Shown: positions 1 to 32,000 of the stretch, piece after piece
How positions within the stretch are numbered: position 1 is the stretch's first letter
Layout of the letters: each line of letters begins with the position of its first letter
The notes under the pieces: generated by a model
The model's input: the letters and a program-made list of their open reading frames with translations, nothing else
The model's database searches: none
What the model was told of the DNA's origin: nothing
DNA from: Bellilinea caldifistulae
Lineage (GTDB): Bacteria > Chloroflexota > Anaerolineae > Anaerolineales > Anaerolineaceae
Length of the DNA stretch: 32,000 nucleotides
Direction: 5' to 3'
Assembly (NCBI RefSeq): GCF_001306055.1
Contig: NZ_LGHJ01000001.1
Location: forward strand, 1 to 32,000
Program-made: the position numbers and the translations under genes

Positions 1-134
1 TGATGCCGGGCGACAATGTCAACATGGAAGTGGAATTGATCGTGCCGGTGGCGCTGGAACAGGGTTCGAAATTCGCCATTCGCGAAGGCGGTTTGACCGT
101 CGGCGCGGGTGTGATTACCAAGATTCTCGACTGA
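1..134 (+). CDS. tuf: Elongation factor Tu, C-terminal fragment (5' end lies outside the window)
   Basis: Frame 3 reads [43 protein letters not shown], then TGA at 132-134. This is the typical EF-Tu C-terminus, in the canonical tuf-rpmG-secE-nusG context. Confidence 0.9.
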
Positions 135-175
135 GAAGGAGTGTCGGCTTAATTCAATAAGCCGCAAGTGAAAGT

Positions 176-346
176 ATGGCATCCAAGAAGAAAGATATTC
201 GCCCGGTAATTACTCTGGCATGCTCGGAGTGCAAAGAGCGCAACTACACATCCGAGAAGAACCGCCGCAACGATCCGGGGCGTCTGGAATTGAGCAAGTA
301 CTGCCCGCGCTGCCGTAAACACACACTGCATCGCGAAACGAAGTAG
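176..346 (+). CDS. rpmG: 50S ribosomal protein L33
   Basis: Hand translation gives [56 protein letters not shown] (56 aa, below the ORF-track cutoff). It has two CxxC pairs and the L33 C-terminal motif KHTLH.ETK. Confidence 0.9.
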
Positions 347-400
347 GGTATAATCGGGGTGAGGCAGATGCGTAATTTCTTGGCTGTCTCACCCTGCCGT

Positions 401-473
401 AGGCCAGTAGCTCAATTGGCAGAGCACCGGTCTCCAAAACCGGGGGTTGTGGGTTCGACTCCTGCCTGGCCTG
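401..473 (+). tRNA. trnW: tRNA-Trp (anticodon CCA)
   Basis: Acceptor stem AGGCCAG (401-407) pairs with CTGGCCT (466-472). D-loop AGCTCAATTGGCAGAGC, anticodon loop CT-CCA-AA, T-arm GGGTTCGACTCC. Position between rpmG and secE is common. A 3' CCA is not fully encoded. Confidence 0.9.
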
Positions 474-570
474 CCTCAATCCGGGCAACGCCCTTTCCGG
501 CCCGACGTACCTTTCGGAGGTGCAATCAGCAGGAAAGCGGCGTTTTAGCCTGAGTAAGAAGGAGCTTTGT

Positions 571-837
571 GTGGCTGAGAAAACCGAAAAAAGCAAAACG
601 ATTGAAAAAACCAAGCAGCCCGAAAAGAGCAAATCGGCTGAAAAAAGCAAACAACCCAACCGGTTGGTGCGTTTTTGGCGTGAAACGATTGGCGAATTGC
701 GTAAAGTTTCCTGGCCAACTACCCAGGAAGCCTGGCGTTTGACCAGAATTGTGCTGGTGGTCATGTTCTTGATGGCAGTCTTTTTGGGTTTGCTGGATTA
801 TGTTTTCTCGGCTTTGATTGGTTTGCTGTTGGGATAA
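571..837 (+). CDS. secE: Preprotein translocase subunit SecE with a Lys-rich N-terminal tail
   Basis: The C-terminal part RFWRETIGELRKVSWPT..EAWRLTRIVLVVMFLMAVFLGLLDYVF is the SecE signature plus a single TM helix. The GTG at 571 follows AAGGAG (560-565). The track ORF opens at 520, but that stretch overlaps the tRNA flank. Confidence 0.85.
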   Translation: MAEKTEKSKTIEKTKQPEKSKSAEKSKQPNRLVRFWRETIGELRKVSWPTTQEAWRLTRIVLVVMFLMAVFLGLLDYVFSALIGLLLG

Positions 838-867
838 TGTGGCAGAAAGTCAACCGTAAAGGAGTAG

Positions 868-1569
868 ATGGGAATGCAGGATGCGTATGACGAAATGAAA
901 GAGCCTGAGGAAGGGCAGGAAAAACCCCTCCCTCAACCGCAACCGGAGGTCAAAAAGACAACCGGTTCGACCGGCGCATCCCGCTCAGCTGCACAGCAAC
1001 CGCCTGCGGAAGAGGAGCTCCCCACCTTTGAGGAACCGGGTACCGAACAGCGGGCCTGGTACGTGGTGCATTGCTACTCCGGTTACGAAAACAAAGTGCG
1101 TCACAATCTGGAACAACGCATCGAAACGATGGGGATGAAGGACAAGATTTTCGACGTGGTCATCCCCACCCAGGAAGAAATTGAGGTCAAGGACGGCAAA
1201 CGGCGCACGGTGGAACGTCACGTCTTTCCGGGATATGTGCTGGTCAACATGATCATGACCGAAGAGTCGTGGTACGTGGTGCGCAACACCCCGGGCGTGA
1301 CCGGCTTTGTCGGCATGGGCAACCAGCCCACCCCGCTGCGCCCCGAAGAGGTGGCTCAAATCCTCAAACGCATGGAAGCCGAAGCGCCGCATGTCAAGGT
1401 GACTTTCAAAGTTGGCGAGCGCGTCCGGATTGTGGATGGCCCGTTCAACGATTTTCGCGGTACCGTGGCGGAAATTGATCAGGAGCGCAATAAAGTGCGG
1501 GTCATGGTCAATTTCTTTGGCCGGGAAACCCCTGTGGAGCTGGATTTTCTGCAGGTGGAAAAAGCCTGA
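868..1569 (+). CDS. nusG: Transcription termination/antitermination factor NusG with a ~60-aa acidic/Pro-rich N-terminal extension
   Basis: NGN domain WYVVHCYSGYENKV... and KOW region GERVRIVDGPFNDFRGTVAEID. GGAG lies upstream of the ATG. Follows secE as in most bacteria. Confidence 0.93.
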   Translation: MGMQDAYDEMKEPEEGQEKPLPQPQPEVKKTTGSTGASRSAAQQPPAEEELPTFEEPGTEQRAWYVVHCYSGYENKVRHNLEQRIETMGMKDKIFDVVIPTQEEIEVKDGKRRTVERHVFPGYVLVNMIMTEESWYVVRNTPGVTGFVGMGNQPTPLRPEEVAQILKRMEAEAPHVKVTFKVGERVRIVDGPFNDFRGTVAEIDQERNKVRVMVNFFGRETPVELDFLQVEKA

Positions 1570-1581
1570 AACAGTGTAGAT

Positions 1582-1608
1582 AAATCCTCGGCGACGAGGA
1601 TTGTTTGT
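1582..1608 (+). terminator. Hairpin plus T-rich tract after nusG (candidate intrinsic terminator or attenuator)
   Basis: AAATCCTCG-GCGA-CGAGGATTT followed by GTTTGT, located 13 nt after the nusG stop. Confidence 0.5.
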
Positions 1609-1650
1609 GGGAGGGTGCTCCCCAAACCACCCGTTATGACCACGAAGGAG
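1607..1650 (+). promoter_or_regulatory. rplK leader motif, candidate L1-binding autoregulatory element (copy 1)
   Basis: GTGGGAGGG-N-CCCGTTA-NN-ACCACGAAGGAG immediately upstream of the rplK start. The same motif recurs upstream of rplA at 2091-2130. Confidence 0.35.
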
Positions 1651-1658
1651 TAGAAAAA

Positions 1659-2084
1659 GTGGCAAAGAAACTAAAAGCAGTCGTAAGGTTACAGTTGGTG
1701 GCCGGCAAAGCAAACCCGGCACCCCCGGTTGGCCCTGCCCTGGCCGGGCACGGGATCAACATCATGGCATTCTGCAAGGAATACAACGCCCGCACACAAA
1801 ACCGCGCCGGCGAAGTGATCCCTGCGGAAATCAGCGTCTATACCGATGGTTCCTTCACTTTCATTTTGAAATCGCCTCCCGCGGCGGTGCTGCTGAAAAA
1901 GGCAGCCGGTGTTGAAAAGGGCTCAGCCGTACCCAACCGCACCAAGGTGGGCAAAGTCACCCGCGCTCAGATTCGCGAGATCGCCGAGATCAAAATGAAA
2001 GACATGAACGCAGTGGACATCGAAGATGCCATGCGGCAGATCGAAGGTACCGCCCGCAACATGGGCATTCAGGTAGTAGATTAA
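1659..2084 (+). CDS. rplK: 50S ribosomal protein L11
   Basis: From the GTG at 1659: [44 protein letters not shown]..., the classic L11 N-terminus. GAAGGAG lies 8 nt upstream. Confidence 0.93.
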
Positions 2085-2090
2085 GCAAAA

Positions 2091-2130
2091 GTGGGAGGGC
2101 AGGTTACGGCCCGTTAGCACCACGAAGGAG
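2091..2130 (+). promoter_or_regulatory. rplA leader motif, candidate L1-binding element (copy 2)
   Basis: GTGGGAGGGCAGGTTACGGCCCGTTAGCACCACGAAGGAG. Shares GTGGGAGGG, CCCGTTA and ACCACGAAGGAG with 1607-1650. Confidence 0.35.
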
Positions 2131-2135
2131 ATATC

Positions 2136-2855
2136 ATGGCAAAGCACGGAAAGAAATACTTAGCCGCCAGTGCAAAAATCTCTCCCGGCAAGTCTTACAC
2201 GCCTGAGGAAGCGCTTGCTCTGGCAAAAGAAACTTCGATTACCAAATTCGATGCTACAGTGGAAGTTCACCTGCGCATGGGTTTGGACCCACGTCAGGCC
2301 GATCAGCAGGTACGCGATGTGGTCGTCCTGCCGCATGGCTTGGGCAAGACGGTGCGTGTGCTGGTCTTTGCCCAGGGTGAAGGGGCTGAAAAAGCCAGAG
2401 AAGCCGGGGCCGATTACGTGGCCGACAGCGACGAATGGATCACCAAGATTCAAAACGGCTTTACCGACTTCGATGTGGCAATTGCCACGCCGGACATGAT
2501 GAGCAAAGCCGGCCGCCTTGGGCGGGTGCTCGGCCCGCGCGGCTTGATGCCCAATCCCAAAGCCGGCACGGTGGTTCCGGCAGATGATTTGCCGCGCGTG
2601 ATTCAGGAAGCCAAAGCCGGCCGGGTTGAGTTTCGGCTGGACAAAACCGCCAACATTCACGTACCGATTGGCAAGGTGTCCTTCGACACCGATAAACTGT
2701 ACAACAACATGGCAGCCCTGATGGATGCAATCAAAAAAGCCAAACCGGCGGCTGCCAAGGGTTCTTACATCCGCAAGGTGACGGTTACCACCACGATGGG
2801 TCCCGGTATCCGCGTGGATGCAATCCAGGCCCAAAGCATGGCAATGAAGGAGTGA
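2136..2855 (+). CDS. rplA: 50S ribosomal protein L1
   Basis: [11 protein letters not shown]...[34 protein letters not shown]..., typical L1. Follows rplK. Confidence 0.95.
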
Positions 2856-2859
2856 AACA

Positions 2860-3057
2860 GGCAAATAACCTGATTTCCTGAAAAGTGAATATTCCCTGCA
2901 CCGTTGAAAGCAGGTGCCCCGCAAGGGGCTTAATATCCCGCCGAGGTGAGGACTTTTCCGCGAAGTTGAGGCTGCCTTCTGGCAGTGGTTAAAAGTCTTT
3001 GCCCGGCCAATGCAGGGCAAAGACTTTTATCTTAAGAAGAAAGGAGGTGAATCCTCG
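2860..3057 (+). promoter_or_regulatory. rplJ (L10) leader with attenuator-like hairpin
   Basis: A 200-nt untranslated gap before rplJ. Perfect hairpin AAAAGTCTTTGCCC (2991-3004) / GGGCAAAGACTTTT (3015-3028) followed by TATCTT. The position matches L10-leader autoregulatory RNAs. Confidence 0.45.
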
Positions 3058-3591
3058 TTGGCATTCTCAAAACAGCACAAAAACAAAATGGTTGCGCAGT
3101 ATGTGGAATGGCTGCGGCAGAGCCAGGGTGTATTTGTCCTGAATTACAACAAAATGACGATGAAGGACATTGATACCCTGCGCGCCAAAGCGCGCGAAGC
3201 CGGCGCTGAATTGCATGTCGTCAAGAATACCTTGATGAAACTGGCGCTGGAAGAAGTCGGCATTCAGGACAAATCGGTGTTCGATGGCGCTTCACTGGTG
3301 GGTTTTGCGTTCAGTGATGCGCCGGCGCTGGCCAAGGTGTTGAGCGATGCGACCGCCAAGTCCGAGATCTTTGCGATCAAGGGCGGCTATCTGGGGGCTC
3401 AGGCTCTCAGCGTTGAGCAGGTGAAAGCGCTCGCCGAGCTGCCGCCGCTGCCGGTCATGCGCGCCACGCTGCTGGGCACCATCTCGGCGCCGGCCTCCAA
3501 ACTGGTTCGCACCCTCGCCGAGCCCGCCCGTGGTCTTGCGGCAGTCATCAAGGCCTACTCCGAAAAGAGCGCTGCCCCGGCTGCTGCCTAG
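3058..3591 (+). CDS. rplJ: 50S ribosomal protein L10
   Basis: TTG at 3058 lies 8 nt after AAAGGAGGTG. Sequence VFVLNYNKMTMKDIDTLRAKAREAGAELHVVKNTL is L10-like. The track ORF start at 3010 lies inside the leader hairpin. Confidence 0.88.
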   Translation: MAFSKQHKNKMVAQYVEWLRQSQGVFVLNYNKMTMKDIDTLRAKAREAGAELHVVKNTLMKLALEEVGIQDKSVFDGASLVGFAFSDAPALAKVLSDATAKSEIFAIKGGYLGAQALSVEQVKALAELPPLPVMRATLLGTISAPASKLVRTLAEPARGLAAVIKAYSEKSAAPAAA

Positions 3592-3668
3592 TCAATGGTT
3601 CAATTACCTGTCAAACAGGACTTTTCAACAAACAAACTACTACGAATTTCTTGTAAGGAGAATTTGAA

Positions 3669-4052
3669 ATGGCTGACTTAGAAAAACTGGTTGAAGAACT
3701 GAGCAAACTCTCGGTTCTGGAAGCTGCTGAACTGGTAAAAATGCTGGAAGAGAAATGGGGCGTTTCTGCCGCCGCTCCGGTGGCTGCTATGGCGGTTGCC
3801 CCGACGGCTGCCGCCGCTGCTGCTGAACCGGTGGAAGAGAAGACCGAGTTCGATGTCGTCCTCAAGGACGCTGGCCCCAAGAAGATCGAGACCATCAAGG
3901 TCATCCGCCAGCTGACCAACCTGGGTCTGGTGGAAGCCAAGACAATGGCCGAAACCGCCGGTGCCAAAGTGCTGAGCGGGGTTGGCAAAGAAGCCGCCAA
4001 CGATGCCAAAGCCAAACTGGAAGCGGCTGGCGCGGTCGTCGAGGTTGTCTAG
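3669..4052 (+). CDS. rplL: 50S ribosomal protein L7/L12
   Basis: N-terminal dimerisation helix, Ala-rich hinge ([21 protein letters not shown]) and C-terminal domain [20 protein letters not shown]...[10 protein letters not shown]. Confidence 0.95.
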
Positions 4053-4074
4053 TTTTTTACCTCTGGCAAGCATC

Positions 4075-4112
4075 AAAAACCCCCCGTTTTCAGGCGGGGG
4101 GTTTTGTGTTTT
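4075..4112. terminator. Bidirectional intrinsic terminator between rplL and lexA
   Basis: AAAAA-CCCCCCG (4080-4086), loop TTTTCAGG, CGGGGGG (4095-4101), then TTTTGTGTTTT. The A-tract on the left gives a U-tract for the minus-strand lexA transcript. Confidence 0.8.
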
Positions 4113-4117
4113 GCAAA

Positions 4118-4843
4118 TCAGGCGGCTACCGATTTGACCTGGCGGATGACCATGACCACTTTACCCATGATGCGCAGGCTTGCCGGATTTTCGACGTAGA
4201 TCGGCCCCATAGTCGGGTTGGCCGGCTGCAGACGGACGCGGTCTTTTTCTTTGTAGAAGTACTTGAGGGTAGTTTCATCGCGGTCATCCAGCCAGACAGC
4301 CACCATATCCCCGTTGTTGGCTTCCTGTGCCCGGCGCAGAATGACGGTATCCCCGTCGTTGACCATCGCGTCAATCATCGAGTCCCCCTGTACTTCCAGC
4401 GCAAAGAGGTCTTCCGGCCGTTCGCGAGTTGGCAGCAGACTGCGGGCAATTTCCACGCTGTAGTCCGGATCGAAGTACGCCAGATCGGAGGGCGGCACGG
4501 GGATCGGCTCGCTGGCGACAATCCGTCCCAGCACCGGAATGGGGATGATGTCGTCCAGTTGCCGCCCGGCCTGCCGGACGGTGTTGACGGCCCGGTTCAG
4601 CAGCCGTTCAGCCGGTTCCAGCACGCGGATGGAGCGCGATACGCGATTATCTCGCGAGATGAACCCCATCTGCTCGAGCTGGTTCAGGTAATAATCCACC
4701 AGCGAGGTGGATTTGACGTTGATGCTATCCCCAATTTCGCGAATGGAGGGGGAATAGCCGTTTTCCTCTTGAAAACGGGTGAGGAAATCCAGTATTTTTC
4801 GGTGCCGTTCACTTAAGCCCTGGCTGCGTCTCGCCATCATCAT
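4118..4843 (-). CDS. lexA: LexA repressor (SOS regulator, S24 autopeptidase)
   Basis: N-terminal winged HTH LSERHRKILDFLTRFQEENGYSPSIREIGD. C-terminal S24 domain with LEVQGDSMIDA (catalytic Ser context) and GKVV (Lys). Confidence 0.93.
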   Translation of the reverse strand: MMMARRSQGLSERHRKILDFLTRFQEENGYSPSIREIGDSINVKSTSLVDYYLNQLEQMGFISRDNRVSRSIRVLEPAERLLNRAVNTVRQAGRQLDDIIPIPVLGRIVASEPIPVPPSDLAYFDPDYSVEIARSLLPTRERPEDLFALEVQGDSMIDAMVNDGDTVILRRAQEANNGDMVAVWLDDRDETTLKYFYKEKDRVRLQPANPTMGPIYVENPASLRIMGKVVMVIRQVKSVAA

Positions 4844-4911
4844 GCTGCCTCACTTTCTTGACCAAAAAGCCTTGTTTGAAATTATTCGACCATTTGTACT
4901 ATTATAATACA

Positions 4912-4925
4912 CGAACAATTGTTCT
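4912..4925. promoter_or_regulatory. SOS (LexA) box, Cheo-type CGAAC-N4-GTTC
   Basis: CGAACAATTGTTCT, with GAAC at 4913-4916 and GTTC at 4921-4924. It lies ~70 nt upstream of the lexA start, next to an ATTATAAT (4901-4909) that reads as a -10 on the lexA strand. Confidence 0.7.
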
Positions 4926-4952
4926 GTGTCAATAGTATTTTTCGAAAAAATC

Positions 4953-5744
4953 TCAACCAATTGCAGCTTTTAATCTTCGTGAAAGTTTTCCAAACGCGGC
5001 GGTGTAGCGCATCTCATCGCTGCGCGGGCGAGGCAGTGGTACGCGGAAGTCAAGCGCCAGCCGGCCGGGGCGGGGGGTCAGCACCAGCACACGGTCGGAA
5101 AGCAGTAGAGCTTCCGAGATGGAGTGGGTGACCATCAGGACGGTTTTTCGGCGCACCTGCCACAGGTGGAGCAGTTCACTGCCCATCCGTTCGCGGGTCA
5201 GGGCATCCAGCGAGCCAAACGGTTCGTCCAACAGCAGCAGATCCGGATCCTGAATCAGAGCGCGGGCAATCGCTACCCGCTGAGCCATGCCGCCCGAAAG
5301 GTCGCGCGGGAAAACCTCCTCAAAGCCTTTCAACCCGATCAGTTCGATCAATTCCTGGGCCTGCTGGCGTGCCTGAGCGCGCGGAATGCCCTGTAATTCG
5401 AGCGGCAGGGTGATGTTTTCGATGGCGGTGCGCCACGGCATCAGGTTGGCTTGTTGAAACACATAACCGATGCGCGGCGGCTTGCCGTCCGCGTATCGGA
5501 TTTCACCAGCGCTGGGGGGCAGCAGACCGGCCAGCACCCGCAGCAAGGTGCTTTTACCGCTGCCAGAAGGGCCGAGAATGCAGACAAATTCCTGCGGCTG
5601 CACCGAGAAGGTCAGATCGCGCAGAGCGTGAAAAGTACCCCCCTCGGCCGGGAAGAGGATGCTCAGATTGCGCACTTCCAGCGCCGGTGGCGGGAGTTGT
5701 TGATGGGTCATCTCAATACTGCGGCGGGCGGGGGAGGTATTCAT
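4953..5744 (-). CDS. ABC transporter ATP-binding protein, NitT/TauT (SsuB/ThiZ-like) family
   Basis: Walker A GPSGSGKST, signature LSGGMAQRV, Walker B LLLLDEPFGSLD. An alternative start at 5711 (MTHQQL) lies 1 nt after the upstream gene's stop. Confidence 0.88.
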   Translation of the reverse strand: MNTSPARRSIEMTHQQLPPPALEVRNLSILFPAEGGTFHALRDLTFSVQPQEFVCILGPSGSGKSTLLRVLAGLLPPSAGEIRYADGKPPRIGYVFQQANLMPWRTAIENITLPLELQGIPRAQARQQAQELIELIGLKGFEEVFPRDLSGGMAQRVAIARALIQDPDLLLLDEPFGSLDALTRERMGSELLHLWQVRRKTVLMVTHSISEALLLSDRVLVLTPRPGRLALDFRVPLPRPRSDEMRYTAAFGKLSRRLKAAIG

Positions 5745-6720
5745 TGGTGAAGGCGGCTTTCCAATCCAGGGTGGCAGGAATCAGGTTCATCTGTACCAAC
5801 AGGTTGAAGGTGTTTTCCCAGGCCTGCGGATTGGACTGACCCCACGGGTTGGTCTGGTACAGGTCAATCGAAGCGCTCAGCACGCCGCGCTGGGTGGCGG
5901 CATCGGTTTCCGAAAGACTGGCCAGGTTTTCGACATAACGGGTGGAGATTTCGTAGGCCGCATCCGGGTCGGCAACCGTATCCTGCACTCCGCGCAGGAA
6001 AGCGCTGATCATGCGCCGGACGAGATCGGGGTTTTCTTTCAGTGTCTTTTCGTTGGTGATCAGGCCGTTGGATACCAGGGCAATGCTGTCGGCCACCCGC
6101 AAGACGCGCACATCATAGCCAAGGGCACGCAGCTGAATCGGCTCGTTGACGATGTACACCACCCCGGCTTCCACCTGCCCGGTAGTCAGTGCTTCCACCT
6201 GATTGAAACCGATGGATTGCAGGTTGATGTCGGTTTCCTTCAGTCCAGCAGCGTTCAAGAGGGCTTGCAAACCGATGTAACTGGCTCCGTAGGTGCCGGG
6301 GATGCCTACCTTGCGCCCGCGCAGGTCGGCCGGCTGGCGGATGCCGCTCGATTCCAGCGCGGCAATGCCCACCGGAAAATCGCGGTACCAGGACATGACA
6401 TAAACCACCGGCAGGTCTTGGGCGCGGCCAAGCAGCACCTGCTCACCCGAGACCACCGCAAAGGGGATTTGACCGGCGCCGACCAGGGCGACATTGTCAT
6501 TTTCCATGCTGTAATCCAGTGAGACATCCAGGCCCAATTCGCGGAAGTAGCCGCGCTCGATGGCGACATACAGCGGTGCAAATTGAATGTTGGGGATGAA
6601 ACCCACCGGCAGACGAATGGGGGTCAGGCCGGCGGTGGGGGCGGGGGTGGCCGGTGTGGCACAACCGCTCAGAATGACAAGCAGCAGGGCTGCAATGAGG
6701 AGGGAATGAAGTTTACGCAT
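5713..6720 (-). CDS. ABC transporter substrate-binding lipoprotein, NMT1/THI5-SsuA/ThiY-like (RibY candidate)
   Basis: Signal peptide with lipobox MRKLHSLLIAALLLVILSGC. Core FIPNIQFAPLYVAIERGYF...VVSGEQV... is typical of NMT1-type binding proteins. Confidence 0.85.
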   Translation of the reverse strand: MRKLHSLLIAALLLVILSGCATPATPAPTAGLTPIRLPVGFIPNIQFAPLYVAIERGYFRELGLDVSLDYSMENDNVALVGAGQIPFAVVSGEQVLLGRAQDLPVVYVMSWYRDFPVGIAALESSGIRQPADLRGRKVGIPGTYGASYIGLQALLNAAGLKETDINLQSIGFNQVEALTTGQVEAGVVYIVNEPIQLRALGYDVRVLRVADSIALVSNGLITNEKTLKENPDLVRRMISAFLRGVQDTVADPDAAYEISTRYVENLASLSETDAATQRGVLSASIDLYQTNPWGQSNPQAWENTFNLLVQMNLIPATLDWKAAFTNEYLPRPPQY

Positions 6721-6735
6721 GATTCGATCACCTTG

Positions 6736-7593
6736 TCAGTCGAGGATTTTATGTCCGTTGCGTTTGTAGGGTTCGCTTTGCCAGGCCAACATGCGGCGCT
6801 CCAGCAGGATTACCACGCCGTAGAGCAATAGGGCGAGGGTGACCAGCGTGAAAACGGCGACGAAGACCAGGGCAGTATCATACTGGCCGCGTCCCACATT
6901 GATGAGGAAACCCAGCCCGCGGTCGGCGGCCACCAGTTCGCCAATTACCGCGCCGATGACCGAGAGGGTGGCGCCAACCCGCAAACCGCCCAGAAAGACC
7001 GGCAGGGCGGCCGGAATTTCCAGATACTTCAGATTTTGCCAGGGGGTAGCCCGCAGAGAACGCATCAGGGCGCGCAGTTCCTGCGGCACGGCGCGCAGGC
7101 CGACGACCGTGTTGACCAGCACGGGAAAAAAGACGATCAGCGCGCAGATCAGCACCTTGGTAAAAATGCCCGGCCCGAACCAGATCACCAGCAGGGGGGC
7201 AATGGCGACAATCGGAATGGCCTGACTGGCAACCAGGTAGGGAGCCAGCAGATGCTCAAAGAGCGGTGATTTGGCAATCAGGTAGCCGATCACGGTTGCC
7301 AGCAAGGTGCCGGCCAGCAGGCCGAGCGTGATTTCCAGCAGGGTGGTGGAGGTGTGGCGCAGCAGGGTGCCGTCGGTCAGGGCCTGCCAGAAGCGGCTGG
7401 CCACCCGGCCGGGTGAGGGCAGAATGAAAGCCGGCAGTTGGGCAATGCGCACCAGTCCTTCCCAGATCAGCAGCGCCAGCAGGAGTGAGATGGGAGTGAT
7501 AAAAAGACGCAGGCGGCGCAGCCAGGCCGAAACGCCGGCCTCTCCCCCCAGCGGGGGTTTCAGATTATTCAAGTTGGGGATGCTGATTTCCAT
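6736..7593 (-). CDS. ABC transporter permease, SsuC/TauC/ThiX-like (RibX candidate)
   Basis: Start at MEISIPNL (ATG 7593-7591). Six-TM binding-protein-dependent permease with an EAA-like loop RSLRATPWQNLKYLEIPAALP. The upstream 62 codons of the track ORF overlap the FMN riboswitch, so they are rejected. Confidence 0.87.
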   Translation of the reverse strand: MEISIPNLNNLKPPLGGEAGVSAWLRRLRLFITPISLLLALLIWEGLVRIAQLPAFILPSPGRVASRFWQALTDGTLLRHTSTTLLEITLGLLAGTLLATVIGYLIAKSPLFEHLLAPYLVASQAIPIVAIAPLLVIWFGPGIFTKVLICALIVFFPVLVNTVVGLRAVPQELRALMRSLRATPWQNLKYLEIPAALPVFLGGLRVGATLSVIGAVIGELVAADRGLGFLINVGRGQYDTALVFVAVFTLVTLALLLYGVVILLERRMLAWQSEPYKRNGHKILD

Positions 7594-7623
7594 GGTTGAT
7601 TTTCCTGACACTTTCCGGTAAAA

Positions 7624-7655
7624 CAAAAAACCCGAAAACGATGGGTTTTCGGGGC
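7624..7655 (-). terminator. Riboswitch expression-platform terminator (attenuator)
   Basis: The minus strand reads CCCCGAAAACCCATCGTTTTCGGG followed by TTTTTTGTTTT, between the FMN aptamer and the permease start. Confidence 0.75.
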
Positions 7656-7697
7656 AGGATGCAGCGGCGTGTAAACAAATCGCTGGAGCGAAGTTTG

Positions 7698-7824
7698 GCC
7701 TTCTTTCATCCGGACTGTACCGTCGACCCCGGAATTTCACCGGGTCGTGCGCGGAAATGCGCTCGTGGGTTTTGACCACCGATCGGGAATTGGAAGCGCT
7801 GCTTCCTCACCCTGCCCCGAAGGC
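7698..7824 (-). promoter_or_regulatory. FMN riboswitch (RFN element)
   Basis: The minus strand reads GCCTTCGGGGCAGGGTGA[GGAAGCAGCGCTTCC]AATTCCCGATCGGTGGTCAAAACCCACGAGCGCATTTCCGCGCACGACCCGGTGAAATTCCGGGGTCGACGGTACAGTCCGGATGAAAGAAGGC. It matches the conserved RFN blocks CUUCGGGGCAGGGUGAAAUUCCC.ACCGGCGGU, CCCGCGAGC, GGUG.AAUUCC and CCGACAGU.AAGUC.GGAUG..AGAAGG. P1 is GCCTTC/GAAGGC. Confidence 0.88.
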
Positions 7825-7846
7825 TTTTTGATATTCAACTAGGGTT

Positions 7847-7875
7847 ATTATAGATGGGGAAAGTCAGAATGTCAA
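7847..7875 (-). promoter_or_regulatory. Consensus sigma-70-type promoter driving the FMN riboswitch operon
   Basis: The minus strand reads TTGACA (7875-7870), a 17-nt spacer, then TATAAT (7852-7847), ~25 nt upstream of the aptamer. The -35 is embedded in the hairpin GTCAGAAT-GTCA-ATTCTGAC (7863-7882). Confidence 0.65.
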
Positions 7876-8052
7876 TTCTGACGAATGTCCATAGTTTATG
7901 CCGAATATCACACCAAGGATTAATCCTCTGGATCATTGCGTTGATGCTCGGCAAGCGATTAGCAGGCAAGTTTGATTTGCCTTGAAGCCGGTACTCGTTG
8001 GTGAAAGGGACTGCTTTCCTGCCGGTAAGATGCTGCATTTGAAGGCGGGCAG

Positions 8053-8082
8053 TTGACAGATATATAGACCGGTTGATATAAT
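8053..8082 (+). promoter_or_regulatory. Candidate promoter of the TetR operon
   Basis: TTGACA (8053-8058), an 18-nt spacer, then TATAAT (8077-8082), 45 nt upstream of the TetR start, within an AT-rich ~290-bp intergenic region. Confidence 0.45.
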
Positions 8083-8126
8083 TGATAATAATCATCTTTA
8101 TAGGATATTTTGATAGAGATTGACCG

Positions 8127-8711
8127 ATGACCAGTCCGCGCGAAAAGATTATCCTGACCACCTGTGACCTGCTGGAACGGCAGGGCTATCACGCCAGCGG
8201 CCTGAACGAAATCATCCAGGCCAGCGGCGCGCCGAAAGGCTCGCTGTATCACTACTTCCCCGGCGGAAAGACCGAGATTGCCGTGGAAGCCGTCCACAGC
8301 GCAGCCGAAGCCACCGCGCGAATCATCGAAGATCACCTGGCCGGTTATGACGACCCGGCCGAGGGCATCCGCGCCCTGCTGGAAGAAATTGCCCGGCGGG
8401 TGGAGCAATCCGGTTTCGCCGCCGGCGGGCCGTTGATGCTGGTGGCGCTGGAAACGGTTACCAGCAGTCCGCCGATCAATCAGGCCTGCCGCCGGGCTTA
8501 CCAGCAAATTCAGGCAGTGTTCAGCCGGCGGTTGATGGCGGCGGGTGTGAACCCCTCGGCCGCCGAATCGCTCGGCCTGCTGATCGTCGCGGTCATCGAG
8601 GGGGCAACCCTGCTCAGCCGGACGCTGCACGATGCCCGTCCGCTGCGCGAGGCGGCCGGCTTTCTGGCGGAGCAGATCCGTCAAAATCTCACATCTCAGA
8701 ACGGAGGTTAA
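8127..8711 (+). CDS. TetR/AcrR family transcriptional regulator
   Basis: N-terminal HTH REKIILTTCDLLERQGYHASGLNEIIQASGAPKGSLYHYFPGGKTEI. Confidence 0.9.
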   Translation: MTSPREKIILTTCDLLERQGYHASGLNEIIQASGAPKGSLYHYFPGGKTEIAVEAVHSAAEATARIIEDHLAGYDDPAEGIRALLEEIARRVEQSGFAAGGPLMLVALETVTSSPPINQACRRAYQQIQAVFSRRLMAAGVNPSAAESLGLLIVAVIEGATLLSRTLHDARPLREAAGFLAEQIRQNLTSQNGG

Positions 8712-8714
8712 GAC

Positions 8715-9146
8715 TTGGACTCGCCACACACTTCCCCAACGGTGGACCGGAACAAAATCCCGCGCGCGGCGGCGCTGGCGGTGGGCTACTCGGTAGCCGC
8801 CAACCTGATTGCCCGTCAGTTGCTTTCGCTGGTGATCGAATTCCCGCCCGGCTTTTTACCGCTCACCCCCGGCCCCATTGCCGTTTTCACACTGATCGGC
8901 ACGGCGCTGGGCGGGCTGGTCTTCTGGCTGATGGCGCGGGTGATGCCCAACCCCCTCCGTCCCTTTCAGGTGATTGCCTGGGTAGCGCTGGTGCTTTCCG
9001 TCCTTCCCAACCTGGCCTTGATGGGCAATCCCCAAATGGCCCCCATGCCGGGCGGCACGCCTCAGGCTTTTGGTGTGCTGATCGTCTTCCACGTCATTGC
9101 CGGAGTGATTACGATTTTTGTGCTCAGCCGCATGACAAGGGAGTGA
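8715..9146 (+). CDS. Small integral membrane protein (about 4 TM helices), family not assignable by eye
   Basis: TTG start 8 nt after GGAGG (8703-8707), 3 nt after the TetR stop. Four hydrophobic segments. Likely co-transcribed with TetR. Confidence 0.65.
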   Translation: MDSPHTSPTVDRNKIPRAAALAVGYSVAANLIARQLLSLVIEFPPGFLPLTPGPIAVFTLIGTALGGLVFWLMARVMPNPLRPFQVIAWVALVLSVLPNLALMGNPQMAPMPGGTPQAFGVLIVFHVIAGVITIFVLSRMTRE

Positions 9147-9163
9147 AGGGGGAGGAATTTTCC

Positions 9164-9192
9164 TTGACACCGACCCAGGAAAACCGTACAAT
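9164..9192 (+). promoter_or_regulatory. Near-consensus promoter for the cobalamin riboswitch operon
   Basis: TTGACA (9164-9169), a 17-nt spacer, then TACAAT (9187-9192). Confidence 0.6.
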
Positions 9193-9210
9193 CTAGTTAC
9201 AATTGAATGA

Positions 9211-9340
9211 GTGCCTGCGGGGTGCCCCATTCCCCGGATGGAAAGGCTGAAAGGCGAAACCGGTGCAAGTCCGGTGCTGACGCGCAACTGTAATTTCGGC
9301 AAACCTGCCGAATAAGCCAGGCCGCCCGCCCGGCAGGCGT
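9211..9340 (+). promoter_or_regulatory. Cobalamin (B12) riboswitch aptamer
   Basis: GAAAGGCGAAACCGGTGCAAGTCCGGTGCTGACGCGCAACTGTAA matches the conserved core (GGUG..A.UCC...GCUGACGCGCA.C.GUAA). B12-box-like AAGCCAGGCCGCCCGCC at 9313 onward. P1 is GCCTGC (9213-9218) / GCAGGC (9333-9338). Confidence 0.87.
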
Positions 9341-9400
9341 TCACCACACTCTCGCGGAAAGGAGGTGGGGAACATTGGACTGGCAACACCGCAAATTCCG

Positions 9401-9443
9401 ATCTCTCCCCTCCCTGCCCGCAACCGGCAGGGAGATTTTGTTG
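9401..9443 (+). terminator. Candidate riboswitch terminator
   Basis: CTCCCTGCC (9410-9418) pairs with GGCAGGGAG (9426-9434), followed by ATTTTGTTG. Confidence 0.55.
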
Positions 9444-9553
9444 GGTGAGCCAGCGCCGCCTTTTACCAAAATTCCCATTCCCTGAACCCCGCTGGCTCGT
9501 CCAGCAGCCTGTTTCCAAACCCAAAACCCATTCAATCGGAAAGGTTTTTTGAA

Positions 9554-10486
9554 ATGAAACGTCATGGCGTTCTACTCGTCTTTGTTTTGCTGCTGACTCT
9601 TGTGTTGGGCGCCTGCGCTCAGCCTGCCACGCCGGCGGCAACCCCCACTGCCAGCCCCATTGTGATGACCGACGGCCTCGGCCGCACGGTGACACTGGCT
9701 GCCCCGGCTCAACGGGTGATTTCCCTGGCGCCCTCCAATACCGAGATTTTGTACGCCGTTGGCGCCGGCAGTCAGGTGGTCGGCCGCGATAATTTCAGTA
9801 ACTACCCGCCGGAGGCGCTGGAACTGCCCGGACTGGGTGATTTTATGGGCTTCTCGATTGAGCAAATCGTCGCCCTCAACCCCGACCTGGTGCTGCTGGC
9901 CGAAATTCACCCGCCGGAGCTGGTTAAATCCCTCGAAGATGCCGGTTTGACGGTGTTTTACCTGAAAAATCCCCTCACCATGGAAGAAATGTACCCGATG
10001 CTGATCACGGTTGGCGAGCTGACCGGCCACAAGGCCGAGGCTGAAACGCTGGTCACCCAACTGAGCGTGCGGGTGGCAGCCGTCCAGCAGAAACTGGCAA
10101 ACATTGAAGAGCGGCCGACCGTCTTTTACGAAATTGACGGCACCGATCCCTCCAAACCGTGGACAACCGGCAACGGCACGTTCATTGACACGCTGTTGGA
10201 GATGGCCAAAGCCGAAAATGTCGGTCGGGCAATGGGCAGCCAATACGGGCAGATGAGCATCGAAGCCCTGCTGGAAGCCGACCCCGACTTCATCCTGCTG
10301 GGGGATGCCAATTTTGGGGTTACCCCCGAACAGGTGGCTGCCCGCCCCGGTTGGGGTGAATTGACCGCCGTCAAAGAAGGGCGTGTCCTTCCATTCAACG
10401 ATGACCTGGCCAGCCGCCCCGGCCCGCGGTTGGTGGACGGGCTGGAAGAACTGGCGCGCATTCTTCACGCTGTGCCTGTGCCTTGA
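9554..10486 (+). CDS. btuF: Cobalamin/siderophore-type ABC substrate-binding lipoprotein (BtuF-like)
   Basis: Lipobox LVLGAC. The VISLAPSNTEILYAVGAGSQVVG motif is typical of the class III periplasmic binding protein family. The gene sits downstream of a B12 riboswitch. Confidence 0.85.
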   Translation: MKRHGVLLVFVLLLTLVLGACAQPATPAATPTASPIVMTDGLGRTVTLAAPAQRVISLAPSNTEILYAVGAGSQVVGRDNFSNYPPEALELPGLGDFMGFSIEQIVALNPDLVLLAEIHPPELVKSLEDAGLTVFYLKNPLTMEEMYPMLITVGELTGHKAEAETLVTQLSVRVAAVQQKLANIEERPTVFYEIDGTDPSKPWTTGNGTFIDTLLEMAKAENVGRAMGSQYGQMSIEALLEADPDFILLGDANFGVTPEQVAARPGWGELTAVKEGRVLPFNDDLASRPGPRLVDGLEELARILHAVPVP

Positions 10487-10496
10487 TGAGGATGGC

Positions 10497-11528
10497 ATGA
10501 AGGGACGCATTGTTCACCCATTCTGGATCGCTCTGGTTGCCCTGCTGGCTGCCCTGCTGTTGAGCGTGCTGGTGGGCAGTGTGTCCCTTTCCCTGATGGA
10601 CATGGCCCGGGTGGTGGCGGCGCGGTTGAGCGGAACCGAAATCGGCGGCGACCTGCGCGTGGCGGATACCATTCTCTTCTCCCTGCGCCTGCCGCGCACC
10701 GCCCTGGTAGCGCTGACCGGATCGGCGCTGGCGGTGTGCGGCACGTCCTATCAGGGACTGTTTCGCAATCCGCTGGCCGACCCCTATCTGATCGGTGTGG
10801 CTTCGGGGGCCGGTTTGGGGGCGGTGATTGCACTCAGCCTGCGCTGGCGCTATGATGCGCTTGGCTTGCTGGCTGTGCCGCTGGCTTCGTTCAGCGGGGC
10901 AGTCCTTACGGTTTTGATGGTGGTCATGCTGGCGCGGGTTGGGCGCTCCCTGCCGGTCACCAATCTGCTGCTGGCGGGGGTGGCGGTCAACTCCTTCACC
11001 GGCGCGATGACTTCCTTCCTGCTGCTGCGCTCAACCGGTGAACTGCGCCGGGCGATTGCCTGGCTGATGGGCGGATCGGCGATGGGCGGCTGGCAGCCGG
11101 TGCTGGCGGTGCTGCCCTACTGGCTGATCGGGCTGGGGATTTTGATGACGATGGGACACGCCCTCAATGTCATGCAGTTTGGCGATGAGCAGGCCCAGCA
11201 GTTAGGATTACCGGTTGAGGCGACCCGCTGGGTGATCATTGCGGTTTCCTCGCTGGCGACAGCAGCGGCGGTTTCGTTTACCGGCATCATCGGTTTCGTC
11301 GGGCTGATTGTCCCGCACCTGCTGCGCCTGCTGACCGGCGGCGACTACCGCCGTCTGCTGCCGCTCTCTTTGCTGGGCGGGGCGGCTTTTCTGTTGGTTG
11401 CGGACGTGCTGGCACGGGTGGTCATGACTCCCCAGGAATTACCGGTTGGGATCATCACCGCCCTGGCCGGCGCACCTTTCTTTATCTGGATTTTGCGGCG
11501 TTCGCGCACGCTTCCCTATTGGAGTTGA
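10497..11528 (+). CDS. btuC: FecCD-family ABC permease (BtuC-like)
   Basis: Start MKGRIVHPFW follows GAGGA. Multi-TM FecCD features are present (LRLPRTALVALTGSALAVCG, GIIGFVGLIVPHLLRLL). The track ORF start at 10383 overlaps btuF and is rejected. Confidence 0.9.
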   Translation: MKGRIVHPFWIALVALLAALLLSVLVGSVSLSLMDMARVVAARLSGTEIGGDLRVADTILFSLRLPRTALVALTGSALAVCGTSYQGLFRNPLADPYLIGVASGAGLGAVIALSLRWRYDALGLLAVPLASFSGAVLTVLMVVMLARVGRSLPVTNLLLAGVAVNSFTGAMTSFLLLRSTGELRRAIAWLMGGSAMGGWQPVLAVLPYWLIGLGILMTMGHALNVMQFGDEQAQQLGLPVEATRWVIIAVSSLATAAAVSFTGIIGFVGLIVPHLLRLLTGGDYRRLLPLSLLGGAAFLLVADVLARVVMTPQELPVGIITALAGAPFFIWILRRSRTLPYWS

Positions 11529-11530
11529 CC

Positions 11531-12334
11531 ATGCTTGAAGTTTCCCACCTGACGGTTGGTTACGGCAGCAAGCCGGTTTTGAAAGATGTCAGTTTTCGGC
11601 TGGCGGATGGCGAGATTCTGGCGGTGATCGGCCCGAACGGTGCGGGTAAATCCACGCTGGTACGCGCCCTCAGTGGTATTTTGCCGCCTCAGTGCGGTTC
11701 AATCCGCTACAACGGGCGAGACCTTTGCTCGCTTTCGGTACAGGAACGCGCCCGGATGATCGCGGTTGTGCCTCAGGCGCGTAACCTGCCGGCCGGGTTT
11801 ACAGCCTGGCAGGTCGTTTCGCTGGGACGCACTCCCTACCTGAACTGGTTTGGTCAGCTAAGCCCCGCCGATGAAGAGCTGGTTCGGGAAGCCATGCGCC
11901 GCACCGATACGGCTCATCTGGCTGAACGGCTGGTGGGGGAGCTTTCCGGCGGCGAATTGCAGCGCCTGCTGCTGGCGCGCGCCCTGGTGCAGGCCACCCC
12001 GGTCATGCTGCTGGATGAACCGACCACTCACCTTGATTTACAGTACCAAATCGGCCTGCTTAACCGCGTGGTGGAAGTAGTCCGCCAGCCGATCAGCGGT
12101 AACGGCAACGGTAAACCGCACTCACCGGCGGCGCTGGTGGTGCTGCATGACCTGAATCTGGTGGCGCGGTATGCCGACCGGGTACTGCTGATGGTGGATG
12201 GCTGTGTGCGTTCCTGCGGGACGGTCAGCGATGTGCTGCGCCCGGCGATGTTGAGCGAGGCATTCGGTGTACCGCTGGAGGTCATGCGCAGCCCGAATGG
12301 AAAATACCCGCTGGTTGTGCCGCTGATGGCCTGA
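11531..12334 (+). CDS. btuD: ABC ATP-binding protein (BtuD/FepC-like)
   Basis: Walker A GPNGAGKST, signature LSGGELQRL, Walker B MLLDEPTTHLD. The ATG lies 6 nt after GGAG. Confidence 0.9.
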   Translation: MLEVSHLTVGYGSKPVLKDVSFRLADGEILAVIGPNGAGKSTLVRALSGILPPQCGSIRYNGRDLCSLSVQERARMIAVVPQARNLPAGFTAWQVVSLGRTPYLNWFGQLSPADEELVREAMRRTDTAHLAERLVGELSGGELQRLLLARALVQATPVMLLDEPTTHLDLQYQIGLLNRVVEVVRQPISGNGNGKPHSPAALVVLHDLNLVARYADRVLLMVDGCVRSCGTVSDVLRPAMLSEAFGVPLEVMRSPNGKYPLVVPLMA

Positions 12335-12365
12335 TTTTCTGGCATAATTGGGCACAGGAAAAGTC

Positions 12366-12644
12366 ATGCAGGTCAATCTCTACGCTACCTTTCGGCTGAT
12401 TGCCGGCGCCCGCAGCCTTGAACTGGACTTACCGGAAGGCATAACCGTGCGGCAGGCGGTGGATGAAATTCTCGCCCGTCTGCCGGATTTACGCCCGCAC
12501 TGGGTGAATGCCCAAAACGAAATCCATGCTCATGTGCATGGATTCGTCAACGGCAAGGATGTCAGCACCCTGCCGCAGGGTTGGGAAACACCCCTCCAAA
12601 GCGGGGATGTGCTGGACTTCTTTCCGCCAGTGGCGGGGGGATGA
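12366..12644 (+). CDS. MoaD/ThiS-family ubiquitin-like sulfur-carrier protein (C-terminal GG)
   Basis: MQVNLYATFRLIAG...ITVRQAVDEI...VNGKDV...LQSGDVLDFFPPVAGG-stop. This is the beta-grasp pattern with a terminal Gly-Gly. Confidence 0.75.
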   Translation: MQVNLYATFRLIAGARSLELDLPEGITVRQAVDEILARLPDLRPHWVNAQNEIHAHVHGFVNGKDVSTLPQGWETPLQSGDVLDFFPPVAGG

Positions 12645-12648
12645 TGCC

Positions 12649-13047
12649 TCAGGCGACCACTTTGGTTTGAATGTGGAAGCGCGGCGGCTGCTCCATGTGC
12701 TTTTTCACGGCACACTGTTCAGCCGAGCGCACCAGCGCATCGTAGTACTTTTGCGGAAATTCGGGCGGGACTTGAATTTCCATCTCGATTTCTTCTACCA
12801 TGCCGGTCAGCGGATTGCGCCGGTCACGCTGCACAATCCGAATACCGTCGGTGGGCAGGCCGCGCTGACGGCAGAAACCCAGCACGTAAATACCGGCGCA
12901 GGTGGCCAGTGAAGCCAGAAACACGGCAAAGGGGGTGGGGGCAGAACCTTCACCGCCGCCCATCGGGGGTTGGTCGGTGCGAACGGTGTAGGGGCCAAAC
13001 TGGGCATCCACCCGCGCACCGCCGGGGAAGTAAACAACCATTTCCAT
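12649..13047 (-). CDS. OsmC/Ohr-family protein
   Basis: GEGSAPTPFAVFLASLATCAGI and RSAEQCAVKKH carry the two conserved Cys of the OsmC family. GGAGAG lies upstream of the ATG. Confidence 0.85.
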   Translation of the reverse strand: MEMVVYFPGGARVDAQFGPYTVRTDQPPMGGGEGSAPTPFAVFLASLATCAGIYVLGFCRQRGLPTDGIRIVQRDRRNPLTGMVEEIEMEIQVPPEFPQKYYDALVRSAEQCAVKKHMEQPPRFHIQTKVVA

Positions 13048-13090
13048 GTGTGAATTCTCTCCAGAATGAAGTTTTACCTTTGGTTAGATG

Positions 13091-14407
13091 CTACTGGGGC
13101 TTTAAGGTTGCAGGAACAGGCGAAACCGGCTGCTCTTTACCAAGCGGGTACCAGAAAAAGCGCCAGTACAGGAAAATGGAGATCATATACAGCACCAGCG
13201 TGGCGGCAAAGGCTGGCTGAAAACCGTAGTTGACCTGGATCCAGCCGCTGATTTGCGGGGAAAATGCCCAGCCGACATTGTTGGCCATGCTCACCAGACT
13301 GGCAACGGTGGCTCGTGCCGAAGGCTCGACTTTCTCCATGACAAACGTCTGATAAACCGGCAGGCTCATGTTCATCAGGGTCAGGCGGATGTAGTAGGCC
13401 GCCGCGCTGACCGCAAACCACGGCGCAAAGCCCAACAGCACCAGGAAGGGGATGGAGAGGGCCTGAGTGATGACCACCAGTTGAATCTTACCAAACCGGT
13501 CGGCCAGCGGCGGGGCAATCAGTAAGCCGACCCCCATCGCCAGCGAACCCCACGCAAACATGGCGCCGATTACCGGGTCGGGCTGATGATGCACATTGCG
13601 GAAAAAGACATTCATGAAGGGCATGATCAGCCCGGCGCCCAGCGAAGTTACCAGCATGGGCAGAATCAGTTTGCCCAACAGGCGCGAGTGCTGACCGAAA
13701 TATGCCAGCGGTGCAAACACCGAGCGTTTATCGCGGGCCAGGCGCACCGGGCGCAAAAAAAGCAACGGCAGAATGCCGACCGAACCGGCAACGGCAATGG
13801 CAGCCAGCGCGCCGCCGTAAGCCGAAGGACTGGTGGGGGCGCTGCCCTGCAGACTCCCGATCCAGGTGGGTAGGTAACCGCCGATCCAGTTGCCGAAGAA
13901 AGCCGAAGCCATTTGCAATCCGGAGGTAAAACTGAACAGGTAAGTACGCTCTTTTTCGCCGCTGTTTTCCATCAGGAAAGGCCCCATCGTTACACCGGTC
14001 AGGCTTTGTGCCAGCCCCAGTACAATGTTCATCAGCACAAAGGTCAGCGCCGAGGGGAACAGCACCATCACCCCCACCGCCAGCCCCAGCACAGCCGTAC
14101 CGATGATCAGGGCGGTTTTGTGGCCGATGTTGTCCACCAGATAACCCATCGGCAGGGCAGACAGCAAAGCGGTCAGGCTGGAGGTGGTAATCAACGTACC
14201 GAGCAGGGCTTCGTCATAGCCCAGCGAGAGGACGTAAAAATTGAACAGCAGGCGGTAAACCCCCATGGCTGCACCGCTGAGGATGACACTGGTCAGGTAC
14301 AGACGGGCGTTGGGTTGAAAGGCGCGCACGCGGTCAAAATAACTGGCTAAAACGCGAGAAGCGCGGGGGAAGAGACGGCTGATTTTCAAGGGTTGTCCTC
14401 CATCCAT
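13091..14407 (-). CDS. MFS transporter (about 12 TM)
   Basis: 438 aa, hydrophobic throughout, with an MFS-like loop LPMGYLVDNIGHK between TM2 and TM3. Confidence 0.87.
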   Translation of the reverse strand: MDGGQPLKISRLFPRASRVLASYFDRVRAFQPNARLYLTSVILSGAAMGVYRLLFNFYVLSLGYDEALLGTLITTSSLTALLSALPMGYLVDNIGHKTALIIGTAVLGLAVGVMVLFPSALTFVLMNIVLGLAQSLTGVTMGPFLMENSGEKERTYLFSFTSGLQMASAFFGNWIGGYLPTWIGSLQGSAPTSPSAYGGALAAIAVAGSVGILPLLFLRPVRLARDKRSVFAPLAYFGQHSRLLGKLILPMLVTSLGAGLIMPFMNVFFRNVHHQPDPVIGAMFAWGSLAMGVGLLIAPPLADRFGKIQLVVITQALSIPFLVLLGFAPWFAVSAAAYYIRLTLMNMSLPVYQTFVMEKVEPSARATVASLVSMANNVGWAFSPQISGWIQVNYGFQPAFAATLVLYMISIFLYWRFFWYPLGKEQPVSPVPATLKPQ

Positions 14408-14416
14408 GGGGAAAAT

Positions 14417-15472
14417 TCAGGATTCTTCACTGGTGTCGAGGAAGTTGTGGAGCGTGGTCAGGGCTTCGTCCAGTCCTTCACGGCGCAGGTCGTAGCGGCG
14501 TTCGCCGTCGGCATCCAGCCGGATATGCACCAGGCCAGCCCGACGTAAGGCATTGAGGTGATGAATGACGGTCGGGGCGCGCAGGCGCAGGCGCCCGGCC
14601 AGGGCAGCCGGGGTGAGCGGCTGCTGAGCCAGAAAGCGCAAAATCCGCAAGCGGGTGGGGTCGCCCAGGGCTTTGAAGGTATCCACCAGCGCGAGGGGGA
14701 CGGCGCCCCCACCCGCCAGGGAAAGATGAGCCGGTCGGCAGCCGAACACCAGCAGAGCGCGCTCCCCATCCAACCGCTGGAAGAAAATGAAGGGCGTGCT
14801 CCAGTAGGAGGGAATCAGGGTCAGGTGGCGGATTTGCTGGATTTCCGCAATACTCACCCCACGCGTGAGGGTCTCGATGACCTGAGGCAGGGGCAATTCA
14901 TTCAGCAGACGGGTGGCCTGCTGAGTCCCGTTTTCCAGCGGGGTTTGCAGGCGGCTTTCCTCTTCGCGGAAGTACAGGTTGTGGTAAGCGCGCAGGGCCT
15001 CCAGCCAGACCTCGCCAAAGGCGGCCGGGTTCGACCACGCTTCAATCCAGTATTCGAGTGTGGCGGGCGGCGGGAGGTGGCGCTTGTTGTCCAGTTCGGC
15101 TTTCAGCAGAGCGCGCATGGCGGGGGTTGCCCGGCCGGTTGCAGCGATTTCCAGCAGGGCGTTGCGCACTTCCGGGCGCAGTTCAGCGGTGAAGGTCAGA
15201 CGGGGCAGGCGTTCGGCAGCCGGGATTTGTGCCAGCGCGTTCAGCACCGAATCAGCATCTTTGCGTGGCAGGGGTAAGTCGTGCAGCCAGCCGAGCGGTA
15301 CGCCCAGAAAGGGCAGGCTGCGCTCGAAAAACTCGCGCTGTGCGGCCGGCAGGCGCGAGCGCACCCCCGCCGCCCACGAGGGCCGCAGACCAAAATCGGC
15401 CGGGTTGTGCAGCACAATCAGGCTGATAAAGAAGTCGTAGGCAGTTGCGGTTTCAAAAGTTATTTCAGGCAT
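14417..15472 (-). CDS. ArsR-family winged-HTH regulator with a large (~240 aa) N-terminal domain of unknown function
   Basis: C-terminal FKALGDPTRLRILRFLAQQPLTPAALAGRLRLRAPTVIHHLNALRRAGLV is a classic ArsR/SmtB HTH. The N-terminal two-thirds has no motif I recognise. Confidence 0.85.
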   Translation of the reverse strand: MPEITFETATAYDFFISLIVLHNPADFGLRPSWAAGVRSRLPAAQREFFERSLPFLGVPLGWLHDLPLPRKDADSVLNALAQIPAAERLPRLTFTAELRPEVRNALLEIAATGRATPAMRALLKAELDNKRHLPPPATLEYWIEAWSNPAAFGEVWLEALRAYHNLYFREEESRLQTPLENGTQQATRLLNELPLPQVIETLTRGVSIAEIQQIRHLTLIPSYWSTPFIFFQRLDGERALLVFGCRPAHLSLAGGGAVPLALVDTFKALGDPTRLRILRFLAQQPLTPAALAGRLRLRAPTVIHHLNALRRAGLVHIRLDADGERRYDLRREGLDEALTTLHNFLDTSEES

Positions 15473-15478
15473 GGCCGA

Positions 15479-15514
15479 TTAGATTATTATCTAATTTATT
15501 AGATGATAATCTAA
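15479..15514. promoter_or_regulatory. 36-bp palindromic candidate operator upstream of the ArsR-MFS-OsmC operon
   Basis: TTAGATTATTATCTAA-TTTA-TTAGATGATAATCTAA: 16-nt arms with 1 mismatch, starting 7 nt upstream of the ArsR start codon. Confidence 0.55.
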
Positions 15515-15673
15515 TCTGGCAATGGGGTCAAGAAATTGGTAATGTCTGGATGAATTACAGCGGTCTGTGGCGGGTTTATCCCCCCGGCGTATTTGTTCTG
15601 GCGCAAATGAGCGCCGGTCAAAATGTGGTATGCTGAACCCACCAAGAAAATTCACCGGTCAATGGAGTTGAAT

Positions 15674-15862
15674 ATGAACACCTCACAACCCGAATGTGTT
15701 TACTGCGCTCGAAGCGCGCAGGAAGTTCCCCTCTTGTCCCTGCGCTTTCAGGAAACCCAATTCTGGATTTGCCCCCAGCACCTGCCCATTTTGATTCATC
15801 AGCCGGAGCGATTGAGTGGTAAACTGCCCGGCGTGGAAAATCTCGAACCCCACGAACATTAA
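15674..15862 (+). CDS. Small Cys-containing protein (CxxC...CPxH), unknown function
   Basis: MNTSQPECVYCARSAQEVPLLSLRFQETQFWICPQHLPILIHQPERL... The ATG lies 6 nt after GGAG (15664-15667), and a strong terminator follows. Confidence 0.5.
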   Translation: MNTSQPECVYCARSAQEVPLLSLRFQETQFWICPQHLPILIHQPERLSGKLPGVENLEPHEH

Positions 15863-15880
15863 GACAACCCTCACGCAATC

Positions 15881-15915
15881 AAAAGACTGCCTGTCATTGT
15901 ACAGGCAGTCTTTTA
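15881..15915 (+). terminator. Intrinsic terminator
   Basis: AAAAGACTGCCTGT-CATTG-TACAGGCAGTCTTTT, a perfect 14-bp stem ending in a T-run. Confidence 0.75.
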
Positions 15916-16033
15916 TATGGTAAACCTCACCCCCGCCTCAGCGAAAAGTGGGACTTTTTGGATGATGATTGTCTGTCTAATCATGATTTTTGCCACTATC
16001 AGGAAAGGCGCGCTTTTTATTAAGATAGGTGCA

Positions 16034-16498
16034 ATGTCAACAGCGGAATTTCGCAATTTTTCGATCTTTGAAGGGTTGAGCCCTGCCAAAATCGAGTGGC
16101 TGGCGAGCCAGTTCGAGCAGCAGTGGCTGCCTGCCAACCATACCATCTTCCGACAGGGCGATTCCGCCGATTATCTCTACCTTCTGGCTACCGGAAAGGT
16201 TATAATTCGATATAAGCCGTATGACGGCCCGCCGCTGACCGTGGCAACCATTCAGCCGGGTGAAATTTTCGGCTGGTCGGCGGTGCTGGGCAGGCACATT
16301 TACACCTCGGCAGCGGTGACTCTGGAACCTAGCCGCCTGTACCGCATTCTGGGCAGCCGTCTGCAAACCGTGTGTGATGAATGCCCGGAGACCGGGGCAA
16401 TGCTTTACCAGCGCCTGGCCAGGGTTGCCGGCGAGCAAAAAAAAACATTTGCATACCGAGAGCGAGTTGTTGCGGGTACTGACTTCCAATATGGATAA
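16034..16498 (+). CDS. Cyclic-nucleotide-binding-domain-only protein (Crp/Fnr effector domain, no HTH)
   Basis: FSIFEGLSPAKIEWLASQ...IFRQGDSADYLYLLATGKVIIR...GEIFGWSAVLG.. is the cNMP-binding beta-barrel pattern. The protein ends ~40 aa after it, with no DNA-binding domain. The start is uncertain (the track ORF opens at 15917, inside the terminator). Confidence 0.75.
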   Translation: MSTAEFRNFSIFEGLSPAKIEWLASQFEQQWLPANHTIFRQGDSADYLYLLATGKVIIRYKPYDGPPLTVATIQPGEIFGWSAVLGRHIYTSAAVTLEPSRLYRILGSRLQTVCDECPETGAMLYQRLARVAGEQKKTFAYRERVVAGTDFQYG

Positions 16499-16527
16499 AA
16501 ATGGGGATTGTTACCGGAGGATTGAAC

Positions 16528-16785
16528 ATGGGCGACGCTGAAATTCCTGCATACAGCATTGAGGAACAATTGCGCGGTCTGATCGAGCAATTGAGCGCCT
16601 ATATCGAAACTTACCACGGCGGTGAGGTGGAATATATCGGCTTTGATGGCAAAGTGGTCAAAGTGCGCCTGGGCGGGGCCTGTCTCGGCTGCCCGCTTTC
16701 ACCGGTGACCCTCAAAGGCTGGGTGGAAGGCACCATCAAACAATTCTTCCCCGAAATCCACGTTGAGGAAGAAAGCGCCTCATAA
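16528..16785 (+). CDS. NifU-like (Nfu C-terminal domain) Fe-S scaffold/carrier protein
   Basis: HGGEVEYIGFDGKVVKVRLGGACLGCPLSPVTLKGWVEGTIKQFFPEI contains the Nfu CxxC motif. The ATG at 16528 lies 7 nt after GGAGG. An alternative start is at 16501. Confidence 0.85.
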   Translation: MGDAEIPAYSIEEQLRGLIEQLSAYIETYHGGEVEYIGFDGKVVKVRLGGACLGCPLSPVTLKGWVEGTIKQFFPEIHVEEESAS

Positions 16786-16799
16786 AATTTCGGGCTGGT

Positions 16800-17216
16800 T
16801 CATTCCAGCCCGACTTCAATGTGTTCCTGATCCTCTTCGTCGTAGATATCCACAATCTGACCAATTTCGCCGGATTGGATCGCCTCCATAATTTGACCCA
16901 TCTCGACCTCGCCGATTTCCGGGGAGAAGCGGGCGCCTAATTTCATGCCGGTGTTCAGCACGGTAACCGGCAGGCGGATGTTGACGCGCACTTTACCGCT
17001 GCGTAAATCGGTGATGCGCACCCGCAGCCAGCGTGGCCGCGGCCGGATTGCCTCCCCCGGCGGAGGAGGTGGGGGTGGAGGCAGAGGGCCTTTTTTTTCG
17101 GGGGTGGCGCTGCTCTTTTCCAACGCCTGCAACAGGCGAATGCCCTCTTCGGGGGTGATTTTATTTTCCTCGATCAGTTTGAGGATTTTCAGTCGTTCTT
17201 CACTGCTTGCCGCCAT
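16800..17216 (-). CDS. Hypothetical protein: SHOCT-like N-terminal helix pair, poly-Pro linker, C-terminal beta-rich domain
   Basis: EERLKILKLIEENKITPEEGIRLLQAL, then PLPPPPPPPPG, then RWLRVRITDLRSGKVRVNIRLPV... Confidence 0.65.
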   Translation of the reverse strand: MAASSEERLKILKLIEENKITPEEGIRLLQALEKSSATPEKKGPLPPPPPPPPGEAIRPRPRWLRVRITDLRSGKVRVNIRLPVTVLNTGMKLGARFSPEIGEVEMGQIMEAIQSGEIGQIVDIYDEEDQEHIEVGLE

Positions 17217-17332
17217 TTTTCAGCCTTGTAAATCGGCATTTCATGGGATATGCTTATTGTAATTGAATTTTGCCCGTCTGGCACAAATTAAGCCCGCCTG
17301 TACGGACTTTTCATTTTGGAGATTGGGTTTCT

Positions 17333-17854
17333 ATGATCAATTTGTGGCAGTTATTCTGGATTTTCATCAAGGTCAATTTATTAACCACCTCAGGGCCGGC
17401 TTCGGTGGGTTTGCTGTATCAGGAAGCGGTGGGCAAATTGATGACCGAAAAAGAATTTGTCGAGGCGGTCGGTTTTTCCAGCGTGCTGCCCGGCAGTGAC
17501 GCCTTGCAACTGGCCATGTTCGTCGGCTACCGTGCCGGCGGGGTACCCGGCGCGCTGGTGGCTTTACTGGGTTCGATTCTGCCGCCTACAATCTTGATTT
17601 TGATCATCGTCAGCATCCTGCGCTTCATCAGCGGTGAAGCGTGGGTGGGTAACTTTGTGCGCGGACTTGCTCCGGCTGTGGCCGCCTTGATGGTGCTGGT
17701 GGCCTGGAATGTGTTCCGCGGCGAGGCCGGTGAAACCATCACCTGGTTCACGGTCATCATCGCCGCTGGCGCCATGATTGCCTATATCCTCAAAGTGCCG
17801 CCGCCGCTGGTGCTGGTGGTAGCCGGTGTACTGGGGATCATCGTGCTGCGATGA
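17333..17854 (+). CDS. Chromate-transporter (CHR) family protein, short single-domain form
   Basis: MINLWQLFWIFIKVNLLTTSGPASVGLLYQEAV...LPGSDALQLAMFVGY is CHR-family-like. About 174 aa, so half-size. Confidence 0.8.
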   Translation: MINLWQLFWIFIKVNLLTTSGPASVGLLYQEAVGKLMTEKEFVEAVGFSSVLPGSDALQLAMFVGYRAGGVPGALVALLGSILPPTILILIIVSILRFISGEAWVGNFVRGLAPAVAALMVLVAWNVFRGEAGETITWFTVIIAAGAMIAYILKVPPPLVLVVAGVLGIIVLR

Positions 17855-18702
17855 ACGACCTGCCGCCTCTTCTCATTGCATTACAGAGCAGTCATCCCTC
17901 TTTTCCAGCGCTGGAATATGGGGAAAATCTGGCAAAGGTGCTGCGTACCCCCGTTCGTCTATTGTGTATGCGTCAGGCTGGCTCATCTGCGCTGCTGGAG
18001 GAGCAGGTTCAGCGTTCCGCACTGGCTTTGAAGGAGCTGGATGTTCTGGTGGACATCCGCTGGGCGGATGGCGATCTGGTGAAAGCCGTGCTGCGGGAGG
18101 TGAATCAGATGCCGGAAGCGATGCTGGTGATCAGCGACAAGTACCGTCCCATCTGGCGGCGCTGGGTGCGCTTTGGGCGTTTCCGTCGGCTACAGGCTTC
18201 GCTCACATCGCCAATTTTACGGGTACGGGAGGTCTGCTGGCCGCCGCAAAATATCATCGTGTGCAGCGGAGGTTTGCCATACACCATTCCGGTGGAGCGG
18301 CTGGCTGTGCGTCTGGCGCGCTCTGTCGGCGCACGGTTGACCTTTCTGCATGTGGTTGAGCCGATCACCCTGGATTACCCCCTGGCAAGGGAAATTCACT
18401 CGCACTGGGAACACCTGCTACAAACCGATACCCCGCAGGCGCGTCACCTGAAGCAGGCATTGGATTTTGCCGAACGGCTCGGTGTGGAGGCGCGGGTGGT
18501 GGTGCGCCATGGGCTGATTCTGCACGAGATCCTCGATGAGATCCGCAGCGGGGGTTATGATCTGGTGGGCATGGGGTCAACCTACAGTTCCACCAGTCTT
18601 TCGCGTTTGTTCCGCCCGGATGTTACCGCGCTGGTTTCAGCCGCGGTGGATTGTCCTTTGCTTTCTCAACGCGGCCCGGCTGAAAACTCTGATGCGGGTT
18701 AA
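17851..18702 (+). CDS. Universal stress protein family, tandem Usp domains
   Basis: The second domain LTFLHVVEP...VVRHGLILHEILDEIRSGGYDLVGMGS... is Usp-like. ATGA overlap with the upstream gene. Confidence 0.8.
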   Translation: MNDLPPLLIALQSSHPSFPALEYGENLAKVLRTPVRLLCMRQAGSSALLEEQVQRSALALKELDVLVDIRWADGDLVKAVLREVNQMPEAMLVISDKYRPIWRRWVRFGRFRRLQASLTSPILRVREVCWPPQNIIVCSGGLPYTIPVERLAVRLARSVGARLTFLHVVEPITLDYPLAREIHSHWEHLLQTDTPQARHLKQALDFAERLGVEARVVVRHGLILHEILDEIRSGGYDLVGMGSTYSSTSLSRLFRPDVTALVSAAVDCPLLSQRGPAENSDAG

Positions 18703-19391
18703 CGCGTAAGCGTGTGGCTGGTATCTTCCCACTTCTTGACGGCGGCACGGATGATGGTTTGAATTTCGGCATCCGGCACCGCATCAATGCCGTTGAAGCG
18801 TTCGTGATCCACCCAGACCACCACCCCAAAGTTGGCTTCCTGGGTCAGGCGGATGGTGCGGTTGGCAAAGGGTGAATTGACCAGCATTTCTTGCAAGATT
18901 TCGTCAATTTGCCCGACGATGGAAGTGGCACGCGGCTTGTCCACCGGCAGGATGGAAGCCGCCAGTACGGATGGGTCGGGCAGGGGAACGCTGGCTGGCG
19001 GGGTTGGTACGGGTTGTGGGGGCGGTGCTTCTTTTTCAACTCCCAGCCAATTCGTCCACGATTCGGCAGCCTCGCGCAGCATGCGCAATTGATCCACCGG
19101 CACGGTTTCGCGGCTCAGGTAAATTTTACGGTCAATTTCCGTCACCAGTTTACCGGTGGATTTTTCACGGTAGAGACGCACCAGCGGGTTGAAGCGTTCC
19201 AGCGGTAAGCCGGTGTAGGGTTCTTCGGCAGCCGGTTTGGGAGCCGGTTTTTCATCGTTTTGTTCGGGAGGTTCTTCCTCGCTGTGTTCTTTTCCCCGGT
19301 CGAGGAAGAAATAGGCAACCACAGCACCGATGATAAAACCGACAGCCGTGAAAATCAATGCGGGCAGGAGCAGATTTCCGGGATTGAGCAT
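18699..19391 (-). CDS. Membrane-anchored hypothetical protein with an acidic/Pro-rich linker
   Basis: Single N-terminal TM helix LLLPALIFTAVGFIIGAVVAYFF, then a low-complexity linker and a C-terminal globular part. No recognisable motif. Confidence 0.65.
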   Translation of the reverse strand: MLNPGNLLLPALIFTAVGFIIGAVVAYFFLDRGKEHSEEEPPEQNDEKPAPKPAAEEPYTGLPLERFNPLVRLYREKSTGKLVTEIDRKIYLSRETVPVDQLRMLREAAESWTNWLGVEKEAPPPQPVPTPPASVPLPDPSVLAASILPVDKPRATSIVGQIDEILQEMLVNSPFANRTIRLTQEANFGVVVWVDHERFNGIDAVPDAEIQTIIRAAVKKWEDTSHTLTR

Positions 19392-19415
19392 GACAGCCTC
19401 ACTTTCACAAAAATT

Positions 19416-20288
19416 TCAGGAAGTGGATGAATTTCCCCCAGCAGGAGCAACCTTCAGGGGCTGACAGACAGGACAGAAATGGGTGCTGCGTTGGCCGACA
19501 ATCAGGCGTGCAATGCTTGTGCCACATTCCGGGCAGGGTTGGCCGGTGCGGCCGTAGGCCCGGAAGTGATTTTGAAAACTCCCCCCGCGGTAAACCCAAT
19601 CAATGCTGGCACCGTTGCGGCGGATGCCCTCTTGCAGGACGCTGCGAATGGCGTCCAGCAGTCGGGCGGCGTCTTCGAGACTGATCAGGTTGGAGGGGGT
19701 CAACGGATGAAGGCGGGCAAGGTGAAGCGCCTCATCGGTGTAGATGTTGCCCAGCCCGGCAATGACCGACTGGTCGAGCAGCAGGGGCTTCAACTGGCGC
19801 CGAAAACGGCTCAGGTGTTGGTAAAAAACTGCGGCGGTCAAACCTTCATCCAGGGGTTCCGGGCCTAAACCGTTCAGCACGCTGTGCGGGTCATCCACCA
19901 GCCAGAGACGCCCGAACTTGCGTGGGTCGTTGAACGCCAGCCGCCAGCCGTCCGTCAGGTGGAAAATGACCCGGTCGTGAATTAGCGGCGGGATCGGGCT
20001 GCCGGTCTCATCCGTGACGGGTTCCAGCCGCAAGTCACCGCTCATCCGCAGGTGGATCAAAAGGACGGCATCGCTGAGATGGATCAGGATGAATTTACCG
20101 CGCCGGCTGATGCTTTTGACCGGCTGATGGCAGATTTTTTGTGTGAACCGGGCGGGTTCAGGGGTTGCAATGCTGCGCTGCCAGTGAAGTTCGGCTTTCT
20201 CAATCACGCGCCCGACCAGCGGGGGACTTCCCCGCCCGCCGTTTTGCAGGGCGCGTACAATCGTTTCGACCTCAGGCAGCTCCGGCAT
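19416..20288 (-). CDS. mutM: Formamidopyrimidine-DNA glycosylase
   Basis: N-terminal MPELPEVE catalytic motif, H2TH region, and C-terminal zinc finger CPECGTSI...HFCPVCQ. Confidence 0.93.
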   Translation of the reverse strand: MPELPEVETIVRALQNGGRGSPPLVGRVIEKAELHWQRSIATPEPARFTQKICHQPVKSISRRGKFILIHLSDAVLLIHLRMSGDLRLEPVTDETGSPIPPLIHDRVIFHLTDGWRLAFNDPRKFGRLWLVDDPHSVLNGLGPEPLDEGLTAAVFYQHLSRFRRQLKPLLLDQSVIAGLGNIYTDEALHLARLHPLTPSNLISLEDAARLLDAIRSVLQEGIRRNGASIDWVYRGGSFQNHFRAYGRTGQPCPECGTSIARLIVGQRSTHFCPVCQPLKVAPAGGNSSTS

Positions 20289-20320
20289 GGTTCATCGAAC
20301 AGATCGGGCGGGGAAGCGGG

Positions 20321-21316
20321 TTACTCGTTGAACATCTCACCCACGCTGCGCCCTTCATTGGCGCGGTGGATGACTTCCCCCAAGAGGGGGGCAATCGAAA
20401 GAACTTTCAGCCGCTCGCCGAACAGAGCGGCTTTTTCGTGCGGGATGGGGATGGTGTTGGTGGTGACAAATTGGGTAACCGGCAAAGCCGCAAGCCGCTG
20501 GGCGGCATCCCGCGAAAAGACGGCGTGGACAAAGGAAATGTAGATGTTGCGCGCGCCGTTTTCCTTGACCAGATTGACTGCCTGGGCGATTGAGCCACCA
20601 GTATCAATTTCATCGTCCACCAGGATCACATCCCGGTCGTACACATCCCCAATCAGCGTCAGGGCTTCGGCTTTGGCGTTGTTAGCCAGCCGCCGTTTTT
20701 CGATGAACGCCAGCGGCAGTTGCAGTTTGGCGGCGTAGTTGCGCGCTTTTTTGGCAAATCCCAAATCGGCTGTGACCACCACCGGCGAGTGCAGGCGGTT
20801 GAGGATGGTTTTGAAGTAGTCGGTGAGCATGTGGAAGGCGGTCAGCACATCGCCGGGGATGGAAAAGAAGCCCTGAATCTGGCCGGCGTGTAAATCCATG
20901 GTGATGTAGCGGTCGGCGCCGGCAATTTCGATCATATCGGCAACCAGGCGGGCGGTAATCGGTACCCGCGGCTGGTCTTTCTTGTCCGAGCGGGCGTAGC
21001 ACAGGTAGGGCACCACGGCGGTGATGCGCGCCGCCGAATCCAGCCGCAGGGTTTGCAGCAGAATGAGCAATTCCATCAGGTTGCGGTGGACAGGTGCCGA
21101 GGTAGTTTGAATGACATAACAATCCTGCCCACGCACGCTGCCGTGCAGTTTGACGAACAGGTTCTCATTGGGAAATTCGATCACATCCCGACCGCACAGG
21201 GGCAGATTGAGGTAGCTGGCAATGTCCTGAGCCAGTTCCGGGCAGGCTGTGCCTGCATACAGGCGTATGTCACCATACATCATCCGTTCGTGGCGGGAAT
21301 GATTATGTGTAGGCAT
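20321..21316 (-). CDS. prs: Ribose-phosphate pyrophosphokinase
   Basis: FPNENLFVKL..., PYLCYARSDKK, DLHAGQIQGFF, and the PRPP-binding loop VILVDDEIDTGGS. Confidence 0.93.
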   Translation of the reverse strand: MPTHNHSRHERMMYGDIRLYAGTACPELAQDIASYLNLPLCGRDVIEFPNENLFVKLHGSVRGQDCYVIQTTSAPVHRNLMELLILLQTLRLDSAARITAVVPYLCYARSDKKDQPRVPITARLVADMIEIAGADRYITMDLHAGQIQGFFSIPGDVLTAFHMLTDYFKTILNRLHSPVVVTADLGFAKKARNYAAKLQLPLAFIEKRRLANNAKAEALTLIGDVYDRDVILVDDEIDTGGSIAQAVNLVKENGARNIYISFVHAVFSRDAAQRLAALPVTQFVTTNTIPIPHEKAALFGERLKVLSIAPLLGEVIHRANEGRSVGEMFNE

Positions 21317-21342
21317 ATTCTCTTCTCTATCCTAAGTATACC

Positions 21343-21885
21343 TTAGTCGGCGCGTGAATACCACTCCGAACGAAGGACACTCATCACAATGACATCAATG
21401 AAACGGCCGTGTTTGTACACATCCTGCCGCAGGCGGCCTTCTTCCACGAAACCGACTTTCTGGTAAGCCCGAATGCCGCGCGGGTTGGTCTCATAGACAT
21501 GCAGGTAGACCTTATTCAGGTTGAGGTAGTCAAAAGCATAGCCCACCATCGTGCGCAGGGCTTCGCTGCCGTAACCGCGATTCCAGTACTGCTTTTCGCC
21601 GATGAACAGGCCAACTTCGGCATGGCGCGCGTGCCATTCAATTTTCATCAGACCGATGTTGCCGATGGGCAGCCACTCCCCGCCGATTTCGATTTCAATC
21701 ACCAGCGGACGTTCTTCCTTGGGGCGTTTCAACAAGCTGCTGTACCATTCTTCCTCTTCATCCAGCGACATCGGCGCGAACATCAGCAGATTTTCGCGTA
21801 CTTCGGGGTCGTTCAGCCAGCGTACAAAACGGGGCAGGTCGTCTTTTTCGACAGCGCGCAGCCGCAATCCATTGCCGTAAATCAT
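21343..21885 (-). CDS. GNAT-family N-acetyltransferase (RimJ/RimL-like)
   Basis: LRAVEKDDLPRFVRWLNDPEV...WNRGYGSEALRTMVGYAF...L.V...N.RGIRAYQKVGF. Confidence 0.87.
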   Translation of the reverse strand: MIYGNGLRLRAVEKDDLPRFVRWLNDPEVRENLLMFAPMSLDEEEEWYSSLLKRPKEERPLVIEIEIGGEWLPIGNIGLMKIEWHARHAEVGLFIGEKQYWNRGYGSEALRTMVGYAFDYLNLNKVYLHVYETNPRGIRAYQKVGFVEEGRLRQDVYKHGRFIDVIVMSVLRSEWYSRAD

Positions 21886-21893
21886 CGCCCCTC

Positions 21894-23213
21894 CTAGGGG
21901 TGCAGGCGGTTTGGCCCGCGGAAGAGGAAGACCGCCTCGCGGATGTTGGGCAGGTTGAGCATGACCATCAGCAAGCGCGAAAGCCCCAGCCCAAAACCGC
22001 CGTGCGGTGGACAGCCGTAGCGGAAGAAATCCAGATAAAACTGGATGGACTGGATGGAAAGGCCTTTTTCAATCGCCTGCTGGCGCAGGATCTCGTAGCG
22101 ATGTTCGCGCTGGGCGCCGGTGACGATTTCGGTGCCGTTGGCGATCAGGTCAAACGACTTGGTCAGGTGCGGCTGATCGGCGTGGCGCATGTGGTAGAAC
22201 GGGCGCACACTGATCGGCCAGTCAATCAGGTAGAAGAAGTCGTGATCATAAGTGCGCTTGATGTAGTCGGCCAGGGCGCGTTCCCCACCGGGATCAATAT
22301 CGCCTTTCTTTTCGGGCGGGATTTGATAACCGACCTCTTTGAGAATCTCCAGGGCCTGCGCCATGGTGATGCGCGGGAAGGGGACACTGGGGACGCGCAG
22401 ATCCACCCCAAAGTGCTGCTTAATTTCTTCATCGTGGGCGTCTTTGACCCGCTGATAAACATATTGCAGCATGTTTTCCAGAAAACGCATCACATCCTCA
22501 TGCGATTCGATGTAAGAGATTTCCATGTCAATGCCGGTGAACTCGGTCATGTGGCGCGAGGTGAAGGACGGGTCGGCGCGGAAAACCGGCCCAATTTCAA
22601 AGACGCGCTCAAAACCGGCTGCCATGGCCATCTGCTTGTAGAACTGGGGCGACTGAGCCAGATAGGCCTTGGTCTCAAAATACTGCACCTCGAATAATTC
22701 GGCGCCGGACTCGCTGGGTGAACCCATCAGTTTCGGCGAGTGGATTTCAATGAAATCGTGCTTCAGCCAGTATTCGCGGAAGGCCGCTTCAGCCGTGGTT
22801 TGTACCTTGAAAAGCAGGGTGACCGGCGGGCGGCGCATGTCCAGAAAGCGCCAATCGAGCCGGTAATCAATTGAGGGCAGGGCTTCGGCGGTCGGGTCGA
22901 GCGGAATGGGCGCTTCGGCCGGGCCGATCACCTCGTAAGTTTCCAGTTGAATTTCCAGCCCGCCGAGTTTGACGATGGGGTTATCCACCACCGTGCCGGT
23001 GACCGAAACGACGCTTTCGGTGGGGGTGGCGGAAATTTTCTCCGCCAGGGCCGGGTCGTTGGCCTTCCAGAAGGCCACCTGCACCAGGCCGCTCAGGTCG
23101 CGCAGGATCAGGAATTGCATTTTCTTTTGATCGCGCAGGGTTTGCAAAAAACCCTGCACTTTGACTTTTTCGCCAATGTGCTGGCGCAGGTCGGCAATTT
23201 TGGTTCTTTCCAT
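21894..23213 (-). CDS. aspS: Aspartate--tRNA ligase, archaeal/type-2 form (~439 aa)
   Basis: Class II motifs LAQSPQFYKQ, FEIGPVFRADPSFTSRHMTEF and GGFGLGLSRL. The short length, with no GAD insertion, indicates type 2 (often non-discriminating). Confidence 0.88.
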   Translation of the reverse strand: MERTKIADLRQHIGEKVKVQGFLQTLRDQKKMQFLILRDLSGLVQVAFWKANDPALAEKISATPTESVVSVTGTVVDNPIVKLGGLEIQLETYEVIGPAEAPIPLDPTAEALPSIDYRLDWRFLDMRRPPVTLLFKVQTTAEAAFREYWLKHDFIEIHSPKLMGSPSESGAELFEVQYFETKAYLAQSPQFYKQMAMAAGFERVFEIGPVFRADPSFTSRHMTEFTGIDMEISYIESHEDVMRFLENMLQYVYQRVKDAHDEEIKQHFGVDLRVPSVPFPRITMAQALEILKEVGYQIPPEKKGDIDPGGERALADYIKRTYDHDFFYLIDWPISVRPFYHMRHADQPHLTKSFDLIANGTEIVTGAQREHRYEILRQQAIEKGLSIQSIQFYLDFFRYGCPPHGGFGLGLSRLLMVMLNLPNIREAVFLFRGPNRLHP

Positions 23214-23251
23214 GGTGATTTCTTCTCCTCACTTTGGGTTGGGATTTCAAT

Positions 23252-24277
23252 TCAAGCGTTGAACAGCGCAGTAGACCCGCGCTGAATGGATTGCGGCAGA
23301 GGGGGTTCGCCCAGCAGACTGTGGAGCGCCTGATAGGGCGAAATGCGGCGTGCCTGCAGGTCGGTCAGAATTTGCTGATACTGCCCCTCTGGCAGGCTGC
23401 TGCGCCAGCGTTTGAGCAGAGCGGTTTGCAGCAATTCTTCCAGTTGAGTTTGCAGGCGGCTGCGGTCGCGCACCTGCCAGCCGCCGGACTGGCGGAGGTA
23501 GGCAGCGTGTGCCTGAATGTGCCCGAGCAACTCGGCGATGCCTTCGTTCTGGGTGGCGATGGTAGGCACCAGCGGAGGACGCCAGACGACCGGCAAACTT
23601 TCCGCCGTTTCTTCGTGGGGCGGGCGGCCCAGTTCCAGCATGGCGCGCAGCGTGCGCAGGGCATTTTCGGCGCCCGGCAGGTCGGCCTTGTTCAGCACCA
23701 GGATATCGGCAATTTCCAGAATGCCGGCTTTGATCGCCTGAATATCGTCACCCATGCCGGGGGCTTCGACCACCAGGACGGTGTGCGCCAGCCGTGCAAT
23801 TTCCACTTCGGATTGACCGGCACCGACCGTTTCGATGAGGATGATGTCGAAACCGGCGCTGTCCAACGCCTGAACGACGGCGGGGGTGGTGCGGGCCAGC
23901 CCGCCCAGCGCGCCGCGTGAGGCCATCGAGCGGATGAACACGCCGGGGTCACCACTCAGGTCGCGCATGCGCACACGGTCACCCAGCAGGGCGCCGCCGG
24001 TGAAGGGCGAGGAAGGGTCCACGGCGACAATCGCCACCGTGCGCGGCGGACTGCCGTCTGCCGGCCGGCGGAAGGCTTGTGCCAGTCGGTTGACGAGAGA
24101 GGACTTGCCGGCGCCCGGTGAACCGGTCACACCGATCCAGTGGGCGCGTCCGCTGTGGGGAAAAAGGCGGTCGAGGGCGGCCTCGCCTTGGGGGTCCTCG
24201 TTTTCGATCAAGGTCAGCAAACGCGCCAGTGCAAGGCGGCTGCCAGCCAGCACTTCCTCAGCCAGAGTGGTCATCAA
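23252..24277 (-). CDS. meaB: Methylmalonyl-CoA mutase accessory GTPase MeaB (ArgK-type)
   Basis: P-loop GSPGAGKSSL, GDRVRM, IETVGAGQSE and NKADL, the G3E-family MeaB signatures. Confidence 0.9.
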   Translation of the reverse strand: MMTTLAEEVLAGSRLALARLLTLIENEDPQGEAALDRLFPHSGRAHWIGVTGSPGAGKSSLVNRLAQAFRRPADGSPPRTVAIVAVDPSSPFTGGALLGDRVRMRDLSGDPGVFIRSMASRGALGGLARTTPAVVQALDSAGFDIILIETVGAGQSEVEIARLAHTVLVVEAPGMGDDIQAIKAGILEIADILVLNKADLPGAENALRTLRAMLELGRPPHEETAESLPVVWRPPLVPTIATQNEGIAELLGHIQAHAAYLRQSGGWQVRDRSRLQTQLEELLQTALLKRWRSSLPEGQYQQILTDLQARRISPYQALHSLLGEPPLPQSIQRGSTALFNA

Positions 24278-24285
24278 GGACGGCC

Positions 24286-24696
24286 TCAGGCGTGGTTTTC
24301 CTGTAAGATGGCAGCCCGCAGGTCTTCAACCACTTTTTGGGTGGAAGTGCCGGGGCCGTAGACAGCGCGCACGCCCATTGCCAGCAGGGCGGGGATGTCG
24401 CTTTCGGGGATGATGCCGCCGACAAAGACATGCACATGGCCCTGTCCGTTGGCGCGCAACAGTTCCAGCACGCGCGGCACCAGCGCCATGTGAGCGCCGG
24501 AGAGGATGGAAAGCCCCACCGCGTCCACATCCTCTTGTAAGGCGGCCTCGGCAATCATCTCCGGCGTTTGGCGCAGGCCGGTGTAGATGACTTCCATGCC
24601 GGCGTCCCGCAGAGCGCGGGCGACCACCTTGGCGCCGCGGTCGTGGCCATCCAAACCGGGTTTGGTAATCAGCACACGGATTTTACGTTCGGTCAT
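24286..24696 (-). CDS. Methylmalonyl-CoA mutase, C-terminal cobalamin-binding subunit
   Basis: [37 protein letters not shown] contains the DxHxxG B12-binding motif. 136 aa stand-alone domain. Confidence 0.9.
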
Positions 24697-24800
24697 TCGG
24701 TTTTGCCTCAGGGTGAAGTTGTTTCAATTATACCGCGTCCTGTCGTCAGACAATATCCCCTTATAAGGAAAGGAATAGTGTCATATCCGGCAGGTGACGG

Positions 24801-25490
24801 TTAACCCTGAGGGGGCGGTTCTTCCAGCAGGTCATCCGTGACCTCGGCGCCGGGCAGAAGGAATAAGTCGGGATTTTTCCACATATAGACCACCGCCCCG
24901 GCGCGGCTCTTGACCCCGATTTTTTGGTAAGCCATGGTTACATAGTTCTTAATTGTGCCGGGTTGGAGGGCAAGTTGTTCAGAAATTCGAGCGTTTTCAT
25001 ATCCCAGGGCAATCAACGTCAGCACCTGCCGTTCGCGATTGCTCAAAGGCGATCGCAGCGGTCGTTCCCGGAGAAAAGTGTCCAGCATCTCCGGCAGGGA
25101 AGTGAAATCAGTGCGGCCATCCAGTAAAAACTGGATAACCTTAGCCAATTTTTCCAACTCAATTTCCAGCGGCAGCCAGGCATGAATGGTGATACGCTGC
25201 ACGGCGCGCAGGATGACCGGCAGGCTGCTGTGGGGGGCGATCAGCAACGTCTTTGTGGCGGTAGGCAGGGGGGGAGCGGAAGCGTTCTGAGTCAGAGCAG
25301 CAAGGCGTGGTGCATCGAGGATCAGCACATCCGGTTCTGGCCGTTGGGAATCGGCAGCGAGGAACGAATCATCATCGAGAATGTGGTATTTGAAGGAAGG
25401 GAATTCTTCCTTCAGGAAAGCGATCAATCCTTTTTTCAGAAGCGGGACGGAAACGGCGATGCAGACCAGAGGGGGAAAGTTGTTCGCCAT
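24801..25490 (-). CDS. LuxR/GerE-family regulator with an atypical receiver-like N-terminal domain
   Basis: C-terminal LSNRERQVLTLIALGYENARISEQLALQPGTIKNYVTMAYQKIGVKSRAGAV is a GerE HTH. Start chosen at MANNF (AGGA 4 nt upstream). The N-terminal domain lacks the usual acidic pair after beta-1 (it reads CIAVSVP). Confidence 0.85.
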   Translation of the reverse strand: MANNFPPLVCIAVSVPLLKKGLIAFLKEEFPSFKYHILDDDSFLAADSQRPEPDVLILDAPRLAALTQNASAPPLPTATKTLLIAPHSSLPVILRAVQRITIHAWLPLEIELEKLAKVIQFLLDGRTDFTSLPEMLDTFLRERPLRSPLSNRERQVLTLIALGYENARISEQLALQPGTIKNYVTMAYQKIGVKSRAGAVVYMWKNPDLFLLPGAEVTDDLLEEPPPQG

Positions 25491-25568
25491 TCGATCCTTT
25501 AGAAAATGGTTCGTGGGAAAAAAGAACGCCGGTAAGTTTATGGTAAGGGAATCAATCCAATTTGTCAA
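25431..25568. repeat. Direct repeat copy 1 (luxR 5' end plus upstream leader)
   Basis: About 138 bp, nearly identical (3 substitutions and 1 indel by eye) to 30904-31042. Confidence 0.9.
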
Positions 25569-25579
25569 TAGGGGTCAAA

Positions 25580-25599
25580 GTCATGTCAGGGGGCATGAC
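25580..25599. promoter_or_regulatory. Palindrome GTCATG-N8-CATGAC, copy 1 (candidate LuxR-type operator)
   Basis: GTCATGTCAGGGGGCATGAC, 32 nt upstream of a TATGAT -10-like hexamer (25632-25637) and 75 nt upstream of the module-A start codon. Confidence 0.45.
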
Positions 25600-25674
25600 C
25601 GGCGGTACTTCCCCTTTGTTCTTCAATTTGCTATGATGGCTTTGGTGAAAAAACGCAGAAGCAGAGAGGACGAT

Positions 25675-26529
25675 ATGTTCAGAAAACCCTATATTGTTTT
25701 GATTGCGCTGCTGGTGCTGGCAGCGGGTTTCATCTTGTTGATGGCACAAAAACCGGGTGAGGCAAAAAGTGAAGCGGCAGCGCAGACGGCTTTACCAACG
25801 GCTGTGGGAGAAGTGATCCAAGCCGCGCAAAGCGTTACACCGGTCATGGCCGCAGAAGTCGAAATGAGCGCGGCACAGGTGCGCGAGGCTTTGGTCGAAC
25901 GGGCAAAGCAACATCTCTTCAAACCCGGCTGGGTACTGGTGCGCGAAACTTTCACCGATTTCACCAAGGCCGAAGACTACGTTGTGGTTCCGATGAACGG
26001 ACAAATCATCCCCAAGAACTGGGTGCGCGAAACATGGTTGTTGGTGGATGAAGGTTTACAGGTTAAGGCAATGTTTTCCGAGAAAAAAATGCTGGATGAC
26101 ACAATCGTATCTTTGACGCGTGCCAGTGATGGATCTTTTGGAAAGGCGTTTAATGCCGAAATTCTTCCAAATGTTCAGATTGACTACTGGACGAAAACCG
26201 AAACCTTGGACCGACTTATTGAGCAGGGTGAGACTCAAAGGGTTGTTTTTCAATTTCTTTCGCTGGATGGAAAGCGGGTTTTGTATGCAGTTTATTCAGA
26301 CGTTTTTCCCTCCCCTATTCGTATGGAGGGGCTGAAACAACCCCTTATTTCGTTTAGCACTGAGGATCATTATGATTGGGAAATCGGTCAGTTTCTGTTC
26401 AGTGAGGGGTGGGCAACGCTGACAGATGGCAACCGCCAACTTGTTGGTCGGCTAGAAATGAGCATTGATTGCAATTCCACCCCACCGGATGCGGTTTTGG
26501 AGGGGTTTTCAATCACGCCGGAGGAATAA
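25675..26529 (+). CDS. Module A gene 1: membrane-anchored (signal-anchor) extracytoplasmic protein, unknown family
   Basis: ATG follows GAGAGGA. MFRKPYIVLIALLVLAAGFILLMAQ is a single N-terminal hydrophobic helix. Paralogous to 27109-27963. The track ORF start at 25381 overlaps luxR and is rejected. Confidence 0.8.
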   Translation: MFRKPYIVLIALLVLAAGFILLMAQKPGEAKSEAAAQTALPTAVGEVIQAAQSVTPVMAAEVEMSAAQVREALVERAKQHLFKPGWVLVRETFTDFTKAEDYVVVPMNGQIIPKNWVRETWLLVDEGLQVKAMFSEKKMLDDTIVSLTRASDGSFGKAFNAEILPNVQIDYWTKTETLDRLIEQGETQRVVFQFLSLDGKRVLYAVYSDVFPSPIRMEGLKQPLISFSTEDHYDWEIGQFLFSEGWATLTDGNRQLVGRLEMSIDCNSTPPDAVLEGFSITPEE

Positions 26530-26981
26530 TGAAATCAAAATCAATCTCATTTAGGGTTTTCACGATTGTCTTTCTATTTCTGGTAATCCTGTCAGGTGAG
26601 GTTATTGCAGCCGGCGGCAGCAAAACCGTTTCCGGCTCGATATCGGGTATCACCTATTTTGCAGAAAAAAGTGTGTACACCTATACTACCTCATGGACTG
26701 CGTCTGCCAAAAGTAGCGCAATTTCAAACATCTCTATCATTGGCTATACCTGGTGGACGGTTTATCGAATCTGTACCGATGATGTCTATGCTTATTACTC
26801 TCGTTCTGAGAATCAAAGTAACCGCAACAGTAACTACTTTGAAGACATAAAATGGATTGACCACTATCAATATTCCTGCAATCCCGGATATTTTGTTAAG
26901 AAGTCAGCCAGTCTCGGTAATCACCAGTTTACGTTGAATTCTACCCATCAGTACCCTTATGTGGAATATGTCTATCCTTAG
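26529..26981 (+). CDS. Module A gene 2: small secreted Tyr/Ser/Thr/Asn-rich protein, unknown family
   Basis: TAATG stop/start overlap with gene 1, and GGAGGA upstream. Signal peptide MKSKSISFRVFTIVFLFLVILSGEVIAA. The mature part is paralogous to 27960-28415. Confidence 0.78.
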   Translation: MKSKSISFRVFTIVFLFLVILSGEVIAAGGSKTVSGSISGITYFAEKSVYTYTTSWTASAKSSAISNISIIGYTWWTVYRICTDDVYAYYSRSENQSNRNSNYFEDIKWIDHYQYSCNPGYFVKKSASLGNHQFTLNSTHQYPYVEYVYP

Positions 26982-27014
26982 AAGAGAATAGGACCCTTTT
27001 TCGCTATGTTCAAA

Positions 27015-27034
27015 GTCATGGTGGGGGGCGTGAC
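27015..27034. promoter_or_regulatory. Palindrome copy 2 (GTCATG-N8-CGTGAC)
   Basis: Same position relative to TATGAT and the module-B start as copy 1. One arm has a single mismatch. Confidence 0.4.
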
Positions 27035-27108
27035 CGGCGGTACTTCCCCTTTGTTCTTCAATTTGCTATGATGGCTTTGGTGAAAAACGCTGAAGCAGAG
27101 AGGACGAT

Positions 27109-27963
27109 ATGTACAGAAAACCCTATATTGTTTTGATTGCGCTGCTGGTGCTGGCAGCGGGTTTCATCTTGTTGATGGCACAAAAACCGGGTGAGGCAAA
27201 AAGTGAAGCGGCAGCGCAGACGGCTTTACCAACGGCTGTGGGAGAAGTGATCCAAGCCGCGCAAAGCGTTACACCGGTCATGGCCGCAGAAGTCGAAATG
27301 AGCGCGGCACAGGTGCGCGAGGCTTTGGTCGAACGGGCAAAGCAACATCTCTTCAAACCCGGCTGGGTGATGGTGCGCGAGACGCTGACGAACTTCACCA
27401 ACCGCGAGGAATATGTTGTGGTTCCAATGAACGGACAAATCATCCCCAAGAACTGGGTGCGCGAAACATGGTTGTTGGTGAATGAGGACTTAAAAGTAGT
27501 GGCGGGTTATTCTGTTGTAAAAAGTTTTAAAGGAGAACCTCTACTTGAGACAATCGTCAGTGATGGTTCTTTTGGAAAGATGATCCAACCAGAAAATTTA
27601 CCCGGCTGGCAAGAGGAACACTGGCTATATCTTGACCTGTTCGAAAGAATGATCGAGTACGATGGCGGTAAAAGCGCAACTTTCTCCCTTATCGAACAGG
27701 GTGCCAAGCGTTTGCTGCGGGTCTTTTCCCAAGATTTCTATCCCTCTGCCGGTTATACCGAAGGGGTGGAAGGAGCCATTGTTTCATCCTTTTCAACCTC
27801 CTATTATGACTGGGAAACTGGTCAATTTTTGCTCAGCGAGGACTGGGCAGTTTTGACCGATGGCAGTCATAAACAAATCAATCGCCTCGAGGTGGAAGTT
27901 GAATATTCACCTGCCCCGCCTGCCGAGGTAGTTGCCCGATTCACCGGCGAGATAAAGCAATGA
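27109..27963 (+). CDS. Module B gene 1: membrane-anchored extracytoplasmic protein, paralog of 25675-26529
   Basis: The first 87 residues are identical to module A except F2Y. The C-terminal ~150 aa share only landmarks (SDGSFGK, YDWE.GQFL.SE.WA.LTDG). Confidence 0.8.
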   Translation: MYRKPYIVLIALLVLAAGFILLMAQKPGEAKSEAAAQTALPTAVGEVIQAAQSVTPVMAAEVEMSAAQVREALVERAKQHLFKPGWVMVRETLTNFTNREEYVVVPMNGQIIPKNWVRETWLLVNEDLKVVAGYSVVKSFKGEPLLETIVSDGSFGKMIQPENLPGWQEEHWLYLDLFERMIEYDGGKSATFSLIEQGAKRLLRVFSQDFYPSAGYTEGVEGAIVSSFSTSYYDWETGQFLLSEDWAVLTDGSHKQINRLEVEVEYSPAPPAEVVARFTGEIKQ

Positions 27964-28415
27964 TCACAAACAGGCATCAAAAGCGGCTTATTCTATGGCT
28001 GGCTTTTATTTTGCTGGTCACCCAATTTGGTGAGAGTTCGGCTGGTGGCGGCAGCAAAACCGTTTCCGGCTCCATTTCGGGTATCACCTATTTTGCAGAA
28101 AAAAGTGTGTACACCTACACCAATACATGGACTGCGTCTGTCAAAAGTAGCACCGTCACAAATATCTCAATTATTGGCTACACCTGGTGGACGGTTTATC
28201 AGATTTGCACAAACGATGTTTATTCTTACTATATTCGGTCAGAGAATAAAAATAACCGAAATAGCAGTTATTACGAGGACTCAAAATATGTTTATTACAA
28301 AGATTACCCATGTCCAGGTGGTTCGTATATCAAAAAAACAGCCAGTCTCGGTAATCACCAGTTTACGTTGAATTCTACCCATCAGTACCCTTATGTGGAA
28401 TATGTCTATCCTTAG
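27960..28415 (+). CDS. Module B gene 2: small secreted Tyr/Ser/Thr/Asn-rich protein, paralog of 26529-26981
   Basis: ATGA overlap with gene 1. The signal peptide is unrelated to that of module A, while the mature ends are identical (GGSKTVSGSISGITYFAEKSVYTYT ... ASLGNHQFTLNSTHQYPYVEYVYP). Confidence 0.78.
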   Translation: MITNRHQKRLILWLAFILLVTQFGESSAGGGSKTVSGSISGITYFAEKSVYTYTNTWTASVKSSTVTNISIIGYTWWTVYQICTNDVYSYYIRSENKNNRNSSYYEDSKYVYYKDYPCPGGSYIKKTASLGNHQFTLNSTHQYPYVEYVYP

Positions 28416-28448
28416 AAGAGAATAGGACCCTTTTTCGCTATGTTCAAA

Positions 28449-28468
28449 GTCATGGTGGGGAGCATGAC
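28449..28468. promoter_or_regulatory. Palindrome copy 3 (GTCATG-N8-CATGAC), orphan
   Basis: GTCATGGTGGGGAGCATGAC. Similarity to the module leader ends ~15 nt later, and the solo LuxR gene lies ~170 nt downstream. Confidence 0.4.
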
Positions 28469-28640
28469 CGGCGGCACTTCCTATAGCCGACCTTTTTTGC
28501 TATAAAAAAATTAGTCTTTTTTATATCTCACCGTGGGTGGAAAATCGCCCCCTTGAGCAAGAGGATTTTTCCTTCATTTTTTGAATTTTTATTCACCCCC
28601 CGTTTGCGCTAAAAGACAAAATTGGAACTAAAGTTGGCGA

Positions 28641-28853
28641 ATGGATATAAAACTGAGATTGACCCAACGGGAGAAGCAAATACTGGAATTGTTGTGCGAG
28701 GGAAAGACCAATTCTCAAATTGCGAGAAACTTGCAAATTTCCCCAAAAACGGTCGAATCTAATCTGACCAGAGTATATCGAAAATTGGGCGTGAACAATC
28801 GCACTGCAGCCGTTGCAGCATATTTTGTTGAATTAAATCGAGAGAAAAATTAA
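28641..28853 (+). CDS. Stand-alone LuxR/GerE HTH protein (70 aa, no sensor domain)
   Basis: LTQREKQILELLCEGKTNSQIARNLQISPKTVESNLTRVYRKLGVNNRTAAV is a complete GerE-type HTH. The gene is AT-rich. Confidence 0.8.
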   Translation: MDIKLRLTQREKQILELLCEGKTNSQIARNLQISPKTVESNLTRVYRKLGVNNRTAAVAAYFVELNREKN

Positions 28854-28940
28854 GGGAAATCCTTATATTGAAGTTTGTCTTGAGAGAGGGTATATTTAAA
28901 TCGGCCGAATGGGTGCAAGAGAGAAAAGGGGAGGGAAGTA

Positions 28941-29117
28941 ATGAATAAGAGAAACCTTTTTAATCTTGGAATGATTGGTTTGGTCTTTATGGTGGGCTTT
29001 TCCGTGGTGGGGGGAGCGCCGTTACCCGATGGGGGAATTCGTGATGAAACCTGCCGGGAAGGGTTATCTGAATTTGTGACCGAAGCGAAGGATTGCTCAA
29101 ATCGGCATTACGATTGA
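28941..29117 (+). CDS. 58-codon ORF encoding a signal peptide plus a short tail, probably the detached 5' end of the CHAP gene
   Basis: GGGGAGGG lies upstream. MNKRNLFNLGMIGLVFMVGFSVVGGAPLPDGG...; TGA at 29115-29117. The +1 frame is already open from 29080 and runs into the CHAP ORF. Confidence 0.45.
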   Translation: MNKRNLFNLGMIGLVFMVGFSVVGGAPLPDGGIRDETCREGLSEFVTEAKDCSNRHYD

Positions 29118-29184
29118 TCAGCCGCAGCCGTTTGTTGACCCGCAGGCGATTATCCGGCGTTATACGGCTTGGTGTTCGCAAGGA

Positions 29185-29889
29185 TTGCTGGATTTGGATA
29201 TCTGGCAAACGATGGGAATGACAATGGATGAGTGGATGAAATGGTATGAAGATACCCGTCAGCCGTTGGGAACGGTTGCGTCTCGCATCACTATCGGTGA
29301 AATTGAAGCGGTTCGTTATGAAGAATCCACTCTTTGGACGACCCTGTGGAGCGGAGAAAAATATATCTATCGCTTGTGGTACACCCATAGGGGAGATCAA
29401 TCGGGTGAGGAATTTTATAAAAGGGTCTTGAACTCCGTTGGTTTTTTGAATGAGGAGCCGATCAAGGGGGAAGATGCATCCCAATCGTTTCAAGGTTTAT
29501 CGCTGGAAGGCTTTGCCACAGTCAATCCTCTTGTCACAACCTGTTGTGGATATACATCGCCGGGTAATCCCTTTGAGTGCTGTAACAACAAGGGAAATTG
29601 TGTCTGGTGGGTGTATTACAAATATGGTTATGTGCCGTTCCGAGGAGATGCAGGTAAGTGGTATGGACAAGTGCCCGATTACCCGGATTGGCGCAGGGGA
29701 AGATATCCGAATAGAGGGATGAATATCGCGTGGTGGTCAGGATCTCCTGGTCACGTTGCCTTTATAGCGAACTATCCTGGAGGAGGGACAGTAACCATAA
29801 CCGAGATGTTGATTTGTACATCCTGCGGAAGGACGCGTAATTTGAGTGTAACCGCTCCCGAAGGATACATGTGGACAATTTACAACTGA
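29185..29889 (+). CDS. CHAP-domain cysteine peptidase/amidase (peptidoglycan hydrolase-like), lacking its own signal peptide and an obvious start
   Basis: The C-terminus NKGNCVWWVYYKYGYVPFRGDAGKWYGQ...GMNIAWWSGSPGHVAFIANYPGGGTVTITEM fits the CHAP pattern (Cys...His...polar). The frame is open from 29080, and the only starts are TTG at 29185 and ATG at 29209. Confidence 0.7.
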   Translation: MLDLDIWQTMGMTMDEWMKWYEDTRQPLGTVASRITIGEIEAVRYEESTLWTTLWSGEKYIYRLWYTHRGDQSGEEFYKRVLNSVGFLNEEPIKGEDASQSFQGLSLEGFATVNPLVTTCCGYTSPGNPFECCNNKGNCVWWVYYKYGYVPFRGDAGKWYGQVPDYPDWRRGRYPNRGMNIAWWSGSPGHVAFIANYPGGGTVTITEMLICTSCGRTRNLSVTAPEGYMWTIYN

Positions 29890-29932
29890 GCAATTCGGTT
29901 TTAATGATTTTCTCTTTTGGAGGTCAGGGCAG

Positions 29933-30676
29933 ATGATAAAAAGCATTGTTCGTCAGCTTCTTCTGATTGCAGGGTTGGTTTTTATAAGCAATTGCAGGGG
30001 AGAAATTGACAACTTCCCTTCTACTCCAATTGAGACTCGAAATTTGCCAACAATTACCCCCTCATCAGAGATAAAATCGACACCTCCCCAAATGGTTGAT
30101 GAAATTGAAACGGTCATTCCACTCAAACCCACCCGAATTCCAACCCCTACGGAAGAGGATGAAATATTTTTCCAAGAATATTGTGGCAAGGAATTTGTCT
30201 CTGCTGTGAAGCTCCTTCCTGAAAGGGAAATAAATTGGTTTCGATATAACCACTACCTTTACCCTTTCTCAATAGCATTCCCCTCGGATTGGAATCTCAT
30301 AGAATGTGATAATTCTATATACCTGTTTCCGGATAGTGAGCCTTCGATTCGTCTGGCAGTCCGTTTCAAATACTCGAATGAAAAGAAACATATCTTAAGA
30401 ACCGGCGTGCCGGCGGGTGACGCGGTTCATGTTGGCACGGTGCAGTTCGTCGGTCAAACCATTCGCAAGACAATCATCCGCTACGAGGGCAAGGATAAAG
30501 TTGTCCTCTACGGCTACAAAGAGGATTTGCCCTATCAAATCCCGGTCGGTAATCTGATCTTTACCATCAGTCTGGATGATGTTGGTTCTCGTTATTATGA
30601 GGATGTCGAGCTTTCGCCCGAAATTCAACAGCTGGCCGATGCCATTGTCGAAAGCATTCGGCTGACTTCGCCATAG
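29933..30676 (+). CDS. Secreted protein or putative lipoprotein, unknown family
   Basis: GGAGG lies upstream. MIKSIVRQLLLIAGLVFISNC is a signal peptide with an imperfect lipobox, followed by a Pro/Thr-rich linker. Composition switches from AT-rich to GC-rich near 30400, inside the ORF. Confidence 0.7.
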   Translation: MIKSIVRQLLLIAGLVFISNCRGEIDNFPSTPIETRNLPTITPSSEIKSTPPQMVDEIETVIPLKPTRIPTPTEEDEIFFQEYCGKEFVSAVKLLPEREINWFRYNHYLYPFSIAFPSDWNLIECDNSIYLFPDSEPSIRLAVRFKYSNEKKHILRTGVPAGDAVHVGTVQFVGQTIRKTIIRYEGKDKVVLYGYKEDLPYQIPVGNLIFTISLDDVGSRYYEDVELSPEIQQLADAIVESIRLTSP

Positions 30677-30787
30677 GCATGAGCGATTCGATAAACTTCG
30701 TGCGCCGAATTGGCCATGAAGTGCTTTGGCTGTTTTGCCGCCCTCGTGTGTGGAAAAACATGTCGAACGTCGCTGGCACGCCCCGTT

Positions 30788-30964
30788 TTACTGTTTCATG
30801 ACCAGTCCCGTTGCACTGGCAAATATCAACGCTCCCATCGCTACTGGCGGGGCGAGCATGCCAGGGCTGCAGTGTGTGCCTCCACGAAAAAGGTGAACAA
30901 TCCTGTTTTTCAGAAGTGGGACGGAAACGGCGATGCAGACCAGAGGGGGAAAGTTGCTCGCCAT
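30788..30964 (-). pseudogene. Truncated relic of a luxR paralog (N-terminal ~20 codons conserved, then divergent, no HTH)
   Basis: MASNFPPLVCIAVSVPLLKN... compares with MANNFPPLVCIAVSVPLLKK... in the intact gene. It stops after 58 codons. Confidence 0.7.
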
Positions 30965-31042
30965 TCGATCCTTTAGAAAATGGTTCGTGGGAAAAAAGAA
31001 CGCCGGTAAGTTTATGGTAAGGGAATCAATCCAATCTGTCAA
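30904..31042. repeat. Direct repeat copy 2 (luxR 5' end plus upstream leader)
   Basis: Aligns with 25431-25568. The flanks diverge on both sides. Confidence 0.9.
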
Positions 31043-31212
31043 AGCACCCTTGAACCTGCTTTGAAATGCGCTATTTCGCAAAACGGCGAAGATCAGCCGA
31101 GGCGACGGACTTCCCCGCTGTCGAAAAGAGAAACAAATCCCCTCGCCAAACCTTGACGTGGTTTACCGTCAACTCCCAAAGGGCAATTTCTTGACAAAAA
31201 TTCCAAATTGTT

Positions 31213-31243
31213 ATAAACTAGTTTGTAATACAAACCAGTTTAT
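31213..31243. promoter_or_regulatory. Inverted repeat, candidate operator of the downstream membrane-protein/wHTH operon
   Basis: ATAAACTAGTTTG-TAATA-CAAACCAGTTTAT (13-nt arms, 1 mismatch), between a TTGACA (31191-31196) and the AGGAG of the next gene. Confidence 0.5.
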
Positions 31244-31259
31244 AAAATCAGGAGACCGC

Positions 31260-31901
31260 ATGAAATCCCCGCTTGAAACCGCTCAAAAGCGCACCCGCCG
31301 TTATTGGTACGAGGACGGGCTCTCTGAAATGGCGGCCGGCGCTGTCATTCTCTTGATGGCGCTGATCAATCTGGCGATTGCCCTGCTCGCACCAGCGGGC
31401 TGGAAAGGCTGGCTTTCGGCGGTGGGCCTGCCAGTGATGGTGATCGGCGGAGGCGTTCTTGCCCGCCTGCTGGTAGCAAGGCTGAAAGAACGGCTGACTT
31501 ACCCGCGCACCGGTTACATCCGATACCCACGCCCCAAGCCGACCCGCCGTTTTCTGAGCGCCGGCATCGCCATCGGCGTGGCCTTGATCGTGACGATCAT
31601 GAGTGCCTGGTTCTCCGCCGCCCAAACCGAGCGACTCATCCCCGCCCTGACCGGTTTGCTGACGGCCATTTTGATCCTCTCGATTGGGGCGAGCATTGGA
31701 CTGGTGCGTTTCTACCTTTTAGCCGTTTGGCAGTTTGGTTTTGGCTTACTCGGCAGCCGCTTGAATTTACCCGCCCCTTACGATCTGGTCTTGTTCTTCG
31801 GCGCGCTGGGTATCGGCCTGTTCATCAGCGGGGGAATCACCCTGCTTGGCTACCTGCGCAACAACCCGCTGCCGCCAGCCAACGATGAGGAACAGTCATG
31901 A
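31260..31901 (+). CDS. Integral membrane protein (about 5-6 TM), unknown family
   Basis: The ATG lies 5 nt after AGGAG. Hydrophobic segments throughout. ATGA overlap with the following regulator gene. Confidence 0.75.
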   Translation: MKSPLETAQKRTRRYWYEDGLSEMAAGAVILLMALINLAIALLAPAGWKGWLSAVGLPVMVIGGGVLARLLVARLKERLTYPRTGYIRYPRPKPTRRFLSAGIAIGVALIVTIMSAWFSAAQTERLIPALTGLLTAILILSIGASIGLVRFYLLAVWQFGFGLLGSRLNLPAPYDLVLFFGALGIGLFISGGITLLGYLRNNPLPPANDEEQS

Positions 31902-32000
31902 AGGAAGAAGCCCTGCCCAACTGGAGCGCCGTTGACCGGCTGCTGCACGAACCGGCTCGTCTTGCCATCGTCAGCATACTGGCGGTGGTCGAAAAAGCCG
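31898..32000 (+). CDS. Winged-helix transcriptional regulator, N-terminal fragment (continues beyond the window)
   Basis: MKEEALPNWSAVDRLLHEPARLAIVSILAVVEKA. The LHEPARLAI pattern is typical of small MarR/ArsR-like wHTH proteins paired with membrane proteins. Confidence 0.6.
   Translation, partial: MKEEALPNWSAVDRLLHEPARLAIVSILAVVEKA

Follow-up and report, generated by a model that had tools for sequence, protein, structure and literature searches.

A 32,000-nt window of a Bellilinea-type genome (Anaerolineae, Chloroflexota), designated W below, carries two tandem copies of a two-gene module, and these copies are best explained by an ancient duplication on which gene conversion was superimposed. 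Each copy encodes a membrane-tethered protein, g1, and a small secreted protein, g2, which would act together as a cognate pair. We assign this whole explanation, evolution and pair function together, a probability of about 0.6. The family of g1 and of its partner g2 is uncharacterized, and the evolutionary process acting on the pair is already known. The operon sits in a low-GC accessory island (39-50% GC versus 55-67% in the flanks). The features of the region are as follows.

24801-25490, minus strand: divergent LuxR/GerE-family regulator (GerE HTH, E=8e-16)
25575-25674, plus strand: unit 1 leader (read from the sequence; palindrome conserved in all Bellilinea-type loci)
25675-26529, plus strand: g1a, 284 aa, a-type core (ORF; AF2 model)
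26529-26981, plus strand: g2a, 150 aa (ORF; signal peptide, coupling to g1a through TAATG)
27010-27108, plus strand: unit 2 leader (palindrome and extended -10 box)
27109-27963, plus strand: g1b, 284 aa, b-type core (ORF; comparison with g1a)
27960-28415, plus strand: g2b, 151 aa (ORF; overlap with g1b through ATGA)
28444-28521, plus strand: putative third operator/promoter copy, upstream of the small GerE gene (palindrome and extended -10 box)
28641-28853, plus strand: small GerE/LuxR protein, 70 aa, HTH only (GerE, E=3.4e-21)
28941-29889, plus strand: disrupted gene for a secreted CHAP-domain peptidoglycan hydrolase (CHAP, E=1.5e-8)

Structure of the tandem array

Units 1 (25575-27009) and 2 (27010-28443) are 1.43 kb each and share 74% identity overall. 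The first-pass annotation had described a mosaic tandem repeat of a two-gene module, and this description proved real and accurate: blocks of 100% identity are combined with cores of only 40-55%. Direct repeats spaced by 1434-1435 nt connect 25649-25948 with 27083-27382 (98% identity) and 26898-27047 with 28332-28481 (96%), and the leader is present three times, starting at 25575, 27010, and 28444. Along the units, identity was about 100% at 25695-25905, 42-63% at 26055-26590, 92-97% at 26617-26680, and 100% at 26917-27009. The longest run identical between the units measured 255 nt (25680-25934), for which the number expected by chance is roughly 1443 x 0.74^255, or about 1e-30, given that 26% of sites differ overall. 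The junction between the units, previously given as 119 bp of perfect identity, is indeed identical, and the run extends to 122 bp (26905-27026 versus 28339-28460). A further block of g1, encoding MNGQIIPKNWVRETWLLV, was likewise identical as noted earlier, but its length was 54 nt (25993-26046) rather than about 65 nt. In the first 87 residues, F2Y was the sole difference between g1a and g1b, as the annotation had stated.

Two-unit arrays with cores of about 50% identity were present in the independent assemblies L004, L005, L008, L009, L011, L021, and L023. Because the array recurs in this form in at least seven independent assemblies, it is genuine and not the assembly artifact that had been considered.

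Gene conversion on an ancient duplication

The leader and the g1 N terminus were 97-100% identical between paralogues within a genome and 82-95% identical between orthologues of different genomes. For the cores this relation was reversed, with about 50% identity within a genome versus 83-96% between genomes. Paralogue dS was 0-0.07 in the g1 N terminus and at least 1.7, i.e. saturated, in the cores, and orthologue dS amounted to 0.1-0.9 in the leader, 87-codon, and 3'-border segments. In neighbor-joining trees, N-terminal segments of the same genome clustered together, whereas cores clustered according to type, the a and b cores forming sister clades relative to the outgroups. W and L009 are 99% identical in the flanks, yet unit 1 shows 20 site differences between them. 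Of these, 15 cluster in 25935-25980 and all 15 have the unit 2 state in L009, pointing to a fresh conversion tract of about 46 nt; at site 25756, both units carry G in W and A in L009. The reversal of identities, the split in dS, the discordant segment trees, and the fresh tract bear out the gene conversion that the first-pass annotation had suggested. It is highly probable that intragenomic conversion repeatedly homogenizes the promoter/leader, g1 codons 1 to ~87, the segment encoding the mature N terminus of g2, and the 3' end of g2 together with the junction.

The annotation had also held that the pattern is not that of a simple old duplication. This has to be reformulated: the comparisons provide good support for an ancient duplication whose a and b types, as sister clades, predate the divergence of these lineages, with conversion layered on top. 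Both core types are under purifying selection (orthologue dN/dS 0.1-0.5 for g1 and 0.11-0.22 for g2). Only two core types were encountered in 5.8 billion protein clusters, and with purifying selection acting on both, the proposed likeness to hypervariable surface or effector loci was not upheld.

An old duplication shaped by uneven purifying selection and no conversion, or else a misassembly, has a negligible chance of accounting for these data. Functional constraint can in principle preserve protein blocks, and the single unit found in some metagenome-assembled relatives might reflect trouble in assembling repeats. However, the identical blocks extend to synonymous sites, the noncoding leader, and the junction, all of which diverge normally between genomes; moreover, nearly identical strains differ by a clustered conversion tract, and arrays with 50%-identical cores are shared by the assemblies listed above.

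Rearrangement and exchange between lineages

Both core types are retained in every related Bellilinea-like genome; single-unit loci also occur (L001, L003, L006, and L007), all of them from metagenome-assembled genomes, where they may represent collapsed repeats. L003 corresponds to L004 without unit a, L001 carries a only, and in L007 a b-type g1 lies beside another partner. The order of units is a-b in W, L004, L005, L009, and L021 and b-a in L008, L011, and L023.

Between W and L004, the housekeeping flanks have a dS of 0.47-0.56, luxR one of only 0.10, and the g1a core one of 0.06. Because luxR and unit a are thus far less diverged than the flanks, transfer of segments between lineages is indicated as well, in line with the cassette exchange proposed earlier. 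The identical blocks may have served as substrates for unequal crossing-over, which would yield the one-unit loci and the two alternative orders, and the same blocks could have been used for segment replacement between lineages.

The cargo downstream of the array varies. The small GerE gene is missing from L001, L006, and L008. The disrupted CHAP hydrolase gene is likewise island cargo; it has suffered a deletion of about 97 nt and a frameshift relative to the intact 354-aa orthologue in L009 (L003 and L004 were also compared).

Leaders and the divergent regulator

A divergent LuxR/GerE regulator occupies the same position in every related locus. Its orthologues have 222-235 aa, and the mechanically called ORF extends to a TTG at 25568. 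No Pfam model matched the ~165 N-terminal residues. On the luxR side, positions 25568-25540 of the minus strand resemble a promoter. In the unit 1 leader, the palindrome GTCATG-N8-CATGAC occupies 25580-25599 and CCGGCGGTACTTCC comes after it; the extended -10 box TGcTATGAT then spans 25629-25637, and GAGAGGA at 25664-25670 is the ribosome-binding site. In the unit 2 leader, the palindrome (27015-27034) has one mismatch and the box TGcTATGAT is at 27064-27072; the third leader copy has the palindrome at 28449-28468 and TGcTATAAA at 28498-28506. Three palindromes were thus observed in the window versus 0.11 expected.

In all Bellilinea-type loci the motif precedes every unit and the next downstream gene. 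Because the palindrome and the extended -10 box are conserved at these positions, the LuxR-type regulator probably controls the units through the palindrome. The third leader had been taken for a leader-only stub. It is better read as a third operator/promoter copy serving the next downstream gene, and it is kept even where the downstream cargo differs.

The membrane-tethered protein g1

In g1a, residues ~4-24 form an N-terminal membrane anchor and residues ~25-57 a disordered Ala/Glu/Pro linker, which leads into a domain of ~215 aa. The AF2 model has a pLDDT of 74.6 overall; within the domain, most 10-residue blocks score 84-94, with dips to 66-75. The modeled domain comprises helix and antiparallel sheet: after an N-terminal helix comes a long sheet into which two helices are inserted. 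The top Foldseek neighbors were DUF1329, LprG, LppX, and LolA with probabilities of 0.91-0.99, but the same alignments were weak (TM-score 0.22-0.41, rmsd 9-14 Å), and profile searches of Pfam and PDB gave no match supporting a LolA-like assignment. On the basis of the model, the domain is tentatively regarded as LolA/LprG-like. As the annotation had found, neither protein belongs to an annotated family: Pfam, NCBIfam, PADLOC, PHROGs, and PDB sequences were all without match. The g1 family comprises 103 clusters at E<=1e-3, and in one member a lipobox replaces the anchor. Because only W, G, and L are invariant or nearly so across 68 diverse members, the alignment suggests a binder rather than an enzyme.

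The top structural neighbors are lipid-carrying half-barrels, which raises the idea that g1 is a lipid or glycolipid carrier of the LprG, LppX, or LolA type in envelope biogenesis, the two copies carrying different cargo and g2 being an unrelated co-transcribed gene. Genes for a MacB-type ABC protein or a YknX-type adaptor in two distant g1 contexts, and the lack of g2 in distant relatives, would fit this. We consider it improbable, the least so favored of the functional alternatives, as the structural match is weak, a transporter is not linked in the Bellilinea loci, and the coupling and pairing described below favor a joint function.

The secreted partner g2

g2a has a Sec-type signal peptide ending ...EVIAA|GGSK and a mature part of 122 aa with two conserved Cys, so that g2 is deduced to be a Sec-secreted, disulfide-bonded protein. 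The signal peptides of g2a and g2b differ, and the mature N terminus and the last 24 residues are identical, as previously described. The mature protein contains 16% Ser, 13% Tyr, and 9% Thr. Its predicted structure is beta-rich, although the model is poor (pLDDT 51.6) and a search with it returned no structural neighbors. Matches to PDB sequences were non-significant only (E>=3.5).

Such a Ser/Tyr/Thr-rich, beta-rich, and poorly modeled protein might be a subunit of a fiber, sheath, or adhesive layer of filamentous bacteria, with g1 as tethered anchor or nucleator, whose long flexible tether would suit holding something off the membrane. The divergent LuxR/GerE regulator, which has no Pfam receiver-domain match, is in line with this; CsgD likewise is not known to have one. 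g2 lacks repeats, however, and matched neither amyloid nor pilin profiles nor, significantly, any PDB sequence; sortase, signal-peptidase, and secretion genes are not linked, and the upkeep of two diverged subunit-anchor pairs would go unexplained. A structural subunit is doubtful in our view, and assembly of g2 into fibers is pure speculation by analogy.

Proposed function of the g1-g2 pair

The genes are translationally coupled, by TAATG at g1a/g2a and ATGA at g1b/g2b, as had been noted. They are neighbors in four divergent lineages, the adjacency being kept in L016, L020, and L026 at g1 identities of 27-34%. Because of this tight coupling and pairing, a joint function is argued. Since the more distant relatives of g1 either lack a partner (L013, L027) or are found beside unrelated secreted proteins (an SNase in L018, a 185-aa protein in L007), g1 does not strictly depend on g2. 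The strict linkage of a with a and b with b may be due solely to the absence of homology between the cores, without co-adaptation being required.

The pairing could also be that of a toxin and its antidote: g2 would be a Sec-secreted, bacteriocin-like antibacterial protein and g1 a membrane-tethered immunity protein neutralizing it at the cell surface, a and b being two specificities. If so, carrying one type or both would determine which bacteria a strain can kill or resist. The g1 core and g2 types always co-occur, copy number and type vary among close strains, segments are exchanged between lineages, and the joining of a conserved front end to divergent cognate back ends is reminiscent of polymorphic toxin loci. 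The island is low in GC, accessory, and recombining, a secreted CHAP hydrolase adjoins the array, and in one relative a secreted nuclease beside a MacB-type ABC exporter holds the partner position. We nevertheless judge this unlikely, albeit the strongest of the alternatives. Only two types were found in very large databases, dN/dS (0.1-0.5) gives no sign of diversifying selection, and profile searches yielded no toxin, immunity, or defense match. The putative immunity gene would be the first, larger, and more divergent partner, partnerless g1-like genes exist, and the Bellilinea loci lack dedicated export or processing genes.

The favored reading is that g1 and g2 act as cognate partners at the membrane's outer face, a model that we consider possible but tentative. 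g1 would be held in the membrane and exposed on its outer side, the flexible linker carrying a putative LolA/LprG-like binding domain. The tethered domain might bind, hold, or regulate its own g2, and a and b would be two specificity variants behind one common regulatory and anchoring front end.

Comparison with known systems

Like LolA-type proteins and GerS, g1 is extracytoplasmic and membrane-tethered, with at least one lipoprotein in its family, and it shares with the LolA type the predicted order of an N-terminal helix and a long antiparallel sheet broken by two helices. GerS, a LolA-like lipoprotein of a monoderm, binds and activates the amidase CwlD (bioRxiv 10.1101/2025.01.13.632879) and so exemplifies a protein of this type working by binding a secreted partner. 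Unlike LolA-type proteins, g1 resembles no Pfam or PDB member at the sequence-profile level, reaches TM-scores of only 0.22-0.41, has an uncleaved anchor with a disordered linker of 30-40 aa, and possesses a dedicated partner belonging to no known family.

Accessory-plus-subunit operons such as csgBA (curli), in which CsgB-CsgA are under the LuxR-family regulator CsgD, and TapA-TasA of Bacillus also combine a tethered accessory protein with a small secreted beta-rich protein. As in CsgD-csgBA, a LuxR/GerE regulator with an atypical N terminus is divergent from an operon for secreted envelope proteins. Sequence and profile similarity to CsgA/B, TasA, or TapA is lacking, and g2 is without repeats.

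With polymorphic toxin-immunity loci carrying orphan modules (CDI cdiA-CT/cdiI, Rhs), the units share a conserved 5' block followed by divergent 3' cores and a neighbor gene that co-varies, a tandem arrangement with short identical borders that can recombine, and an accessory-island setting with exchange between strains. They differ in having two core types only, under purifying selection, no recognizable toxin domain, and no genes for T5, T6, or T7 secretion; both g1 and g2 carry Sec signals, and each unit possesses an entire promoter and intact genes, unlike 5'-truncated orphan modules.

Partial concerted evolution of paralogues by gene conversion is established for tufA/tufB, Neisseria opa and pilE/pilS, and mycobacterial PE/PPE and esx genes. 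As there, identity in defined tracts is higher within than between genomes, synonymous sites are homogenized, segment trees disagree, and single tracts are visible between close strains. The units differ from tuf, which is homogenized over whole genes, and from pilS and opa, where a large repertoire of silent cassettes generates variation. Here, only the regulatory region, 5' end, and borders undergo conversion, and two diverged cores are stably kept. The array thus displays a known process cleanly, with promoters and gene ends held identical and cores distinct.

Tandem Units and Their Genes

Downstream of a divergent regulator gene, the window carries two tandem units, each consisting of a leader, a gene for a predicted membrane-tethered protein (g1) and a gene for a small, predicted secreted partner (g2). 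The letters a and b denote the two core types of g1-g2 unit.

24801-25490, reverse strand: divergent luxR-type regulator gene
25575-27009: unit 1 (leader, g1a, g2a)
25675-26529: g1a ORF, 284 aa
26529-26981: g2a ORF, 150 aa
27010-28443: unit 2 (leader, g1b, g2b)
27109-27963: g1b ORF, 284 aa
27960-28415: g2b ORF, 151 aa

A repeat finder returned direct repeats spaced 1434-1435 nt (25649-25948 versus 27083-27382, 98%), a further pair at 26898-27047 and 28332-28481 (96%), and three copies of the leader, at 25575, 27010 and 28444. In a global alignment the two units were 74% identical and strongly mosaic: identity was ~100% over 25695-25905, 42-63% over 26055-26590, 92-97% over 26617-26680 and 100% over 26917-27009. 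The first-pass annotation, made by a model from the sequence alone, had proposed a tandem mosaic duplication with identity blocks rather than uniform divergence, and repeat finder, unit alignment and ORFs agree with its repeat and gene layout. Its finer points were also reproduced: the gene overlaps TAATG and ATGA are both present, F2Y is the sole change in the first 87 residues of the two g1 proteins, the final 24 residues of g2a and g2b are identical, and the junction stretch described as 119 bp is perfectly identical and actually extends over 122 bp. The longest identical run between the units measures 255 nt, which is not plausibly due to chance when 26% of sites differ overall.

Genomic Setting and Cargo

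Related loci from other genomes and assemblies (L001-L027) are syntenic. The left flank holds fpg, prs, an acetyltransferase gene, an aminoacyl-tRNA synthetase gene, meaB and a gene for a B12-binding protein, and the right flank holds guaA in most of them. Between these flanks lies an accessory island that always has the same order, i.e. the divergent GerE/LuxR regulator first, one or two g1-g2 units next, and last a variable cargo. Three cargo combinations occurred: a small GerE protein together with a secreted CHAP hydrolase, a lipoprotein-like protein and a 321-aa protein; a DUF2690 protein and a 231-aa anchored protein; and almost nothing. Behind the g1-g2 units, almost every related genome has a different set of genes. 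The GC content of the window's island (~25000-31000) is 39-50%, versus 55-67% in the flanks. A metagenome scan added five further loci and an identical g1a on contig Ga0226835_1000378; a narrow-alignment scan of a genome collection gave two loci. No relatives were found on viral contigs, and all-against-all BLASTP of the island proteins showed no kinship of g1 or g2 to the others.

The secreted CHAP-domain hydrolase gene is intact in L009, a locus 99% identical to the window (11269-12333; 354 aa with signal peptide). In the window (28941-29889) it is broken by a ~97-nt deletion and a frameshift, leaving a 58-aa signal-peptide stub and a 234-aa ORF, and in L004 (9829-10935) it is broken by an in-frame stop. 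Decay of the island cargo is thus under way independently in separate strains. A second unannotated anchored family of 231-235 aa, with anchor, Ala-rich linker and Cys-containing domain, follows the g1-g2 units in L001 (9498-10205), L007 (9752-10459) and L008 (9928-10623), and its genes are preceded by their own copy of the operator element described below. In two loci with the unit order b-a (L008, 9443-9874; L011, 2623-3054), the place of the small GerE and CHAP cargo is taken by a DUF2690 protein that is small, secreted and Cys-rich. A few kilobases downstream of the L008 island, a type III CRISPR-associated region (15611-16855) encodes a Cas_NE0113/GerE fusion followed by Cas10/Csm1.

Promoters and Regulation

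Each unit is preceded by a palindrome, AAGTCATG-N8-CATGACCGGCGGTACTTCC, and ~30 nt downstream of it by an extended -10 box (TGcTATGAT) and a GAGAGGA ribosome-binding site. Three palindromes were observed in the window as against 0.11 expected. The third is followed by a TGcTATAAA box of its own and stands ahead of the small GerE gene. The third leader copy at 28444, correctly seen in the first-pass annotation, is better read as a further operator and promoter than as the leader-only stub it was taken for. In orthologous loci the element stands before every unit and before the gene after the last unit, and it is kept even where that next gene differs (DUF2690 in L008, a 235-aa protein in L001 and L012). 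The divergent regulator contains a GerE-type HTH (GerE domain match, E=8e-16); its N-terminal ~165 aa gave no match to any Pfam receiver model. Judged from these sequence features, we infer that the island probably forms one regulon of the divergent LuxR-type regulator. An Rfam scan of 24500-29500 gave no matches, indicating that the leader is not a known RNA element, and a terminator scan found nothing convincing between the units.

Gene Conversion between Old Paralogues

Every unit of all loci was aligned and compared block by block. The g1 cores and g2 centres fell into two types, a and b. Between genomes, a-cores were 90-96% and b-cores 83-88% identical, whereas a and b shared only ~50%. 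The leader plus the first 87 g1 codons showed the reverse, with 97-100% identity within each genome versus 82-95% between genomes. Synonymous divergence (Nei-Gojobori) between paralogues was 0-0.07 in the N-terminal block of g1 and at least 1.7 or saturated in the cores. Between orthologues, with the near-identical pair of window and L009 set aside, dS in the N-terminal block was 0.09-0.99, showing that the block is not unusually constrained. Neighbour-joining trees were in conflict, the N-terminal segment grouping by genome and the core by a/b type.

A single conversion event was caught directly between the window and L009. Their flanks are 99% identical, yet unit 1 differs at 20 sites; 15 of these cluster in 25935-25980, and at all 15 the L009 unit 1 has the unit-2 state. 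Site 25756 is G in both copies of the window and A in both copies of L009. The identical blocks are thus the product of repeated intragenomic gene conversion, as the first-pass annotation had suggested from the pattern of identity alone and as within- and between-genome identity, dS, conflicting trees and the L009 tract now bear out. That the pattern arose by selection only, with no gene conversion, or as an assembly artefact is next to inconceivable: some one-unit loci could indeed be collapsed repeats in metagenome assemblies, but both explanations were rejected on the dS values, the tree topologies and the repeated occurrence of the array in independent assemblies.

In the neighbour-joining core tree, the a and b clades are each other's sisters and fall within outgroups of 27-34% identity, from which it follows that the duplication predates the divergence of these lineages; flanking dS among lineages carrying a and b is 0.5 to >1. 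The earlier assertion that this is not a simple old duplication therefore fails as to age.

Unit Order, Copy Number, and Exchange between Lineages

The order a-b was found in the window, L004, L005, L009 and L021, and the order b-a in three independent assemblies (L008, L011 and L023). L003 corresponds to L004 minus unit a, with the breakpoint within the leader; L001, which carries a only, and L007, with a b-type g1, are closely related and agree in their flanks. We infer that the homogenised blocks explain these order and copy-number variants.

Segments have also been exchanged between lineages, as had been suggested. Between the window and L004, dS was far lower in luxR and in the g1a core than in the housekeeping flanks (table). 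In the comparison with L008, luxR was more diverged (dS 0.93) than the flanks (0.36-0.68), pointing to a mosaic ancestry of the island.

Table. Synonymous divergence (dS) between the window and L004
Segment: dS
Five housekeeping flank genes: 0.47-0.56
luxR: 0.10
g1 N-terminus: 0.11
g1a core: 0.06
g2a: 0.12
g1b core: 0.37
g2b: 0.25

Taken together, the data show an old tandem duplication with segment-restricted concerted evolution, accompanied by rearrangement variants and exchange between lineages. To this evolutionary account as a whole we assign a probability of about 0.9.

Two Core Types under Purifying Selection

Close relatives are confined to a very narrow group: among 5.8 billion protein clusters searched, g1 homologues formed 14 clusters and g2 homologues six, all from Bellilinea or Chloroflexota metagenome-assembled genomes. 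No core type beyond a and b occurred in these clusters or in any locus examined. Pairwise Nei-Gojobori dN/dS was 0.1-0.5 for g1 cores and 0.11-0.22 for g2, values indicative of purifying selection on both paralogues and giving no sign of diversifying selection on the variable parts. The locus is not hypervariable. With two core types only and purifying selection, the likeness to hypervariable effector loci drawn in the first-pass annotation has to be given up along with its denial of an old duplication; its description, gene conversion and exchange stand.

The g1 Protein

The g1 protein begins with a basic N-terminus and a ~20-residue hydrophobic helix; a disordered Ala/Glu/Pro linker of 30-40 residues then leads into a domain of ~215 aa. 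Basic N-terminus and helix are present in all aligned members except P0028, in which a lipobox-like VSSC replaces the anchor. By anchor or lipobox, g1 is predicted to be extracytoplasmic. When 1.84 billion representative proteins were searched in full with an HMM, a family of 103 clusters of like size and architecture emerged at E<=1e-3; a word-indexed protein search with a 68-sequence g1 profile reached only two distant relatives. Among these 68 diverse members the only invariant or near-invariant residues were W86, W121, L73, G142, G238 and G252. Conservation confined to Trp, Leu and Gly fits a putative binding scaffold rather than an enzyme.

The AF2 model of g1 had an overall pLDDT of 74.6; within the domain most 10-residue blocks scored 84-94 and some only 66-75. 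The modelled domain runs helix, six strands, two helices, five strands, helix. The LolA-like fold is an unclosed antiparallel beta-barrel or half-barrel in which helices form a plug or lid. In a Foldseek search of the PDB, DUF1329, LprG, LppX, LolA and LmcA ranked first (probability 0.85-0.99; 0.91-0.99 for the first four), but the alignments were weak (E 2.5e-4 to 2e-3, TM-scores 0.21-0.41, or 0.22-0.41 for the first four), and the modelled domain can therefore be called LolA-like only tentatively. None of the 68 members matched a LolA-superfamily Pfam model (LolA, LolB, LppX_LprAFG, MucB_RseB, DUF4367 and others) at E<=0.01 or any other Pfam family, and the g1 profile found nothing below E=1 among PDB sequences. 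Sub-threshold matches to DUF2486, DUF7028 and DUF6769 were dismissed as non-significant or due to the low-complexity linker.

The g2 Protein and Its Pairing with g1

g2 has a predicted Sec-type signal peptide that differs between the a and b versions. In the mature protein (122 aa; 16% Ser, 13% Tyr), two Cys and a GNH(Q/E)F motif are conserved. Its AF2 model was poor (pLDDT 51.6), too poor to use, and Foldseek returned nothing significant; profile searches, PDB sequences included, also found nothing. Alpha-synuclein matches in the PDB-sequence searches (E of at least 3.5) were discarded as compositional noise. Scans of g1, g2 and their neighbours against Pfam, NCBIfam, PADLOC and PHROGs yielded no meaningful match for either protein of the pair, in line with the first-pass annotation, which had recognised no family for either. 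g2 belongs to no known family.

The adjacency of g1 and g2 is kept far beyond Bellilinea. In L016 (g1 identity 34%) an IS element separates the two genes; in L020 (30%) a distant g2 homologue begins 4 nt beyond g1; in L026 (27%) the genes overlap. The L016 insertion (2645-3412) is a DDE transposase gene (DUF4096/DDE_Tnp_1) placed precisely between P0021, the g1 homologue, and P0020, the g2 homologue, and in L020 a Peptidase_C39_2 and TPR protein (2-1264) is encoded directly upstream of the distant pair. More distant g1 relatives are solitary (L013, L027), and in L007 g1 precedes an unrelated secreted 185-aa protein. In L018 (6001-11761) the g2 position after the g1 homologue P0022 (31% identity) is occupied by a secreted staphylococcal-nuclease-like (SNase) protein; beyond it lies a MacB/FtsX-type ABC system with a YknX-like adaptor, and a PadR regulator lies divergent upstream of the g1 homologue.

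We tentatively favour a cognate extracytoplasmic pair in which g1 binds g2, which is possible rather than probable: the tethered LolA-like domain would bind or regulate its own g2, and a and b would be two specificities behind one shared regulatory and anchoring front end. It is improbable that g2 is a fibre subunit anchored by g1. Slightly less credence still is given to g1 as a lipid carrier with g2 as an unrelated passenger gene. The LolA-like superfamily comprises lipoprotein carriers, glycolipid carriers and anti-sigma components, and its monoderm member GerS binds and activates the amidase CwlD (bioRxiv 10.1101/2025.01.13.632879). If g1 binds g2, it would be a further LolA-fold protein acting via a protein partner, in a probably monoderm lineage, comparable to GerS with CwlD.

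Significance and Comparison with Known Systems

Segment-restricted concerted evolution is seen here in an unusually clean natural form: a single recombination process maintains identical promoters, anchors and borders, and two functional cores persist. Variants in copy number and unit order plausibly arise by the same process, which would likewise permit lineages to exchange segments. The analysis also delineates a conserved module of two genes, pairing a tethered, tentatively LolA-like protein with a new family of small secreted partners, in the Anaerolineae, which are abundant but poorly studied bacteria.

In architecture the g1-g2 locus resembles polymorphic toxin-immunity loci (CDI/Rhs-like), but it lacks their many types, toxin domain, secretion system and diversifying selection: neither protein matched a toxin domain in Pfam, NCBIfam or PADLOC, and no secretion-system genes occur within +/-8 kb in any related locus. 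A toxin-immunity pair is accordingly unlikely. Similarly doubtful, and a shade more so, is an undescribed Sec-dependent self/non-self or antagonism system of filamentous Chloroflexota. In such a system the secreted g2 would serve as effector or recognition protein and g1 as its LolA-fold, membrane-tethered cognate receptor or immunity protein, and the a and b types would be alternative specificities; through the shared front ends maintained by conversion, homologous recombination would enable strains to acquire, lose and exchange specificities. To the LolA-like superfamily (LolA/LolB/LprG/LppX/RseB/GerS), g1 bears a tentative resemblance, in predicted fold only. The evolutionary process is of a known kind, concerted evolution by gene conversion, and here it has left two diverged cores intact and homogenised only the front end and the borders.
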